Of a DNA stretch of 64,000 bases, positions 1-64,000 are shown piece after piece. This DNA comes from Polyangiaceae bacterium. Lineage in GTDB: Bacteria > Myxococcota_A > Polyangia > Polyangiales > Polyangiaceae. The notes beneath the pieces were generated by a model. The model worked only from the letters and a program-made list of their open reading frames with translations. It was not told where the DNA came from and searched no databases. Where the stretch lies: positions 96,001 to 160,000 of the forward strand of contig JBNKBE010000001.1 of NCBI GenBank assembly GCA_050287085.1. Direction: 5' to 3'. The position numbers and the translations under genes are program-made. The stretch's first letter is position 1, and each line of letters begins with the position of its first letter.

Positions 1-1278
1 CGCCCGACGCTCCATGTCGCGCACGAGCTCTGAATCCCCTGTCACACGCACCCTATCCCCAGCTCGAACGAGCGAGAGCTCAGGACCGGGCCGTCCAAAC
101 AACAATTCAAGTCGGCCGCGCCGCAGGCGCTGCACTCCGAATACCGGTCCCCCCGGGGCTCGCTCTGGATCGTATTCGCCCCCAACACGCCCAACCAGTT
201 CGAACTTCACTCCGACGCCAGAACGAATCACCCCAGATGCGTCGTGCTCTGCCTCAGCCTCGACCACAACGCTGCGCTGCTTCACTTGAACCACGGTCCC
301 CAGCGCAATCCCGCGATGCTTAGGCGTGGTGCCTTCGACCAGAGTCTGGTGATCGTCACCATCGAGAAAGCCCGTGGAGCCGCCCCTCGAAAAAACCAGC
401 TGCGTCTTCTGAACATCCTGCGCCAGCTGCGTGCGCCCTCCCTCGATGTCACCGCGGAGCAACGCGTCGCGCCAGTGGCGCCAAGAGTCCACCGCCGTCA
501 TCACGTAGGCGGGTCCCTTGTATCGCCCTTCGATCTTGAGACTGCAAACGCCCGCCTCGAGCAGGGCCGGCAATGCGTCGTGAGCCGCCAGGTCTTGGGG
601 ACTCAGCAGATAGCGAAGGTCGCCCAACTCCTTGGGCTCACCGTCAACGATCGCTTGGTAGGGCATGCGACACGCCTGCGAACACTGCCCGCGATTAGCC
701 GAACGTCCAGAAAACGCTTCACTGGTCAAACACTGTCCGCTCCAAGCCATGCACAGCGCACCGTGGACGAAGACTTCACACTCCAGCGAGCAATCTCGTG
801 CGACCAGCGCAATCTCTCTGGCGTTCAACTCTCGGGGCAGCACAACGCGCTGGATGCCGAGCGACGCCGCAAACGCGACCCCTTCGGCGCTCGAGATGGT
901 CATCTGAGTGCTCGCATGCAGTCGCACCCCAGGCAAGAGTCGGCGCGCGACAAACGCGATCGCTGGGTCCTGAATGATCAGCGCGTCGACCCCGGCGCGC
1001 AGCACGGCGCGCAGGAGCTTCTCAACAGGCTCGAGCTCGCGCTCAAATACCAGCGTATTGAGGGTGAGGTACAGCTTAACGCAGGCCCGATGAGCACGAC
1101 GAACGAGCTCCGGTAGTGCCTCGAGCTCAAACGCCGTGCTGCGGCCCCGCGCATTGAACCCCTCGGCAAGCCCGAGGTATACGGCGTCCGCGCCGCTCGC
1201 GAGCGCGGCCACAAACGCCTCCTCCGTCCCGACTGGCGCGAGAATCTCCGGACGGCGCAGGGTCGAACTCGAGTTCAT
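1..1278 (-). CDS. U32 family 'peptidase' (Fe-S RNA hydroxylase, RlhA/TrhP-like), partial; runs off the left edge
   Basis: Absent from the ORF track because it has no stop in the window. Hand translation from ATG 1278 gives MNSSSTLRRPEILAPVGTEEAFVAALASGADAVYLG..FNAR..YLTLNTL and EVFVHGALCMAWSGQCLTSEAFSGRSANRGQCSQACR (U32 Cys motif). ATGA overlap with the upstream HAD gene. Confidence 0.9.
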   Translation of the reverse strand, partial: MNSSSTLRRPEILAPVGTEEAFVAALASGADAVYLGLAEGFNARGRSTAFELEALPELVRRAHRACVKLYLTLNTLVFERELEPVEKLLRAVLRAGVDALIIQDPAIAFVARRLLPGVRLHASTQMTISSAEGVAFAASLGIQRVVLPRELNAREIALVARDCSLECEVFVHGALCMAWSGQCLTSEAFSGRSANRGQCSQACRMPYQAIVDGEPKELGDLRYLLSPQDLAAHDALPALLEAGVCSLKIEGRYKGPAYVMTAVDSWRHWRDALLRGDIEGGRTQLAQDVQKTQLVFSRGGSTGFLDGDDHQTLVEGTTPKHRGIALGTVVQVKQRSVVVEAEAEHDASGVIRSGVGVKFELVGRVGGEYDPERAPGGPVFGVQRLRRGRLELLFGRPGPELSLVRAGDRVRVTGDSELVRDMERRA

Positions 1279-1949
1279 GGCAGAAGCGCAGCCTCCAACT
1301 GAGATAGCGAGTCGATCACGAAGTCTGGCTTCGCATGACACAGCTTGTTTCGAGAGTGATTGCCATACGTCACAGCACACGTCCAAGCGCCCGCTGCGCG
1401 TCCCATCTCCATATCATACGTTGTGTCGCCAATGATGACCATGCGATCGAGTTTGCTCCGAACCAATGAGCTCAGTCGCAGTAGCGGGTCGGGCGCAGGC
1501 TTGCTCCGCGGAGCGTCTTCCGCTCCCAGGACCGCTTCGAAATACACCCCCACTTCCAACCGCTCAATCAACTGCAGCAACGAGGAGCGACCTCGGCTCG
1601 AAACGATCGCCAAAGGAATACCCTCGGCCCGAAGCGCTTCGAGACACGCTTGTGCAAAGGGAAACAACTCAACCTGGACCGTACGCTCTGAAAAGAGCTC
1701 GCGATAGCGTTCGACGCAGCGCGGCGCCATATCGGCCGAGACTCCGATCTGCAAGAAGCTATCGAGCAAAGGCAAACCGATGAGCGCCAGGAAAGCGTCC
1801 GTCGACGGCCTTGGCAACTCAAGACTATCAAGCGTCGCCATCGCAGTTCCCACGATGGCCGAACGAGTGTCCGCAAGGGTGCCATCAAAATCGAATGCAA
1901 TACACTCCCAGACAGGAGGCCTGGGGACGAAACGACTGGACTGACTCAT
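1275..1949 (-). CDS. HAD-IA family hydrolase (phosphoglycolate phosphatase-like)
   Basis: HAD motifs FDFDGTL, IVSS, KPAPD and IGDTTYD. Confidence 0.9.
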   Translation of the reverse strand: MSQSSRFVPRPPVWECIAFDFDGTLADTRSAIVGTAMATLDSLELPRPSTDAFLALIGLPLLDSFLQIGVSADMAPRCVERYRELFSERTVQVELFPFAQACLEALRAEGIPLAIVSSRGRSSLLQLIERLEVGVYFEAVLGAEDAPRSKPAPDPLLRLSSLVRSKLDRMVIIGDTTYDMEMGRAAGAWTCAVTYGNHSRNKLCHAKPDFVIDSLSQLEAALLP

Positions 1950-4804
1950 AGCTTCGGCTCGAGGGACTCCGTCAACACCAGCCCAACGGGTAACTCCTCC
2001 CCGTAGGAGGCCTCGCGAGCTTCAGCTCCAAGCGGCAGATAATCCGTCACCGCCTGCACCCACTCATCGGGGCTGCCAGAGCGCTCAAGGCGTTTGGCCA
2101 CGCGAAGCCGCAATGCTGCGTCCAAGTCCCGTGTGCGATCTCCCGTCACCCGCGCAAGCTCCAAGGCCGCCGCTGGAGCCGAGGGCAACTCAGTCCAATC
2201 CTCGCTCAGCAGATGCTCGACCCATAGTCGGGCTTGCGTCTCGGCCACCACGTAGTGGGCGCTTGCATAGATGGGCTGACGCGCCCCCACGCGACCAATC
2301 CATTGCCAGAGCTTCGGATCGCGTTGCGACCAAGTCCTATCCAGCAGCCACTGTCCGTACGCGGCCCTGCGCGGCGCATCCACGCGCTCCAGCCAGGCGA
2401 GCATCTCGAAGAGCTCCTGGCAAACGAGAGCCTTGAACCCTTTTGGCCGCCGTAGCTTCGACTCCGAAGACGCAACAAAAGGATCACAGAGGTCCCGCAT
2501 CACCCGCTGCGCTTCCGCACTCAACCCGGGAGCGATCCGTCGCCAAGCGATGAAGAACTGCTCCCACTGAACCCGCTCTTGACCGAAAGCGAGTCCCTCC
2601 GAGAACCACGTCCCTACGGTCGAGCTGCGTGCGTCGTCTCCCGATGCACCAAAACCTGGTCGAAGGGTGTATCCGAGCAGAGAGAAGAAGGCGCGCTCGT
2701 GTTCAAGTGAACGCCGGCGGCCTTTGGCCAGGGGAAGCAGTACGTCCGAAAGCTCACGGCACAGCGTCAGTTCCCATTGCCGCCTTGGCCCGAGCTGCCC
2801 CTCGAGCGTCCGCCAGAGGTCCTTGACTTCGCGACGGGTGACATCCTTTCGCCCCTTGCCGAAAATGCGCGCGATGCTGTCGTGGGCGTCGCCGCGCACC
2901 GACCGCGTGCTGGCTCCGGCGGACGTGAAGGGTCCGGCCGCGCTCGAAGCTCGCCCAGCAGGATCCGCCGCCGGAGACTCATCGTGCTGGCGCAATTCGA
3001 ACTCCAGCTCATAGCGCCTTGAGCTCTCTTCCAAGGTACAGAGTCCCAAGCGCAATGTGCCCACCGCAGACAATTCTCCCTCGAGAGCCACCGCCGCGGT
3101 GCCCGGCGCGCTGCCGGCAGCTCCTTCGATGTTCAAGTTGGTCATCACCGGAGGCATACGCTCCAGCGCGTCCACGGCGACGATCGTGCCCACTGGATCG
3201 CGAGCCCGATCGGAGGCGTAGAGCTCAAAACGAATCGGCTGTTGGGTGCGCACCGAAAGCGGATGCGTCTCAACCCGAAACACCTCCCCTTCCTGAGCGC
3301 CTCTCGGGACCACACATAGGGCACGCCGCTCGCCAGCGTGGGTCTCAAGGCCAACGTACAGGCCCACAGCCGCGCCGCTCTTGATTCGACGTCCCCGCCC
3401 TTGACGCGCCAAGCCGAAGGCTACCGCGCCGCGTGCTACCGCCAGGTCGGGCTCGGCGCTAGGTAATTCAAGTAGCGGGCGAGCGAGCCAGGTCTCAAGC
3501 GCCTCGAGCACGCGTTTTCGTGCCCGCGGCGCCTTAAAGAGCCCCCCATTGAACAACACGGCGTCAATCGGCGTCGCTTTGACCCGCTCCGAACCTGACG
3601 CCGAAGCCGCGGCTCTGCCCGCACCATGACGGTCTAGAAATCGCGCGACATGATGAGTTAGCGCAGGATCCGCCTCGTAGGGTAAGCCAAAGCCGCGCAG
3701 CGCGCTGCGCGTTCGACTTGGAGCGGCGCTGCTAGGGATGTTCGGCAAGAAGCCTGCGAACACGACGTTCTCAACCTGCTCTCGCGTCAGTTCCAGCCCG
3801 AGGGTTGCTCCAATCAGGCTCGAACCTCCACCGAGAATACGAATCGGCGCCGAGTCCGGCGCATTCTCCGAGAGCAAACGCTCCTTCGCGCTCCGGCAGG
3901 AGAGTGTTAGCTCCGCAAATTGGTGGGGCGATAGGCTCTTGCCCTGGGCAGACCATTGTCGCTCGCATTGATGGGCCAATGCCAAGTCGATGTTGTCCCC
4001 TCCCAGTAGGAGATGTCGCCCCACGGCGATGCGCTCCGCTTCCGGCTGGCGCTCGTCACCGCGGCTGACATCGATCAAAGACAAGTCTGTCGTTCCACCA
4101 CCCACGTCGCATACGAGCACCCGCAGAGTCTCGCGCCCAACAAGTTGCGAAGCCAAGAGCGACGTCCCGTCCCCCCACAGGAAGTCGTAGAACGCAGCCT
4201 GTGGTTCTTCCAGCAGCGTCACCTCAAGCCCCGCTCGGCGTGCAGCTTCTAGCGTCAAGCTCCGTGCTACTTGATCGAACGAAGCGGGTACGGTCAGCAC
4301 GATCGGTGGTAAGTCGTCGCGAGCGCCGAGACCGCGCTGCGTCAGGACACAACGCACGTGCATCAAGATGCGAGCACTTGCGTCCACCGGTGAAATGCGC
4401 CCCGACGAATCGCCGGTCGTGCTCGCGCGCCCCTGCCACGGCAAGATCGCCTTCGTCCGGTCGACGCCCGGATGGCACAGCCAACTCTTGGCCGACGCAA
4501 TCACCCGCCCCGCGCTTTCCAGCCCACGGCGCCTCGCGTGTTCGCCGATCACCCAGTCGCCATCAGCCCAGGCCTCCCCGGCGTCAAAACGTTCGCCGGC
4601 AACCGGTGAATACAAGAACGACGGAAGCCATTTCAGACGGCCTAGCTGCCCCGTTGCAACAAACTGCGGCATGTCGAGCACCGCGACGCCTTCGTCCGAG
4701 CCAACTGCTACCACCGTATGCGTAGTTCCAAGGTCGATGCCGACGACGCACCCGGAGGTGTGCCTTCGGCTAGCCTGGCGCTCAAGCGCCTCCGGATCGC
4801 TCAT
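1946..4804 (-). CDS. Atypical Hsp70-family protein with long C-terminal extension (DUF3731-like)
   Basis: Hsp70 ATPase motifs GIDLGTTH, TVPASF, EEPQAA, DVGGGTTD, GGDNID and AVARGA; Trp-rich helical C-terminus (LRPGFG, GARQPIY, ARVTGDRTRD). Confidence 0.85.
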   Translation of the reverse strand: MSDPEALERQASRRHTSGCVVGIDLGTTHTVVAVGSDEGVAVLDMPQFVATGQLGRLKWLPSFLYSPVAGERFDAGEAWADGDWVIGEHARRRGLESAGRVIASAKSWLCHPGVDRTKAILPWQGRASTTGDSSGRISPVDASARILMHVRCVLTQRGLGARDDLPPIVLTVPASFDQVARSLTLEAARRAGLEVTLLEEPQAAFYDFLWGDGTSLLASQLVGRETLRVLVCDVGGGTTDLSLIDVSRGDERQPEAERIAVGRHLLLGGDNIDLALAHQCERQWSAQGKSLSPHQFAELTLSCRSAKERLLSENAPDSAPIRILGGGSSLIGATLGLELTREQVENVVFAGFLPNIPSSAAPSRTRSALRGFGLPYEADPALTHHVARFLDRHGAGRAAASASGSERVKATPIDAVLFNGGLFKAPRARKRVLEALETWLARPLLELPSAEPDLAVARGAVAFGLARQGRGRRIKSGAAVGLYVGLETHAGERRALCVVPRGAQEGEVFRVETHPLSVRTQQPIRFELYASDRARDPVGTIVAVDALERMPPVMTNLNIEGAAGSAPGTAAVALEGELSAVGTLRLGLCTLEESSRRYELEFELRQHDESPAADPAGRASSAAGPFTSAGASTRSVRGDAHDSIARIFGKGRKDVTRREVKDLWRTLEGQLGPRRQWELTLCRELSDVLLPLAKGRRRSLEHERAFFSLLGYTLRPGFGASGDDARSSTVGTWFSEGLAFGQERVQWEQFFIAWRRIAPGLSAEAQRVMRDLCDPFVASSESKLRRPKGFKALVCQELFEMLAWLERVDAPRRAAYGQWLLDRTWSQRDPKLWQWIGRVGARQPIYASAHYVVAETQARLWVEHLLSEDWTELPSAPAAALELARVTGDRTRDLDAALRLRVAKRLERSGSPDEWVQAVTDYLPLGAEAREASYGEELPVGLVLTESLEPKL

Positions 4805-6657
4805 TGCTCCCCGTTGTGGCCGCGGGTCGTCAACTCGACCTTCCAGCTCTCCGCTACGGCTAGTGCATCCCGGGGCACGGCCTCGAGCAGGAGCGTTCCC
4901 ACTTCGGTGATCGTCGCCCGCAGCGTCACCGCTACGACCTCCCCGACGGCTCGGCCCACCGCGGGCAGTGTAACTTCGAGGGGAGCCAGCTCGCTCAAGA
5001 GGTCGCAGCTTTCCAGCTGGGTTCCGGCCGCATCGTGGCGTCGCTCGCTAGAACCGAAAAAGCGAAAGCGCACCGGTTCACCCACCACCACGAGCAACTC
5101 TTGCTCCGGCAGCTCGACGCGGCTTCCTTCTTCCATGCCGAAAGGTGCTACGCAAAGTGCCTCAAGGGGCGGCTCAAAGCCGGGCACCGCCGGCATCGGG
5201 CTCTCAATACCCACGTAGTAGGCCCTGGCCGTTCCACCGCGGATTCGGAGACCACGCCCGTGACGGACGCTGCCGTAGTACGCGGCGCCACGAGCCACCG
5301 CCAGGTCGAGCTCTGTGCCAGGCAAGACACTGGCCGGGGGCGCTCCGATGGCCATAAGCCAACGATTGAGCGTCGCAAGCAAACGATCACGAATCGCCTT
5401 CGACTTCAAGACGCCGCCGTTGAACAAGACACGCGTGGGTTTGAGCAACGCGCTCGCGGCCGGCGTACTCTCGGCCTCGCCTAGCGCACCGGCCTGACGC
5501 GAAAGGAAGGCTGCCAAGTGTCGCGTCACAGCGGCATCACTCGCATAGGCCAGGCCCAAACGACTGAGTGCCGCGCGCGGTCGTTCTTGTGGACGCGCGT
5601 CGGCATCGACGTCAGGAAAGAACGCTTCAACGACAATGCGCTCCACTTCGTCTCGAGTCAGCTCGGTGCGGAGCGCTGACGCAAAGAGATTTGCGCTTCG
5701 ACTGGTTATCGCAATCGGGACTGCGTCAAGCTCCGGACGACTGAGCAGCTGCTCCTTCGCTGCACGGCAACGCTGCGTGAGTGCGGCCATTTGGTAAGCG
5801 TCGAGCTTCCTGCCGGGCTCGCCCAACTTGGAGCGCAGCGCATAGGCCAGCGCGAGATCCATGTTGTCGCCACCGAGCAAGATGTGATCGCCGACGGCAA
5901 CGCGCTCCAAGATCAGGCTACCGGCCTCTTCACGAGCCTGAATGGCAGAAAAGTCAGTTGTACCGCCGCCGATATCAACTACGACTATGACGTCCCCTGG
6001 AGCTAGGTGCTCGCGCCAGCGCTCACCGCATTGTTCAATCCAGGAGTAGAGCGCAGCTTGCGGCTCCTCGAGCAAGGTCACATGCTCAAAGCCCGCAGCC
6101 GCCGCCGCCTCGTGGGTGAGTTCACGCGCCGCGGCATCAAAGGACGCGGGGACCGTCAGCACGACGTCACAGCCATCCAGCGAGTCAAGCGCCGCCCCCG
6201 AACGCCCAGCGTCAGCACGCCAAGCCTCGCGCAAATGCTGTAGGTAGCCCGTTGACACTGCGACGGGCGAACGTTTGGGCACGTCTTCCGGCGCATGAAG
6301 GGGCAAGAACGCCTGGCGACGATCGACATGGGACTGCGATAGCCAGCTCTTGGCGCTTGATATCACTCGTCCCGGCGCTTCTGCCGCCCGGACGCGGGCC
6401 CACTCGCCGACCGCAAAGCGTTGCTCCTCATCCCAGGGCACGACCAGCGCTCCATCGCTGTCATGGGCCATGTAGGTGAATGACGGCAACAACGGGAGCG
6501 ATTCGAGAGCTCCTTGCGAAACGAGCTGCGGCACGGACAAAACTGAGACCGAAGTGCCCCCCTTCAACGGGGAGTCAGAGCGCTCGATTGCCGCGCTCGC
6601 GAGCGCACAGTGGGTAGTCCCAAGATCGATACCGAGGGCCAAGCGTGCTTCGCTCAT
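4801..6657 (-). CDS. Atypical Hsp70-family protein (ATPase domain plus divergent beta-rich C-domain, no lid)
   Basis: GIDLGTTH, TVPASFD, EEPQAA, DIGGGTTD, GGDNMD and AVARGAA; start taken at ATG 6657 (MSEARL). Confidence 0.88.
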   Translation of the reverse strand: MSEARLALGIDLGTTHCALASAAIERSDSPLKGGTSVSVLSVPQLVSQGALESLPLLPSFTYMAHDSDGALVVPWDEEQRFAVGEWARVRAAEAPGRVISSAKSWLSQSHVDRRQAFLPLHAPEDVPKRSPVAVSTGYLQHLREAWRADAGRSGAALDSLDGCDVVLTVPASFDAAARELTHEAAAAAGFEHVTLLEEPQAALYSWIEQCGERWREHLAPGDVIVVVDIGGGTTDFSAIQAREEAGSLILERVAVGDHILLGGDNMDLALAYALRSKLGEPGRKLDAYQMAALTQRCRAAKEQLLSRPELDAVPIAITSRSANLFASALRTELTRDEVERIVVEAFFPDVDADARPQERPRAALSRLGLAYASDAAVTRHLAAFLSRQAGALGEAESTPAASALLKPTRVLFNGGVLKSKAIRDRLLATLNRWLMAIGAPPASVLPGTELDLAVARGAAYYGSVRHGRGLRIRGGTARAYYVGIESPMPAVPGFEPPLEALCVAPFGMEEGSRVELPEQELLVVVGEPVRFRFFGSSERRHDAAGTQLESCDLLSELAPLEVTLPAVGRAVGEVVAVTLRATITEVGTLLLEAVPRDALAVAESWKVELTTRGHNGEQ

Positions 6658-6700
6658 AACGTGCCACCCAAGCAAACCAGCTGAACAACCGCCGCAGACA

Positions 6701-7330
6701 TCAGAGCTCCAGCTCTGCGGGAGCCAGAACGCGCGCGTTCCGTGCTCCGACGAGGTCCGGCAAGCTCAGCTGCAGGACGCGCCAACCGCGATGGCGCAGC
6801 GTTCCCTCGTAGGGCCCGGCCCCCGCAACCTGGCCTGTCAGTTTCAGCTCTTGCGTGTCAAACCCCAGCTCCGCACGCACCTGAGCTCCCTCCGGCTCAG
6901 AGCGGATCGGCTCGATCGTAAGGTGGCTCTGCAGCGCTTTGCGGCACCCCTCGTGGACCACGCGCGCCGCTGCGCCGACCTGCTCGTCTGTGTAGTCCAG
7001 GACGTCTTGCTGAAGAAAGTCGATGAGCCGTCCCTCGCGCTGCAATACCTCGAGCACTAGGAGTGCGCCCTGCTCGCGGCTCACCCGCACGCTCTCGTCG
7101 ACTGGGCTCGGAGCGGGGGAGCTATTGTGTGGAGCGGCGCTCGAAGGGGAGGGGCGAGACGGGACCGAAGCTGCGTTCCCAGCAACAGAAGGCTCCGCTT
7201 CTTCCCCGGCCGGCGCCCTGGCAGGTGACGCCTCCGCGGCTAGGGCCGCGATGCGACGCGCAAAACGCGGCTCGAAAAGCAGGCGAAAGAAGCACGCAAA
7301 CGCCAGGAACATACGGGAAATAAAAGACAT
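6701..7330 (-). CDS. DUF2760-like protein (N-terminal hydrophobic segment, GrpE-like C-terminus)
   Basis: LQREGRLIDFLQQD, VGAAARVVHEGC, GTLRHRGW and VLAPAELEL; lies directly upstream of the Hsp70 pair. Confidence 0.8.
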   Translation of the reverse strand: MSFISRMFLAFACFFRLLFEPRFARRIAALAAEASPARAPAGEEAEPSVAGNAASVPSRPSPSSAAPHNSSPAPSPVDESVRVSREQGALLVLEVLQREGRLIDFLQQDVLDYTDEQVGAAARVVHEGCRKALQSHLTIEPIRSEPEGAQVRAELGFDTQELKLTGQVAGAGPYEGTLRHRGWRVLQLSLPDLVGARNARVLAPAELEL

Positions 7331-7640
7331 GACGGGCACCTGAGGCGGAGTCTAGAGCGAGCCCCAGGGCGCGCGAAGAACAAACTTCCAGCGCCGGCCG
7401 CAAAGGCGCATCGGCCCAGCCGACCTCCCCCCTGTCTGTGATCCCCCGAGCCACGGTCCCCCGGGGGGCCCGGACCCAGTATGCGCAAGTCAACAGCCTT
7501 CACTTGCCCGAACATGATCCTCGGCATCCATCGGTCCGTCAGTCCGGGACTAGCCCGCGAAGGCTACAAACCTGACGCAATTGCAGTGTTTATTCACCGG
7601 CCCGTTGACATCGCGTCCAGCAAATGATGAATCCCGATCT

Positions 7641-8330
7641 GTGAGGATCTGGGAGTTGGGCGCCATAGCCCTAGTTGCGTCTGCTTGCGTTCCAGCGGGC
7701 ACGCGCGTTTACCGAAACACCGAAAACGCCCCGACGTTGGTCACCTTCCAGGCGGAGGAATGCACGCTGCCCTCTGGCTTGCGCGACCTCAAACTTGATG
7801 AGGTGGAGCTCCGGATGGCTCAAGGGCTGCGCGACTACTCGCTGCTGGTGCTGGACGCTGAGGGCGGCGGTCTCGAGGTCGGCGACCATCAACTGGAGAG
7901 TGGCAACCACATCTTCACCTACCGACTACCGAACACGGCCTGGCGCGTCGTCGTTCCCGACGAGCGCGGCGCTGACGCCCGGATCGAATACTGGCGCGGA
8001 GTAGGCCCAAACAACCCGCTGAACGCACCCCCCGACAAGACGTGCGAGCTGAAGGCCATAAGCGTTGCAGAGCCGGAGGAGATGGCTGGGACGGAGCCGA
8101 ACGATCCTGCAGAGGAAGGCTCAAGCAGCGACGCGCCCGCCGACGCTACATGCACCCCGGGCACAACGCAGCGTTGTGTTGGTAGCGGCGCCTGCGACGG
8201 AGGACAGTCCTGTCGGGAAGATGGCAGCGGCTACACCCCTTGTGACTGCGGCTCGAACTCGCCAACAACAGGGCCCAAAGCTGAGGGGCCCAGAACCAAC
8301 GAAGATTCCGACGCCCAGGAGCTACCATGA
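7641..8330 (+). CDS. Putative lipoprotein with C-terminal Cys-rich module
   Basis: Lipobox-like VASAC after GTG 7641; CTPGTTQRCVGSGACDGGQSCREDGSGYTPCDC module; ATGA overlap with the next gene. Confidence 0.6.
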   Translation: MRIWELGAIALVASACVPAGTRVYRNTENAPTLVTFQAEECTLPSGLRDLKLDEVELRMAQGLRDYSLLVLDAEGGGLEVGDHQLESGNHIFTYRLPNTAWRVVVPDERGADARIEYWRGVGPNNPLNAPPDKTCELKAISVAEPEEMAGTEPNDPAEEGSSSDAPADATCTPGTTQRCVGSGACDGGQSCREDGSGYTPCDCGSNSPTTGPKAEGPRTNEDSDAQELP

Positions 8331-9148
8331 ACCGATACTTGCACGACCAGCCCGGCAGCACCCCAGCACTAGTCCGCCGCTTCTGCGCGATTGGACTCTT
8401 CGCAGCCGCGGCTCTGCCCCAAACCAGCGCTCAAGCTGAGGGCTACGGTCCAGCGAAACCGCGTAGCGGCGCCCAACCCTCGACTCAAAGCGAAAACGCA
8501 GGCGCCGGGCTGGGGCAGGGCGCTGGGCTGGGGCAGGGCGCTGTGCCCACCCGCTCCGTCATGGTGAGCGTGGAAGAACTGGTCTCATATAACATCACAA
8601 CCAGGAAGGTAGAGCTCAAGAACGAGTTGGGCACCACCACATCCACCATCACCATCACCGACACTGGCCTATCGTTCCTGGGAGGGGGCGCCCCCACCCT
8701 AGCGCTGGACTACCTGAGCCCAGCAGGTTTCACCATTGGCGGAGCCCTCAGCTACGGCAGCGTCGAGGAGGAGGTGGAACTCAGCAGCGACAACGTAGAC
8801 ACCACCGTCTCCCAAACAGCCAACGCGCTGATGCTGCGGCCGCGGATTGGATTCATGTTCAGCAACGCCGATTGGGCATTTCACCCGCGCGTGGGCCTCG
8901 TCTACAACGCGATAGAGATCCCTGACGACTTCGCCGCAGAGGACGACGTCGAGCAGACCTTCACCGCTCTCAGCGTCGAGGCAGCCATCATCCGCTACAA
9001 TCACGACCACTCCTTTGGGGTCAGCTTGCGTCCCGCCTACTACCATGCGCTAAGCGCAGAGCGCAAAGTCGGCAGTACAACCGTACAGAAGGACGAGCCA
9101 GATCTGGGTGTCCTGGTCGTTTCACTAGGCGTACAGGCATTCTTCTAG
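8327..9148 (+). CDS. Putative outer-membrane beta-barrel protein
   Basis: Signal peptide (AQA), alternating amphipathic strands (LRPRIGFMF, HPRVGLVY), C-terminal LGVQAFF. Confidence 0.65.
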   Translation: MNRYLHDQPGSTPALVRRFCAIGLFAAAALPQTSAQAEGYGPAKPRSGAQPSTQSENAGAGLGQGAGLGQGAVPTRSVMVSVEELVSYNITTRKVELKNELGTTTSTITITDTGLSFLGGGAPTLALDYLSPAGFTIGGALSYGSVEEEVELSSDNVDTTVSQTANALMLRPRIGFMFSNADWAFHPRVGLVYNAIEIPDDFAAEDDVEQTFTALSVEAAIIRYNHDHSFGVSLRPAYYHALSAERKVGSTTVQKDEPDLGVLVVSLGVQAFF

Positions 9149-9489
9149 GCTCCTCAAAGAGCGACGCGAGCAGGGCAGTATTCGCTGGCCAAGGGCCGCC
9201 GCTCGCAACAGGGGCTTCATCGAGGCCGGAGCGCGGCGGCGTCGAGCTAAGATCAGCCTGCCGACGTCGCCTTTGAATCAGCCCACTTGCGCCGCCTCAT
9301 CGAAATCAGGCGGCCCGCGGACCCGACGAGAGCCAACGGAGCCGCGCGTCGCACCAAGAGGGCGACGCCCTTCGTCGTATTGCTGGCAACGCGCTTCGGA
9401 AAGCGGCGCATCGCTCCCGAGGGCGATGCGCTTCAATGCTGCCTGGTGACGATTGCGGTCCCAGTAGCTCGCTTCTTTCGAGTTGAGCG

Positions 9490-11124
9490 CTAGACGGTTG
9501 GCAATGACTTCGGACTCAACTGCGCGAAGAAGTCGTTGCCCTTGTCATCAACGACGATGAATGCCGGAAAGTCTCGCACCTCGACTTTCCAAACCGCTTC
9601 CATGCCCAACTCCGGGTACTCCAAGACCTCAACGCGCGTGATGCTCTTATCCGCGAGCCGCGCGGCGGGCCCACCGATCGAGCCGAGATAGAAGCCACCG
9701 TGCTTTCGGCACGCGTCGGTTACCTGCTGGCTTCGATTACCCTTGGCCAGCATGATCAGGCTGCCGCCCAGCTGCTGAAAGCCGTCCACGTAGGAGTCCA
9801 TGCGCCCCGCCGTGGTTGGCCCAAAGGAACCCGACGCGCGGCCTTCGGGGGTCTTGGCTGGCCCGGCGTAGTAGACAATGTGGTTCTTGATATAGTCGGG
9901 CAGTCCCTCACCCCGATCGATGCGTTCTTGCAGCTTGGCGTGAGCGATGTCCCGCGCGACAACGATCGTGCCGCTGAGCGATAGTCGCGTTCGGATCGGA
10001 TATTGAGTCAGCTCCCGGCGCAACTCAGCCATCGGACGGTTGAGATCGAGACGCACCACATCGCCGTCCAACTCCTCCGTGCTGGGATCCGGCAAATATT
10101 TCGCCGGATCGGTTTCCAATTGCTCCAGAAAGACACCCTCTTTCGTGATCTTTCCGAGGGCCTGCCGGTCTGCTGAGCAAGAAACGCCGATCCCGACTGG
10201 GCATGATGCCCCATGACGAGGCAGCCGAACAACCCGTACATCGTGGCAAAAGTACTTGCCCCCAAACTGCGCCCCGATTCCGGTATTGCGCGCCAAGTCC
10301 AGCACTTGCGCTTCCAACTCCAGGTCTCGAAACGCATGTCCTAGCTCGTTGCCTTGAGTGGGAAGGGTATCGAGGTAGCGCGCGCTCGCCAGCTTGACAG
10401 TCTTGAGATTGTACTCCGCCGAGGTGCCGCCCACTACGATGGCAAGATGGTACGGGGGGCACGCTGCCGTCCCCAGGCTTCGGATCTTAGCGTCGATGAA
10501 AGCCAATAAGCGCTTCGGATTCAGCAGCGCTTTGGTTTCTTGATACAGATAGGACTTGTTGGCGGAGCCGCCGCCCTTGGCCATGAACAGGAACTTGTAT
10601 TCCCCCCCCGGCGTTGCATAGAGCTCGATCTGCGCGGGAAGATTGGTTTTGGTGTTGCGCTCTACGTACATGGAAAGCGGCGCCAGCTGGCTATAGCGCA
10701 GGTTACGCGTCTGATAAGTGCGCCAAATGCCTCGCGATAGCGCCTCCGAATCGTCGCCGCTCGTGAAGACGCGTTGCCCCTTCTTGCCCATGACGATCGC
10801 GGTCCCTGTGTCCTGACACATCGGAAGGACGCCAGCAGCCGCGATATTGGCATTCTTGAGCAGCTCGAGAGCCACGAAACGGTCATTGGGGCTGGCCTCC
10901 GAATCTTGCAGGATGCGGCTCAACTGCGCGAGATGACCAGGTCGGAGGAAGTGCGCAATATCGCCCAAGGCCGCTTCCGCTAGGAGCGTTAGAGCCTCGC
11001 TTTCAACCTTGAGCACCTCCGCCCCCTCGAAGGTTCCCACGCTGATGAAATCGCTCGTCAGGCGTCGATAAGGAGTGCCATCCGCTCCGAGGGGGAGCAT
11101 GTCTTGGTATGCGAAGTCGTTCAT
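9490..11124 (-). CDS. fumA: Fumarate hydratase class I (Fe-S, FumA/FumB type)
   Basis: [30 protein letters not shown] and GSIGGPAA motifs; 544 aa. Confidence 0.97.
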
Positions 11125-11754
11125 ATTTTCCCTGTTTCCCGCGGGGTCGAAGCGCCGTCATGACTCCCGCGTCTGGAGCGGTGGCACTGTCGCCGGCGAC
11201 CTGGGCTGGGTCAAGGGCAGAGTCGATGCACCCGAGACGTCTCCCGCCGCAGCCGGCAAGTTCTGCTTGACGGTGAAGCAGTTGCAGAGTTGCGCCTGCG
11301 CCGCATCGCGGCAGCAAACGCCCGTTCGCGAACGCGCTGCGCCAGGCCCCGCTGCGGTCCGGGGCCTCGTGGGCGAAGCGCGACCTGATCCAGATCAATG
11401 CGCTTACCCGCTTGCCTTGGGAGTGAAACACGAGAGACACAATCAGCTTGCCTGCGGCGCATGTTCACTATCCGCTGATGGTGGAGTGCCAACAGATTCA
11501 GAAATTAGCAGTTGCCTTGCGACTGCGACAGCCGCCAGAGTTGGACCGCTGACCTGAGCTGTATCACGCTCATCCAGCAAGTCGTGCGCGTTAGCCCCCA
11601 GCCGCTTAGGTTGTGGAGCTGCCGAGCCGTAGCGCCTCAAGCCCGAAATCAACCGGCGCGCCATCGCGCCTTTCGTAGGCACCTCCCAACGCCTCTTCGG
11701 CGCATCGAGTCTGCCACAAACTCAACCAGCTCCACGACGCTCAACCGACGAACG

Positions 11755-13089
11755 ATGATCCAATTTCACATCTTGTCCTTCGAGGGCCCCGACCAATACG
11801 CACGCGCAGGAGGCATCGCGAGCCGGATCTGCGGACTGGCGCAGTCGCTCAGTGAAAACTTCGAAACCCACTTGTGGTTTGTCGGCGATCCCGATCTCCC
11901 CGGCCACGAGGTGCACGGCAAGCTTCACCTGCATCGTTGGTGCCAATGGATCAGCGAGCATCATCGCGGCGGCGTATACGACGGAGAGGAGCAGAAGGCG
12001 GCCGACTACGCCAAGTCTCTCCCTCCGTACCTGGTCGAACACCACCTACTGCCCCATTGCCAAGCGGGAGGTCGCGTCGCCGTCCTGGCAGAGGAGTGGC
12101 ACACCGCCCACGCTGTGCTACACCTCGACTGGCTGGCAAAGCGCGCAGGGATCCGCAACAAGGTCAGCATGCTGTGGAATGCCAACAACACCTTCGGCTT
12201 CCATGCCATCGATTGGCCGAGCCTTGCCGGCGCCTCCACCATCACGACCGTATCGCGCTACATGAAGTATCGCATGCATCCCCTCGGGGTCGATCCGCTG
12301 GTCATCCCCAACGGCATAGAGGAGGACGCATTTCTCACCCCTGAGCGTGAGGCGCTCACGGAAATGTATGCACGTTTCGCAGATCGCCCCGTGCTTGCCA
12401 AGATGGCGCGTTTCGATCCGGACAAGCGCTGGACCCTCGCGATCGACACCATCGCCGAGTTGAAGCGCCGCGGTCGCAACCCCCTGCTCATCGCCCGTGG
12501 CGGGATGGAAGCCCATGGCCACGAAGTGCTCTCGCGCGCAATGCAGCGAGGACTACGCATTTCAGAGCGACGTTTTGATCAAGCCGGCCCCCGCGGACTG
12601 CTTTCGGCTCTCACCAACGTCGATCAAACAGACATCGTCTTGCTCGGTTCCCACGTTGACCCTGACGCTCGTCGCGTGCTGTTCCGGAGCGCGAACGCCG
12701 TTCTCGCCAACAGTGGTCACGAACCGTTCGGTCTGGTGGGGCTAGAGGTGATGGCTGCGGCCGGAATCGCCTGCACCGGATGCTCCGGCGAGGACTATGC
12801 AGTTCCAGGCCAGAACGCGCTCGTCCTGGAAACGGACAACCCTCTGGAGTTCGTGCAACTATTCGAACGCCTCGAACCGGACGACGAGGAGGAACTCCGC
12901 CGTTCCGGGCGGGAGACAGCCCGCCAATACGCGTGGTCGCGAGTGGTGGACAGAGCATTGCTCCCTCGCGTCGACAGTCGTTTGCGCACCATCAAGCCCC
13001 TCGCAGAGCGACCTCTTGCCCAACTGCTGCGGCTAGATGAGGATGCCCCCCACAGCAAGCGCAGAGCTCGTTCTCAGGTCGCCTGCTAG
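11755..13089 (+). CDS. GT4 (GT-B) family glycosyltransferase
   Basis: AGG near the N-terminus, TVS, IPNG, ARFDPDK and EPFGLVGLEVMAAG (EX7E); start at ATG 11755. Confidence 0.85.
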   Translation: MIQFHILSFEGPDQYARAGGIASRICGLAQSLSENFETHLWFVGDPDLPGHEVHGKLHLHRWCQWISEHHRGGVYDGEEQKAADYAKSLPPYLVEHHLLPHCQAGGRVAVLAEEWHTAHAVLHLDWLAKRAGIRNKVSMLWNANNTFGFHAIDWPSLAGASTITTVSRYMKYRMHPLGVDPLVIPNGIEEDAFLTPEREALTEMYARFADRPVLAKMARFDPDKRWTLAIDTIAELKRRGRNPLLIARGGMEAHGHEVLSRAMQRGLRISERRFDQAGPRGLLSALTNVDQTDIVLLGSHVDPDARRVLFRSANAVLANSGHEPFGLVGLEVMAAAGIACTGCSGEDYAVPGQNALVLETDNPLEFVQLFERLEPDDEEELRRSGRETARQYAWSRVVDRALLPRVDSRLRTIKPLAERPLAQLLRLDEDAPHSKRRARSQVAC

Positions 13090-13123
13090 CCAAAGGGCTC
13101 GCGAGTGAAGGCAGACCTGGGCT

Positions 13124-13156
13124 GGTCCCAACGCCGCGGGTCCCAACGCCGCGGGT
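13124..13156. repeat. Short tandem repeat, 2x15 bp GGTCCCAACGCCGCG
   Basis: Read directly in the gap between convergent genes. Confidence 0.8.
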
Positions 13157-13226
13157 TGCTCTCGGCTCGCCGCGCGTGGGCGTGCGTCTGGAGCGTTCAG
13201 CGGACGCGCTCTGAGCTAGAGAGCTC

Positions 13227-14147
13227 CTAACGGTTCAGGGCGATATCCAGAAGCTCAGCAACGCTCGTTTCAGCGACGCATTGGTAGCGATCCGACGCCC
13301 CGTAGTAGAGCTTCATACTGCCGTCGTCTTCCACGACGTGCGAGGACGCGAATACGCAATTGGGCGTGTGTCCCGCGTTCTCATAGGGCATCTCGGGCGT
13401 CAAGATGCACTCGTCGCCAACCCGCAAGAGCTCCCACGGGCGCTCGAGATTCACCAACGCAACCCCCGTGTTGTAGACGTATTCGTAGTCGCAAACGACC
13501 GATACGGCATGAAACACGATAAGCCAGCCGTGCTCGGTACGGATGGGCGTGCCACAAGGACCAATCTTGCCCCATCCGAAGCTACAGTCCTCCTTGGACA
13601 TGAGTCGCCGCTGATCCCCCCAGTAGCGCAGGTCTGGACTGTGTGTGACCCATATTTCGCCCACCGCGTTGGGGCGCTCGAGTGCGGTAAACAAGCCCCC
13701 TACCTTCTCAGGGAACAAGACCGTATTGCGAAAGCCGGTACCCGAAATGAAGTGCTCGAATTGAAACGAGCGCATGTCCATCGACGTCATCAATGCCATG
13801 CGTGCCTCCGTGCCGTGGGCGCAATACGTCAGATAGTACGTATCCCCGATTCGCGTTAGGCGCGGATCATACTGCACGCGAGCATATCGCTTGTATTCGT
13901 CATCCTCTGGCACTGGGATAACGTCGCCAATGGTCCAGCTATCGATGCCGTTCGGACTCTCTGCAAGCGCGAAGAAATTGTAGAAGTTATACCCTTCGCA
14001 GCGCAACACCATCACATAGCGCCCGTCACACTTCACGACGGAACTATTGAATACACCGCGACAGTTGAACGGCAACATGTCGGCTGTAATGATGGGATTC
14101 TGCGTGCTGCGACGCACAACGCGTCGCTTCGAATAGACCCGATCCAT
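13227..14147 (-). CDS. GH130 family glycoside phosphorylase (beta-mannoside phosphorylase-like)
   Basis: NPII, VFNS, YDPR, RNTVLFPEK, KIG..PI.TEHGWL, PNCVF and YYGASD. Confidence 0.88.
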   Translation of the reverse strand: MDRVYSKRRVVRRSTQNPIITADMLPFNCRGVFNSSVVKCDGRYVMVLRCEGYNFYNFFALAESPNGIDSWTIGDVIPVPEDDEYKRYARVQYDPRLTRIGDTYYLTYCAHGTEARMALMTSMDMRSFQFEHFISGTGFRNTVLFPEKVGGLFTALERPNAVGEIWVTHSPDLRYWGDQRRLMSKEDCSFGWGKIGPCGTPIRTEHGWLIVFHAVSVVCDYEYVYNTGVALVNLERPWELLRVGDECILTPEMPYENAGHTPNCVFASSHVVEDDGSMKLYYGASDRYQCVAETSVAELLDIALNR

Positions 14148-14219
14148 ACCAGGCTCCTAGTACAGGCCCGCGCCCGTAGACCGCACTGAGTCCCCGCGGC
14201 GCATGCACACTGAGTTCGC

Positions 14220-16112
14220 TCAAGCAGGACTGTCGGACTCTGTCACGAGAAAGAGCGCCGCCAATGGGGGCAGGGTCAACTTCAGGGAATAGGGCTGCCC
14301 TTCGAAGTGACCCAACTGTGCCACGACCCCTCCCTCATTGCCGACGCCACTTCCGCCATACTCCAAAGCGTCGCTATTGAGCACCTCCCGATAGAAACCT
14401 GGAGCAGGTACACCCACCTGGTAGTTCTCCCGGACCGTATCCGTGAAGTTGCAGACAACCAGCACGCGGGGTGCGGCCGCTTCCGCAGATCGTAGGTAGG
14501 CTACAACGCTGCTCGCCGCGTCGTGCAGCTTCACCCAGCCAAAACCCCGAGCGTCGAAGTCCCAAGCATGCAGCGCTGGGACAGAACGATACAGTTCGTT
14601 CAGCCGTGCCAGCAGCGCCATGATCTGCTTGTGGCGATCGTACTCTGCGAGGTGCCAGTCCAAACTGTGGTCATGGCGCCACTCGCCCCACTGTCCGAAC
14701 TCTCCACCCATGAACAATAGCTTCTTCCCCGGAGTGCTCCACATGTAGCAGTAGAGCAAACGCAGATTCGCAAACTTCTGCCAGTCGTCGCCCGGCATCT
14801 TGTCCAGGAGGGACCCCTTGCCGTGCACCACCTCGTCATGGGACAACGGAAGCATGAAGTTCTCGTTGAGGGCGTAAACGGCGCGAAACGTCAGCTCATT
14901 GTGATGATAGCTGCGATGCACTGGTGAACGGGCGAGATACTGCAGCGTGTCATGCATCCACCCCATATCCCATTTGAAGCCGAACCCGAGACCGCCAGTC
15001 TCGACCGGATGACTGACGCCCCCCCAAGCCGTTGACTCCTCCGCGCACATCTGGATGTCCGGGGCCTCTGCGTATGCGGCGGTGTTAATCTCTCGCAGCA
15101 AACTAATAGCCTCGATGTTCTCACGCCCCCCGTACTCATTGGGAATCCATTCTCCCTCTTCGCGCGAGTAGTCCAGATACAACATGGATGCGACGCCATC
15201 CACACGCAACCCATCGGCGTGGTAGACCTTCAGCCAAAACAACGCGCTCGCCAGCAAGAAGCCTCGAACTTCATCCCGACCATAGTTGAAGATCGAGCTC
15301 TTCCAATCGGGATGGAAGCCCTGTCGCGGATCCGCGTGCTCGTACAGATGGGTTCCGTCGAAGTACCCCAGGCCATGCTCATCCGTCGGAAAGTGTGAGG
15401 GTACCCAGTCCAAGATGACACCGATGTTTCGCTGATGAAGCATATCGATCAGCGCCATGAATTCTTGTGGTGTTCCGTAGCGACTGGTCGGCGCAAAGTA
15501 CCCCGTCACCTGGTAGCCCCACGAGCCATAGAACGGATGCTCCATGACCGGCATGAACTCGACGTGAGTGAACCCCAGGCGCTCGACATGTTCTACCAAG
15601 CGGGGGGCAAGCTCCGCGTAACTCAGGACTCGATCTCCTTCGCCCCGCATCCAAGAGCCCAGATGCACTTCATAGATGGACATCGGCGCATCGTGACGAT
15701 TGCGTATGTGCCGGCTTGCCATCCAGGCGTCGTCCTGCCACGCGTAGTCCAAAGTCCAGACGCGCGATGCGGTACGCGGCGGCACCTCATGGGCCAAGCC
15801 GAAAGGGTCTGCTTTGTCGACGCAATATCCCTGGTGCCGAGACTGAATGCGATACTTATATAGTTCGCCCCGCGTCACGCCCGGGACGAACTGCGCCCAA
15901 ATCCCAGAACTGCCCACGGGAAAAAGTGGCGTGTCGGTGGCTCCCCACCCGTTGAACTCACCGACCACACTGACGCGTTCGGCGTTGGGAGCCCAGACGG
16001 CGAAGTGAGTACCCTCTTTTCCGTCTCGGACCATAGGGTGTGCCCCCAGATGCTCCCAAAGTCGTCGGTGCTTGCCTTCATTGAAGAGGTGGAGGTCCTG
16101 GGGTTCCAACAT
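14220..16112 (-). CDS. glgB: 1,4-alpha-glucan branching enzyme
   Basis: VWAPNA, YEVHLGSW, SWGYQ, GLRVDGVASM, AEESTAW and LSHDEVVHGK. Confidence 0.98.
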   Translation of the reverse strand: MLEPQDLHLFNEGKHRRLWEHLGAHPMVRDGKEGTHFAVWAPNAERVSVVGEFNGWGATDTPLFPVGSSGIWAQFVPGVTRGELYKYRIQSRHQGYCVDKADPFGLAHEVPPRTASRVWTLDYAWQDDAWMASRHIRNRHDAPMSIYEVHLGSWMRGEGDRVLSYAELAPRLVEHVERLGFTHVEFMPVMEHPFYGSWGYQVTGYFAPTSRYGTPQEFMALIDMLHQRNIGVILDWVPSHFPTDEHGLGYFDGTHLYEHADPRQGFHPDWKSSIFNYGRDEVRGFLLASALFWLKVYHADGLRVDGVASMLYLDYSREEGEWIPNEYGGRENIEAISLLREINTAAYAEAPDIQMCAEESTAWGGVSHPVETGGLGFGFKWDMGWMHDTLQYLARSPVHRSYHHNELTFRAVYALNENFMLPLSHDEVVHGKGSLLDKMPGDDWQKFANLRLLYCYMWSTPGKKLLFMGGEFGQWGEWRHDHSLDWHLAEYDRHKQIMALLARLNELYRSVPALHAWDFDARGFGWVKLHDAASSVVAYLRSAEAAAPRVLVVCNFTDTVRENYQVGVPAPGFYREVLNSDALEYGGSGVGNEGGVVAQLGHFEGQPYSLKLTLPPLAALFLVTESDSPA

Positions 16113-16243
16113 GGTCGGTATCTAAGCTCCTAGCTTTTGCCGGCACAAGCAAGATGTGCTCCCTCGTATGGAAGACGCAAAAAGACCTGTGCCGGTCGGG
16201 ACTGAGATTGCCAGTGCCGACCCCAGGAGCGTACAGTCCACCC

Positions 16244-18412
16244 ATGCAAGCCTGGCCCGGAGATCCGTACCCCCTAGGTGCTCACTACGACGGCTACGGC
16301 ACCAACTTCGCAGTGCATTCGCAAATCGCTACGAAGGTGGAGCTGTGTCTGTTTGACCCGAGTGGACACGAAGTGCGCACCCCGCTCGCCGATACCACAG
16401 CGAACATCTGGCACGGCTACTTTCCCGACGTCGGACCAGGTCGACGCTACGGCTTTCGAGTGCACGGTCCCTTCGAGCCAAGAAACGGTCACCTGTGCAA
16501 CCCACATAAGCTGTTGCTCGATCCGTATGCAAGAGCGATCGACGGCCAAGTACAGTGGCATCGCTCGGTGTTTGACTTCGACGAAGACATCGGCGAAGAG
16601 CGCATGAACGAGGAAGATAGTTCACCGCACGTGCCGCGCAGCGTCGTCACTGATCCGTACTTCGACTGGAGCAATGAAGTACGACCCAAGATACCGTGGC
16701 ATTCCACCGTCATCTACGAACTGCACGTCAAAGGTTTTAGCCAGCTTAACACGCTACTACCCCCAGACCTTCGTGGCACCTATGCGGGCCTCGCGCACCC
16801 TGCCTCGCTCGAGTACTTGACCAATCTCGGCGTCACCGCAGTAGAGTTGATGCCCGTCCACCAGTTCGTATCGGAACCCTTCATCACCCGGCGGGGGCTC
16901 ACCAACTACTGGGGCTACAATACGCTCGGGTACTTCGCTCCTCATGCCGCATATTGCAGCCGCGGCGGTGGAGGAGCGCAGATGCGCGAGTTCAAGCACA
17001 TGGTGCGCCAACTCCACGCCGCTGGCCTGGAGGTCATCCTGGACGTCGTCTACAACCACACCGCCGAAGGCGGAAGGGGTGGCCCGACGCTCTCACTCCG
17101 CGGACTTGACAACGCAGCTTACTATCGGCTGTCGCCGGAGGATAGGCGCCACTACGTCGACTACACCGGCTGCGGCAATACGATGAACATGCGCGATCCC
17201 CACGTCCTGCAGTTGTTGATGGACTCGCTGCGCTATTGGGTGACGGAAATGCACGTCGACGGCTTCAGATTTGACCTCGCTTCCGCGTTAGCGCGCGAGC
17301 TGCATGCCGTCGACCGCCTGAGTGCTTTCTTCGATCTGATCCAACAAGACCCGATACTGCAGGGCATCAAGCTCATCGCCGAGCCGTGGGACCTCGGGGA
17401 AGGCGGCTATCAGGTAGGCAACTTCCCCCCCAAGTGGTCGGAATGGAATGCCAAGTACAGGGATTGCACTCGCGACTTCTGGCGCGGACAAGAGGAGACA
17501 CTCAGCGAGTTTGCGTTCCGGTTCACGGGCAGCTCCGATCTCTATGAGTCTAGCGGACGGCGCCCCCACGCCAGCATCAACTTCGTTACCGCACACGACG
17601 GCTTCACCCTGCGTGATCTGGTTTCCTACAACGACAAGCACAACTACCAAAACGGTGAGAACAATCGCGATGGTGAGTCGCACAACCGCTCTTGGAACTG
17701 CGGCGCGGAGGGTGAAACCCTCGACCCCAAGGTCGAGCAACTAAGAGGTAAACAGCAGAGAAACTTCCTGCTGACGCTGCTACTTTCGCAGGGAGTACCC
17801 ATGTTGACGGCCGGGGACGAATGCGGCAGGACCCAGGGAGGCAACAACAACGCATACTGCCAAGACAACCGCATTTCCTGGCTCGATTGGGACGCTCTGG
17901 ACTACGACTTGCTGCAGTTCACCCGCTCGGCTTTGAAGATCCGCAGCGAGCATCCGATCTTTCGTCGAGCCCGCTTCTTTCAGGGTACGTCCGTCCGCGG
18001 CTCGAACCTCACAGACATCGGATGGTTTCGTCCGGACGGTCAAGAAATGACAGAAGGGGATTGGCGCGCCCACTTTGCCAAGGCGATCGCGGTCTTTCTC
18101 AACGGATATGGCCTACGCTCTCGCGGCGAACGTGGGGAAACGCTGCGCGATGACAGCTTCATCGTGCTCTTCAATGCACACTTCGAATCCGTATCCTTTG
18201 TTCTGCCCAAGAAGCTGCCCGAAGCGACGTGGACGGAGGAGCTCAATACGGCAACATCGCTCGATCCCGCGGCACGTGAGGTGTTCTACACCGGCGCTAC
18301 CGTACACGTTCCGGCTCATAGCGTGCGATTGCTCCGCCACCGCCTCAGGGGCCCGGAGCGGCGACTCGGCACGAACCTAGACCGGGTCTCGCGCTCTGAG
18401 CGATGGCGCTAG
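16244..18412 (+). CDS. glgX: Glycogen debranching enzyme
   Basis: PYPLGA, NYWGY, DVVYNHT, DGFRFDLA, AEPWD, AHDGFTL and GNNNAYCQDN; start at ATG 16244. Confidence 0.97.
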   Translation: MQAWPGDPYPLGAHYDGYGTNFAVHSQIATKVELCLFDPSGHEVRTPLADTTANIWHGYFPDVGPGRRYGFRVHGPFEPRNGHLCNPHKLLLDPYARAIDGQVQWHRSVFDFDEDIGEERMNEEDSSPHVPRSVVTDPYFDWSNEVRPKIPWHSTVIYELHVKGFSQLNTLLPPDLRGTYAGLAHPASLEYLTNLGVTAVELMPVHQFVSEPFITRRGLTNYWGYNTLGYFAPHAAYCSRGGGGAQMREFKHMVRQLHAAGLEVILDVVYNHTAEGGRGGPTLSLRGLDNAAYYRLSPEDRRHYVDYTGCGNTMNMRDPHVLQLLMDSLRYWVTEMHVDGFRFDLASALARELHAVDRLSAFFDLIQQDPILQGIKLIAEPWDLGEGGYQVGNFPPKWSEWNAKYRDCTRDFWRGQEETLSEFAFRFTGSSDLYESSGRRPHASINFVTAHDGFTLRDLVSYNDKHNYQNGENNRDGESHNRSWNCGAEGETLDPKVEQLRGKQQRNFLLTLLLSQGVPMLTAGDECGRTQGGNNNAYCQDNRISWLDWDALDYDLLQFTRSALKIRSEHPIFRRARFFQGTSVRGSNLTDIGWFRPDGQEMTEGDWRAHFAKAIAVFLNGYGLRSRGERGETLRDDSFIVLFNAHFESVSFVLPKKLPEATWTEELNTATSLDPAAREVFYTGATVHVPAHSVRLLRHRLRGPERRLGTNLDRVSRSERWR

Positions 18413-18503
18413 CGTGCGCCGCTGCCGCACACGCCCCGGGGCGCCGCCGGCCCACCGGGTGGGGCGAGTATGACACGCTGTGCTGCAACTGGTAGGCTGA
18501 CCC

Positions 18504-19010
18504 ATGTTCTTTCGCCGCAAGCCATCGCAGCCGGAAGCGCCCTCGGACCTTCCTGGACTCATCACCGCAGCCCTTCCCGACGCAGACGAGGAAACGCGAA
18601 GCATCGTTCATGCCGTCGCTGGCCTGCTCGGTTGCGTCGCCTACGCGGATCGCGATTTCTCAGCCCACGAGGAAATGGTAGCCGAGAACATCCTGTCACG
18701 GATCGACGGCATGACCCCGTCGCGAGCCAAGGACATCGTAGCTCGGCTACGACTGCAGATCGTGAACGTTTCCACGATTGAATGCCCCCGCTACTGCAGA
18801 ACGCTCGTGCAATTGTGCACGCGCGAGCTGCGGGTTGAGGTTCTCGATGCGCTGCTCGAGATTGCGGCCGCTGACGGTCAGATCGGCAACGATGAAGTTG
18901 TCGTATTGCGTACCCTCACGCGGGCCCTCGGACTGGACCAAACGGATTACAATCGCCTACAGGCCCCGCATCGCGACCTGCTCGTCAGCTTGCAGCAGGA
19001 CCCTGCCTGA
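18504..19010 (+). CDS. TerB-like domain protein
   Basis: VAYADRDFSAHE and IAAADGQIGNDE (paired A.ADG..E motifs). Confidence 0.75.
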   Translation: MFFRRKPSQPEAPSDLPGLITAALPDADEETRSIVHAVAGLLGCVAYADRDFSAHEEMVAENILSRIDGMTPSRAKDIVARLRLQIVNVSTIECPRYCRTLVQLCTRELRVEVLDALLEIAAADGQIGNDEVVVLRTLTRALGLDQTDYNRLQAPHRDLLVSLQQDPA

Positions 19011-19089
19011 CCAACCCCGGCGGCATGTAGCGCAGGCCCAACGTCGCTCCAGTCGACACGTCCATCGCGGCACGCTATGAAGGCGACCG

Positions 19090-20262
19090 ATGTTTGCGGA
19101 CTTTCGAGGCAGAAAGAGGGAGCTACTCGAAACGCAGGCCGCATTGTGCGCCCGCAAGAATCGAGTCGATTCGACCTGGAGCAATGGGTGGTACGCCCGC
19201 TTTGTCGACCCGGTGTTAACCGCCGACCACGTACCCGTGGACTGGCGCTACGACCTCGACCCGGACAGAAACCCGCTGCTACTAGAGCGCTTGGGCATCA
19301 ATGCCGTCTTCAACGCAGGGGCGATAGAGCTAGGCGACAAAGTCTGCCTGATTGCGCGGGTGGAAGGGTTCGATCGCAAGAGCTTCTTTGCTGTCGCACG
19401 CAGTGCGTCGGGCATTGACGGCTTTGAGTTTGACCCTCTGCCCGTTGAGCTGCCACAAACCCCCAGTCCGGACGTCAATGTCTACGACATGCGGCTCACC
19501 GCCCATGAGGACGGCTACATCTATGGTACCTTCTGCACGGAGCGCAAAGCGCAGAACGCCCCCAGGGGCGATACGTCTGCCGCGGTGGCGGCGTGTGGCA
19601 TCGCGCGCACGACAGATCTCATCCACTGGGACCGTCTCGCCGATCTGAGTTCGCTGTCTGCTCAGCAACGCAATGTCGTATTGCATCCGGAGTTCGTATC
19701 CGGGCGCTATGCCTTCTACACACGGCCGCAAGACGGGTTCATCGAAGCGGGCAGCGGCGGCGGAATCGGTTGGGCCCTATCGGACACCATCGAGAACGCC
19801 AGCGTGGGCCAAGAGGCCATCATGGAGCCGCGCGTCTATCACACTATCAACGAAGGCAAGAATGGCATGGGTGCCCCCCCCCTGCTCACCTCTGAGGGGT
19901 GGCTGCACGTGGCTCACGGCGTGCGCCACACAGCCGCCGGGCTGCGTTATGTGCTCTATGCTTTCCTTTGCGACCGCAGCAATCCGTCGCGTGTCACCCA
20001 TCGTCCGGGAGGGTATTTCTTGGCGCCCCAAGGCATGGAGCGGGTGGGCGACGTGTCCAACGTCGCCTTCTGCAACGGCATGGTGCAGCGGAAAGATGGG
20101 ACGGTTCTCATCTATTACGCTTCGAGCGACACCCGCTTGCACGTGGCGGCGACGACGACCGAGCGTCTGCTCGATTATGTGAAGAACACGCCTCCTGATC
20201 CGCACCTCTCCCATGAATGCGTGAAGCAGCGAATTGCGCTGATCCGTCGAAACCGACGCTAG
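19090..20262 (+). CDS. 4-O-beta-D-mannosyl-D-glucose phosphorylase (GH130)
   Basis: [64 protein letters not shown] and YYASSDTR, characteristic of the Bacteroides-type MGP subfamily. Confidence 0.93.
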
Positions 20263-20444
20263 CGGACCCCATTCGTCCGACGAATGCCTCCAGACGCCTC
20301 CTCTCTCGAGAGAATGCCAGCCGGAACGGAGAGCTACAAGGGATCGGTCCGGGCCCCTTCGGACCCTGTGCCGGGGCCGGGAAGCGTGCAGGTCAGCGCT
20401 CAACCAGACTTTAAACTGGCGCGTAGATCTCGTAAAGATAGCGC

Positions 20445-21083
20445 ATGCGAAAGACCAGACTCGACATCCTACTATCGCTCCTCAGCGGATTGGTGCTTCC
20501 GCTCACAGCATGCGGCGGCTCAGGTCAAAACGCCCAAAGCCCCGAGACGTCTGCGGCACAAGACCAAGACGCATCAGCCCCGGTGGAAGCTCCCGCGTCC
20601 CCAGAGAAGCCCGAGGCCGCCCCCGAAGCCAAGCGCGATCCGCGAGACATATTGCTCAGCGACGGAACCGCCTTCATGATCGATCACGGCAAGTCAGATA
20701 TCGGCAAAAAAGCGGAGGCAACCTGCGACAAGAGCGCTGGTGACAACGTTGAGAAGCGCGCTAGCTGTATCTCGAAAGCCTTCAATCTTATGGAGCGAGA
20801 GGGCTATACGTTCAAGAAGGAAGGCGACGCCTGGTACCTCATACGCTTCGCGGTCATCAAGAATCGCAAGCAGGAATACAATCACGTGCAGATCGACGAC
20901 GGGACGGTGTCCGACAACAGCGTGACGTTCAAACTCAGCGGACCTGACACCGGCTCGCGCCGCCGAGGCAAGGCACCTCTTACGATGACCTTCGTCGTCG
21001 AGGACGAATACACGATCTTGCTTGAGGACCCAGCACGGGGCACGCTCGTACTGGAACCCAAGATGGGCATCCTGAATGAGTGA
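20445..21083 (+). CDS. Hypothetical lipoprotein
   Basis: Lipobox LTAC-GG, Pro/Ala/Glu linker, globular C-terminus. Confidence 0.7.
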   Translation: MRKTRLDILLSLLSGLVLPLTACGGSGQNAQSPETSAAQDQDASAPVEAPASPEKPEAAPEAKRDPRDILLSDGTAFMIDHGKSDIGKKAEATCDKSAGDNVEKRASCISKAFNLMEREGYTFKKEGDAWYLIRFAVIKNRKQEYNHVQIDDGTVSDNSVTFKLSGPDTGSRRRGKAPLTMTFVVEDEYTILLEDPARGTLVLEPKMGILNE

Positions 21084-21225
21084 CAGGCTCCCAGCTCTCT
21101 GACCGGTCTGGGTAGAACCCCGCAAATCGGGCTGCGGATGCCATCAGCAGCCCGCAGCGGGCCCCCGTCCTGTGCGGATGGGGCGCCGAAATCAGGCGCG
21201 AACTGGAGCCGATTCCGAGTCGTGC

Positions 21226-21273
21226 TTGACGGGCGTTGAGGCTTCATTCATCCTTTCATCCGGCTTTCCGGAT
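21226..21273 (+). promoter_or_regulatory. Sigma70-like promoter (TTGACG-N17-CATCCT) followed by palindromic operator ATCCGG-N4-CCGGAT (candidate SahR site)
   Basis: -35 at 21226-21231, -10 at 21249-21254, palindrome at 21258-21273, ending 10 bp before the ATG at 21284. Confidence 0.6.
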
Positions 21274-21283
21274 AAAGCACCTC

Positions 21284-22261
21284 ATGCGCCCCTCTGCTCC
21301 CAGCACGCCCCCCGTTCACGACTGGCTCGGCACGTTGAGTGACCGCACCCGGACGCGGCTGCTTCGACTGACCTCGCGCGCCGAGCTCTCGGTCGGTGAG
21401 CTCTGCCGCATTCTGGAACTGCCGCAGTCCACGGCCAGCCGTCATCTAAAAACCCTGGTGGACGATGGCTGGCTCGAGGCACGACGTGACGGTACCAGCC
21501 GCTTCTATCGCCTCGCATTCGCAGATCGCTCCGGCCCCCGGGAAGCACTGTGGCGGTGGGTCACCGAGAGTCTCGCGCGTGAACCCCAGTCGGCCGTTGA
21601 TGACGAACGGTTGGACCGCGTTCTAACCGAACGTCAACACCAGAGTCAGGCTTTCTTCGCGGGCGCCGCTACTCAATGGCAGGACGTGCGCGCCCAATTG
21701 TTTGGTGACTATTTCCAACAGCAACTCCTTCCCGCTCTGCTGAACCCCGAAGAGGTCGTCGCCGACCTGGGGTGCGGAGCGGGTACATTGAGTGCGCTCA
21801 TAGCGCCCCATGTCGCGCGCATCGACGCGCTTGACTGTTCACCTGCGATGGTCGACGCGGCTCACGCGCGACTTGAGGGCTTCGGGAACGTGACTGTTCA
21901 CCTGGGCGACGTAGCGCAAATTCCCCTACCCAACGAGGGAGTCACATTGGCTCTTCTTGTCCTGGTACTGCACACGCTCAAGCAACCCGACCACGCTCTC
22001 TCGGAGGTAGCTCGCGTGCTAGCCCCAGGAGGGCGCGTCGTCGTGATGGACATGCTCCCTCACGAACACACGCGCTTCAAGACTGAGCTCGGTCACCAGT
22101 GGCTCGGCTTTCCCAAGGCAGCTATCGAGCGCAGCCTCGCTGCGGCCGGCTTAGCAATTACACACTTCTCATTAGTCGCGACCGAAGGCCGTTCGCCTCG
22201 TCCGGCTCTATTTCTCGCCGTAGGCTCAAAACCGCTTTCGGCAGCCCACCAGATGACCTAA
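21284..22261 (+). CDS. sahR: ArsR-HTH/SAM-methyltransferase-fold transcriptional regulator (SahR-like)
   Basis: ArsR HTH (LSVGEL..ILELPQSTASRHLKTL) fused to DLGCGAG methyltransferase fold; immediately upstream of ahcY. Confidence 0.85.
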   Translation: MRPSAPSTPPVHDWLGTLSDRTRTRLLRLTSRAELSVGELCRILELPQSTASRHLKTLVDDGWLEARRDGTSRFYRLAFADRSGPREALWRWVTESLAREPQSAVDDERLDRVLTERQHQSQAFFAGAATQWQDVRAQLFGDYFQQQLLPALLNPEEVVADLGCGAGTLSALIAPHVARIDALDCSPAMVDAAHARLEGFGNVTVHLGDVAQIPLPNEGVTLALLVLVLHTLKQPDHALSEVARVLAPGGRVVVMDMLPHEHTRFKTELGHQWLGFPKAAIERSLAAAGLAITHFSLVATEGRSPRPALFLAVGSKPLSAAHQMT

Positions 22262-22378
22262 TTGGTCCCTCCAATGTGATGCACTAGGCGTAGACCACGC
22301 CAGCAACAACGAAGTTCACCGGAGCAACTAGCTCAGCAGCAGCTGCCTTCATCAAGAAGGAGCAAGAGGAGAAAGACG

Positions 22379-23824
22379 ATGTCCGTAAGACCCCACTTCA
22401 AGATCGCCAACATTCACGAGCACGAGCTTGGGAGGAAAGAAATCCGCCTCGCCGAGCAGGAGATGCCCGGCCTCATGGCGTTGCGAGAACGCTATCGCAG
22501 CGAGGCGCCCCTAAAGGGCGTACGCATCGGCGGATCCCTCCACATGACAGTGCAAACTGCCGTGTTGATTGAAACCCTGGTAGAACTCGGAGCAGACGTC
22601 CGCTGGGCCTCATGCAACATCTTCAGCACCCAGGACGCCGCCGCTGCCGCCGTCGTCGTTGGAAAGAACGGAACCCCGGAGAAGCCTGCAGGGGTACCCG
22701 TTTTTGCGTGGAAGGGCGAAAGCCTCGAAGAGTACTGGTGGTGCACCAATGAGATGCTGACCTGGCCCGACGGCGCTGGGCCGCAACAGCTCGTCGACGA
22801 CGGGGGTGATGCGACGCTGCTCATCGTGAGAGGCGCCGAATACGAGAAGGCCGGTCAAATTCCGACCTTCAACCCAGAAACGGACTCAGAAGAGTGGGGC
22901 GAGATCCTGAAGCTCATGCAGCGCACCTTCGCTGAAGATCCCAACAAGTGGACGACCTTCGCCGCCAAGTGCCAGGGCGTCAGCGAAGAAACGACCACCG
23001 GGGTCCATCGTCTGTACGAAATGCAGAAGGATGGGACGCTCCCGTTCCCCGCTATCAATGTCAACGACAGCGTCACCAAGAGCAAGTTTGACAACCTCTA
23101 TGGTTGCCGACACTCACTCATCGATGGCATCAATCGCGCAAGCGACGTCATGATGGGCGGCAAAGTCGCTGTGGTCTGTGGCTATGGTGACGTAGGCAAG
23201 GGATGCGCGCAGTCACTTCGTGGACAGGGCTGCCGCGTGATCATCACGGAGATCGATCCCATCTGCGCACTTCAAGCGGCGATGGAGGGCTACGAGGTCC
23301 GCCGCCTCCGAGATGTGATTGCAACAGCAGACATCTTCGTGACGACCACGGGCAACAAGGACATCATCATGGCCGCCGACATGGCCAAGATGAAGGACAA
23401 GGCCATCGTTGGCAATATCGGCCACTTCGACAACGAGATCGACATGGCGGGCCTGGCCAAGACCCCGGGCATAGAAAAGATCAATATCAAGCCTCAGTAC
23501 GACGAATGGGTCTTCCCGGACGGGCACAGCATCCTGGTCCTGGCTGAAGGTCGCTTGCTCAACCTGGGGTGTGCAACAGGTCACCCGAGCTTCGTCATGA
23601 GCGCATCCTTTACCAACCAGGTGCTCGCGCAGCTTGAACTCTGGACGAATAAGCACAACTACAGAAATGAAGTCTACGTGTTGCCCAAGAAGCTGGACGA
23701 GATGGTGGCCCGACTGCACCTGGGCAAGCTAGGCGTGGAACTGACGGAGCTCTCTCCGTCCCAAGCAGCCTACATCGGCGTTCCGGTCGATGGCCCCTAC
23801 AAGCCCGACCACTATCGCTACTGA
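22379..23824 (+). CDS. ahcY: Adenosylhomocysteinase
   Basis: [49 protein letters not shown] and C-terminal YRY. Confidence 0.99.
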
Positions 23825-23844
23825 GCGACGAAGGACGAGGAACG

Positions 23845-23903
23845 AGGCTTGGCGCCAAGCCTTGATCGGAGGAGCGGGGAGCGAGCTTGCTCGCGCCCCG
23901 CTC
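23845..23903. terminator. Paired hairpins downstream of ahcY
   Basis: Perfect 18-bp palindrome AGGCTTGGCGCCAAGCCT (23845-23862) and stem GAGCGGGG.GCGAGC/GCTCGC.CCCCGCTC (23872-23903). Confidence 0.5.
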
Positions 23904-24058
23904 TTGGAGGGTTCGGCGGGTGGGAGGGGGTTCGGCTTTGGGGGGCCGCTTGCCGCACCGCCTTGCTGATGATGGCGTGCGGGGAGCGAGGGCAACGGTT
24001 TTGTCGGGACCGGGATTTTGGGGTTGAGCACCGCACACAGGCCACGCGGGTTGCTACT

Positions 24059-26401
24059 CTAGTAGAAGTGTCGGCAGCCCATGTCGTCCGAGTCCGGACG
24101 CTCTCCAGCAACTTGGTACCAGAAGGTACCTATCTTGACACAAACCAACACGTGGTCGTTTGACATGAACATCGACGGAGCGCCGCATTGTTCCGCTGAA
24201 TAGTCGTCGGACGTATCGAATTCAGAGGTCGTTGGAGTGCCCTGATACTCAAAGTTGAACGAAAATGTGGTGTCCGGCGCGAAGGACGCCTGAGTTGATA
24301 AATAGAAGCGCAAGAGCTGCCCACCGTCGATGATCTCCGTGCTCACCGTTTCTGGAGCGTCTCGAACGACAAGGTCAGTAATCGGCTGCTCGGGCGTTGT
24401 ATAGTAGAGCAATCCGACATTGGCCCATAGAATGCTGCGACCAGAACGGTTCGCCATCGCCACGAATACGCGAGGCAAACTGGTCGTCGCTCCGCCATCA
24501 CAGTAGTCCGAGTAGACGATCCCAAACGGCTCACAGACGCCCCCGGAACACCTGTCCGAGACGCAGTCGCTGTTCATCCGGCAGTCTTTGCCCGCCGCAG
24601 CGGGAACGCAGCTACGGGCGCGACAGTCATCGCTGCGACATTGGTTGTCCACCTCACAGGCTTCGCCGACGTTGGCGGCGAAACAAGCTCCGTCAACGCA
24701 GTTCTCGTTTTCGCAGTCCGCGTCGATGCCGCAGGGTTCGTCGAGTTGGCTGATCGAGCACTCTCCGTCATTGCACGCTCCGCTGAAGCAATCACCCGCA
24801 GTCATGCAGGCCCCGCCTGCGCCGCTTCGAGTGCACAGGCCGTCCGTTCCACAGGCCCCACTGAGACAATCGATGTCTGACAAGCAGGCAGCAGATGCCC
24901 CCGCTGGTGAACAAGTATGTGCTTCGCCGCAGACGCCTCCCACGCAATCGGCTGCGTCTGCGCACCGCTCCCCGACGACCCCAGGCGAGCACAGACCATC
25001 AGCGCCGCAGCGCATGGAAAGACAGTCGGAATCGCCCTCGCAAGCCTGGTCAGGATGTGCCCCTCGGCACATAAGCCCCTCGCACTCCCCACTGAGACAG
25101 TGGCTGGCTTTGGCGCACCCCTGCTGAAAATCGGATAAGCCACACTCACCCGAGGTCTCACAGGTACCGCTCTCACACTCATCTCCCTGTTGACACGGCG
25201 CACCCACAAACCCAGGAACACAAGCGCCTTCGTCACAGCGTTGGCTGGCACAATCGGCGTCGCCCCCACAAGCAGCCTGCACTCCGCTCAAACTGCATGT
25301 CCCAGCAAGTGAACAGACTCCGGAGAGACAATCGTCGTCCTTCTGGCAAGAGGCGAGCGCGCCGCAGCCCGGACAATCCCCCCCACAGTCGAGGTCGGTC
25401 TCCGTGCCATTGTGCCGCATGTCGCCACACGACTGCTCCGACGGTAGGCACTCTTCGTCGCAAACGCTGCTCGCGCAGTCCGAGTCCCGTTCGCAACGCG
25501 CGCCCACCACACAGCGCTCACAGCCCATGGTCCCGCCGCAGTCGACGTCCGTTTCACTGCCGTTCTGAATGCTATCCGAACAACCAGCGCGCTGGCAGAC
25601 CTGCCCCTCGCAAAGCGAGCTGCTGCAGTCGGCATCATTCTCACAGCTCTGGCCGGCGTCGCACGGGTCACAACTGCCGCCGCAATTCGTATCCGTCTCG
25701 TCACCCACACTCTCACGAGAGCAGTGCGCGGGTCGGCAGAGGTGTGTCCCCATCGAGCACAACCCACTCTTACAGTCCGCGTTCTGCAGACAAGCACGCC
25801 CGTCGCTACAGGGCGCGCAATCTCCACCACAATCGCTGGCCGTCTCCGAGCCGTTGACAATTCCATCATCACACGCTGCGGGATTGCACACTTCCGACCC
25901 ACAATTCCGTGACTCGCAGTCCTCGTCCTCGGCACAGGGCGAGCCCGCGGCGCACCCGCTCTCGCAGCTGCCCCCGCAATCGGGTCCGAGCTCGTCGCCG
26001 TTTTGGAGCGCGTCGTCACACGTCGGCTCCTGGCAGCTCCCGTCGCAGCGCCCAGACCTGCAGTCGCTATCGCGTTTGCAGTCCAGACCGTCTGCGCAGG
26101 GAGCACAGCTTCCACCGCAGTCTACCCCCGTTTCGTCTGCGTCAAGCGCGTTGCTGCGGCAATGGGCCGGCGCGCCCGCATCACGCCCCAAGCGGTAGTC
26201 TGCTTCGAGCTCGATCAGCGCATCGCTCTTGGTACATCCGCTCGCGCTGCTGGCCATCAGCAGACCCAAGACACCTCCGATGGCGGCGGTTCCCGAAAAC
26301 GAGAAGGCGAAGCGTTGGCTTTGCTGCCTCGATAGCTGCTGACGTTCGCAGCAGAACTCCCTGGACGCACAGATTGATGGCACTGGGGGTAAGACAGGCA
26401 T
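24059..26401 (-). CDS. Cys-rich repeat surface (lipo)protein with C-terminal CBM3-like domain
   Basis: Hydrophobic segment plus SGC; 6 long repeats (C.D...NG.ET..DCGG.C..C) and about 10 short repeats (C....DC.S..C....C); C-terminus LLYYTT..FDTSDDYS..NDHVLV..VAGERP; start codon uncertain. Confidence 0.75.
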   Translation of the reverse strand: MPVLPPVPSICASREFCCERQQLSRQQSQRFAFSFSGTAAIGGVLGLLMASSASGCTKSDALIELEADYRLGRDAGAPAHCRSNALDADETGVDCGGSCAPCADGLDCKRDSDCRSGRCDGSCQEPTCDDALQNGDELGPDCGGSCESGCAAGSPCAEDEDCESRNCGSEVCNPAACDDGIVNGSETASDCGGDCAPCSDGRACLQNADCKSGLCSMGTHLCRPAHCSRESVGDETDTNCGGSCDPCDAGQSCENDADCSSSLCEGQVCQRAGCSDSIQNGSETDVDCGGTMGCERCVVGARCERDSDCASSVCDEECLPSEQSCGDMRHNGTETDLDCGGDCPGCGALASCQKDDDCLSGVCSLAGTCSLSGVQAACGGDADCASQRCDEGACVPGFVGAPCQQGDECESGTCETSGECGLSDFQQGCAKASHCLSGECEGLMCRGAHPDQACEGDSDCLSMRCGADGLCSPGVVGERCADAADCVGGVCGEAHTCSPAGASAACLSDIDCLSGACGTDGLCTRSGAGGACMTAGDCFSGACNDGECSISQLDEPCGIDADCENENCVDGACFAANVGEACEVDNQCRSDDCRARSCVPAAAGKDCRMNSDCVSDRCSGGVCEPFGIVYSDYCDGGATTSLPRVFVAMANRSGRSILWANVGLLYYTTPEQPITDLVVRDAPETVSTEIIDGGQLLRFYLSTQASFAPDTTFSFNFEYQGTPTTSEFDTSDDYSAEQCGAPSMFMSNDHVLVCVKIGTFWYQVAGERPDSDDMGCRHFY

Positions 26402-26571
26402 AGCTGAAGAGGAAGGCTCGACGGAAGCTGTAAGAACTATACCACTCGCGCCCCGTTCGGCGCACTCCCAGCTGCAGGCCCGAGCGACTGCCCTCCCCCA
26501 CGGTCAGAATCTTCTCACGGCGCGACAAGCGATGTGAGCGATATGATCAGGATGGTGCTAATAACACGGGG

Positions 26572-28329
26572 TTGACCTGCCGGCGCTCCGATCTGAACCG
26601 AATCCGGTGCAATCCGGGACATGCCCTGTCCGGCAGGGCCCGCTGGTGCGTCGCGGCGCTCGCTTGCGCGCTACTACTCGCTCCTGGCTGCCGCGACGAC
26701 GCGAGCCCCGCTCGGGCGAAGCCAGCCCAGCGCCCCCCCGCCGCGGCTCCCTCGGCGACCAGCCCGGCTGCGGCACCGAGCGCAAGGGCCACGAACTCGA
26801 ACGATGAGTCGGACGGTGCCGCCCGCGCCTTTTTGGAGGCCCAGCAGCGACTTTCGCGCGAAGACTCAACGCCGTCTCTAGTGGGAGCGCCTGGGTTCGA
26901 GCGTGAACGCGCGGCTTTGGTCAGCCGCGCGAAAGCCGAACCGATCTTCTTCATACGACGACCGGAGGTCGCTTCTTCCCTGAACGCACTGCGACTGGCA
27001 GAACGACGCGACTTCGAAGCCAGTGATTTCCCCTTTCGCGAACTTCGGCGGCTGTTCGAGCGCTACGAACACGACCCAGCCGCATTGCGCGACGTGCTGC
27101 TGCCTGACGGCTACCTCTACGTAGAGCGCCCCAATCACGCCTTCGCCCTCGTGTCTCGGCTCAGTCCGGAACGGTTGTTTGCCGAGCCGCATATTTGGGT
27201 ACAGCGCGGCGACCTGGTGATGCACGCTGAGCGCCGCGCCAACCGCCAATACGTTTACGTCGATGGCCCCGAGCAGGGGCGTCGCGTGCGACTGCTGTTT
27301 TTGGATCGCGTCGGGGTAGGCGACGTCGTACCGCCGCCGTTGCACCGCGACTTTCGCTCCTTGCGCTACCGCACGTTCTTCGCTCGCGCGCGAGTCAAAC
27401 ACCTGAGCGAGGAATTCATCACCGCCGACCTGCTCTACGGCGAAGACTGGGTGCCCACCCTGCTGCGAGCAGAAGGAGCCCGCCTGACTGTCGTCACCGA
27501 AGCGGTCGATCCTGAGCGACGACGAGCCGTCGAAGTGGCCCGAGCCGCCCAGAAGGAACGAGCCCATCTGGTCGCCGCTCTGCGCAACGCGATGCTGGCT
27601 CAAATTGCCGAAGCCCTGCCGTTTGACGAACCGCGAACTGAAGAGGGCCAACAGGACGGACAGCTGCGACCGGAGTGGGTGCGAGCGTATTCGGACGGGC
27701 AACGACACTTCGAGTTCAATGGCGACCGCTACCGCGTCTACGACCGAGACGGTCAACCTCATCCCCCTCAGGTGTGTATGGACTTCCTCCTGGACACGCT
27801 CGATCGGGCGGCGGGTACGTGGTGGACGCCAATGACCGCAGGCGTTCCGCACAAGACCCGCGGACGATTGGATCTGCGCGGTATGCTCGGTTCGCGCGGG
27901 CGACAGTCGGACAGCTTCATCCGGTTCGCGCTCGACAGTCCCGAGTGGTTCGACGTGCTATTCGTGCCGGAACGAGAGCGGATCGAGCTCGGCTATAAAG
28001 AACGCTTCTTCGCATGGCTGGCGCGCCGCGCCGCGGATTTCCAGGCTGGCGACATCGTGCTCATTCGCGGCCTGACGCCATGGGACGAAGAAGAGGAACA
28101 CACCCATTCGTTCTACGTATTTGAAAACGATCCACTGACGGGTGTACCGATAGCTATTGCGGGCAATGCCGGCCCCGCAAACCTCTGGTCGTGGGAAACG
28201 GAAGCGCGACGAACCCCCCACCGCACGCTGCGCACACGGGTCCGCTTGCGTTCTCGTTGGCTCCGGCGCGTCCTGCCGATCGACCTGTCCAAACCCATCG
28301 CACTCCCCCCACTGTTGAACAATCGGTGA
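26572..28329 (+). CDS. Hypothetical lipoprotein, possible C-terminal NlpC/P60-like (Cys/His) domain
   Basis: Lipobox LAPGC; PQVCMDF ... AGDIVLI ... HTHSFYV; start uncertain. Confidence 0.6.
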   Translation: MTCRRSDLNRIRCNPGHALSGRARWCVAALACALLLAPGCRDDASPARAKPAQRPPAAAPSATSPAAAPSARATNSNDESDGAARAFLEAQQRLSREDSTPSLVGAPGFERERAALVSRAKAEPIFFIRRPEVASSLNALRLAERRDFEASDFPFRELRRLFERYEHDPAALRDVLLPDGYLYVERPNHAFALVSRLSPERLFAEPHIWVQRGDLVMHAERRANRQYVYVDGPEQGRRVRLLFLDRVGVGDVVPPPLHRDFRSLRYRTFFARARVKHLSEEFITADLLYGEDWVPTLLRAEGARLTVVTEAVDPERRRAVEVARAAQKERAHLVAALRNAMLAQIAEALPFDEPRTEEGQQDGQLRPEWVRAYSDGQRHFEFNGDRYRVYDRDGQPHPPQVCMDFLLDTLDRAAGTWWTPMTAGVPHKTRGRLDLRGMLGSRGRQSDSFIRFALDSPEWFDVLFVPERERIELGYKERFFAWLARRAADFQAGDIVLIRGLTPWDEEEEHTHSFYVFENDPLTGVPIAIAGNAGPANLWSWETEARRTPHRTLRTRVRLRSRWLRRVLPIDLSKPIALPPLLNNR

Positions 28330-28636
28330 GCGGAAAGCCGGAGTCAGCGCCTGACACCGGCTGCCACGTCGATACGTGACAGAAACGCTGCTGTGCTCGA
28401 CGTGGAAGCGCGGGTTCCTCGGTCGGGCTGCGGGGCCAGGGGTGTCGCAAACGAAACGCCTCGAGCCCGAGGCACCCGTCGGAGCCCCACCGAGTTTGCC
28501 CTTGCAATCCGCCCGGAAATGCGATTCCAAGGCATAGCCTCGAACGGGGCCCCTTCACGCAAGCAAGAATCCGCTGTGCCCAGCACGAAACGCGTGTAGG
28601 CTTCGTCTTTTCACAACCCTTGCCAATCGAGCCCCC

Positions 28637-29710
28637 ATGTCAGTCATGAAACTCAAGCCCGGCGTCGTCACCGGAAACGCCCTGATCGAACTCTACGACT
28701 ACTGCCGCAATGAGCAGTGTGCATTGCCCGCCGTCAATGTCATCGGGTCCAATACGGCCAATGCGGCACTGGCCGCAGCCAAGGCCGCCAAGAGTCCTAT
28801 CATCGTTCAGCTATCGAATGGCGGAGCACAGTTCTATGCTGGCAAGTCGCTCGACAACAGCAAACAGCAAGCGTCGATAGCGGGCGCGATAGCGGGCGCC
28901 CACCACGTCCGCCTGCTTGCCGAAGCCTACGGCGTGGCGGTCATCCTTCACACCGACCATGCTGCCAAGAAGCTACTGCCTTGGATCGATGGCCTGTTGG
29001 ATGCTGGCGAGAAGTACTTTGCTTCATACGGCCAGCCCCTATTTAGCTCCCATATGCTCGATCTGTCGGAGGAGCCGCTCGACGAAAATCTGGAGATCTG
29101 TGCCGGCTATCTGAAGCGAATGGCACCACTCCAAATGCAGTTGGAGATCGAACTTGGCGTCACCGGCGGTGAAGAGGACGGTGTCGACAACAGCGATATC
29201 GACGATTCCAAGCTGTACACCCAGCCTTCGGAGGTACTGCAGGCCTACGACGCCCTCACGCCGCACGGCCGGTTCAGCGTAGCGGCATCCTTCGGCAACA
29301 CCCACGGCGTGTACAAGCCCGGCAACGTGAAGCTCACGCCGGTAATCTTGAAGAACTCTCAGGACGCCATTCAGAAGGAGCGCAAGACGGCGCCCAAGCC
29401 GGTGAACTTTGTCTTCCACGGCGGCTCCGGCTCCACCAAAGAAGAAATCCGCGAAGCGGTTTCCTACGGGGTGATCAAGATGAACATCGACACCGATACG
29501 CAGTGGGCGTTCACTCATCCTGTCAAGCAATACATGGACGACAAAAGTGCCTATCTGCAAGGCCAACTCGGCAACCCCGAGGGCCCCGACGCTCCGAACA
29601 AGAAGCAGATCGACCCGCGCGGTTGGTTGTACCAGGGCGAGAAGGGCATGTCGGCCCGTTTGGTAGAAGCGTTCAAAGACCTCAACTCGTTTGAGAAGTT
29701 CGAGTTCTAG
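28637..29710 (+). CDS. fbaA: Fructose-bisphosphate aldolase class II
   Basis: LPAVNV, HTDH, SSHMLDLSEE, GGEEDG, FGNTHGVYKPG, FHGGSG and KMNIDTD. Confidence 0.98.
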   Translation: MSVMKLKPGVVTGNALIELYDYCRNEQCALPAVNVIGSNTANAALAAAKAAKSPIIVQLSNGGAQFYAGKSLDNSKQQASIAGAIAGAHHVRLLAEAYGVAVILHTDHAAKKLLPWIDGLLDAGEKYFASYGQPLFSSHMLDLSEEPLDENLEICAGYLKRMAPLQMQLEIELGVTGGEEDGVDNSDIDDSKLYTQPSEVLQAYDALTPHGRFSVAASFGNTHGVYKPGNVKLTPVILKNSQDAIQKERKTAPKPVNFVFHGGSGSTKEEIREAVSYGVIKMNIDTDTQWAFTHPVKQYMDDKSAYLQGQLGNPEGPDAPNKKQIDPRGWLYQGEKGMSARLVEAFKDLNSFEKFEF

Positions 29711-29743
29711 ACGCCCATAGCCACACGCGGCGATGCGTCAAGA

Positions 29744-29778
29744 GGCCCATGTCGCCCCTGATTGAGGCGACATGGGCC
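29744..29778. terminator. Hairpin between convergent fbaA and DUF4132-like gene
   Basis: Perfect 13-bp stem GGCCCATGTCGCC/GGCGACATGGGCC. Confidence 0.55.
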
Positions 29779-29885
29779 GAGGAAATTGGGTCGGAGGCGC
29801 GGGCAGCGAGCGGTAGTTCCCGACCGACTACCAATCAAGTTGGGGCCGAGGGTAGCGGAGACGGACTCCTGGCCGCTCCTATGCG

Positions 29886-32800
29886 CTACCCTTCTTCGCT
29901 GCTTCGCAGGCGAGCCAGCGACAAACACACTTCGCTGTAGACCACTGGCGGGACGCTCTCAACGTCGATCTCCGCGCCATCGAGATCGTGAAAACCAAGG
30001 GTCGCGATGGTAACCTCCTCCGACCAATCCTGTACCCCGATGTTGTACCCGGAGTGCTCGACATGGGCCACGAGCCCAACCGCCGGCAGCGGAAGGAAGT
30101 CGACCTGCACTATTCCCTGGTCCATCGGCTCGCCGTGCAACCAGCCCTCCCGCCGTCGCCACGCAACGTAGCGATTGGAGTTGGTATCCAGAGAGCTCAG
30201 TTCCAAGTCCCAGGGGCTACCCGGAATGTAGAAACTGCGCTCGGCCTGGGGCAGCGCAACTGGGATGTCCGGCGCCAGAGGCGAGACCGCATGCATATCG
30301 TCGAGCAGAGGGTGGGCGAGTCGGACCCCAGAGCCGTCCGCGGCGGTGAGATCCGCCCCCCGTCGGAGAAGCCCCGCGCCCGTGCAGAACACCAGTGGTC
30401 TTACGATCTCTGGATAGGCGTCGCGGAGTTCTAAGATCGCCGCCGCGTCGAAGGTTTCGCCTGTGCGGAGCGCCCGTTCGAATAGCTCAACCAGCCGATA
30501 GCGGCCCAGCGGCGAAGCGGGTTCGGTCTTCAGCTCCCTTTCGCTCGCTCGCGCGCCCAGGCTCCAATCCGCCTTCGCCCGCAACTCCGGCCACGAAAGC
30601 CCGCACCGAAACGCTACCCGCTCGGCGCATTCACGCGCCTGCTGCCGCAAGCCACGCGAGGGCAGAAGTTCAGCCCAATACAACAACCACGAAGTTGCCA
30701 GCGGTGATGGGTGCCACTGCAACACCTTGAGATAGGCGCCCGCCGCAACGTGTTCACCCGCCCGCAGACGAGACAACGCTGCGCCGATAGTCTGAATGCT
30801 GTCGTCCGCCGCGAACAGCCAAAGCTGCAACACGGCCCAGCGATGTTTGCTGTCCTTCGCACGCGCCCACCGCTCATGGAGAATCCGAGACCACACAGCC
30901 AGCGTCGTCGAATCGAGCACGCTACGAGCGCTCCGAAGCAAGCGCCCCTTGAGCGATCCTTGGAGCCGCATCGTCCAACTCAGGAGGCCCATCTGCGCCT
31001 CCTGGTTCAACGCAATACCCGACGCCCAATGCACTTCCGGTAGCTCCACGTGACGAAGAAACGCAGGCATGGTCTTCGGCCTAGGTTGAGCCGCAAAGAA
31101 CAACGCCCAACGTTGCTGGAGACTGGAGCCGGCCGGCAGCACTAGGTCCACCGCGCCTACAGCCACGAGCGCTTCAAGCAGATAAGGCCGCACTTGAGGG
31201 CTTCGTTCGCGCTCCAGAGCCCGCTGTAGCGCAGCCAAGCTGTCGGCGCGCCCCCAGATCGCCAGCAGCTCGAGAGCCGCGCAGCGCGTGGCTGGAACGC
31301 CTGCTTCCAACAACCCTTCGATTCGACATCTCAGCGCCTCCGGGGCACTTGTCAGTCGACTCAAGCCATCTACGGAACGCGCCCGCACCGTACGGTTCTG
31401 GTGACCCAATCCAAGGATGAAGAGTTCACTCGCCTCGGCGCGGGCGTGTTCGGCGAGCAGACCGAAGAGGGGTTCCAGATGTTCGCTCTCGCCCCTCCGC
31501 AACACCGACAATATCGGCTCCACCAATAGCGCTCCGGCCTGGGAAAGTGCGCGACGTGGCCGAGCCCAAAACGCCGATCTCACCTTCGGCAGATGAGCGA
31601 AACTCTCGACTGCCTCCCAGACACCAGCCGGATCGCGAGACAACGTCTCAACGACGAAACACCATAGCCGTGTATGGCCGTGCACAATAGCTTGCTCCAA
31701 CTCTGGACGGAGCCAGTACAAGGCAACAGCACCGAGCCGGAGGATCTCGGGACGCAATTCGCTGCTCCAACGCGGCGCTTCGTCTTTCATCCGCTCGCAC
31801 AAGCGTAGAAATCGCTCGCGCTCGCCCGAAGCGTGACCAGCGGCAAGGGCCACCACCTCCGCTCCTCGAGTGCTGACGGGTGGGGTCGCAACGATACGCT
31901 CTGCCAGCGAACGCAATGCTGGCTCTACGCTTGCCGCCTCTTGCAGGGCGGTCCGGACCCACGATGCGGTCGCCGCTCCATGTCCCAGCGTCGTGAGCGC
32001 TCGCGCCGCAAGAGTACGGACGGTCACGCTGCCCTGAGTCACCATGCCGGCCAGCCACGCACAGCCCACCGGTGACGGGTGTTCCCACACACAACGGATC
32101 GCCAGACGAAGCGTGGCCGCCTTGAACTGGGAGTCGATCCGCGAAACCGCGACCTCCGCGGCTCGCTCGCCCGCCAGGCGCAGCGCGTCCACCACAACGT
32201 CCTTGTGGTGTCCCTCCTCAAGTGCCCTGAATAAGCCAAAGACTAGGTCTTCATCTTCGAGATGCGGCACGAGCGCCAGCGCACGCAGCTCGCCCGAAAA
32301 TTGAGCCACCAATCGCAGTCCAGGACTCCCCGCGCGGGCGAATGCGCGCGCTGAGACGTCGACGTCGACCAGCGACCCCGCAAATAGGTCGAGCTTCAGT
32401 CCCTCCTCGACAATGCCCCCCGAAATCGCAACCTCGGCGTCACAAGCAAAGAGCGCCGCAAGGATCTGCCCCCCTGGCGATAGCCATGCAGCCGCCTCGG
32501 GGCTTTGGAGCAGCGCAAGGGTAGCGGCACTACGCTGCCGCAGGCAGGGGAGCGCTTGACTGCGAAAGTCCTCACCGCAGTAGCTGAACAGCGCACGAAC
32601 CGCCAGCTCATCAGTGCCCATGTCCATGAGCGCCTGCACGCGTTGCCAGCGCAGGATGGGATAGCTCTGCGCGCGGAGCAACTCAGAGCACGCCAAGGCC
32701 AATTCGTCTTCATCCACCAAGCCCGCGAAAGCAAATCCCCCTGGCAACGCCATTAGGTAGTTGCAAGCTAGCGCTCGGCGCGTCTCAGGCGGTACCGACT

Positions 32801-33185
32801 CGCGTCTCCCAAGCAGGAGCGCCATTCTGAGTTCACCCGGAACATGAGCGTGCAATACACCGTGGGATTGGATCTCACCGTGCTGACGTACCACCGCGAC
32901 AAGCCACCGGAGAACGGGCATCACGAGCCCGAGTGTTACGTCCGCGCAGGGAATTGCCGCACTTGCGTACCGCCGCGTCCACTCCTCGGCGCGCTTTTGG
33001 TCCGCACACAAGGGCCGATGACTGCTCACCTCGAAGGCAAGTCGAAAGCTATCCCCCGATGACTCGAGCGCTCGTTCGATTTGAGCTCGGTTGCCCGGCT
33101 CTGAACACCATGCCTGCAGAGCCTCGGGACTGCTCTCCAGCAAGGCCGAAGTCAGCAGACTAGCTGAAGCCACACACGTCACCAA
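29886..33185 (-). CDS. Large HEAT-repeat protein with DUF4132-like C-terminus
   Basis: HEAT-like units (VRTLAARAL, VRARSVDGL, TRCAALELL); C-terminal VRLAHP, GWLHGEPMDQG and VPPVVYSEV. Confidence 0.6.
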   Translation of the reverse strand: MVTCVASASLLTSALLESSPEALQAWCSEPGNRAQIERALESSGDSFRLAFEVSSHRPLCADQKRAEEWTRRYASAAIPCADVTLGLVMPVLRWLVAVVRQHGEIQSHGVLHAHVPGELRMALLLGRRESVPPETRRALACNYLMALPGGFAFAGLVDEDELALACSELLRAQSYPILRWQRVQALMDMGTDELAVRALFSYCGEDFRSQALPCLRQRSAATLALLQSPEAAAWLSPGGQILAALFACDAEVAISGGIVEEGLKLDLFAGSLVDVDVSARAFARAGSPGLRLVAQFSGELRALALVPHLEDEDLVFGLFRALEEGHHKDVVVDALRLAGERAAEVAVSRIDSQFKAATLRLAIRCVWEHPSPVGCAWLAGMVTQGSVTVRTLAARALTTLGHGAATASWVRTALQEAASVEPALRSLAERIVATPPVSTRGAEVVALAAGHASGERERFLRLCERMKDEAPRWSSELRPEILRLGAVALYWLRPELEQAIVHGHTRLWCFVVETLSRDPAGVWEAVESFAHLPKVRSAFWARPRRALSQAGALLVEPILSVLRRGESEHLEPLFGLLAEHARAEASELFILGLGHQNRTVRARSVDGLSRLTSAPEALRCRIEGLLEAGVPATRCAALELLAIWGRADSLAALQRALERERSPQVRPYLLEALVAVGAVDLVLPAGSSLQQRWALFFAAQPRPKTMPAFLRHVELPEVHWASGIALNQEAQMGLLSWTMRLQGSLKGRLLRSARSVLDSTTLAVWSRILHERWARAKDSKHRWAVLQLWLFAADDSIQTIGAALSRLRAGEHVAAGAYLKVLQWHPSPLATSWLLYWAELLPSRGLRQQARECAERVAFRCGLSWPELRAKADWSLGARASERELKTEPASPLGRYRLVELFERALRTGETFDAAAILELRDAYPEIVRPLVFCTGAGLLRRGADLTAADGSGVRLAHPLLDDMHAVSPLAPDIPVALPQAERSFYIPGSPWDLELSSLDTNSNRYVAWRRREGWLHGEPMDQGIVQVDFLPLPAVGLVAHVEHSGYNIGVQDWSEEVTIATLGFHDLDGAEIDVESVPPVVYSEVCLSLARLRSSEEG

Positions 33186-33216
33186 AGTCCCAGCGGCTCA
33201 AGGGCACGCCGCCACA

Positions 33217-34449
33217 TCAAACCGCCCGAAACAGCAGCGAACAATTGGTGCCCCCAAAACCAAACGAGTTGCTCATCACGGTACGCAACTTCTTCTCCCG
33301 CGCAGTCTGGGCTACGATGTCTAGACCCAACTGTGCAATCTCGGGATCGAGCTGCTCCAAGTTGATGGTGGGTGGCACCACCCCCGAGCCCAACGCCAAG
33401 CAAGAGATAACGGCCTCAAGTCCGCCCGCGGCCCCCAGCAGATGCCCCGTCATGCTCTTTGTGCTCGAAATACAGGCTCCAGCTCCGAGTAGTGCCGCTA
33501 TGGCGCGGCTCTCCTGCAGATCGCCTGCCCCGGTTGAAGTGCCGTGTGCATTGACGTAGTCCACGTCACCGGCGGACACCCCCGCTACCGCAAGCGCCTG
33601 CGCCATCGCCCGCCTGGCGCCCTCCCCCTCGGGGGCGGGCTGCGTCAAATGATAGGCGTCGGAACTCGCGCCCCAACCGCCGACTTCTGCCAGAATCTTC
33701 GCACCGCGCGCGCGGGCCGCCTCGAACTCCTCGAGCATCAGGACCCCCGCCCCCTCGCCGATGACAAACCCATCGCGCCCGACGTCGTAAGGACGACTGG
33801 CGGACGCCGGATCGTCATTGCGCGTGGACAATGCTTTCATCGCGCCAAAAGCGGCCACGATCGAGGGCGTCACCGCAGCTTCCGCCCCCCCCGCGATAGC
33901 CGCATCGATCTCTCCAAGCCGGATCTGGCGCGCTGCGTCCAGGATCGCGTGTGCACCTGACGCGCAGGCGCTGGTATGGGTGTAGCTCGGTCCCTTGAAG
34001 CCGTAGCGCATCGAGACCTGGCCGGGGGCGAGGTTGGACAACATGCCGGGCATCGCGAAGGGGTTCACTTTCGACGGCCCCCGTTCCAGCACGGTACTGT
34101 GCAAGCGCTCCACCGTCGCGACGCCAAATAGCCCCACCCCAATGAATGTTCCGACGCGCTCTTTCATCGCATCGTCGGGCTCAAACTCTGCCTGCCCGAC
34201 CGCTTGCTCAGCGGCCGCCAGCGCAAAATGAATGAAGCGATCCGTTTGCCTCGCGAGTCGCTTGTCCAAGATCTGCGTTGCGTCAAAGCCGGAGCACTGC
34301 CCTGCTATTCGGGAAGGAAACGCCGTCGCGTCAAACGCCTCGATAGCCCTGATACCGCTGGTACCATGGCACAGGCTAGACCACATGGATTCCCGATCCA
34401 AGCCCACCGGACTCACCGCGCCAAGGCCCGTCACCGCAACACGCCGCAT
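33217..34449 (-). CDS. fabF: 3-oxoacyl-ACP synthase II
   Basis: RVAVTGLG, SACASG, AHGTST, KSMTGHLLGAAG and NSFGFGG; start at ATG 34449. Confidence 0.95.
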   Translation of the reverse strand: MRRVAVTGLGAVSPVGLDRESMWSSLCHGTSGIRAIEAFDATAFPSRIAGQCSGFDATQILDKRLARQTDRFIHFALAAAEQAVGQAEFEPDDAMKERVGTFIGVGLFGVATVERLHSTVLERGPSKVNPFAMPGMLSNLAPGQVSMRYGFKGPSYTHTSACASGAHAILDAARQIRLGEIDAAIAGGAEAAVTPSIVAAFGAMKALSTRNDDPASASRPYDVGRDGFVIGEGAGVLMLEEFEAARARGAKILAEVGGWGASSDAYHLTQPAPEGEGARRAMAQALAVAGVSAGDVDYVNAHGTSTGAGDLQESRAIAALLGAGACISSTKSMTGHLLGAAGGLEAVISCLALGSGVVPPTINLEQLDPEIAQLGLDIVAQTAREKKLRTVMSNSFGFGGTNCSLLFRAV

Positions 34450-34877
34450 TGCGGCGAAGAACCAAAACCCGTGGGCTTTGTCAATTCGAGTTGCAGAAGA
34501 CTGAGACCACCCCGTGAATCGGGCGGAAATAACGAAAAAAAGCAGAGGAAAAAAGCGGCAGAGCCGTTCGGCCACCAAGCAGGGCCCCACTCCCCGATCG
34601 CTCGTGATGCAGCTCGCAAACAGTGCCCAGAGGCAGTCCAGAGTCGCCGATTCGGCCCCGGATTTCTGCGACCGCGTCAGCGCTTGGCTGCAACAGAGGG
34701 CCCGAACCCCGAGCCCCAAAGCAATTGTCACCGCGGCCTTGACTCAACCCGGTGGCGTAGCTCCGGACCCATCAAGGCTGGCGACAGTCTCCGGACGCGG
34801 AGAGCCAGCCCTCGGACGACAGCCGTGTCCACTTTCTGTCCCCGCAGCGGGCGCGTCAACAAGCTACACTCCGCTCC

Positions 34878-35705
34878 ATGCATAGCAGCGAGTTCTTGAA
34901 TCTCATGGCAACCCTAGCCCCGCTCGAGCTGGCCGCCTCTTGGGACAACGTGGGGGTGATCGTAGACGCTGCCGAAGAGCGCGACGTGCGCCGCGTCCTG
35001 CTCACGATCGACATGACGGAACACGTTCTGGCCGAGGCGCTCGATTTCGGCGCTGAGGCAATCATTGCCTATCACCCCCCCATATTCAGCGGGCTCAAAC
35101 GCCTTGAACGAACCACTGCCGCAGGGCGCCTGCACCTCGCTCTCATTCGCTCTGGGATATTGGTCTACAGTCCCCACACCGCGCTTGATGCGTGCCGCGG
35201 AGGACTCAACGACTGGCTAGCGGGACTCCTGCCCAAGTCGCTCGCGCGACCGCTCGACCCCCTCCCGGCTCAACCCGAGCTTGGACAGGGCCGTTTCCTC
35301 GAGCTTCAAACGCCCCATTCTCTGGACGCATTGATCACTCTACTCAAGAGCCAGCTTCACCTTGACTACCTCCGTGTCGCTCGCGCGGCTCGCCACAGCT
35401 CCGCTAGCAGCACCCCCTCCAGGCCGGCAACGCCTAATGCCGCGAACGAGCTCATCGCCACGGTGGCGCTCTGTCCTGGCGCCGGCGGCAGTGTGCTTGC
35501 CAACACCAATGCCGACCTCCTGCTCACCGGAGAGATGCGCCATCACGATGTGCTCGCTCATCAGCGCGCCGGCCGGAGTGTGTTGCTGACCGAGCATACC
35601 GGCACGGAGCGGGGTTACCTTCCCGTCCTTGCGGCTCGCCTTGAGACGCTGGGGCTTCTATGCCGCGTCTCAAGGTCCGATCGCGAACCGCTAGAGCTCG
35701 CGTGA
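34878..35705 (+). CDS. Nif3-like dinuclear metal centre protein
   Basis: WDNVG, AYHPPIF, HTALD, TGEMRHH and HTGTE. Confidence 0.93.
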   Translation: MHSSEFLNLMATLAPLELAASWDNVGVIVDAAEERDVRRVLLTIDMTEHVLAEALDFGAEAIIAYHPPIFSGLKRLERTTAAGRLHLALIRSGILVYSPHTALDACRGGLNDWLAGLLPKSLARPLDPLPAQPELGQGRFLELQTPHSLDALITLLKSQLHLDYLRVARAARHSSASSTPSRPATPNAANELIATVALCPGAGGSVLANTNADLLLTGEMRHHDVLAHQRAGRSVLLTEHTGTERGYLPVLAARLETLGLLCRVSRSDREPLELA

Positions 35706-36803
35706 CGGCGCGCTGATATCGTGCACTGGCGGCGCTGCCCGCGCGATGTCTGCCACAGAGGTCAGAGCGCGTTCGCGCATTCTGCGAGCCAACGCGCGGT
35801 TGAGTCGCCAAGGAAGCAACGGCCCCCCATAAATGAATCCGGTATACAGCTGCACTAAAGCAGCTCCTGCCTCCAAGCGCTCCCACACGTCGTCGATATC
35901 TCTAATCCCACCGACGGAAATCAAGGGCACCGAGTCCCCCACGCGCGCTCGCAGCCTGCGCAGAACGTGAACGGAGCGCGCACTTAGCGGCCGTCCAGAA
36001 AGCCCCCCTGCTCCAACAGCGCTGATTTCCGCCGGTGACGATAGCAGACCGCGACGCTGCACGGTGGTGTTGGTCGCGATGACACCATGCAGCGGCAAGC
36101 GCAGTGCGACGTCAGCAATGGCGTCGATGTCCTCGTCGCTCAGGTCGGGTGCGATCTTCACCAACAACGGAAGGTCCGTAGACGCCGCCTCATCCATTGC
36201 CTGCCGCACCGTGCGCAGCAGCGGCTCCAGCTGTTCGACCGCCTGCAGATTACGAAGTCCCGGCGTGTTCGGAGAGCTCACATTGACGACCACATAGTCG
36301 GCGTGGGGAGCGACCCAGCGCGCGCTCTTATCGTAGTCCTCGGCGGCCTTCTCCTCAGGCACCCGTTTCGTCTTACCGATGTTGGCGCCCACAACCCCGC
36401 TGCGTCCGCGGCGCAGACGAGTCGCAAGCGACAAGGCCCCCTCATTGTTGAATCCCATGCGATTGACGATCGCCTGATCCTTAGGGAGGCGGAACAGACG
36501 GGGTCGCGGATTGCCAGGCTGTCCCTCGCCGGTGACGGTGCCCACCTCGACGAAGCCGAACCCGAGCGCCAGCAAGGCGTCGTAACCGCGCCCGTCCTTG
36601 TCGAAGCCCGCAGCCAAACCGATCGGACTCGGCAGCGCTCGACCCCAAACCGTTTGGGCGACGATGTTAGGCGGGCGAAGCGCCCGCCGCAGCAGGGCCA
36701 ACATCATCGGCAGTGCGCACAGCCCCCGAAGCGCCAGAAACGCAAGATTGTGCGCCGTTTCGGCCGGAAACCGAAACAGCAACCAGCGCAGGATCTCGTA
36801 CAC
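35691..36803 (-). CDS. pyrD: Quinone-dependent dihydroorotate dehydrogenase
   Basis: GLAAGFDK, NRMGFNN, NVSSPNTPGLR, KIAPD, ATNTT and GGLSG; GTG start at 36803. Confidence 0.97.
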   Translation of the reverse strand: MYEILRWLLFRFPAETAHNLAFLALRGLCALPMMLALLRRALRPPNIVAQTVWGRALPSPIGLAAGFDKDGRGYDALLALGFGFVEVGTVTGEGQPGNPRPRLFRLPKDQAIVNRMGFNNEGALSLATRLRRGRSGVVGANIGKTKRVPEEKAAEDYDKSARWVAPHADYVVVNVSSPNTPGLRNLQAVEQLEPLLRTVRQAMDEAASTDLPLLVKIAPDLSDEDIDAIADVALRLPLHGVIATNTTVQRRGLLSSPAEISAVGAGGLSGRPLSARSVHVLRRLRARVGDSVPLISVGGIRDIDDVWERLEAGAALVQLYTGFIYGGPLLPWRLNRALARRMRERALTSVADIARAAPPVHDISAPSREL

Positions 36804-36917
36804 GGCCCTCGGCTTTATCGATCCACACCGCCGATGGCAAGCGGGACGCAATGAACAGCCGCGCCCAGAAGGCGCCCCAGTCCACGGCTCGGTCCTGCGC
36901 CCGGACGAGGCGCGGGC

Positions 36918-37418
36918 CTATCCGACGCCCTGCTCTCCGCCGCGCTGGGGCTCGACCTTGAGCGCAGTTCCATACGCCAGTACTTCGACGCCCGCAGTGC
37001 CCTTGTTGTTGCCAGCGCTGGATGCGAGGCGTGACGTTTCAAGCCGAACGCCGACGACCGTGTCGAAGCCCCCCATGACCGCTTCGTCCAACATGCGGAG
37101 CAAAGCCTCACGCCGAGCGCGTTCCATCAACGGCTCGTACGCACGCAGACGCCCGCCAAAGATCTGTTTGAAGCTCGTAACGAAACGCTTGTAGTAGTCG
37201 AGAGACACGACAACGCTTCCCCCTACCAACCGTGCGCTAGCCACCTTGAGCTCCGGCGCGGGCCCCAGGGTGCTAACAGGAAAGCGCAAAAACTCGAGCT
37301 CCCGTTCCCGCAGACTGGCGAAGTGCTGACGCTCGACATGGCGTCCGAGCAGCCACCCCAGGAGCGTCAACAGCAGTGTTAGCCCAATGCCCAGGCCCTG
37401 AGTTGCAAGCTCAGTCAT
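36918..37418 (-). CDS. YbjQ-like (UPF0145) protein with N-terminal TM helix
   Basis: FGGRLRAYEPLMERARREA and EVLAYGTA. Confidence 0.8.
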   Translation of the reverse strand: MTELATQGLGIGLTLLLTLLGWLLGRHVERQHFASLRERELEFLRFPVSTLGPAPELKVASARLVGGSVVVSLDYYKRFVTSFKQIFGGRLRAYEPLMERARREALLRMLDEAVMGGFDTVVGVRLETSRLASSAGNNKGTAGVEVLAYGTALKVEPQRGGEQGVG

Positions 37419-37420
37419 CG

Positions 37421-37735
37421 CTACTCCACACGAACTGCGGTGCCATAGGCGTAGAGCTCTGCGGCCCCCTGGGCAACACTGCTCGTCGAGTACCGCACGT
37501 TGACGATGGCATTGGCCCCACGGAGTTCCGCTTGGCGCACCATGCGCTCTGTCGCCTCATCCCTCGCTTCTGACAGCAGCTCCGTATAGCCCTTGAGCTC
37601 ACCCCCAACGATATTCTTCAACCCGGCCATGAAGTCCCGTCCGATATGCTTCGCCCGTACGGTACTGCCCGAGACGATGCCGAAGAATTGCACGATGCGC
37701 CGCCCCGGAACGTCCTCTGTATTGGTCAAGATCAC
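37421..37735 (-). CDS. YbjQ (UPF0145) family protein
   Basis: GRDFMAGLKNIVGGELKGYT, GANAIV and AYGTAV; GTG start at 37735. Confidence 0.9.
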   Translation of the reverse strand: MILTNTEDVPGRRIVQFFGIVSGSTVRAKHIGRDFMAGLKNIVGGELKGYTELLSEARDEATERMVRQAELRGANAIVNVRYSTSSVAQGAAELYAYGTAVRVE

Positions 37736-37904
37736 GGACCAATAGTAGCCTAACGCCGGAGACGGCCAAGGCGGAAGCCAACCACCACCGCTCAAAGCCT
37801 CATTTTCTTGTCTGGGGAACCAACAACAGGCAGGCTTTGGTACGCAGGCCGAGCAGGAGGCACACTGAGCAGCTCGGTTCTAAGCCACACCACGAAAGGG
37901 CTCG

Positions 37905-38453
37905 ATGCATTGGATCGCCACGGGTACCCCCTGGGACGCGCTGCTCCCCCTGGAGGCTGGAACAACTCGACTGGAGCTTGCCGCAACCGGGCGAGCTCGT
38001 TGCCGCGCCTGCAACGCGGCCGTACCCCGCGGCGCGCTCCGCTTCGGAGAACAGCTCCCTAACCCCTTCAACGACAAGCCGACTTGGTATTGGTACCATA
38101 TCGAATGTGCTGCGCTGCGCCGAAGCTCGAGCGCCCTGCCGGTATTCGAGACCCTGGGGCAGCGAACTACGGTCGAACCAGACCTGACTCTGGCCGTCAC
38201 GCGGGGAGCGGCCAACCCTCGCCTCGAACGATTGATGGCGCTGGAGCGGGCGCCGTCCGGGCGGGCAAAGTGCCGTGCTTGTGAACAGCTCATCGTCAAG
38301 GGTCACCTCCGCTTCCCGCTCCAGATCTTCGATTCTGGCCGTTTCACCCCCATCGGCTATATCCACGACATCTGCCAGCTGGCCTACTGCGGTGCCGAAC
38401 TAGACCCCATGCGCGCCGCCGCCCTGGGAGTCGGCACGCCGGAAGTCGAGTAG
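37905..38453 (+). CDS. Protein of two tandem PARP-type zinc fingers
   Basis: ELAATGRARCRAC..GALRFG..WYHIEC and ERAPSGRAKCRAC..KGHLRF..YIHDIC. Confidence 0.8.
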   Translation: MHWIATGTPWDALLPLEAGTTRLELAATGRARCRACNAAVPRGALRFGEQLPNPFNDKPTWYWYHIECAALRRSSSALPVFETLGQRTTVEPDLTLAVTRGAANPRLERLMALERAPSGRAKCRACEQLIVKGHLRFPLQIFDSGRFTPIGYIHDICQLAYCGAELDPMRAAALGVGTPEVE

Positions 38454-38567
38454 GGCGAGCGGCCAAGCCCGCCCCACGGCGGGCATTTCACTGCTCTGCT
38501 ACCTCAGGAAAGCGCATAGCATCCCCGCCGTGCTCCCCCGTCCCTTCCGCTGCAGGCCTAGTTCGCA

Positions 38568-39626
38568 ATGAGCCTCCTGGGCTCGAACCCACGCCGAAAC
38601 CTCGGGTTGCTCGTGGGCTCCCTGTTGATTGGGGGCGGCTTCTGGTGGCTCTTGAGAGCAGGTGCGCTTCCGCTCTTGCCCGAGCGCGAGGCATTCTCAA
38701 GCGTGTCGTGGTTGGGGGTAGTCGCCTTCTCGATCAGCTGGCTGCTGACCTTAGTCCTGAAGGGTCTTCGCTGGTCCACCCTGCTCGCCGCCATCGGCCG
38801 CGTCCCCCTTCGCGACGTGCTAGCCATCAATTTCGTGTCCCAAGCCGCCGTCTTGCTCATGCCGCTGCGAAGCGGCGAGTTCGTCCGCCCCGTGATGTTG
38901 TCGCGTCGAAGCTCCATCTCCTTCCTCGCTGGGATGAGCACTTCAGCAGCCGAACGCATCGGGGACAGTCTGTTCGCGAGCGTCATGTTGATCGTTGCGC
39001 TCGCGTCGAGCGAACAACGCACCCCACTTCCGGACCGGATCGGCGAACTCCCCGTGCCCGCGGCACTCGTGCCTGGGCTGGGCTACTCAGCGGCCACGGT
39101 AACGCTGCTCGCCTGCAGTGGCGTCCTCGCCTTCTACTACTTCCGTGCCGGCACGCGACACCTCTTAGGCGCGACCCTTGGGCGCCTCTGGCCGAAGGCT
39201 GCTGAGTGGACCACGACTAAGCTTCAACAGCTCTGCGACGGGCTGCAGTTCCTTGGCTCCGTGCGCTACTCGGCGGCCTTTCTCGGGACAAGCGCCTTGT
39301 ATTGGGCCAGCCACGTCGTCAGCACCTGGGTTCTCTTCCGCACCACCACATTTCCGGAGCTGACCTTCGGTCAGGCTGCAGCCTTGCTGGGAACGCTCGC
39401 ATTCGGGATGAGCATACCGAATGCGCCCGGATTCTTTGGAGTCTTCCAGGTCGCCACGTACGCCAGCTTGGCCGTCTTCTACGCCCCCGAGCGCATCCAG
39501 AAAGACGGCGCGCTGCCCGTGTTCTTGCTGTACGTACTGGAGGTAGCTTGGGTCCTGGCCATGGCCGTCCTTGGCGGCTGGTACAACCGCCGCAACTCCC
39601 CTGGCCAAGTGCCAGCCAACGGATGA
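38568..39626 (+). CDS. Lysylphosphatidylglycerol synthase TM-domain / flippase-like membrane protein (UPF0104)
   Basis: LRWSTLL, P.RSGEFVR, ERIGD and IPNAPGFFGVF; multiple TM helices. Confidence 0.8.
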   Translation: MSLLGSNPRRNLGLLVGSLLIGGGFWWLLRAGALPLLPEREAFSSVSWLGVVAFSISWLLTLVLKGLRWSTLLAAIGRVPLRDVLAINFVSQAAVLLMPLRSGEFVRPVMLSRRSSISFLAGMSTSAAERIGDSLFASVMLIVALASSEQRTPLPDRIGELPVPAALVPGLGYSAATVTLLACSGVLAFYYFRAGTRHLLGATLGRLWPKAAEWTTTKLQQLCDGLQFLGSVRYSAAFLGTSALYWASHVVSTWVLFRTTTFPELTFGQAAALLGTLAFGMSIPNAPGFFGVFQVATYASLAVFYAPERIQKDGALPVFLLYVLEVAWVLAMAVLGGWYNRRNSPGQVPANG

Positions 39627-39705
39627 GCACCCCCCGCGAGCACAGAGTCAGGAGCGCCGGGAGGTGAAAGCTCAAGTTCGCGTCGATCCGGTCGTTTAGA
39701 ACCCT

Positions 39706-40725
39706 GTGCCCAGCCGGCAGATTCTCGCGAACCGTCCCGCGAACGACGTGCAAGACCAAGCGTCACTCAAGCGTCTGCTGTCGACGGAGAACGCGTCGCT
39801 CACGGGCTTGCGCCTGGCGGGGCTGGACCTGAAGGGGGCGCAGCTCAGTCACCGTGACCTGAGCTGCGTCGACCTCAGCCACGCCGACCTCCGCGGCGCC
39901 AACTTGGTCGGTTGCCGCATGCACAACGCGATACTCCACGGAGCCAACCTGGAAGGCGCGGAATTCATGGGGGCTGACCTCCATGGCGCCAACCTCAGCG
40001 AGGCTCAGGCAGCCCTTGGTGGCTTCGGTCGCGTCAACCTGACCGACGCAAACTGCTTTGGCATCAATCTGGAGGGAGCCACTCTGACCGAAGCAGTTCT
40101 CACCGGGGCAGACCTTCGCATCGCCAACCTGTGTCGAGCGCGCATGCGCGACGCGCGCTTGCAGCGAGCCAACTTCCTCAAGAGCAAACTGCTGGACGTC
40201 GACCTCGAAGGCGCCGACGTGCACGAAACCTGCTTTGTGGAAGCCGATCTCCGCAGAGCCCGTCTTCGCGGGCTCCGGCGCTTCGCGAACGCACATTTCT
40301 TCCACGCAGACGTGCGCGAGATCGACTTCAGTGGCGCTTACCTGCTGCGGCGGCAGATCCTCGACGAAAACTACCTGCTCGAGTTCCGCTCTCAGAGCCG
40401 CGCCGCCATGGTTGTCTACTGGATCTGGTGGGCGACGAGCGATTGCGGTCGCAGCATCCTGCGCTGGGCCACTTGGACCGTCGTCGTCTGGCTCGCGTTC
40501 GGCGCAGCCTATGAACTGTGCGCGCTCGACTACGGGGCGCACCGTACCTTGATCTCTCCATTCTATTTCAGTCTGGTGACACTCACGACGCTCGGCTACG
40601 GGGACGTTGTCCCCGCTTCTCCCGCCGCGCAGGTCGTCGTCATGGCGGAAGTCGTGCTGGGCTACGTCATGTTGGGTGGGCTGCTCACCATTATTTCCTC
40701 GAAGATGGGAAGGCGTTCAGACTGA
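39706..40725 (+). CDS. Pentapeptide-repeat protein fused to a 2-TM potassium-channel domain
   Basis: Long A(D/N)LxX run followed by FYFSLVTLTTLGYGD selectivity filter and TM helices. Confidence 0.85.
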   Translation: MPSRQILANRPANDVQDQASLKRLLSTENASLTGLRLAGLDLKGAQLSHRDLSCVDLSHADLRGANLVGCRMHNAILHGANLEGAEFMGADLHGANLSEAQAALGGFGRVNLTDANCFGINLEGATLTEAVLTGADLRIANLCRARMRDARLQRANFLKSKLLDVDLEGADVHETCFVEADLRRARLRGLRRFANAHFFHADVREIDFSGAYLLRRQILDENYLLEFRSQSRAAMVVYWIWWATSDCGRSILRWATWTVVVWLAFGAAYELCALDYGAHRTLISPFYFSLVTLTTLGYGDVVPASPAAQVVVMAEVVLGYVMLGGLLTIISSKMGRRSD

Positions 40726-41564
40726 TGCTAAGCTGGTTCAAGCTCAGGGAACACCCCGAAAAGCGCCTGAAGCGAGCGATTGGGAACCACACGCTGCCCG
40801 CCTTCTCGAGCACCGTGCTGAAGACCCTGCAGCTGCTCCGGGACGTCGACAGCAGCACCGATTCCATCGCAGACCAGATTTCTCTGGACCCAGGTCTTTC
40901 CGTGAAAGTGCTGGGCATGGCCAATTCCTCCACCTTTGCCTTGAAGAACCACGTAGCGACTATTCGTCACGCGGTCAGCCTACTGGGTCGCTCGTCCGTG
41001 GAGAGTGCAGTGCTGGGTCTGGGGGTCAATCAAACCCTTACCAAGCTCAACTTCGGTCCTGCCGGCGCGCTCGCCTACTGGACTATCAGCGCTGAGCGAG
41101 CCTTGCTCGCAGGCAGTATCGGTGCCCAACTCGACCCCGCAAACTCCGCTCATGTCTTCACGGCGGCCCTGCTGCAAGACCTCGCGGTGCCCCTGCTGTG
41201 CACCGAAAAGGGCGCTCCCTATGAGGCGTTGCTACAACGCTGGTATGAGGATGGTGGCGACTTAGCAGACCTAGAGCAGTCGACGTTCGGCTGGAATCAC
41301 GCGCACCTCGGCGGTTGGTTGTGTCGCACGTGGCAGCTGCCGAACACCTTGGCGGACGCCGTGGGCGCCCATCACCAGCCCGACGCTGAGATCCCATCCA
41401 GCCTGCTGCTCGTCGCCAACTGGGGCGGCGGCTCACGGGATAACAACATTTCCACATTAAACCAAAACCTCTGCACCCTTGGTCTAGGCGAGTCGCAAGC
41501 AGCGACGCTGGTCGAAGGTGCGCTCGGACGCGCCGCAGAGCTCGCCTCCCTACTCGCCCTATGA
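40725..41564 (+). CDS. HDOD domain protein
   Basis: LPAF, DPGLSVKVLGMANS, AVSLLG, ALLQDLA, HAHLGGWL..W.LP and HH; TGATG overlap gives a start at 40725. Confidence 0.85.
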   Translation: MLSWFKLREHPEKRLKRAIGNHTLPAFSSTVLKTLQLLRDVDSSTDSIADQISLDPGLSVKVLGMANSSTFALKNHVATIRHAVSLLGRSSVESAVLGLGVNQTLTKLNFGPAGALAYWTISAERALLAGSIGAQLDPANSAHVFTAALLQDLAVPLLCTEKGAPYEALLQRWYEDGGDLADLEQSTFGWNHAHLGGWLCRTWQLPNTLADAVGAHHQPDAEIPSSLLLVANWGGGSRDNNISTLNQNLCTLGLGESQAATLVEGALGRAAELASLLAL

Positions 41565-41571
41565 CGGATGC

Positions 41572-42921
41572 CTAGCGCGAGAGCGCATAGGCGGCGAGGA
41601 AGCCCAGCCCCAAGCCAAAAAGGAAATAGAGGAAGAGCTGCCATTGGGGCCGCGGATCCTCGATGAAAGGCGCCAGAATGCGAACCAATGCGGACTGCTC
41701 GCGATAGGCCTGCAGGCGCCCGGAATCGAGCGAATTCCGTTCTGGGGACGCTGGACCACGCACGCCGGTACGACTGCCCGCGCCCGGGAAAGAGCCTGTC
41801 TCGCGCAGCGGCGTAGTGGCTGCACCCAACACGGCCCCGCGCCCCTGCAGCGCCGTCGAGTCCGACGATACGCTCGAACGCCGTCCGGCCGCTGTAGCCT
41901 CCTCCGAGCCCCCTGCAGGCTGAAATCGCCCTCCCGCGGGTGGCGCCGGTCGCACCGTTTCGGCCAATGCATCCGCCGAAACCGGAAGCAGCGACACCGG
42001 CGCTTCGGCAGGCAGAGAGCCACTGCCTTCCCCAGGCAAACCCTGTCCATCGACCCGCGAAGCAGCGGACTCATCAGGTCTGGCCGCGAGATACTCGCCA
42101 CTTGATGAGGTCGGCGTCACCGCCGCGCGCAGCTCCGCGGCGCGATGGGCCGGAGGGGCGATCGAACGAGCCGCATCTAGCGCAGGCGCGATGCTCTTCT
42201 GGGGCGAGGCCTGCGCCCGGGTTGGCTTCGGAGGCATCAGGGGCCGCCCGGAAACGGCTGAACCAGCTCCCAGCCCCCGAGAAACCCCGGCGCGGCCGGC
42301 CACCGGCCGCCGCGCGAGAGCCGCCCCAAGCGCGGTCGGAGCCGGAGCCGGCTCCGCACTCCTGACAAGGGCGGCGGGTCGCTCATGAGCCTTGGTATCC
42401 CCAAGGAGGGGGTCACCCGCGGCAGGCCCCTCCTCCGGCACAGACCGAACGACCGCATCGGGCACGTCCGGTAGCGTCGCCGCTGCCACGCGGGGCGGCG
42501 CCGGTACCGTCGGAACGTCCGGTGCAGAGGGCGGAGGGGTGAGAGCGGCGTCGGCTGGCGCTTCCGAATGGCTGCGAAGGGGCTTCGGCGGTGGCGGCGT
42601 CCGCCCGGCCGCGTTTGGCGCGCGGCCACGACCTGCCCCAGCACGGCCCGCGGAGTCTCCTTCAGCCAACGCCTCGACCACGACCATGGGCTCCTCGTTG
42701 GGCGCTGGGCGCTGAGTGCTCTGCGGCTCTTCCGGTTCGGGCTCGGACGGTCGCTCCGGGACGGGGCGAATAGCACGCGAAGCACTCAGCACGGGAGTCC
42801 GCGATGCCGCCCCCTTCTCGGGCGCACCGGTCGCACTGCTCGCACTGGGGCCACCTCTAGGGGCTTGTCCGTCACCGGAGGACTCGGTCTCCAGTGGAGT
42901 GTCGTCGGATTCTGCTTCCAC
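41572..42921 (-). CDS. Pro/Ala-rich low-complexity protein with C-terminal TM anchor
   Basis: 449-aa ORF filling the gap; C-terminal LFLYFLFGLGLGFLAAYAL. Confidence 0.55.
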   Translation of the reverse strand: MEAESDDTPLETESSGDGQAPRGGPSASSATGAPEKGAASRTPVLSASRAIRPVPERPSEPEPEEPQSTQRPAPNEEPMVVVEALAEGDSAGRAGAGRGRAPNAAGRTPPPPKPLRSHSEAPADAALTPPPSAPDVPTVPAPPRVAAATLPDVPDAVVRSVPEEGPAAGDPLLGDTKAHERPAALVRSAEPAPAPTALGAALARRPVAGRAGVSRGLGAGSAVSGRPLMPPKPTRAQASPQKSIAPALDAARSIAPPAHRAAELRAAVTPTSSSGEYLAARPDESAASRVDGQGLPGEGSGSLPAEAPVSLLPVSADALAETVRPAPPAGGRFQPAGGSEEATAAGRRSSVSSDSTALQGRGAVLGAATTPLRETGSFPGAGSRTGVRGPASPERNSLDSGRLQAYREQSALVRILAPFIEDPRPQWQLFLYFLFGLGLGFLAAYALSR

Positions 42922-43239
42922 TAATGGGCTTCGGGGCTAAATAACCAGCGAGAGAAGAGCACTACCTGGAGTGATAGGCCGGCTTTGATGGAATCACTAT
43001 TCTGCACTAGTGTCTAGGCGAGGCTAAGAATTCAGGCCGTTCAAAGTGCGAAGACTCCCATGGGAGTGCACAGGATACCTGGACGGGCCGGCGTACATTG
43101 TCCCACCGTGGTGCAGCCGCACTCCGGAATCGATCCTATAGCAAGTTGAGAACGTCGCAGTGGTGCGGGTCGTGAAAGGTGCCCAGGTCCGCGCGCTCTA
43201 GGGCTTTCGGTGCACGTCTGTGGATGGTACGTCACGGAC

Positions 43240-43527
43240 ATGCAGCGGCACTACCTATTCGGCGTCTTGAAGGGGGTGGTCTTCTGTTATTGGGTCGCAG
43301 TACTGTGGTCGTTTGTCACAGTCGCCCCTGGGGCCTTCGCCAAGCTTCTCTCGATGACGGCTCCGGCTGTCGTTTCGCTGCACTTTCTCCAGGTGTTGAT
43401 CTTCGGGCGCGTGCTCCAAGCCCAAAAGAGCTATTGGCGCCACCTGCTGCTCACCCTGGCCTTTGGGGCATTTCATATCGGGCAGCTCCTGTTGATGCGC
43501 GCGCCCGCAAGCGCCAAACGCCCTTAG
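43240..43527 (+). CDS. Small membrane protein (DUF1145-like)
   Basis: Three hydrophobic segments, LHFLQ and LAFGAFH. Confidence 0.5.
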   Translation: MQRHYLFGVLKGVVFCYWVAVLWSFVTVAPGAFAKLLSMTAPAVVSLHFLQVLIFGRVLQAQKSYWRHLLLTLAFGAFHIGQLLLMRAPASAKRP

Positions 43528-43657
43528 GGCCCCAAGGTGCGCGGACGCAACGGCTACGCTGCAGCCGGCAGTGACGTCGCATGCGCCAGACGCCAGCGGC
43601 CAGCCACCACGACGACGGTTGCGGAGTTGTTGCGCCACGTCTATAAGCGGCTTTTCG

Positions 43658-44662
43658 ATGTCGAATCAGAAGAAAGTTGCGCTTTCAGCTGTCCAGCCCA
43701 CCAACGCGATGACTCTGGGCAACTACGTCGGTGCCATGCGCCATTGGACACGACTCCAAGATCAATACGACAACATCTTCTTTGCCGTCGATCAGCACGC
43801 CATCACGCTGCGCCAGGACCCCAAGTCGCTCGGCGAGCAGAGCTACTTGATGATGGCCACCCTGCTCGCTGCGGGACTGGATCCGAAGGCAAGTCTGCTC
43901 TTTCTGCAGTCACACGTCCCGGAACACTCTCAGCTCGCGTGGGTTCTCGGCTGCAACGCCTACATGGGCGAACTGAGCCGGATGACCCAGTTCAAGGACA
44001 AAAGCGCCAAGGTGGGGGCCAACATTCCCGTTGGACTGTTTACCTATCCCATTCTGATGGCGGCCGACATCCTGCTCTACAGGGCCGATGTCATCCCGGT
44101 TGGACACGACCAGACCCAACACGTCGAATTGACGCGAGACATCGCCGTCCGGATGAACAACGCGTACGGAACGGATCTGTTCACCGTGCCTGAGCCGCTC
44201 ATTCCTAAGGTTGGAGCCCGCATCATGAGCCTCCAGAACCCAGACAAGAAGATGAGCAAGAGCGACCCGGACCCCAAGGCCACCATCTTCTTGACGGACT
44301 CGGACAAGACGATCGCTAAGAAAGTTAAGAGTGCCGTAACGGACTCGGGCAACGTAATCGAGTTCAGCGAAGAAAAACCGGGGATCAGAAATCTGATCAG
44401 CATCCAGAGCGCCCTCAGCGATCGGTCTCCCGAAGAAGTCGTTGCGGACTATCGGGGCAAACAATACGGCCATCTCAAGGTGGACACGGCTGAGCTGGTG
44501 GTCGGACACATCGCGCCGATCCGCAACGAGGCCGCACGCTTGCTAGCGGACCGACCCTACCTAGACAAGGTAATGAAAGAAGGTTCGGAGCGCGCCCGCC
44601 AACGCGCACAAGCGACGCTGAGACGCGTCTTCGATGCGGTCGGCTTCGTGTCCCCGACATGA
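43658..44662 (+). CDS. trpS: Tryptophan--tRNA ligase
   Basis: QPT..TLGNY, YPILMAADILLY, VGHDQTQH and KMSKS; start at ATG 43658. Confidence 0.98.
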   Translation: MSNQKKVALSAVQPTNAMTLGNYVGAMRHWTRLQDQYDNIFFAVDQHAITLRQDPKSLGEQSYLMMATLLAAGLDPKASLLFLQSHVPEHSQLAWVLGCNAYMGELSRMTQFKDKSAKVGANIPVGLFTYPILMAADILLYRADVIPVGHDQTQHVELTRDIAVRMNNAYGTDLFTVPEPLIPKVGARIMSLQNPDKKMSKSDPDPKATIFLTDSDKTIAKKVKSAVTDSGNVIEFSEEKPGIRNLISIQSALSDRSPEEVVADYRGKQYGHLKVDTAELVVGHIAPIRNEAARLLADRPYLDKVMKEGSERARQRAQATLRRVFDAVGFVSPT

Positions 44663-46416
44663 AACTCGTGACCCCAGACGCATCGGAACTCGCGCTAGTC
44701 GCAACGCGTCCCGTGGGTCACGGCACCGAGAGCATGACACCAAGGCCGTCGCAACAGATCGATCTGCTCTTTGAAGAACCCGAGAACCGGATTGCACTGG
44801 CGACCGCGTTCGAATCCCTCTCCTTCGCGTTCGCTTCTGGCGACACTGACAACCTTTTCGAGCGGGTACTGGACTCGGCCCAAACGGCGCATGGAACCTT
44901 CGAAGCAGAGTCTTTCGCGCACGACTTATTCTTGCACTCGTTCATCGAGCGTTGCCTCCGCGTCTCGATTGGACGTGAGAGCTACAAGATTTCCACCGCC
45001 TACGTGCATACGATACTGAGCAGCCCCCCGGAGCTCTACGCGACGACGCAGTTTCGACAGCGCATCACAGAGGAGCTTCAGGACCCCCCAACGCTCGAAC
45101 AGTTCGAAGTTTGCTACCTTGCGATGCGTCGCGTGCGCGATCTGCTGAGCGCCGGCGGAGTGCAGCCACGTTACGAACGAACCCAGCGCCGCTTCGACAT
45201 CCTGACAGCGATTCGAGACCTGTTCCGCTGCCTCGAACGGTGCTTTGAGACGGCCGCAAGCGGCCTTGCGCAACTGCGCGAGTATGGACGACAGGTCTGC
45301 AGCAGCAATGCCTTTGCCCGGCTGGAACAGCTACTCGAGTACGAAGAGCGACTCGCCACGCTCGACATCCGCGTGCAGGTGGGACGCGACGGCCAGATCC
45401 GGAGCTTCGTTCTCCGACAGGTGAACGAAAACGTCGGCAACATCTACTATCAAGGCGCCTGGGCGCGGCTGACCACTCGCCTGCAACTGCTGTTTCGCGG
45501 CTTTCGTTTGGGACGAGAAGAACTTCTTGTTCGCCTCACCGATCACATCTTCGATAGCCTGCGCAGCCATCTCGTATCGGTGTTTCAGCTTATCGGCGAC
45601 ATGGAGTTCTACCTGGCAGGGGTGGGGCTTGCGAAACTCGCACGCCAACAGGGCTTGGCCGTATGTCTGCCGGAGTTTGGAAGACCGACGGTCCCAGGTT
45701 CGCACTACAAGGCGCTTTTCAACCCGTTCCTCGTGGCAGCCGGCAACGTGGTCACGTGTGCCGATATCTCCAGCTCAGCCGAACGCCCGCTCGTGGTGGT
45801 GACAGGCCCCAATTCCGGAGGTAAGACACGCCTGATGCAGGCGCTGGGTCTTAGCCAGCTCCTGGGACAAGGTGGCCTGTGGGTGCCCGCTCAAGAAGCT
45901 CACTTGCCGTGGTGCAGCGGCATGTTCGTTTCGCTGCTCAGCGAGCACAGCGCCGAACAGGCGGAAGGGCGACTGGGCATGGAACTGCTTCGGATCAGAA
46001 AGCTCTTCGAGCGCATCGCAACGGGAGATCTGGTGATCGTCGATGAACTCTGTTCCGGGACCAATCCTTCAGAAGGCGAAGAGATCTTCTGCTTGGTCGT
46101 CGAATTGCTCGCCAAGCTTCAGCCAAATCTTTGGCTAACAACCCACTTCTTGGCCCTGGCGGGCCGGCTGCAGACCTCTGCCTCCCCAGCTGAACTCGAT
46201 TTCCTACAGGTTGAACTCGATCCCCAGGGTCAGCCCACCTATCGCTTCGTAGCCGGAGTCGCCAAGACCTCCCTGGCGTCCCACACCGCGCAGCGCCTGG
46301 GAGTCACGGCAACGGAACTTAACCGCTTGGTCGCGGAAGCCAAAGCGCGAGGCGATCGACGACAGCCCATTGCGGCGCGCGCCCGGCGCCCGCTGGGAGC
46401 GCTGCACGACGCATGA
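44659..46416 (+). CDS. MutS-like ATPase (domain V only)
   Basis: VTGPNSGGKT, DELCSGTN and TTHF; no recognisable mismatch-binding domain; ATGA overlap with trpS. Confidence 0.8.
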   Translation: MKLVTPDASELALVATRPVGHGTESMTPRPSQQIDLLFEEPENRIALATAFESLSFAFASGDTDNLFERVLDSAQTAHGTFEAESFAHDLFLHSFIERCLRVSIGRESYKISTAYVHTILSSPPELYATTQFRQRITEELQDPPTLEQFEVCYLAMRRVRDLLSAGGVQPRYERTQRRFDILTAIRDLFRCLERCFETAASGLAQLREYGRQVCSSNAFARLEQLLEYEERLATLDIRVQVGRDGQIRSFVLRQVNENVGNIYYQGAWARLTTRLQLLFRGFRLGREELLVRLTDHIFDSLRSHLVSVFQLIGDMEFYLAGVGLAKLARQQGLAVCLPEFGRPTVPGSHYKALFNPFLVAAGNVVTCADISSSAERPLVVVTGPNSGGKTRLMQALGLSQLLGQGGLWVPAQEAHLPWCSGMFVSLLSEHSAEQAEGRLGMELLRIRKLFERIATGDLVIVDELCSGTNPSEGEEIFCLVVELLAKLQPNLWLTTHFLALAGRLQTSASPAELDFLQVELDPQGQPTYRFVAGVAKTSLASHTAQRLGVTATELNRLVAEAKARGDRRQPIAARARRPLGALHDA

Positions 46417-46643
46417 TTGCAAGCAAGCTGTGCAAATATGCAAACCAGGCACTCCAACTCTATCGCAAGTAGCGATAATCACTTACGTGATCTCTGGCCC
46501 GGAGCTTGCATATACCGCCCCCAACGGCAAGCCGCGTCGGCGGCCATCTCTCCCGTGCCAACTCAGCGCGGGTGGCGCATACCTCCCTCCCTCCCCCTTT
46601 TGCGTCGCCCGCGCTCCTAATTTGTCCCCGGAAGCCACACCGT

Positions 46644-46708
46644 TGGTTCCGCCTGGTGGTTGAACCTGGTGGCTGAACCTAGTGGTTGAACCTAGTGGTT
46701 CCGCCTAG
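46644..46708. repeat. Tandem array of five 13-bp units (consensus TGGTTGAACCTAG)
   Basis: TGGTTCCGCCTGG / TGGTTGAACCTGG / TGGCTGAACCTAG / TGGTTGAACCTAG / TGGTTCCGCCTAG. Confidence 0.85.
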
Positions 46709-46760
46709 AATTACGGGCTGCGGATGGGAACGACAGTCGTAAGCCGGTCGAGGCCGCCGC

Positions 46761-46852
46761 AAGTGGACGAGTGAGGAGCGAGCGCCGCAGGGCTACCGGA
46801 GTAGCTCGAGAAGCACAGCGACGAGCCCGCCACAGCAAGCGGAGCGGCTGGC
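46761..46852 (+). repeat. Dispersed ~100-bp intergenic element, copy 1 (order A-B)
   Basis: Block A (46761-46810) and block B (46811-46852) both match blocks in 51925-52024. Confidence 0.8.
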
Positions 46853-46906
46853 GTGGTGTGGCTCTCCCATCCCGCGGGCCCTGACCAACGCCGCCAACAT
46901 TGGCCG

Positions 46907-47224
46907 TCAGAAGGCCTCGAGGAGGGTGCGGCACTTCCAACATAGCTCAAAGTTGGACGGGTTGAGCTCATCGCACACAGGGCACCTGATCGAGTCAGCC
47001 AGCACCGCACGGGATGCTTGTTTGAACTCCTCAAGAACAGAGATCGCGTGCTTCCAGCGGATGGGTTCGGTGATGCAGACGATCGGACGTACCGTCAGGG
47101 GTAGTTCCCCAAGACACCCCTGAAGACTCGAGTTCTGCACGTAGGTGCGGATCCCTCGCTCCGCGAGCCTGTCGACGAGTAGCTGAGCCTCCTGTAAGCT
47201 CTCCGCTTCGTACAACGCGCGCAT
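46907..47224 (-). CDS. DUF2007-like protein with C-terminal Zn ribbon
   Basis: EAQLLVDRLAERGI, GELP and CPVC..FELCWKC; start at ATG 47224. Confidence 0.75.
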   Translation of the reverse strand: MRALYEAESLQEAQLLVDRLAERGIRTYVQNSSLQGCLGELPLTVRPIVCITEPIRWKHAISVLEEFKQASRAVLADSIRCPVCDELNPSNFELCWKCRTLLEAF

Positions 47225-47300
47225 GGCGCCACCATGCGCCATGCGCCATGAAAGTGCCAAGCCACGTGCCACCGGTCACAGCCGGATGAGCGGCCAAAAG

Positions 47301-47436
47301 TTATCCACAGCTTGGTAACACTTCTACAATCGCTGACGGACCTCGGTAACTACTGTAAATAACAACAGTTTTCGTCAGTTCCCTCGACTTAGGGGACCGC
47401 CTGTCCTGGGTTACTCCACAGCCGCGCTAAGCCACA
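47301..47436. promoter_or_regulatory. DnaA-box-like cluster
   Basis: Perfect TTATCCACA at 47301-47309; inverted TGTAAATAA at 47354-47362; TACTCCACA at 47412-47420; TAAGCCACA at 47428-47436; locally AT-richer. Confidence 0.45.
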
Positions 47437-47486
47437 GGTACGGCGTTCACGTCACACGCAGCGCCGCCCGCGATCTGCCTTTGCGG

Positions 47487-48050
47487 TTACTCGCGACCAG
47501 GTTGTAACTCGGTCGCCACAGCATCAGACGGCTCTCCAGCGTTCCGATGCTGTGCGGCGAGCAGCACGTAGCGAGTTATCGCTTCACCAGCCCAGCGCTG
47601 CTCTTCCTCGCTGACCGCGCGCACGACTCGTGCTGGCGTCCCCCGAACGAGCTGCCCGGGGCCGATCCTTGCCCCGGCGGGCACGACGCTCCCCGCGGCA
47701 ATCCAAGCTCCGTCTCCAATCTGAGCGTTGTCCATCACCACTGCCCCCATCCCAACGAGCACGCGGTCTCCGAGTCGGGCGCCGTGAACGACGCTGTTGT
47801 GCGCAATGATACACTCCGCTCCGATCTCCGCGTTCGAACGCTGGTAGGTCATGTGGATGGTAGCATTGTCCTGAATATTGCTACGCGCCCCGATGCGAAT
47901 GCTCCCGACATCGCCGCGCAGAACGGCTCCGTACCATACGGACGTAGCGTCCCCCAGCACCACGTCGCCAACGACTACAGCCGTTTCGGCAAGAAAGGCA
48001 CCAGCCCCAAGACGCGGAACCTTGTCCCCAAACGCACGCACGATCGACAT
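47487..48050 (-). CDS. Gamma carbonic anhydrase family protein
   Basis: VWYGAVLRGDV, NIQDNATIH and AHNSVVHG; hexapeptide repeats. Confidence 0.92.
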   Translation of the reverse strand: MSIVRAFGDKVPRLGAGAFLAETAVVVGDVVLGDATSVWYGAVLRGDVGSIRIGARSNIQDNATIHMTYQRSNAEIGAECIIAHNSVVHGARLGDRVLVGMGAVVMDNAQIGDGAWIAAGSVVPAGARIGPGQLVRGTPARVVRAVSEEEQRWAGEAITRYVLLAAQHRNAGEPSDAVATELQPGRE

Positions 48051-48196
48051 CCGACGACTATAGCTGAACGAGCCCGTTTCCGAGTCACTTTTTGCTCGCT
48101 ATAGCGCCGCAGCCAAAGCTGCAAAGCGCGAAACGGCTCCGGCAACGCTTCTCCGCTGCGCAGTCGTGCACCGCGAGCACACATGAGAACACGACA

Positions 48197-48955
48197 TCAC
48201 GAGCCGGCAACAGTGAGCACCTCCGCTCCATCTGCAGTGACCAGCACGGTATGCTCGAACTGCGCCGATAGGCCCCCATCTGCGGTTACAACCGTCCAGC
48301 CATCGGCGCTGAGCCGCACGTCAGCACTCCCCTGATTGAGCATGGGTTCGATCGTAAAGGCCATGCCTTCGCGCAAGCGTGGACCGGTGCCCCCCCGCCC
48401 CACGTGGGAGACGTGAGGAGCCTCATGCATGTGTCGACCAATACCGTGCCCGCCGTACTCCCGAACCACCGAGAAGCCGTTGGCCACCGCCGACTCGACA
48501 ATGGCAGCACCGATGTCTCCAAGTCGCCTCCCCGGCGCCACACCCGCGATCGCTCGCCGCAGCGAGCTCTCGCAGGTGTCTACCAATCGCCTGGCGACAT
48601 CACTGCAACTGCCGAGCACGAAAGTACGCGAAGTGTCGCCATGAAAACCGTCGTACTCCGCCGTAACGTCGATGTTGACGATATCGCCTTCCGAAAGCAC
48701 GACGTCTGCGCTGGGCAAACCATGGCAGACGACGTGATTCGGACTGACGCACACAACCCCGGGAAAGCCGTGGTATCCAAGCTGACTGGGGCGCGCGCCG
48801 CGACGTTCAGTTTCCAGTGCAACCCATCGATTGATGTCGGCGCCGGAAACCCCGGGCACCAAGCGCTCACCCACGGCCGCCAGAATCTCGGCCGCAATGC
48901 GTCCAGCAGTCCGAAGGCGCTGTTGGTCCCGACCTCGGTAGATGACAATTGCCAT
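48197..48955 (-). CDS. map: Type I methionyl aminopeptidase
   Basis: CHGLP, NIDVT, GDTSRT, GHGIG..HEAP, FTIEPM and SAQFEHT. Confidence 0.96.
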   Translation of the reverse strand: MAIVIYRGRDQQRLRTAGRIAAEILAAVGERLVPGVSGADINRWVALETERRGARPSQLGYHGFPGVVCVSPNHVVCHGLPSADVVLSEGDIVNIDVTAEYDGFHGDTSRTFVLGSCSDVARRLVDTCESSLRRAIAGVAPGRRLGDIGAAIVESAVANGFSVVREYGGHGIGRHMHEAPHVSHVGRGGTGPRLREGMAFTIEPMLNQGSADVRLSADGWTVVTADGGLSAQFEHTVLVTADGAEVLTVAGS

Positions 48956-48991
48956 GCAGAAGCTTTGGCATCCACGCAGGGACCTTGGCTA

Positions 48992-49006
48992 ATACCGTTT
49001 GGGTAT
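48992..49006. promoter_or_regulatory. Candidate LysR box ATACC-N5-GGTAT (T-N11-A)
   Basis: Palindrome in the divergent map/LysR intergenic region. Confidence 0.6.
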
Positions 49007-49107
49007 CGCCCCCGGGGGGTCGCTCGAGGCACCAACGCAGCCGGGCCCGCCTGGCGAAGTCGGCCGTGGGCGAAGCAAAGACGCCGCAGAGATGCTAGCC
49101 TGGGAGC

Positions 49108-49464
49108 ATGAGCTTCGATCAGCTTCGCTACTTTGTTGCCGTGGCCGAGAGCGGGACCACGCGGGCCGCCGCTCAAAGCCTGCACGTGTCTCAGCCCCCT
49201 TTGAGTCGGCAAATCCGCGCACTCGAGAGCGAACTGGAGGTCTCCCTATTTGAGCGCACAGCCCGCGGGATGACACTCTTGCCCGCGGGGCAACTCCTGC
49301 TGAAGCAGGCTACTCATATTCTGGCCGCCGTCGAAGAAACCAAGCGCTTGCTGGGGGCTACCGGACCCCGCCTCGCCACAAGCAGCGCCCTCAGTCTGAG
49401 AGACGGACCCGAGTGCAGCGCTCCGGCGAGACCTGTCCGACAAAAGCCGTCGCACCTCGCCTAG
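49108..49464 (+). CDS. Short LysR-family regulator (HTH and linker only)
   Basis: QLRYFVAVAE..AAQSLHVSQPPLSRQIRALESELEVSLFER; no effector domain. Confidence 0.85.
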   Translation: MSFDQLRYFVAVAESGTTRAAAQSLHVSQPPLSRQIRALESELEVSLFERTARGMTLLPAGQLLLKQATHILAAVEETKRLLGATGPRLATSSALSLRDGPECSAPARPVRQKPSHLA

Positions 49465-50284
49465 CCTGGGCCACCTCGTCCCGATCGGCGGGCGCTCCCG
49501 GAACGAGCCTCGTGCCCCGGGTTCCCGAGCGCATCAGCAGGCCGTCACAGGCGACGCCGCAGTTCTGGTGTTGTAGGCCCAAGGCGTGCCCGAGTTCGTG
49601 GGCCGCCGTCCGCGCCGCGGCAATATTGGCCGCCGGCTCCGCCCAGCGCAGATCTGGCTCGTCCAGGCTGTAGATGGCGTGATCGCCAACATACACGCCG
49701 TTAGCATCCACTTCCGCCAGGAGCGGGCGCTCAGCTTTGAACCAGAGGTCGAGTCCCTGAGATGACGGTTCATCCCCAAACGTCACTTCGATGGAGAAGC
49801 AGATCCCGGCTTGGCGCCCCCACAATTCCCCAATCTCTTGAAAGGTGTCGCAGAGCGTCGCCGGGTCGAGGGCGCTATGGCCGACGTGGACCCGCAGCGG
49901 GACCGCGAGCAGACTATGTTCATCCGAGCCCGTCAACGCGAGTTCACAGAACAAGGATTGAGTCGTCTGCACAGCTCCAGCTCCCTGCGTGGCTTCGTCC
50001 CCCGAGTCCGCGAGCTTCGAACCGGCGGTCGACGCGTCGCTTTCGGCGCGGCTGGCTCGCATGGCGCTCGGCGCCGTGAACCTTGGCTCCTGCCCGCAAC
50101 CGCTCAGCACTGCGCCGAGCCCCACTGCGCCGAGCCCCACTGCGCCGAGCCCCACTGCGCACCACGGACGCCCCGCGGCGCGGCCGAAGGCAAACGCCCC
50201 GCCTCGGCGCACACCGGGTTGCGGCCGCGCCGCCCCGTTCGGCACATCGGAGCTGCAGAGAGTGTGAGCACGGCGTGTGGCCAT
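49391..50284 (-). CDS. Putative metzincin Zn-metalloprotease lipoprotein
   Basis: Lipobox LSGC; HELGHALGLQH plus Met-turn LM; start uncertain. Confidence 0.7.
   Translation of the reverse strand: MATRRAHTLCSSDVPNGAARPQPGVRRGGAFAFGRAAGRPWCAVGLGAVGLGAVGLGAVLSGCGQEPRFTAPSAMRASRAESDASTAGSKLADSGDEATQGAGAVQTTQSLFCELALTGSDEHSLLAVPLRVHVGHSALDPATLCDTFQEIGELWGRQAGICFSIEVTFGDEPSSQGLDLWFKAERPLLAEVDANGVYVGDHAIYSLDEPDLRWAEPAANIAAARTAAHELGHALGLQHQNCGVACDGLLMRSGTRGTRLVPGAPADRDEVAQARRGATAFVGQVSPERCTRVRLSD
50108..50160. repeat. Coding tandem repeat, 3.5x15 bp CACTGCGCCGAGCCC (AVGLG repeats)
   Basis: Read directly; forms the signal-peptide h-region of the metalloprotease. Confidence 0.85.
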
Positions 50285-50453
50285 GGCGGAAGCGTAGCGT
50301 CGAACGCGGGGGATCGCGACCTCTGTACCGCTGGCCGATTGTCAGAGAGTTGTAGCGAAGTGTGTGCAGCTGTCTGGACTCCATGGTGCCAGGCGACACG
50401 AGAAATGAGACAGGTATGACAACTTGTAGAAAGGGTCGTGATAGCAACGGCCC

Positions 50454-51926
50454 ATGATTGCGCTGCTGATAGCTTACGGACTGGTCCTACTGGTGCTCTG
50501 TGCATTCGGTCTGCACCGTGCCCATCTCGTGTGGATGTGGATTCGCCATCGTGCGCAGCTACAGGCCGCCCAAGCGAACTACAGCCTGCCCTCCGAAACG
50601 TCACTGCCGTCGGTCACGTTGCAGCTGCCCCTCTACAACGAGGCGACGGTGGTCGAGAGGCTGCTATCGGCTGCGGCCGCAATCGACTACCCGCACGACC
50701 GCTTGGAGATTCAGGTTCTCGACGACTCAACGGACGAAACCCGAACGCTGGCGCAACGCAAGACCGAACAGCTCGCGGCACAAGGCATCAACATTCGCTA
50801 CGTACGACGCCCCTCGCGCGAAGGATATAAGGCCGGAGCCTTGGAATACGGCCTGGCGTCCGCAAGCGGAGAATTGGTGGCCGTCTTCGACGCCGACTTC
50901 ATCCCGCAGCCCGACTTTCTGAAGGCCATCGTGGGTCACTTCCAGGATCCACAAGTCGGCATGGTCCAGACGCGCTGGGAGCACCTCAACCGCAGTCAGT
51001 CGTTGTTGACCGAAGTTCAGGCACTCCTTTTGGATGGCCACCACCTGGTCGAGAATCAGGCGCGCTTCAGCAGCGGCTGTTTCTTCAACTTCTCCGGGAC
51101 AGGCGGGATCTGGCGCAAGGCGACTATCGCCGACGCCGGCGGCTGGGAACACGACACGCTAACTGAAGACCTCGATCTATCCTACCGAGCACAGATGAAG
51201 GGTTGGCGTTTCATCTACCGAGGAGATGTTGTAACGCCCTCCGAGCTCCCCGAGGAAGTCAACGCGTTCCGTGCGCAACAATACCGCTGGGCCAAGGGCA
51301 CGGCTCAGTGTGCACGCAAGCTCCTAGGCCGCGTGCTCCGCTCGCCCATGACCCTAGAGCAACGCGTCGAGGCGCTCTTTCATCTGACACCACACGCCGC
51401 CTACCCTGCGATGCTGCTCCTGAGCATCTTGATCCTCCCGGCTGTGCTGATCATTCCGGCCGGCGATATCGGAACCATGTTGGCGGTTGATCTACCGCTG
51501 TGTTTTGGCGCCACCGGGTCAATCGCCACGTACTTCGTGATGGCTGAACGTTTGCAGGGACGTTCCGGCTGGGGTGCCATCGCACGACTGCCCACCGTCA
51601 TCGCCCTAGGCGCAGGTATGAGCCCGCTACTGGCCAAAGCTTTCATCCAGGGCCTGCGCGAACGTCACGGCGAGTTCGTGCGAACCCCGAAAAAAGGAGA
51701 CCGCGCTGGGCGCTACCGCCAACGGGCCCGGCTACCTTGGACCGAAATGCTCTTGGCCCTCGTGTCGCTCAGCGGATTCGTGGCGGCGCTGCAGACAGGC
51801 CACTACTTCGCGGCCCCCTTCACCGGGTTGTTCACGCTGGGCTACGCCTACGTCGGGTATTTCGTGATCTCTGAGCAACTGGCGAGCGAAGACCGCGCAA
51901 CGCTAGTAACCTCGCCCCAAAACTAA
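50454..51926 (+). CDS. Processive GT2 glycosyltransferase (cellulose synthase-like, CslA-like)
   Basis: QLPLYNE, QVLDDSTD, GYKAGAL, FDADF, TEDLDL and QQYRW; TM helices. Confidence 0.9.
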   Translation: MIALLIAYGLVLLVLCAFGLHRAHLVWMWIRHRAQLQAAQANYSLPSETSLPSVTLQLPLYNEATVVERLLSAAAAIDYPHDRLEIQVLDDSTDETRTLAQRKTEQLAAQGINIRYVRRPSREGYKAGALEYGLASASGELVAVFDADFIPQPDFLKAIVGHFQDPQVGMVQTRWEHLNRSQSLLTEVQALLLDGHHLVENQARFSSGCFFNFSGTGGIWRKATIADAGGWEHDTLTEDLDLSYRAQMKGWRFIYRGDVVTPSELPEEVNAFRAQQYRWAKGTAQCARKLLGRVLRSPMTLEQRVEALFHLTPHAAYPAMLLLSILILPAVLIIPAGDIGTMLAVDLPLCFGATGSIATYFVMAERLQGRSGWGAIARLPTVIALGAGMSPLLAKAFIQGLRERHGEFVRTPKKGDRAGRYRQRARLPWTEMLLALVSLSGFVAALQTGHYFAAPFTGLFTLGYAYVGYFVISEQLASEDRATLVTSPQN

Positions 51927-52024
51927 GCACCGCGACGAGCCCGCCCGGCCACAGCAAGAGGAGTGGCCGGCTCGAAGTGGGCGCGTGAGGAGCGAGCACC
52001 GCAGGGCCACTGAAGTAGCTCGAG
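51925..52024 (+). repeat. Dispersed ~100-bp intergenic element, copy 2 (order B-A)
   Basis: B' at 51925-51971 and A' at 51975-52024; A/A' 44 of 50 identical. Confidence 0.8.
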
Positions 52025-52028
52025 CCGC

Positions 52029-53180
52029 TCAAAGGCGAAGCGCCCGAGCGTGGAATAGCAATATGTCGAAGACGCCCGGACCACGGTTGAATTCGTAGCT
52101 GTGGTCGCCGGAGACGACGTCCAATGTATGGGATATCCCCTGGCGTCCAAGTGCTTCGGAAAGGTCGCGGTTGACGTCCAGAAAGTAGTCCTGATGACTT
52201 GTCATCAGACGAAGCCGCAAGGCCGGATTTCGGTCGCGAGCGGCTTTGGTGAGCGCGACCAACTCGGAAAGCTCGTTCTGATCCAGCGCAGCTTGGCTCG
52301 CAGCCACGGTTCCGAATGCGGAGGACTGCAGCAGGCCAGCAACCAGCGCGACGCGGCCCCCTAAGCTGATGCCATCGATGCCGGTCCGCTCTGCTGCGCA
52401 GGCCAAGCCGAGCTCGCTACGCAGACGGGCCCGTATCGGCCCCGTCAACAACTGGGCATAGTCGCGTGCTCGTGCCCAGAGCGCACCCTGCCCGAAACGG
52501 TTGGGGACGTAGGGAAAAACGAGAACCATGTCGCGATAGGGAAGCGCCCGGAGGCCCCTATTGTACACCGCTAAGCGTTGACGCGTGACATGCCCACCGA
52601 AGTCAGCAGCTCGCAGCGGTGGAGATTTGAGTCGTGTTATTGCGGTGAGCACCCCGTAGTCGTCGAGCCAGCCGCGAGCTCCTCGCTCCGGACCTTTGAG
52701 GCTCTCGCCCCTGCCGTGCAGCAAGAACAGCACCGGCGTGTCCCTCCGAACTTTGGTTGGAAGCAGCACCACCACGTCGACGCGACCAAGCTCTGGAGCA
52801 TCAAAAGACCACGTGCGTTCCTGTGCCCGGTTCGGCGCGAACCCTTTCTGCGCTGGTGAGGGCGCCCGAGGGGGCGCTGCAGTGGATGTGAGCTCCTCCT
52901 CGGCAGCGGTGCTCACCGCTCGGGTCAAACGCGCCACTGCGGACGGTGCTGGTCTTGATTCGTAGGCTCCGCCCGAATGCGGCTGACACGCCCCCAGAAC
53001 CACCGCCAACGATACGAAAGAGAAGCTGCACGCCCCCCACCCGCGGCTCTTGCCGCGCCGGCTCGACCCTTCGATTTCAGCCGAGCGCCCCAACCCATCC
53101 ACTCGCAGAGGGCCCTGGGCGCTTCGATGCCGTCTGTTTGCGCCGGAAATCACCACTCTGGACCTTAACACGGGTGCCAT
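52029..53180 (-). CDS. Alpha/beta-hydrolase (esterase-like), probable lipoprotein
   Basis: LHGRGE, GISLGG nucleophile elbow and GDHSY; lipobox LGAC; start uncertain. Confidence 0.75.
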   Translation of the reverse strand: MAPVLRSRVVISGANRRHRSAQGPLRVDGLGRSAEIEGSSRRGKSRGWGACSFSFVSLAVVLGACQPHSGGAYESRPAPSAVARLTRAVSTAAEEELTSTAAPPRAPSPAQKGFAPNRAQERTWSFDAPELGRVDVVVLLPTKVRRDTPVLFLLHGRGESLKGPERGARGWLDDYGVLTAITRLKSPPLRAADFGGHVTRQRLAVYNRGLRALPYRDMVLVFPYVPNRFGQGALWARARDYAQLLTGPIRARLRSELGLACAAERTGIDGISLGGRVALVAGLLQSSAFGTVAASQAALDQNELSELVALTKAARDRNPALRLRLMTSHQDYFLDVNRDLSEALGRQGISHTLDVVSGDHSYEFNRGPGVFDILLFHARALRL

Positions 53181-53264
53181 TTGGAACTCTGCACTCAAAA
53201 CCAGGGCAGGAGTCCGCTCTCGAGTTGCGCCCGCGGGAGCTCTTTGATACCTCCCTCCTTCCCC

Positions 53265-54284
53265 ATGTGCGCCCTTTCATCGACGGCCTTGACAGCTCAC
53301 GCTGCCGACCCATCTCTGGACGCTGCTCTGGAGGAAGCTCCCCGCGACGCTCATCCAGACGTGACCCCCGACGCAACTCGTCAGGTGCTGGCGCTGGCGC
53401 TGGCCTTGGCCCAGCAGCGCGGATTGTCCGCGCCCGCCGCGCCCGCCGCGCCGATCCAACTCACCGACGCCCAGGTACGCGCGCTGCCCGTATCTGAGCT
53501 CCGAGAACGCCTCGATGAAATCCTGCTTTCCCCACGGGCCGATCTGGGCTTGGAGGTCCTGGAGCGCTGTGGCTTGCTCGGCGTGGTGCTGCCCGAAGTC
53601 ACCCACCTTGTCGGCTTCGGCGAAGGTCACAATCGCCACAAGGACGTCTGGCGTCATACCCTCCGCGTTGTAATCCAGAGCTTGCCGCGCCTTGCGGTCC
53701 GGTGGGCAGCGCTCTTTCACGACATAGGCAAGCCGCAGACGCGAAGCATTGATGCAAGTGGGGTTGTTCACTTTCTGCATCATGCTGAATTGGGCGCGCG
53801 CATGTTCAAACGCCTGGCGCGGCGTGAACGCCTATTCGACGACGATTCCGAGCTGAAGGACAGCATCCGCTTTCTGATCTTTCATCACCAACGTGCTCAC
53901 CAATACGACACGTGTTGGACGGATAGCGCTACTCGCCGCTTCGCCCTAGAAGTGGGTGAACACCTCAATGACCTCATGGCCCTGTCGCGAGCCGACATGA
54001 CTACGAAGCGCAAAGAGAAGAAGCGCCGCTACCTTCTGCAGCTCAAAGAGCTACAGAACCGAATCGAAAAGTTGCTGGCGGAAGACAACAAACCGAAGGC
54101 ATTGCCCAAGGGACTTGGACAGGCCCTCATTGACACCTTCAAGCTTCCCCCCAGCAAGCTGGTCGGTGATATTCGCAACGCACTGGAGCTGGCAGTCGAG
54201 GCGGGTGAACTGCCTTTGCAAGCGGACTTCGACGTCTACCTGCGTTTCGTCGACGAAAATCGGACCCGCTTCGGCCTGCTCTGA
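53265..54284 (+). CDS. HD-domain protein resembling the C-terminal half of multifunctional CCA-adding enzymes
   Basis: ERLDEILL..GLL..LPE, HKDVWRHTL, ALFHDIGKP, HAELGA, RAD and PSKLVG; no nucleotidyltransferase head. Confidence 0.75.
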   Translation: MCALSSTALTAHAADPSLDAALEEAPRDAHPDVTPDATRQVLALALALAQQRGLSAPAAPAAPIQLTDAQVRALPVSELRERLDEILLSPRADLGLEVLERCGLLGVVLPEVTHLVGFGEGHNRHKDVWRHTLRVVIQSLPRLAVRWAALFHDIGKPQTRSIDASGVVHFLHHAELGARMFKRLARRERLFDDDSELKDSIRFLIFHHQRAHQYDTCWTDSATRRFALEVGEHLNDLMALSRADMTTKRKEKKRRYLLQLKELQNRIEKLLAEDNKPKALPKGLGQALIDTFKLPPSKLVGDIRNALELAVEAGELPLQADFDVYLRFVDENRTRFGLL

Positions 54285-54388
54285 ACGGCTCGAGCGCGCC
54301 CCTTGTCACAGGCCTGAAGGCGGGCTTCTCCTCATTCGGAAGCAAGCATATGGCTCGGCACCCCTCCCTGCTGGGGCGCCAGCGTAGG

Positions 54389-54435
54389 AGCGCAAGAGAG
54401 CGGAGCACGCAAGACGTGCCCCGCTCTCTTGCGCT
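54389..54435. terminator. Long hairpin between convergent genes
   Basis: AGCGCAAGAGAGCGG.GCACG / CGTGC.CCGCTCTCTTGCGCT. Confidence 0.6.
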
Positions 54436-54443
54436 GCCTGCGA

Positions 54444-55958
54444 CTACTTGAAGTCGTAGCCGAACTGTACCTCGAGGTAGTGGATCGGCTGGTCGAGTTT
54501 GTCGGCGTCGCCGCCAGCCCACGCGAAGTCCTCGTTGGGCAAGAACGCGCCGTACATCGCGCGGACCAAGGCCCCTTTGCCAATCGGATGAACGATGTGG
54601 GCATCGATTTCCGCCCCCTGGTAGGCGTCGCTATCGCCGGCGGGTTCCATGGCGGCAAAGATGTGACCTTGAGCCTTGAGGACCCAGGCTGGGGTGACGG
54701 CATAGCTGAGATTCAGGTTTCCGCTTCCCTTGTTGGTGCGCGCGCCAGCGACGTCCGCAAGGCCCAAGAACTTATGGGCCGTCGGATAGAGCTGATCCCA
54801 AGCCTTGGTCTTTCCGTCCGCGGCGTCATCATCACCTGATGCCACCAACCCTCCGAGGCCGATGCGAAACCCCTGAGCGGGAGTCAGTCCCAGCTCAGCG
54901 TCAGCCTGATAGGCGAAGCGATCCGATCCGAACTGGATGCCGGCCTCCGCGCGGTAATCGAAAGTGTCAATGCTGTCCTTGGCGCGGGCACCCAGGGTGA
55001 AGAACGTATCGCCGTCTACATCCGGAATGGGATCCCCATTTTCGTCATCGCCGAGGTCCTTCGCCGAAACAAATGAGCGACCGAGCAGGTAGAAATCGAG
55101 CGCCATGGATTCGTTCACCAAAGCGCCAAGCCCGGCATAGGCTCCATAGAAATAGGTGTCGCCAGCGAAAGGCTTGTGCGTGGCCGTGAATCCCTCGTTG
55201 AGTAGCGTGACGAAGGCGTCCACGAAGACAGCATTCTCCATCGGCGTCAGATGCAGGCGGGCGCCCTGAAAGGCACGCGCCGCCTCGTTCCAACCGAGGT
55301 TGCCGATGATCATCGCATCGCCGTAGTCCATGGCGAAGCGTCCCATGTCAAATTGGTACTTCTTCGTTCCCACGCGCGCAAACGCCTCGTATACGGCTAC
55401 CGGCGGGGCATCGCCGATGGTGACGGTCGGAGGTGGAGCCAAGGTCCCGGTATTCTGCATGGTGTAGGCCGCCTGAGGGACAAACGTCGCCGAAACCATG
55501 GTCCCGTCGCCCACGTCGACGGGATTGGTGGCGAGCGAAAGGCGCGCGCGCGTCACGATGTAGTCGCCATCGCGGTGCAAGCGCGGATGCCTTAGGCCGT
55601 GTTCGGCGTAGTTGCGACGCAACTCGTAGCGGGACCAAAACGAGCCGCCGACCTTGAGCGGTAAGAATTCTGGACCCGGAGCAGGCTCCGCTTGAGGCTC
55701 AGCTGGAGCAACGCCATAGGCGTCCGGAGCAGCAGGAGCCATGGGAGCGGCGGGCGCAGACTCGACGACAGCAGGCGCGGCAGCATCCGCCACGGCTGGG
55801 GCCACCGGCTCCGCGGGGGGCATGTCGGGTGCGGGCGCTGAAACCGCAACGCTGACGGACGCCGACGCAGGCTCGGCAGGAGCGGCCTCTTGGGCCCAAA
55901 GGGTCGCGCCAGGGAGTGCGGCGGACGTGGAGAGCAAGGCGATAAGTCGTTTCTTCAT
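54444..55958 (-). CDS. Alginate-export (AlgE-like) outer-membrane porin
   Basis: Signal peptide, P/A linker, RYELR, IGNLGWN..RAFQG, ASGD, QLYPTAHKFLG and terminal YDFK. Confidence 0.8.
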   Translation of the reverse strand: MKKRLIALLSTSAALPGATLWAQEAAPAEPASASVSVAVSAPAPDMPPAEPVAPAVADAAAPAVVESAPAAPMAPAAPDAYGVAPAEPQAEPAPGPEFLPLKVGGSFWSRYELRRNYAEHGLRHPRLHRDGDYIVTRARLSLATNPVDVGDGTMVSATFVPQAAYTMQNTGTLAPPPTVTIGDAPPVAVYEAFARVGTKKYQFDMGRFAMDYGDAMIIGNLGWNEAARAFQGARLHLTPMENAVFVDAFVTLLNEGFTATHKPFAGDTYFYGAYAGLGALVNESMALDFYLLGRSFVSAKDLGDDENGDPIPDVDGDTFFTLGARAKDSIDTFDYRAEAGIQFGSDRFAYQADAELGLTPAQGFRIGLGGLVASGDDDAADGKTKAWDQLYPTAHKFLGLADVAGARTNKGSGNLNLSYAVTPAWVLKAQGHIFAAMEPAGDSDAYQGAEIDAHIVHPIGKGALVRAMYGAFLPNEDFAWAGGDADKLDQPIHYLEVQFGYDFK

Positions 55959-56354
55959 GACTGTCCTCTAAGGGCGAGCAGGGGCTCGCGGGGTTTGAGA
56001 CGCCTGGTGTCTCGGACCTTGGGTGCCCGGGACGCTAGGATTCGCGCTACCGCGAACCGCTAACAGGTACCCTGACAATGTTTCGTGTTTTTCCTGAGTA
56101 CTGTTCCGGGAAAGACTACTTCCGGAGACAGGACTGGATCGCCTCGAATTGGAAACTGGTAGGAAACTCGCGTCCAGCGGGCCAACGACAATGCGAAACA
56201 CTTCCGGCCGATCGCCTGGCACTGTGAAGCGCGCAACACCGACGACGCGACGCAACGCGGAGCTTCTTCGCCCATTTTAGAGGCGCTCCGCTCGCGTCGA
56301 TCTGAGGTATAGGGAGGTGACCTTAGAACGCTGCTGCTAGGAGAAGAAGACGAC

Positions 56355-57476
56355 GTGTCGGTGTTGATTGTGGGTGGCGGAATTGCCGGACATGCCCTGG
56401 CTTGGACGCTCGCCCGTCGCGGCCAACGACCTGTGACACTACTGGAACGCGAGCCACTTGCCTTCGCTCACTCCTCGTCACGCAACGCCGCGATCTATCG
56501 ACCGCTGGAAGACAGCGTTTGGATCACGCGTTTGGCCAAGGAGACGCTTGCGCTGCTACCCCAGCTCGGAACCGACCTGCTGCGCAAGGTGGGCTTGCTC
56601 TTGACGAGCCAACGGGCGGACGCGCTCACGGGACACTTAAGAACGGCTCAAGAAGAAGACGTCGAGTGCGCGGCCCTCGATCGACACGCTCTCGTCCGAC
56701 AGGCCCCTGTGCTGGCTGGGGGCTCAGCGCATGCCGGGCTTTGGCTTCCGAGCGGCGGCGTACTTGACATCCACAGCCTAACACAAGCGCTCAGCGCCCG
56801 AGCCCGAACGCTAGACGTACAGGTGTTAACCAACGCCCACGCGACCCGCTGGACCCGAAAAGGTCGGCTATTTGAGGTGCACCTGGTCGGGGGTGAGGTA
56901 TTGACCGCCTCTCGTCTTGTGCTCGCCGCGGGTGCCTGGACCGAACGGCTTGCGGCCTCGGGTCAATGTGATCTCTCCCTGGTCCCGCATCGACGTCACC
57001 TCGTACACCTCGTTCCTTCAGCTCCCGTTTCGGCAACTCACCCGATCTGCTGGGACATCGACCACGATGTCTACTTCCGCCCCGAATCAGGAGGGATCTT
57101 GGCATCTCCCGGCGACCATCAGCCGACGGTTCCAGGCCTCCCCAGTGTAGAGCCGGAAATGCTGGTTGTTCTGGCCAAGAAGCTCGCACAACTGGCCCCG
57201 GCCCTCGCGGGCTGCGAGGTCCGCAGACCGTGGGCCTGCCTGCGGACCATGACCACCGACCGCCACATGGCACTGGGCCCTGATCCGCGCATGGCCGACC
57301 TGTGGTGGTTCGCCGGGCTCGCCGGCCACGGCATGACGTGTGGGTTGGCCGCAGCTGAGCGCCTTGCAGACGCCATGCTGGGGACGCGGTCGCTACCGCA
57401 AGCCTTAGACGTCCGACGTCTGCTCCCGGGCGCCTTTGCACCAACAGATAGCCCAAACCCCATGCACAGCGACTAG
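56355..57476 (+). CDS. FAD-dependent oxidoreductase (DAO/DadA family)
   Basis: IVGGGIAG, SSRNAA, AAGAW, YFRPE and GLAGHG. Confidence 0.88.
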   Translation: MSVLIVGGGIAGHALAWTLARRGQRPVTLLEREPLAFAHSSSRNAAIYRPLEDSVWITRLAKETLALLPQLGTDLLRKVGLLLTSQRADALTGHLRTAQEEDVECAALDRHALVRQAPVLAGGSAHAGLWLPSGGVLDIHSLTQALSARARTLDVQVLTNAHATRWTRKGRLFEVHLVGGEVLTASRLVLAAGAWTERLAASGQCDLSLVPHRRHLVHLVPSAPVSATHPICWDIDHDVYFRPESGGILASPGDHQPTVPGLPSVEPEMLVVLAKKLAQLAPALAGCEVRRPWACLRTMTTDRHMALGPDPRMADLWWFAGLAGHGMTCGLAAAERLADAMLGTRSLPQALDVRRLLPGAFAPTDSPNPMHSD

Positions 57477-57544
57477 GACGCGGAGCCGCTCCGCGGAATA
57501 AGCACTCGACGTGGCAAGCCCTGGGCGATAGCTTTTCCTGGCCC

Positions 57545-58042
57545 ATGACGGAACCGAGTTCAGCTGAAACCTCAGCAGTATCCCCCGAAGACGGCGCAAG
57601 CACAGGCGAAGCCGACGCGAAGAACAAACCCACGTCCGGAAAGGACGAGTCGGAAACAAGCGGACGCTTCTGGTTATGGATCGCGGGCTTCTTCGTTGTG
57701 ATGAGCGTCGAGCTCTACGTCTACGGCCACGCCGGCGAAATTCAAATCTGCGTCGGTCAGGAGGGTGTCACCGACTTCGCTCTGGTGGGGGCCCCGCGGA
57801 CCTTGGAGGGCTTTGCCAAGATCCCGATCTGCAGCAACGCTGAGAACCTGGGGATGTGGAGCCGGCGCACCGAAGCGGAAACATTCGCTCTCAAAGACGC
57901 CTGCCGGAAAGCTGCGCCAGCAAGACCCGCGGTCGCTGAGGAATGCCGTCGTCACGACGGCCGCTGGCGGCGACAGGTTTCTGTGAAACAAGTTCCGCCC
58001 TGGGATCGGCGACTCTATCGACGTATCCTATTGCTCGACTAG
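57545..58042 (+). CDS. Hypothetical single-TM membrane protein
   Basis: Acidic N-terminus, TM helix, Cys-containing C-terminal domain. Confidence 0.55.
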   Translation: MTEPSSAETSAVSPEDGASTGEADAKNKPTSGKDESETSGRFWLWIAGFFVVMSVELYVYGHAGEIQICVGQEGVTDFALVGAPRTLEGFAKIPICSNAENLGMWSRRTEAETFALKDACRKAAPARPAVAEECRRHDGRWRRQVSVKQVPPWDRRLYRRILLLD

Positions 58043-58127
58043 AGCAATAGGATTCCTGATTCTGCGGCTCGGTAGAGCAGCCCGAAGCAGGGGGTCCCCC
58101 CCTGTTCTTGCGAAAACAAGGGGGGAC
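58025..58127. terminator. Two hairpins between convergent genes
   Basis: Perfect 12-bp stem ATCCTATTGCTC/GAGCAATAGGAT (58025-58053) and GTCCCCCC.TGTT/AACA.GGGGGGAC (58094-58127). Confidence 0.55.
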
Positions 58128-58140
58128 GGCAGGGCGCCGC

Positions 58141-58716
58141 TCACGGCAGGGCGCCGCCCTCGATCCATGCCCGGACGGCCTCTTGCTGCTCGGGCGGAGC
58201 GGCGGCACCGAGGGGCATGGGAAGCCCCGTCGTCTGAAGTCCGGACATCTTGGTGAGGAGATAACTGCTCTCAGCCGTAGCGCCGACAAAAGCCATGCCG
58301 GGTACCTGGGTTGATGTCCCCGTGGTTAGAGCGGTGTGGCCGACCCCCATCGAAAGGTCGAGTTGCGATTGGTCGCTGCTCCCGTTAGGGCCACCAAACC
58401 CACCGGGAGAATGGCAACCGTTGACGCACGACGCGACGATGTAGGGCTCTACCGTCGCGGCGTAAGACGGACCGTCAACACCAGCGCCTGCCGCACCGGC
58501 GACCGAGTCCATGCCGGCGGCACCAGCACTTGGCTGCCCAGCAACGCCACCGTTCGGCATGGCACCACCCGCGGTCATGCCGCCGCCAGCCGTGCCCCCC
58601 GCGGCGCCTCCGGCGCCCCCCGCCGGGTCAATCGTCATATCAGCTGGCACTTCGTCGCCACAAGCAGATGCAAGAGTGAGCAGCACGAGAGATGTCATTA
58701 TGGAGCGAACAAGCAT
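58141..58716 (-). CDS. Lipoprotein with c-type cytochrome-like domain (CX3CH)
   Basis: Lipobox ASAC, G/A linker, CVNGCH, distal MP and VRAWIEGGA. Confidence 0.65.
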   Translation of the reverse strand: MLVRSIMTSLVLLTLASACGDEVPADMTIDPAGGAGGAAGGTAGGGMTAGGAMPNGGVAGQPSAGAAGMDSVAGAAGAGVDGPSYAATVEPYIVASCVNGCHSPGGFGGPNGSSDQSQLDLSMGVGHTALTTGTSTQVPGMAFVGATAESSYLLTKMSGLQTTGLPMPLGAAAPPEQQEAVRAWIEGGALP

Positions 58717-58945
58717 GAGTGAAGCAGGGTCCTTTCGTTGGGTAAGAGGACACTATCGTGCCATCTACCTCTGTCCGGAAGACCAAATCGTCCTCATCCA
58801 GGCAGTGGGCAAAAACTTCTAGCCTTGTCCAAACCGTGCAATCAAATGTGACACAGCGAAAACACGGCCGACGCCACTTTGTTGCCTTCAGACGCCCGAA
58901 GACGGCCCAAGACACAGCTGGGTGCACGAAGTGATCTGGATATTC

Positions 58946-60475
58946 CTAGTGAGATCCGCGTTTGAACGGATCCTTCAGCTGCCGACCCGAAATCGGCCGA
59001 ATCGCTCGACTCCGCACGGGCCGGGGGGATGGAGCGGCCTGCGGGCTTGAGCCTTCCGGCACAACGGACTCCGCGGCATCTGACGACAGCGGAGCTACCG
59101 GCTCGGTGCCTTCCGTTTGGGCCAGACCCGATCGGCGCACGAGGGTGACCGGAGGAAGCCGTTCATCGGTCGTGGGAGGCGGCGGCTCCAACACCAGCTC
59201 CGGCTCGCGGGGTCCTAGTGTGAACCACAATAGCGCCACCGCGGAGGCGGCAAGGGCTCCCCAGAAGAGCCTCGCCCCCACCCCGACCGTCATTGGCAAC
59301 CCCAATACTCGAGCCCCGGCGCCCCTCTTTCGTCGCAGCGTCGGCGCATTGGCCGCAGGATGCACCGATGCCGCCCAGGAGCCCGGCGCCGTACTCACGA
59401 ACGCGTCATTGGCCGAGAGGATGCGCAACCACTGAGCGCTCAGCGACGCCCCTGTCACATCTTCATGGACGCCCCGCGCGATGAGCCACTGGGAAAGAGC
59501 CATTCCGAGCTCGCGCACGCCGGACCAGCGCTTGTCCGGATCCTTCTCGAGCCCCCGCTTGAGCAGCAGCCACAACTCTTCATCGCCCCCGCCGAACGCG
59601 GTGATCGGAGGTGGGTCGTCGGCGATGATGGAGTACAGCAGAGCGTTGTAGTTCTTGCCTTCGAACGGAGGGCGCCCGGTCACCATTTCGAAGAGCACGA
59701 CGCAGACGGCCCAAACATCCGCCAGATGATCCACGTCGTCGCCGCGGGCTTGCTCTGGAGACATGTAGATCGGACTGCCCAACATGGCTCCCGTTTGCGT
59801 CAACCGGTGCGTAGCTTTGCCCCGATCCATCTTGGCAATGCCGAAGTCGACCAATTTCGGTTGCGTCCGTCCGTCTTCGGCACGCGAGAGGAAGATATTC
59901 TCGGGCTTGATGTCTCGATGAACGATGCCTTTTTGGTGCGCAGCAGCGAGCGCGTGCAGAATCGGAAGCACGAGAGCCACCGCCCTGGTCGCCACGATCC
60001 GCCCGCGGCGGCCTAGGGCCTGCGCCAGATCCTCCCCCTGCAGGAGCTCCATGACGATGAACGGATCGCCGCGGTCGCTGGTACCGAAGTCGAAGACTCG
60101 CGTGATCGCCGGATGTCCAAGCTGCGCCGCGGCTCGCGCCTCCTGCAGCAGGCGGTGTCCCAACTCGTGGCCATCCGGCGCGGCGGCTTCCTCCGCACGG
60201 ATGAGCTTCACCGCTACGTCGATCTCGAGCGTGCTGTTGTGAGCACGCCAGACGGCACCCATGCCGCCTTCGCCAAGCAGCTCCTGCAGTTGATACTTGT
60301 CCGCGATGGTTTCGCCTGGCCGATACGGCCGCTTCAAGGCCAGTCGCGGCGTCACCACCGTCGCCTTCAAACGAAGAGGCAGATCGCTCGGTGGAGCCTC
60401 GGACTTGGGATTTGGAGTTTCCACAGCCAACCCTTGTCCATGACGGTTGTGGGCACGCGTTGCAAAGTCGTTCAC
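58946..60475 (-). CDS. Hanks-type Ser/Thr protein kinase, membrane-anchored
   Basis: GEGGMG, VAVK, HRDIKPEN, DFG and YMSPEQ; TM helix; Pro-rich tail. Confidence 0.95.
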   Translation of the reverse strand: MNDFATRAHNRHGQGLAVETPNPKSEAPPSDLPLRLKATVVTPRLALKRPYRPGETIADKYQLQELLGEGGMGAVWRAHNSTLEIDVAVKLIRAEEAAAPDGHELGHRLLQEARAAAQLGHPAITRVFDFGTSDRGDPFIVMELLQGEDLAQALGRRGRIVATRAVALVLPILHALAAAHQKGIVHRDIKPENIFLSRAEDGRTQPKLVDFGIAKMDRGKATHRLTQTGAMLGSPIYMSPEQARGDDVDHLADVWAVCVVLFEMVTGRPPFEGKNYNALLYSIIADDPPPITAFGGGDEELWLLLKRGLEKDPDKRWSGVRELGMALSQWLIARGVHEDVTGASLSAQWLRILSANDAFVSTAPGSWAASVHPAANAPTLRRKRGAGARVLGLPMTVGVGARLFWGALAASAVALLWFTLGPREPELVLEPPPPTTDERLPPVTLVRRSGLAQTEGTEPVAPLSSDAAESVVPEGSSPQAAPSPRPVRSRAIRPISGRQLKDPFKRGSH

Positions 60476-60607
60476 CCGACAATTGGAAGTGCTTTCCCGA
60501 CACCGGGACTCTGGGCCAGCGCCGGGACCCGAAAATCGAGCAGCAGGGACAGAATGCTCTTCTCAAGCCGCAGCTGAACACTCAACACAGTACCAAAACT
60601 GGTCACG

Positions 60608-62719
60608 TCACTCCGGCAATAGAACAGCAGGGTAGGAGCTAGGCATACCAAAGGCCTGACCAAAAGACGCCATCACGGTGAACTCTGCGCTGTCGCGCTC
60701 ACGAAGCGGAAAGCCCAACGGGGTCGCTACATCTATCCGGAACACGTCGCGATCGATCTGAGGTGCCAAGAACCGCAACCCTGCGCCGCCACCATGGCGC
60801 CAGGTAAGTTTGTCGCTGCCCGAGTAGATGGAAGCCGCCAAGTCATGAAATACCGAAACGCCGAACAACACCGACCAAAGGCGCAGCGGACGGCTGCGCA
60901 GCTCATTGTTGATGGTGAGCACTCCGTCAGACCAGAACGAAGACGGCAGGAAGCCCCGCAGCCGTCCGACCCCGCCGCCAATGTAGTTGTTGTCAGACCC
61001 AACACTGTCGCCTCCAAGGGGAAGGGTCCGCTGCAGATAGCGTTGCGGCCGATGGGTGAGCTCGACATTGGAGACCCAGCGCCCAAGGAACCAATCAGGC
61101 GTCGCGCCGTGCAGCGCCATGCGCACTTCGACGTCGCTTTGCCCCGGAGTCGCCGCTTCCGTCTTCGCGGCCGCGAGGGCACGCACGACTCCTCCGCTCA
61201 ATAGCTTGGTGTAGCTGGCGCTTGCAAACACCCCCAGCATGTTGCGAGACGAAAGCGGACGGAAGGCTGGGTATACGCGGAGGAATACGTCGTGTCCCAC
61301 CTGTATGTCCTCTTGCAGCCCCAGCGTGTTGTAGTTGATAACGCGGTGGTAGGTCGTACTGAAGGCTCGCAGCTGCAGATAGGGGCTGATGCGCCTGTCC
61401 GTGGGGTAGGGCGCAGTCTGGTAGGCGGCATAGGCAAGACGAAACTGCGACTCTGTCACAGGCGGGAAGCGTAATGGTGGGACCGTGGGTGCCAGTTGGA
61501 GGCCGTCGAGCGCCCCCATCGAGACCCACCCCGTACCAGTACCTCTGCTGGCATAGTGCCGCGCCCGTGCTGGATCGAACTCCACCTCCGGACGTCCACT
61601 CGTTGCAAAGTCCAGCTCAGCACCGAGAGATAGATTCAGCTTCTGCACGGTTCCGTACGAACGAGTGACGTTGACCTGGCCCCGCAGCGACTCGGCGCGT
61701 AGTAGGTCCGGAAAAAGATAGGCTGTCTGCTGTCTGAACACCCCCGCAACGTTGCTCGGCGGCGCGCCACGCAGGCCACCATCGTAGATCTCGCTGCCCG
61801 GCACTAGCCAAGGCCGCTGTGACGTGGCCCCCCCTGAGCACACCCGACTGCTCCCGGGTGCCCGCTGGAGGATGCTGTACCAAGATGCCGCCGTCTGCCA
61901 CGACCACTTGGCAAGGGTGGAATACAGGGGCTGACCGTAGCGAAAGTAGCCGCTTCCCCCTTCGAGGGCACCCGAGCGGCAGTTGAAGATGCCGTTGGCC
62001 GACAGGAACGCCGCCACCCGACTACCCCCGACCCGAGGAACATAGTAGCGTCCCCCCAAACTGTAGGTGTTCTGTCCCAATGCGAGCACGGCAGCCACAG
62101 ACTGAGTAGTGCCCAGTAGGTTTCCCTCGGATGGCGCCAGCGTCAACGCCGTAAGGTGTCCATTTCGAAACTGAGGTTCCCAGCTGACGCGCAAGCTCCA
62201 CACGTCTTTGGTCACCACAAGCAAGTTCACTTCGCCCGGCCTATCGGAGCGCATCGGCACCACGAGGACGACGCTGAGCTGGGCGAATGCTCGCAGGTTG
62301 CGTTCGGTCTCCGCGGCCAGGCGCGAGGAATAGGGCTCCCCCGCACCCAGAAGTACCTCGCGCCGCACCACGTAGTCCTTCGTCGTGGTATGAAACCAAT
62401 TAAGGAAGGTGGGAGCTGGATCTCGTGGTTCAAAAACCTCGAGCCGAACGACTTGAATGCGGCCGATGATCTTACCCTCTGGCTCGGACTCGAGTTGCCC
62501 CCCCACCTGGCGAAGCGCGAGGGCCACCGATTCCGCCTCGTAAGGCGACCAACGCCGCACCGATGGCTGTCCCTGGGAGGAGGAACCCGCGTCCGCGTGC
62601 ACGGGTCCAGTACTCGCTAGTAGCGCCACACAGAGTGTGATGCCCGCTCGCCACCGCCCCTTTTGGGCTTCGAGCCTAGCGCGGAATGACCGCGTCCGTC
62701 TCACCGAAGACTCAAGCAT
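60608..62719 (-). CDS. Omp85/BamA-TamA-like outer-membrane protein
   Basis: Signal peptide, POTRA-like (VVRREVLL..G..Y..ETERNLR), LRGF lid motif, GAGLRF and FRIDVA. Confidence 0.75.
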   Translation of the reverse strand: MLESSVRRTRSFRARLEAQKGRWRAGITLCVALLASTGPVHADAGSSSQGQPSVRRWSPYEAESVALALRQVGGQLESEPEGKIIGRIQVVRLEVFEPRDPAPTFLNWFHTTTKDYVVRREVLLGAGEPYSSRLAAETERNLRAFAQLSVVLVVPMRSDRPGEVNLLVVTKDVWSLRVSWEPQFRNGHLTALTLAPSEGNLLGTTQSVAAVLALGQNTYSLGGRYYVPRVGGSRVAAFLSANGIFNCRSGALEGGSGYFRYGQPLYSTLAKWSWQTAASWYSILQRAPGSSRVCSGGATSQRPWLVPGSEIYDGGLRGAPPSNVAGVFRQQTAYLFPDLLRAESLRGQVNVTRSYGTVQKLNLSLGAELDFATSGRPEVEFDPARARHYASRGTGTGWVSMGALDGLQLAPTVPPLRFPPVTESQFRLAYAAYQTAPYPTDRRISPYLQLRAFSTTYHRVINYNTLGLQEDIQVGHDVFLRVYPAFRPLSSRNMLGVFASASYTKLLSGGVVRALAAAKTEAATPGQSDVEVRMALHGATPDWFLGRWVSNVELTHRPQRYLQRTLPLGGDSVGSDNNYIGGGVGRLRGFLPSSFWSDGVLTINNELRSRPLRLWSVLFGVSVFHDLAASIYSGSDKLTWRHGGGAGLRFLAPQIDRDVFRIDVATPLGFPLRERDSAEFTVMASFGQAFGMPSSYPAVLLPE

Positions 62720-64000
62720 CAGCGTTCATAGGTCTCGTAGACATAGTGCCGCGCGCGCCACCCGAAGATGAACGCGGCCCCTGCCATGAGCGCCGCAAAG
62801 ACCCAGAAAAACGACTCCCAGGAAAGCGACCGAAACCCGGCTAGAAACGCAACGAGCGTATTGCCCAAAGCGGCTGTGAAGAGCCACAATCCCATGATCA
62901 GCGACTTCATTCGTGGCGGTGCTTGGGTGTAGGCAAATTCGAGTCCCGTGACCGACACCATGACTTCGGCAAGTGTCAAAACTAGGAATGCGCCGAGTTG
63001 CCAAACGACGTGAACGTGTTCCCCTGAGTCGAGCCAGCGCTGAAGCATTGCAACGAAGACAAACGACAGAGCCGCCACGAACATGCCGAGCGTCATGCGC
63101 GTAAGTGGCGTCATGGACCGCCCCGTGGCTTTTTCCAGAGCGGGATAACCCACAAGCGTCATTGCCGGAATGAGAAGCATGACGAGGATTGGATTGACGG
63201 CTGATATCTGCTCGGGCAGCACCACAAAGTCGAAACCCAACACTACGAAGTGTCGATCCATACGCTTTGCCTGCTCGACCCAACTACTGGCGTATTGATC
63301 AAAGAGTGCCCAGAACACGCTGACCATCACGAACACAGAGCTGATCCGCAAGACGGCTCGCGCGTCGCGTACGGGGGACGCGCCTAGGCTGTCGACCGCC
63401 GTCTCCCAGAAGCCGCGTCCTGCTTGGCGTCCACCTCGCACCCGCGCCCACGTGGCGAAGAGCAGCACGGTGAGAAAGCCGTCGTCTAATGCGATTTTTT
63501 GCCTCACGGCGAACACCCATAGACCGAGTCCTACCAATCCCGAGCTGAGCACAATGCGCAGAGGCCAACCATAGCCTGAGTAGCCGGGCACCAGGTCCGC
63601 GCCGAACATGGGCAGTGCGACCGCAAGGAAGAAGAACGTACCGCATGCGACGTCCAACACCCCGAGCAACCCCCCCGGCTTTGGCGGAACGTGGACAAAC
63701 ACCCGACGTCCAAGCCAGAAGAATAGGGTCGCGATCCCCATCAAGACCCCCGGGACGGCAAACGCGATGCTCCAGCCGTAGGCCTCTTTGAGCCACGGCA
63801 CGAGCAGGCTGGAGAAGGTCGAGCCCAAGTTGATGATGAAGTAGAAGGCGCCGTAAACACTCGAGAGCCGATGCCAATTGCCCCGTCCAAATTGATCGCC
63901 CACGTGAGCGGAAACACACGGCTTGATCCCCCCCGCACCCAGCGCAATCAGAAACAATCCGGTCGCGAAGCCCTGGAAGTTTCCGTCAAACACGGCCAGA
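62719..64000 (-). CDS. POT/PTR family peptide:H+ symporter, partial (5' end outside the window)
   Basis: GGIKPCVSAHVGDQF, FYFIINLGS, FWALFDQ and GLEFAYTQAP. Confidence 0.93.
   Translation of the reverse strand, partial: LAVFDGNFQGFATGLFLIALGAGGIKPCVSAHVGDQFGRGNWHRLSSVYGAFYFIINLGSTFSSLLVPWLKEAYGWSIAFAVPGVLMGIATLFFWLGRRVFVHVPPKPGGLLGVLDVACGTFFFLAVALPMFGADLVPGYSGYGWPLRIVLSSGLVGLGLWVFAVRQKIALDDGFLTVLLFATWARVRGGRQAGRGFWETAVDSLGASPVRDARAVLRISSVFVMVSVFWALFDQYASSWVEQAKRMDRHFVVLGFDFVVLPEQISAVNPILVMLLIPAMTLVGYPALEKATGRSMTPLTRMTLGMFVAALSFVFVAMLQRWLDSGEHVHVVWQLGAFLVLTLAEVMVSVTGLEFAYTQAPPRMKSLIMGLWLFTAALGNTLVAFLAGFRSLSWESFFWVFAALMAGAAFIFGWRARHYVYETYER

Follow-up and report, generated by a model that had tools for sequence, protein, structure and literature searches.

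The gene at 37905-38453 of the window, by which we mean the whole stretch of 64,000 nucleotides analysed here, encodes a protein that consists of two zinc fingers of the PARP1/ligase III type and of nothing else. The PARP-type finger is a textbook eukaryotic DNA-break sensor, present in PARP1 and in DNA ligase III, and bacterial end-joining is usually described as requiring only Ku and LigD. What we describe is this well-known eukaryotic break-sensing module in an uncharacterised bacterial form, together with reproducible genomic evidence that links one subfamily to end-joining. Judging from sequence and gene context, we hold it to be moderately probable that this enzyme-free double finger binds DNA breaks in a zinc-dependent manner and is likely an accessory factor acting in trans for break repair, most plausibly for repair by Ku and LigD.

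A stand-alone protein of two PARP-type zinc fingers

The open reading frame starts with ATG, encodes 182 amino acids and was retained as the coding frame in GC3-based gene picking; it is a real gene. Its parts are the following:

37905..38453, + strand: whole gene of the stand-alone double zf-PARP protein, 182 aa; stop codon at 38451-38453; PF00645 at 67.7 bits
37905..37964, + strand: N-terminal extension, residues 1-20, missing in most family members according to the family alignment
37965..38120, + strand: finger 1, residues 21-72, with zinc ligands C33, C36, H65 and C68, and with R30, R42, R46, the NPF loop and W63
38121..38231, + strand: helical linker, residues 73-109, predicted in the AlphaFold model to pack both fingers as one unit
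38232..38399, + strand: finger 2, residues 110-165, with zinc ligands C123, C126, H154 and C157, and with S118, R120, K132, R136, F147 and Y152
38400..38450, + strand: C-terminal tail, residues 166-182, which is short and does not reach the length of the conserved helical tail of the family

A first-pass annotation of this DNA had proposed a stand-alone protein made of two zf-PARP fingers, and both the sequence searches (Pfam, phmmer) and the predicted fold bear this out. The translation contains the two strings quoted there, ELAATGRARCRAC...GALRFG...NPF...WYHIEC and ERAPSGRAKCRAC...KGHLRF...YIHDIC, and the ligand sets of both CX2C...HX2C units are intact, with their codons verified on the DNA. 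All eight zinc ligands were invariant in an alignment of 29 family sequences and in ten additional sequences from the same genus. When the 182-aa protein was compared with Pfam zf-PARP (PF00645), as the annotation had suggested, it matched in two stretches with an E-value of 1.6e-18 and 67.7 bits (gathering cut-off 39.3), a sequence match far above chance level. In the genome scan the individual fingers scored 43.7 bits (finger 1) and 25.3 bits (finger 2), with coverage of only positions 1-54 and 1-24, respectively, of the 87 positions of the Pfam model. Each finger core of about 50 residues is followed by helices in the structural model, and only part of the full zf-PARP domain of about 90 residues was aligned by Pfam. 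The domain content of the protein is zf-PARP alone; an enzyme domain, the PARP catalytic domain (PF00644) and the WGR domain (PF05406) are absent from it, and no NCBIfam model matched.

Among PDB sequences, phmmer retrieved PARP1 F1F2 (2n8a, E 1.5e-10) and other PARP1 finger entries, as well as the finger of DNA ligase III (1uw0, E 5.5e-6). A BLASTP comparison of one half of the protein with the other revealed an internal repeat (E 1e-10, 18 of 44 residues or 41% identical). Finger 1 was aligned by phmmer to residues 10-57 of PARP1, and finger 2 is delimited by the second Pfam stretch, by the internal repeat and by the invariant columns in the family and genus alignments. Most of the same-genus sequences align from residue 15-23 of the window protein onward. 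Residues 1-10 were modelled with a pLDDT of 58, and before residue 23 the window DNA offers no other in-frame ATG, GTG or TTG. At the other end, the match of the family profile to the window protein stops at position 161 of 176; the family consensus tail reads ...RLxxFxxxLxxE..., and the model of the window protein shows a helix at 168-174.

The AlphaFold2 model, based on the alignment of 29 sequences, reached a pLDDT of 91.1 and a pTM of 0.85 for the whole chain. It displays the zf-PARP fold, a three-stranded sheet with a zinc hairpin and a helix bearing the second ligand pair. Among the PDB matches listed by Foldseek, all 22 with an E-value below 0.01 were PARP1 or ligase III fingers, and the next match had an E-value of 0.26. 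Using VIA-align, residues 18-72 of the model were superposed on residues 6-60 of PARP1 Zn1 with an rmsd of 1.3 Å over 55 residues (Z 6.5, 31% identity), a comparison that the annotation had suggested, and residues 102-182 were superposed on the DNA ligase III finger 1uw0 with a Z of 4.5. Both fingers jointly fitted PARP1 F1F2 at a single-strand break or nick poorly (7.3 Å over 149 residues for 2n8a, 5.7 Å over 137 residues for 9mi8). Because this joint superposition was poor whereas the single-finger fit was good, the pair appears to have an arrangement of its own, unlike that of PARP1 F1F2. Each finger is thus predicted to be PARP-folded, and the pair to form one rigid body on the helical linker, the helices of which span 74-87, 92-103 and 105-109 in the model. 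The earlier description of the protein as a mimic of Zn1-Zn2 is too strong, given this predicted mutual arrangement of the fingers. A relative from the ku/ligD-linked clade described below gave the same picture when modelled (pLDDT 90.0, pTM 0.82), with three of its five models scoring only 76-77.

According to Eustermann 2011 (PMC3094755), residues K119, S120, R122, K134, R138 and W157 of PARP1 F2 take part in DNA binding and are conserved in PARP-like fingers. Their equivalents in finger 1, taken from the phmmer alignment, are A27, T28, R30, R42, R46 and W63, and those in finger 2, taken from the phmmer and internal-repeat alignments, are P117, S118, R120, K132, R136 and Y152. Per finger, five of the six positions are kept or conservatively replaced, and R30, R46, R120 and R136 are invariant in the 29 family members and also in the same-genus sequences. 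Furthermore, the NPF loop of finger 1 was aligned by phmmer to the SPMF loop of PARP1 Zn1. In crystal structures of Zn1 with DNA, this loop of PARP1 stacks on exposed bases. Each finger keeps the arginines, an aromatic residue and the hydrophobic loop with which PARP1 fingers contact DNA. From this we infer that the protein binds DNA breaks, and nick or break sensing would be the best-supported reading of it.

Family, gene context and co-occurrence with Ku

Among 1039 candidates from a large protein collection, we found 111 clusters of relatives (159-227 aa, E up to 0.001), and all 111 carry PF00645. Nearly all of these clusters are named 'hypothetical'; the JGI names 'ribosomal protein L37AE/L43A' (three proteins) and 'cytochrome c553' (one protein) are unsupported by Pfam. 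With one genome per species, relatives were encoded in 371 stretches when the family alignment A2 served as query and in 354 with the alignment A3, while the same locus search with the window protein alone found no relative. The labels of the corresponding MAGs comprise Acidobacteriota, Pseudomonadota, Planctomycetota, Rhodothermota, Bacteroidota, Eisenbacteria, Krumholzibacteriota, Verrucomicrobiia and others. These relatives, about 175 aa long, form a coherent bacterial family that is spread over many phyla and is uncharacterised. We also searched for fused or longer homologues; none was found with the window protein as query and three were found with the family profile. One is fused to a 5-formyltetrahydrofolate cyclo-ligase domain, possibly by gene calling, and the other two are 1,051-1,080 aa long with about 900 residues that have no domain assignment. 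The three long homologues give no clear functional clue.

A study by Petrucco and Percudani from 2008 (FEBS J 275:883) reportedly has families of PARP-like fingers as its subject, and prokaryotic ones may be among them. The literature that we searched took in few subscription journals; no paper in it dealt with a bacterial zf-PARP protein, and none with a link of the finger gene to ku/ligD or of DUF72 to ligD. The available text of Perina et al. 2014 presents bacterial PARPs mostly as combinations of WGR and PARP domains, and bacterial fingers are unmentioned in it (PMC4245714).

In the phylum of the window, 36 of 401 sampled genomes matched the family profile. Five of these contain only single fingers, fused to large repeat proteins that are non-enzymatic and have HEAT and DUF4132 domains, and this leaves 31 two-finger carriers. 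The gene has frame breaks in two of the 31, being split over two frames in G033 and holding one in-frame TGA in G049. All 17 other sampled genomes of the window's genus possess the gene (39-51% identity), and pyrD adjoins it in five of the nine same-genus loci examined. The genus is deep, as PyrD itself is only 45-63% identical. The retention throughout the genus and the partial synteny with pyrD indicate an old gene that this lineage has inherited vertically and maintained under constraint. In the tree of the family, the window copy has a branch length of 2.23, compared with a median of 0.25, and is a divergent member.

In the window, the neighbours of the finger gene encode a beta-ketoacyl synthase, NIF3, PyrD, two YbjQ_1 proteins (divergent genes), an LPG_synthase_TM membrane protein and a pentapeptide/ion-channel protein. 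From pyrD to the ion-channel protein these are mostly metabolic and membrane genes, in agreement with the first-pass statement that no partner is adjacent. When the window and 20 phylum loci, each with flanks of about 8 kb, were compared by all-against-all BLAST, no neighbour was shared beyond same-genus pairs, and in the Pfam annotation of the window and ten phylum loci the functions of the neighbours were unrelated. Neither ku nor ligD was found within about 8 kb of the finger gene in any of the 20 phylum loci or in the window.

Outside the phylum, a recurrent context was found. The loci surveyed there were the best 80 per query out of about 370 relatives, in two samples that shared 18 loci (16 recognised by sequence and two by id), which amounts to 142 distinct loci. 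For the first sample, Ku and LigD of the window's genome were searched by tblastn against the window, the 20 phylum loci and 80 cross-phylum loci. LigD was found in six loci, four of which also had Ku, and LigD-like pieces were present in L088; by Pfam, L129 was confirmed to have Ku, DUF72 and a LigD of three domains, and L142 to have LigD. The second sample consisted of 80 loci centred on the ku/ligD-linked clade, with flanks of 10 kb. It yielded 13 loci with a clear LigD, 11 of them with Ku, 13 with DUF72 and eight with the helicase described below, and one weak case (L177). Taken over the 142 distinct loci of other phyla (best 80 per query), ligD lies at most 8-10 kb from the finger gene in 13, and ku is present in 11 of these 13. 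As a rough estimate, with one to two ligD genes per genome of about 5 Mb, less than one locus in this set of 142 would have ligD at a distance of up to 10 kb by chance.

Eight loci share the cassette ku<-ligD<- ->DUF72->SF1 helicase/exonuclease->finger, in which the finger gene comes last and abuts or overlaps the helicase gene. The helicase has about 1,150-1,200 aa with RNase_H_2 and SF1 helicase domains (AAA_11/AAA_12). The labels of the eight MAGs stand for six different groups and read Eisenbacteria, Acidobacteria gp22, Acidobacteriota, Polarisedimenticolia (two), Verrucomicrobiia, Cryosericum and a 'Patescibacteria group' bin. Five further ligD-linked loci are without the helicase, and in L129/L163 and L165 DUF72 directly precedes the finger gene. 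The DUF72 protein of the cassette matches TM1631 (PDB 1vpq, E 4.7e-35), which has been predicted to be a repair enzyme resembling endonuclease IV (PMC3828134, PMC4939058). DUF72 is described as a TIM barrel close to UV-damage endonuclease and as enriched near polB2 damage-response operons (PMC11791011). Other recurrent neighbours, seen in Acidobacteriota (MacB/FtsX permeases, PadR, ABC ATPases, Ser/Thr kinases and PQQ propellers), belong to large multi-copy families and were dismissed as non-specific.

Seven ku/ligD-linked loci were placed on a quick tree of 100 family members, which excludes the fragmentary L052, and six of them fell into one clade of 16 rows (SH-aLRT 96). The link to ku and ligD may for this reason be a property of a subfamily. 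It is demonstrated for that subfamily, and would extend to the window protein by homology only.

The window's genome itself encodes Ku on contig 7 and, on contig 25, a LigD of 971 aa with phosphoesterase, ligase and primase-polymerase domains, the gene of which adjoins mutS2. A DUF72 gene is located about 5 kb from this ligD. The finger gene is the only zf-PARP gene found in this genome, and the cassette helicase was not found there with one query. On contig 8, an RNase_H_2 gene and a second DUF72 gene were considered as a remnant of the cassette; leuS lies between the two and the RNase_H_2 protein is without a helicase domain, and the candidate was rejected. Since the assembly is 96.8% complete, absences from this genome are not proof.

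Ku is encoded in 81 of the 401 genomes of the phylum, and we counted its co-occurrence with the finger gene by hand from the genome scans. Of the 31 two-finger carriers in the whole phylum sample, 20 have Ku, compared to 61 of 370 other genomes. Within the window's family (f1) the numbers are 11 of 11 carriers and 7 of 17 other genomes, and within family f20 they are 2 of 10 and 1 of 24. The enrichment of Ku among carriers is suggestive only, because carriers tend to have large genomes and because related genomes are not independent. Moreover, Ku is not obligatory for the finger gene, as it is missing from 11 of the 31 phylum carriers (8 of 10 in f20). An ATP-dependent ligase domain was detected in eight of the ten Ku-less carriers tested (G396 was outside this test) and in neither G131 nor G156.

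Proposed role and alternative readings

The two-finger protein would bind DNA strand breaks, be they nicks or ends, in a zinc-dependent and structure-specific manner and, working in trans, would assist repair as an accessory factor that senses breaks or holds ends. The pathway most plausibly served would be the cell's own end-joining by Ku and LigD, perhaps with participation of DUF72, a link that we infer from the gene context in relatives only. Several observations weigh against this role: ligD accompanies the gene in only 13 of 142 loci and in none of the 20 from the phylum, Ku is missing from 11 of 31 phylum carriers, the finger cores are minimal and arranged unlike PARP1 F1F2 on a nick, the family is not notably basic, and the window copy is divergent and lacks part of the conserved tail. 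Of the three kinds of partner that the first-pass annotation had envisaged, repair is the only one to gain support: relatives stand beside ku and ligD in some loci and the window's genome has both genes, but neither is adjacent to the finger gene in the window. It is a speculation from the model that the two rigidly paired fingers hold a break from either side. A more elaborate version would make the protein a third player in end-joining, a rigid double finger that clamps the two sides of the break and passes it to Ku, LigD, the DUF72 nuclease and the SF1 helicase/exonuclease, and that is a prokaryotic forerunner of the PARP1 and ligase III sensors; we consider this elaboration rather unlikely as a whole. 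On that version, bacterial end-joining would not always be a two-protein affair. The wide distribution of the protein and the recurrent cassette raise the questions whether there are dedicated break-sensing accessory factors for bacterial end-joining and whether the sensor modules of PARP1 and ligase III derive from a bacterial stand-alone protein. As the protein is small and confidently predicted, its expression and assay should pose little difficulty.

A small stand-alone zinc-finger protein without an enzyme domain might also be a DNA-binding regulator or a nucleoid protein that acts on intact duplex, sequence-specifically or generally, and controls transcription. The variable and mostly metabolic or membrane neighbours would suit this reading, since many solitary regulators have such neighbours. 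However, no conserved target gene lies alongside in the 21 phylum loci, the sole recurrent context is a repair cassette, and the residues that contact breaks are conserved. In addition, the isoelectric point (8.5 for the window protein and 5.3-9.1 in the family, which is not notably basic) is near neutral and argues against a histone-like coat. Recognition by the zf-PARP fold is described as structure-specific rather than sequence-specific (PMC3094755), and together we regard a role on intact duplex as improbable.

Another reading takes the PARP-finger scaffold as reused, either for a zinc-stabilised protein-protein adaptor or for binding of RNA or other nucleic acids. An adaptor would be in line with the prediction that fingers and linker form one rigid body, as opposed to the beads on a string of PARP1, with the conserved C-terminal helical tail of the family as a possible docking motif, and with the single fingers that are fused to non-enzymatic HEAT/DUF4132 repeat proteins in the same phylum. 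The DNA-contact arginines and the aromatic residue are nevertheless conserved in both fingers, and repair genes accompany the finger gene in 13 of 142 loci. These observations favour a break-binding protein, and leave the reused scaffold distinctly improbable.

The annotation had furthermore considered an anti-phage partner, and the protein could accordingly sense the ends of foreign DNA as a component of a conflict system, directed against phages or otherwise. A search of PADLOC-DB 2.0 gave no family at E up to 0.01 for the finger protein, and DUF72 was also without a match. The cassette helicase did partially match the defence helicases MkoA/MkoC and DpdJ, but these matches cover the generic SF1 helicase core only. 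The neighbours in the window are housekeeping rather than defence-like genes, and the vertical retention of the gene in 17 of 17 genus members, partly in synteny, is unlike that of typical defence islands. An anti-phage partner is thus unsupported, and a conflict system is very unlikely.

Break sensing on behalf of an ADP-ribosylation system whose genes (PARP, PARG, macrodomain) lie at another place in the genome is recommended by the eukaryotic domain, which feeds PARP1 catalysis, and by three macrodomain genes in the window's genome, but macrodomains are common (8 of 14 control genomes), no gene of PARP, PARG or macrodomain type is among the recurrent neighbour clusters annotated in relatives, and WGR (PF05406) was not found in the window's genome although the control was positive in E. 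coli and D. radiodurans; nor were the PARP catalytic domain (PF00644), for which the result is weak as the control genomes were silent too, and PARG, for which the control was likewise silent, so that the partner of this kind proposed earlier is unsupported and the reading hardly credible.

Comparison with known systems

Compared with bacterial end-joining by Ku and LigD, both proteins of this system are encoded in the window's genome, and ligD is near the finger gene in 13 of the 142 loci of relatives. On the other hand, the finger protein does not figure in descriptions of this system, and 11 of the 31 phylum carriers do without Ku.

The bacterial protein resembles Zn1/Zn2 of PARP1 (PDB 2n8a, 4av1, 3od8, 3odc, 9mi8) in its Pfam family and its tandem fingers. 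The CX2C...HX2C ligands are alike with near-identical spacing, and what PARP1 uses on DNA is kept, namely arginines, an aromatic residue and a hydrophobic loop. It differs from PARP1 in having finger cores of about 50 residues and neither Zn3, BRCT, WGR nor a catalytic domain. Moreover, a helical linker is predicted to hold its fingers firmly together (pTM 0.85), whereas those of PARP1 are flexibly tethered, and its host is a bacterium in the genome of which no PARP was found (control silent).

In plants, ZDP combines PARP-like fingers and an enzyme that cleans DNA 3' ends in one chain. The bacterial cassette likewise brings fingers together with end processing, as the finger gene is near those for DUF72, a predicted nuclease, and for LigD with its 3'-phosphoesterase domain. 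In contrast to ZDP, the bacterial fingers and enzymes are separate genes. AtZDP is counted among the PARP-like finger proteins (PMC3094755).

The finger of DNA ligase III alpha (1uw0) is the same domain and serves a ligase rather than a PARP. It is single and fused to its enzyme, whereas the bacterial protein carries two fingers on a separate chain, and the latter are tied to LigD only via gene neighbourhood in some relatives. If the bacterial protein does assist LigD, the ligase III finger would be its closest functional analogy.

A repair cassette beside the finger gene in other phyla

In eight loci from metagenome-assembled genomes (MAGs) labelled as several different phyla (L198, L201, L212, L213, L219, L222, L228 and L235), a conserved repair cassette was found in the ~10 kb that precede the finger gene. 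The genes are arranged in the following order:

ku, pointing away from the finger gene
ligD, same direction as ku
DUF72, divergent from ligD and pointing towards the finger gene
gene of an RNase_H_2 + SF1 helicase protein, same direction as DUF72
finger gene, same direction as DUF72

The helicase protein is ~1,150-1,200 aa long and carries both the RNase_H_2 and the SF1 helicase domains. Like the finger gene, DUF72 and the helicase/exonuclease gene may be accessory genes of end-joining that have so far gone undescribed. In a Burkholderiales MAG (L177), the finger gene is immediately preceded by a weak LigD-like stretch (7175-7765, +; 74 bits over 199 aa), which may represent a stand-alone LigD-type domain.

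In the genome of the window, the following genes were found on contig 25 (L148):

4883-7795 (-), three-domain ligD
7717-10155 (+), mutS2
12859-13623 (-), DUF72

Here, ligD is divergent from mutS2 and is separated from DUF72 by ~5 kb, so that the DUF72-ligD proximity of the cassette also holds in this genome, without the finger gene.

Neighbours and relatives of the finger gene in its own phylum

The neighbours of the finger gene in the window include the following genes:

36918-37795 (-), tandem pair of YbjQ_1 (PF01906) genes that separates pyrD from the finger gene
39706-40725 (+), protein with pentapeptide repeats and a C-terminal two-helix ion-channel domain (Ion_trans_2)

When nine same-genus loci (~1.5 kb flanks) were searched by tblastn with both YbjQ_1 proteins, no match was found; pyrD is near the finger gene in five of these nine. 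The YbjQ_1 pair may be an insertion in the lineage of the window. In a single case from the family of the window (L035, genome G275), the finger gene is followed on the same strand by a gene of the Endonuclease/Exonuclease/phosphatase family (8309-9847, +; PF03372, E 1.1e-8). Two finger genes of the phylum appear broken, one being split over two frames (G033:C41:12953-13487, L052) and the other containing one in-frame TGA (G049:C37:24557-25051).

Fingers fused to larger proteins

The two-finger module is also found at the N-terminus of two longer homologues, P0113 (1,080 aa) and P0114 (1,051 aa), in which the ~900 residues that follow have no Pfam match. In P0112 (397 aa), a single member on one contig, the module is joined to a 5-formyltetrahydrofolate cyclo-ligase domain, which may be a gene-calling fusion.

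Single zf-PARP fingers were found N-terminally on proteins of ~480-520 aa in L056, L057, L058 (G182, G152) and L064 (G305). Pfam detected no other domain in these proteins, except a C-terminal DUF3553 in L064. An LxLADxLxxxGDxRGE-like motif is present in their sequences and may be that of the TIGR02996 'repeat-companion' domain. In L061 (G220) and L062 (G380), a single zf-PARP finger forms the C-terminal end of ~1,200-1,400 aa proteins that also contain HEAT repeats and DUF4132. In other proteins, DUF4132 occurs joined to WGR domains; such fusions, if confirmed, would represent a parallel use of another DNA-sensing module of PARP1.
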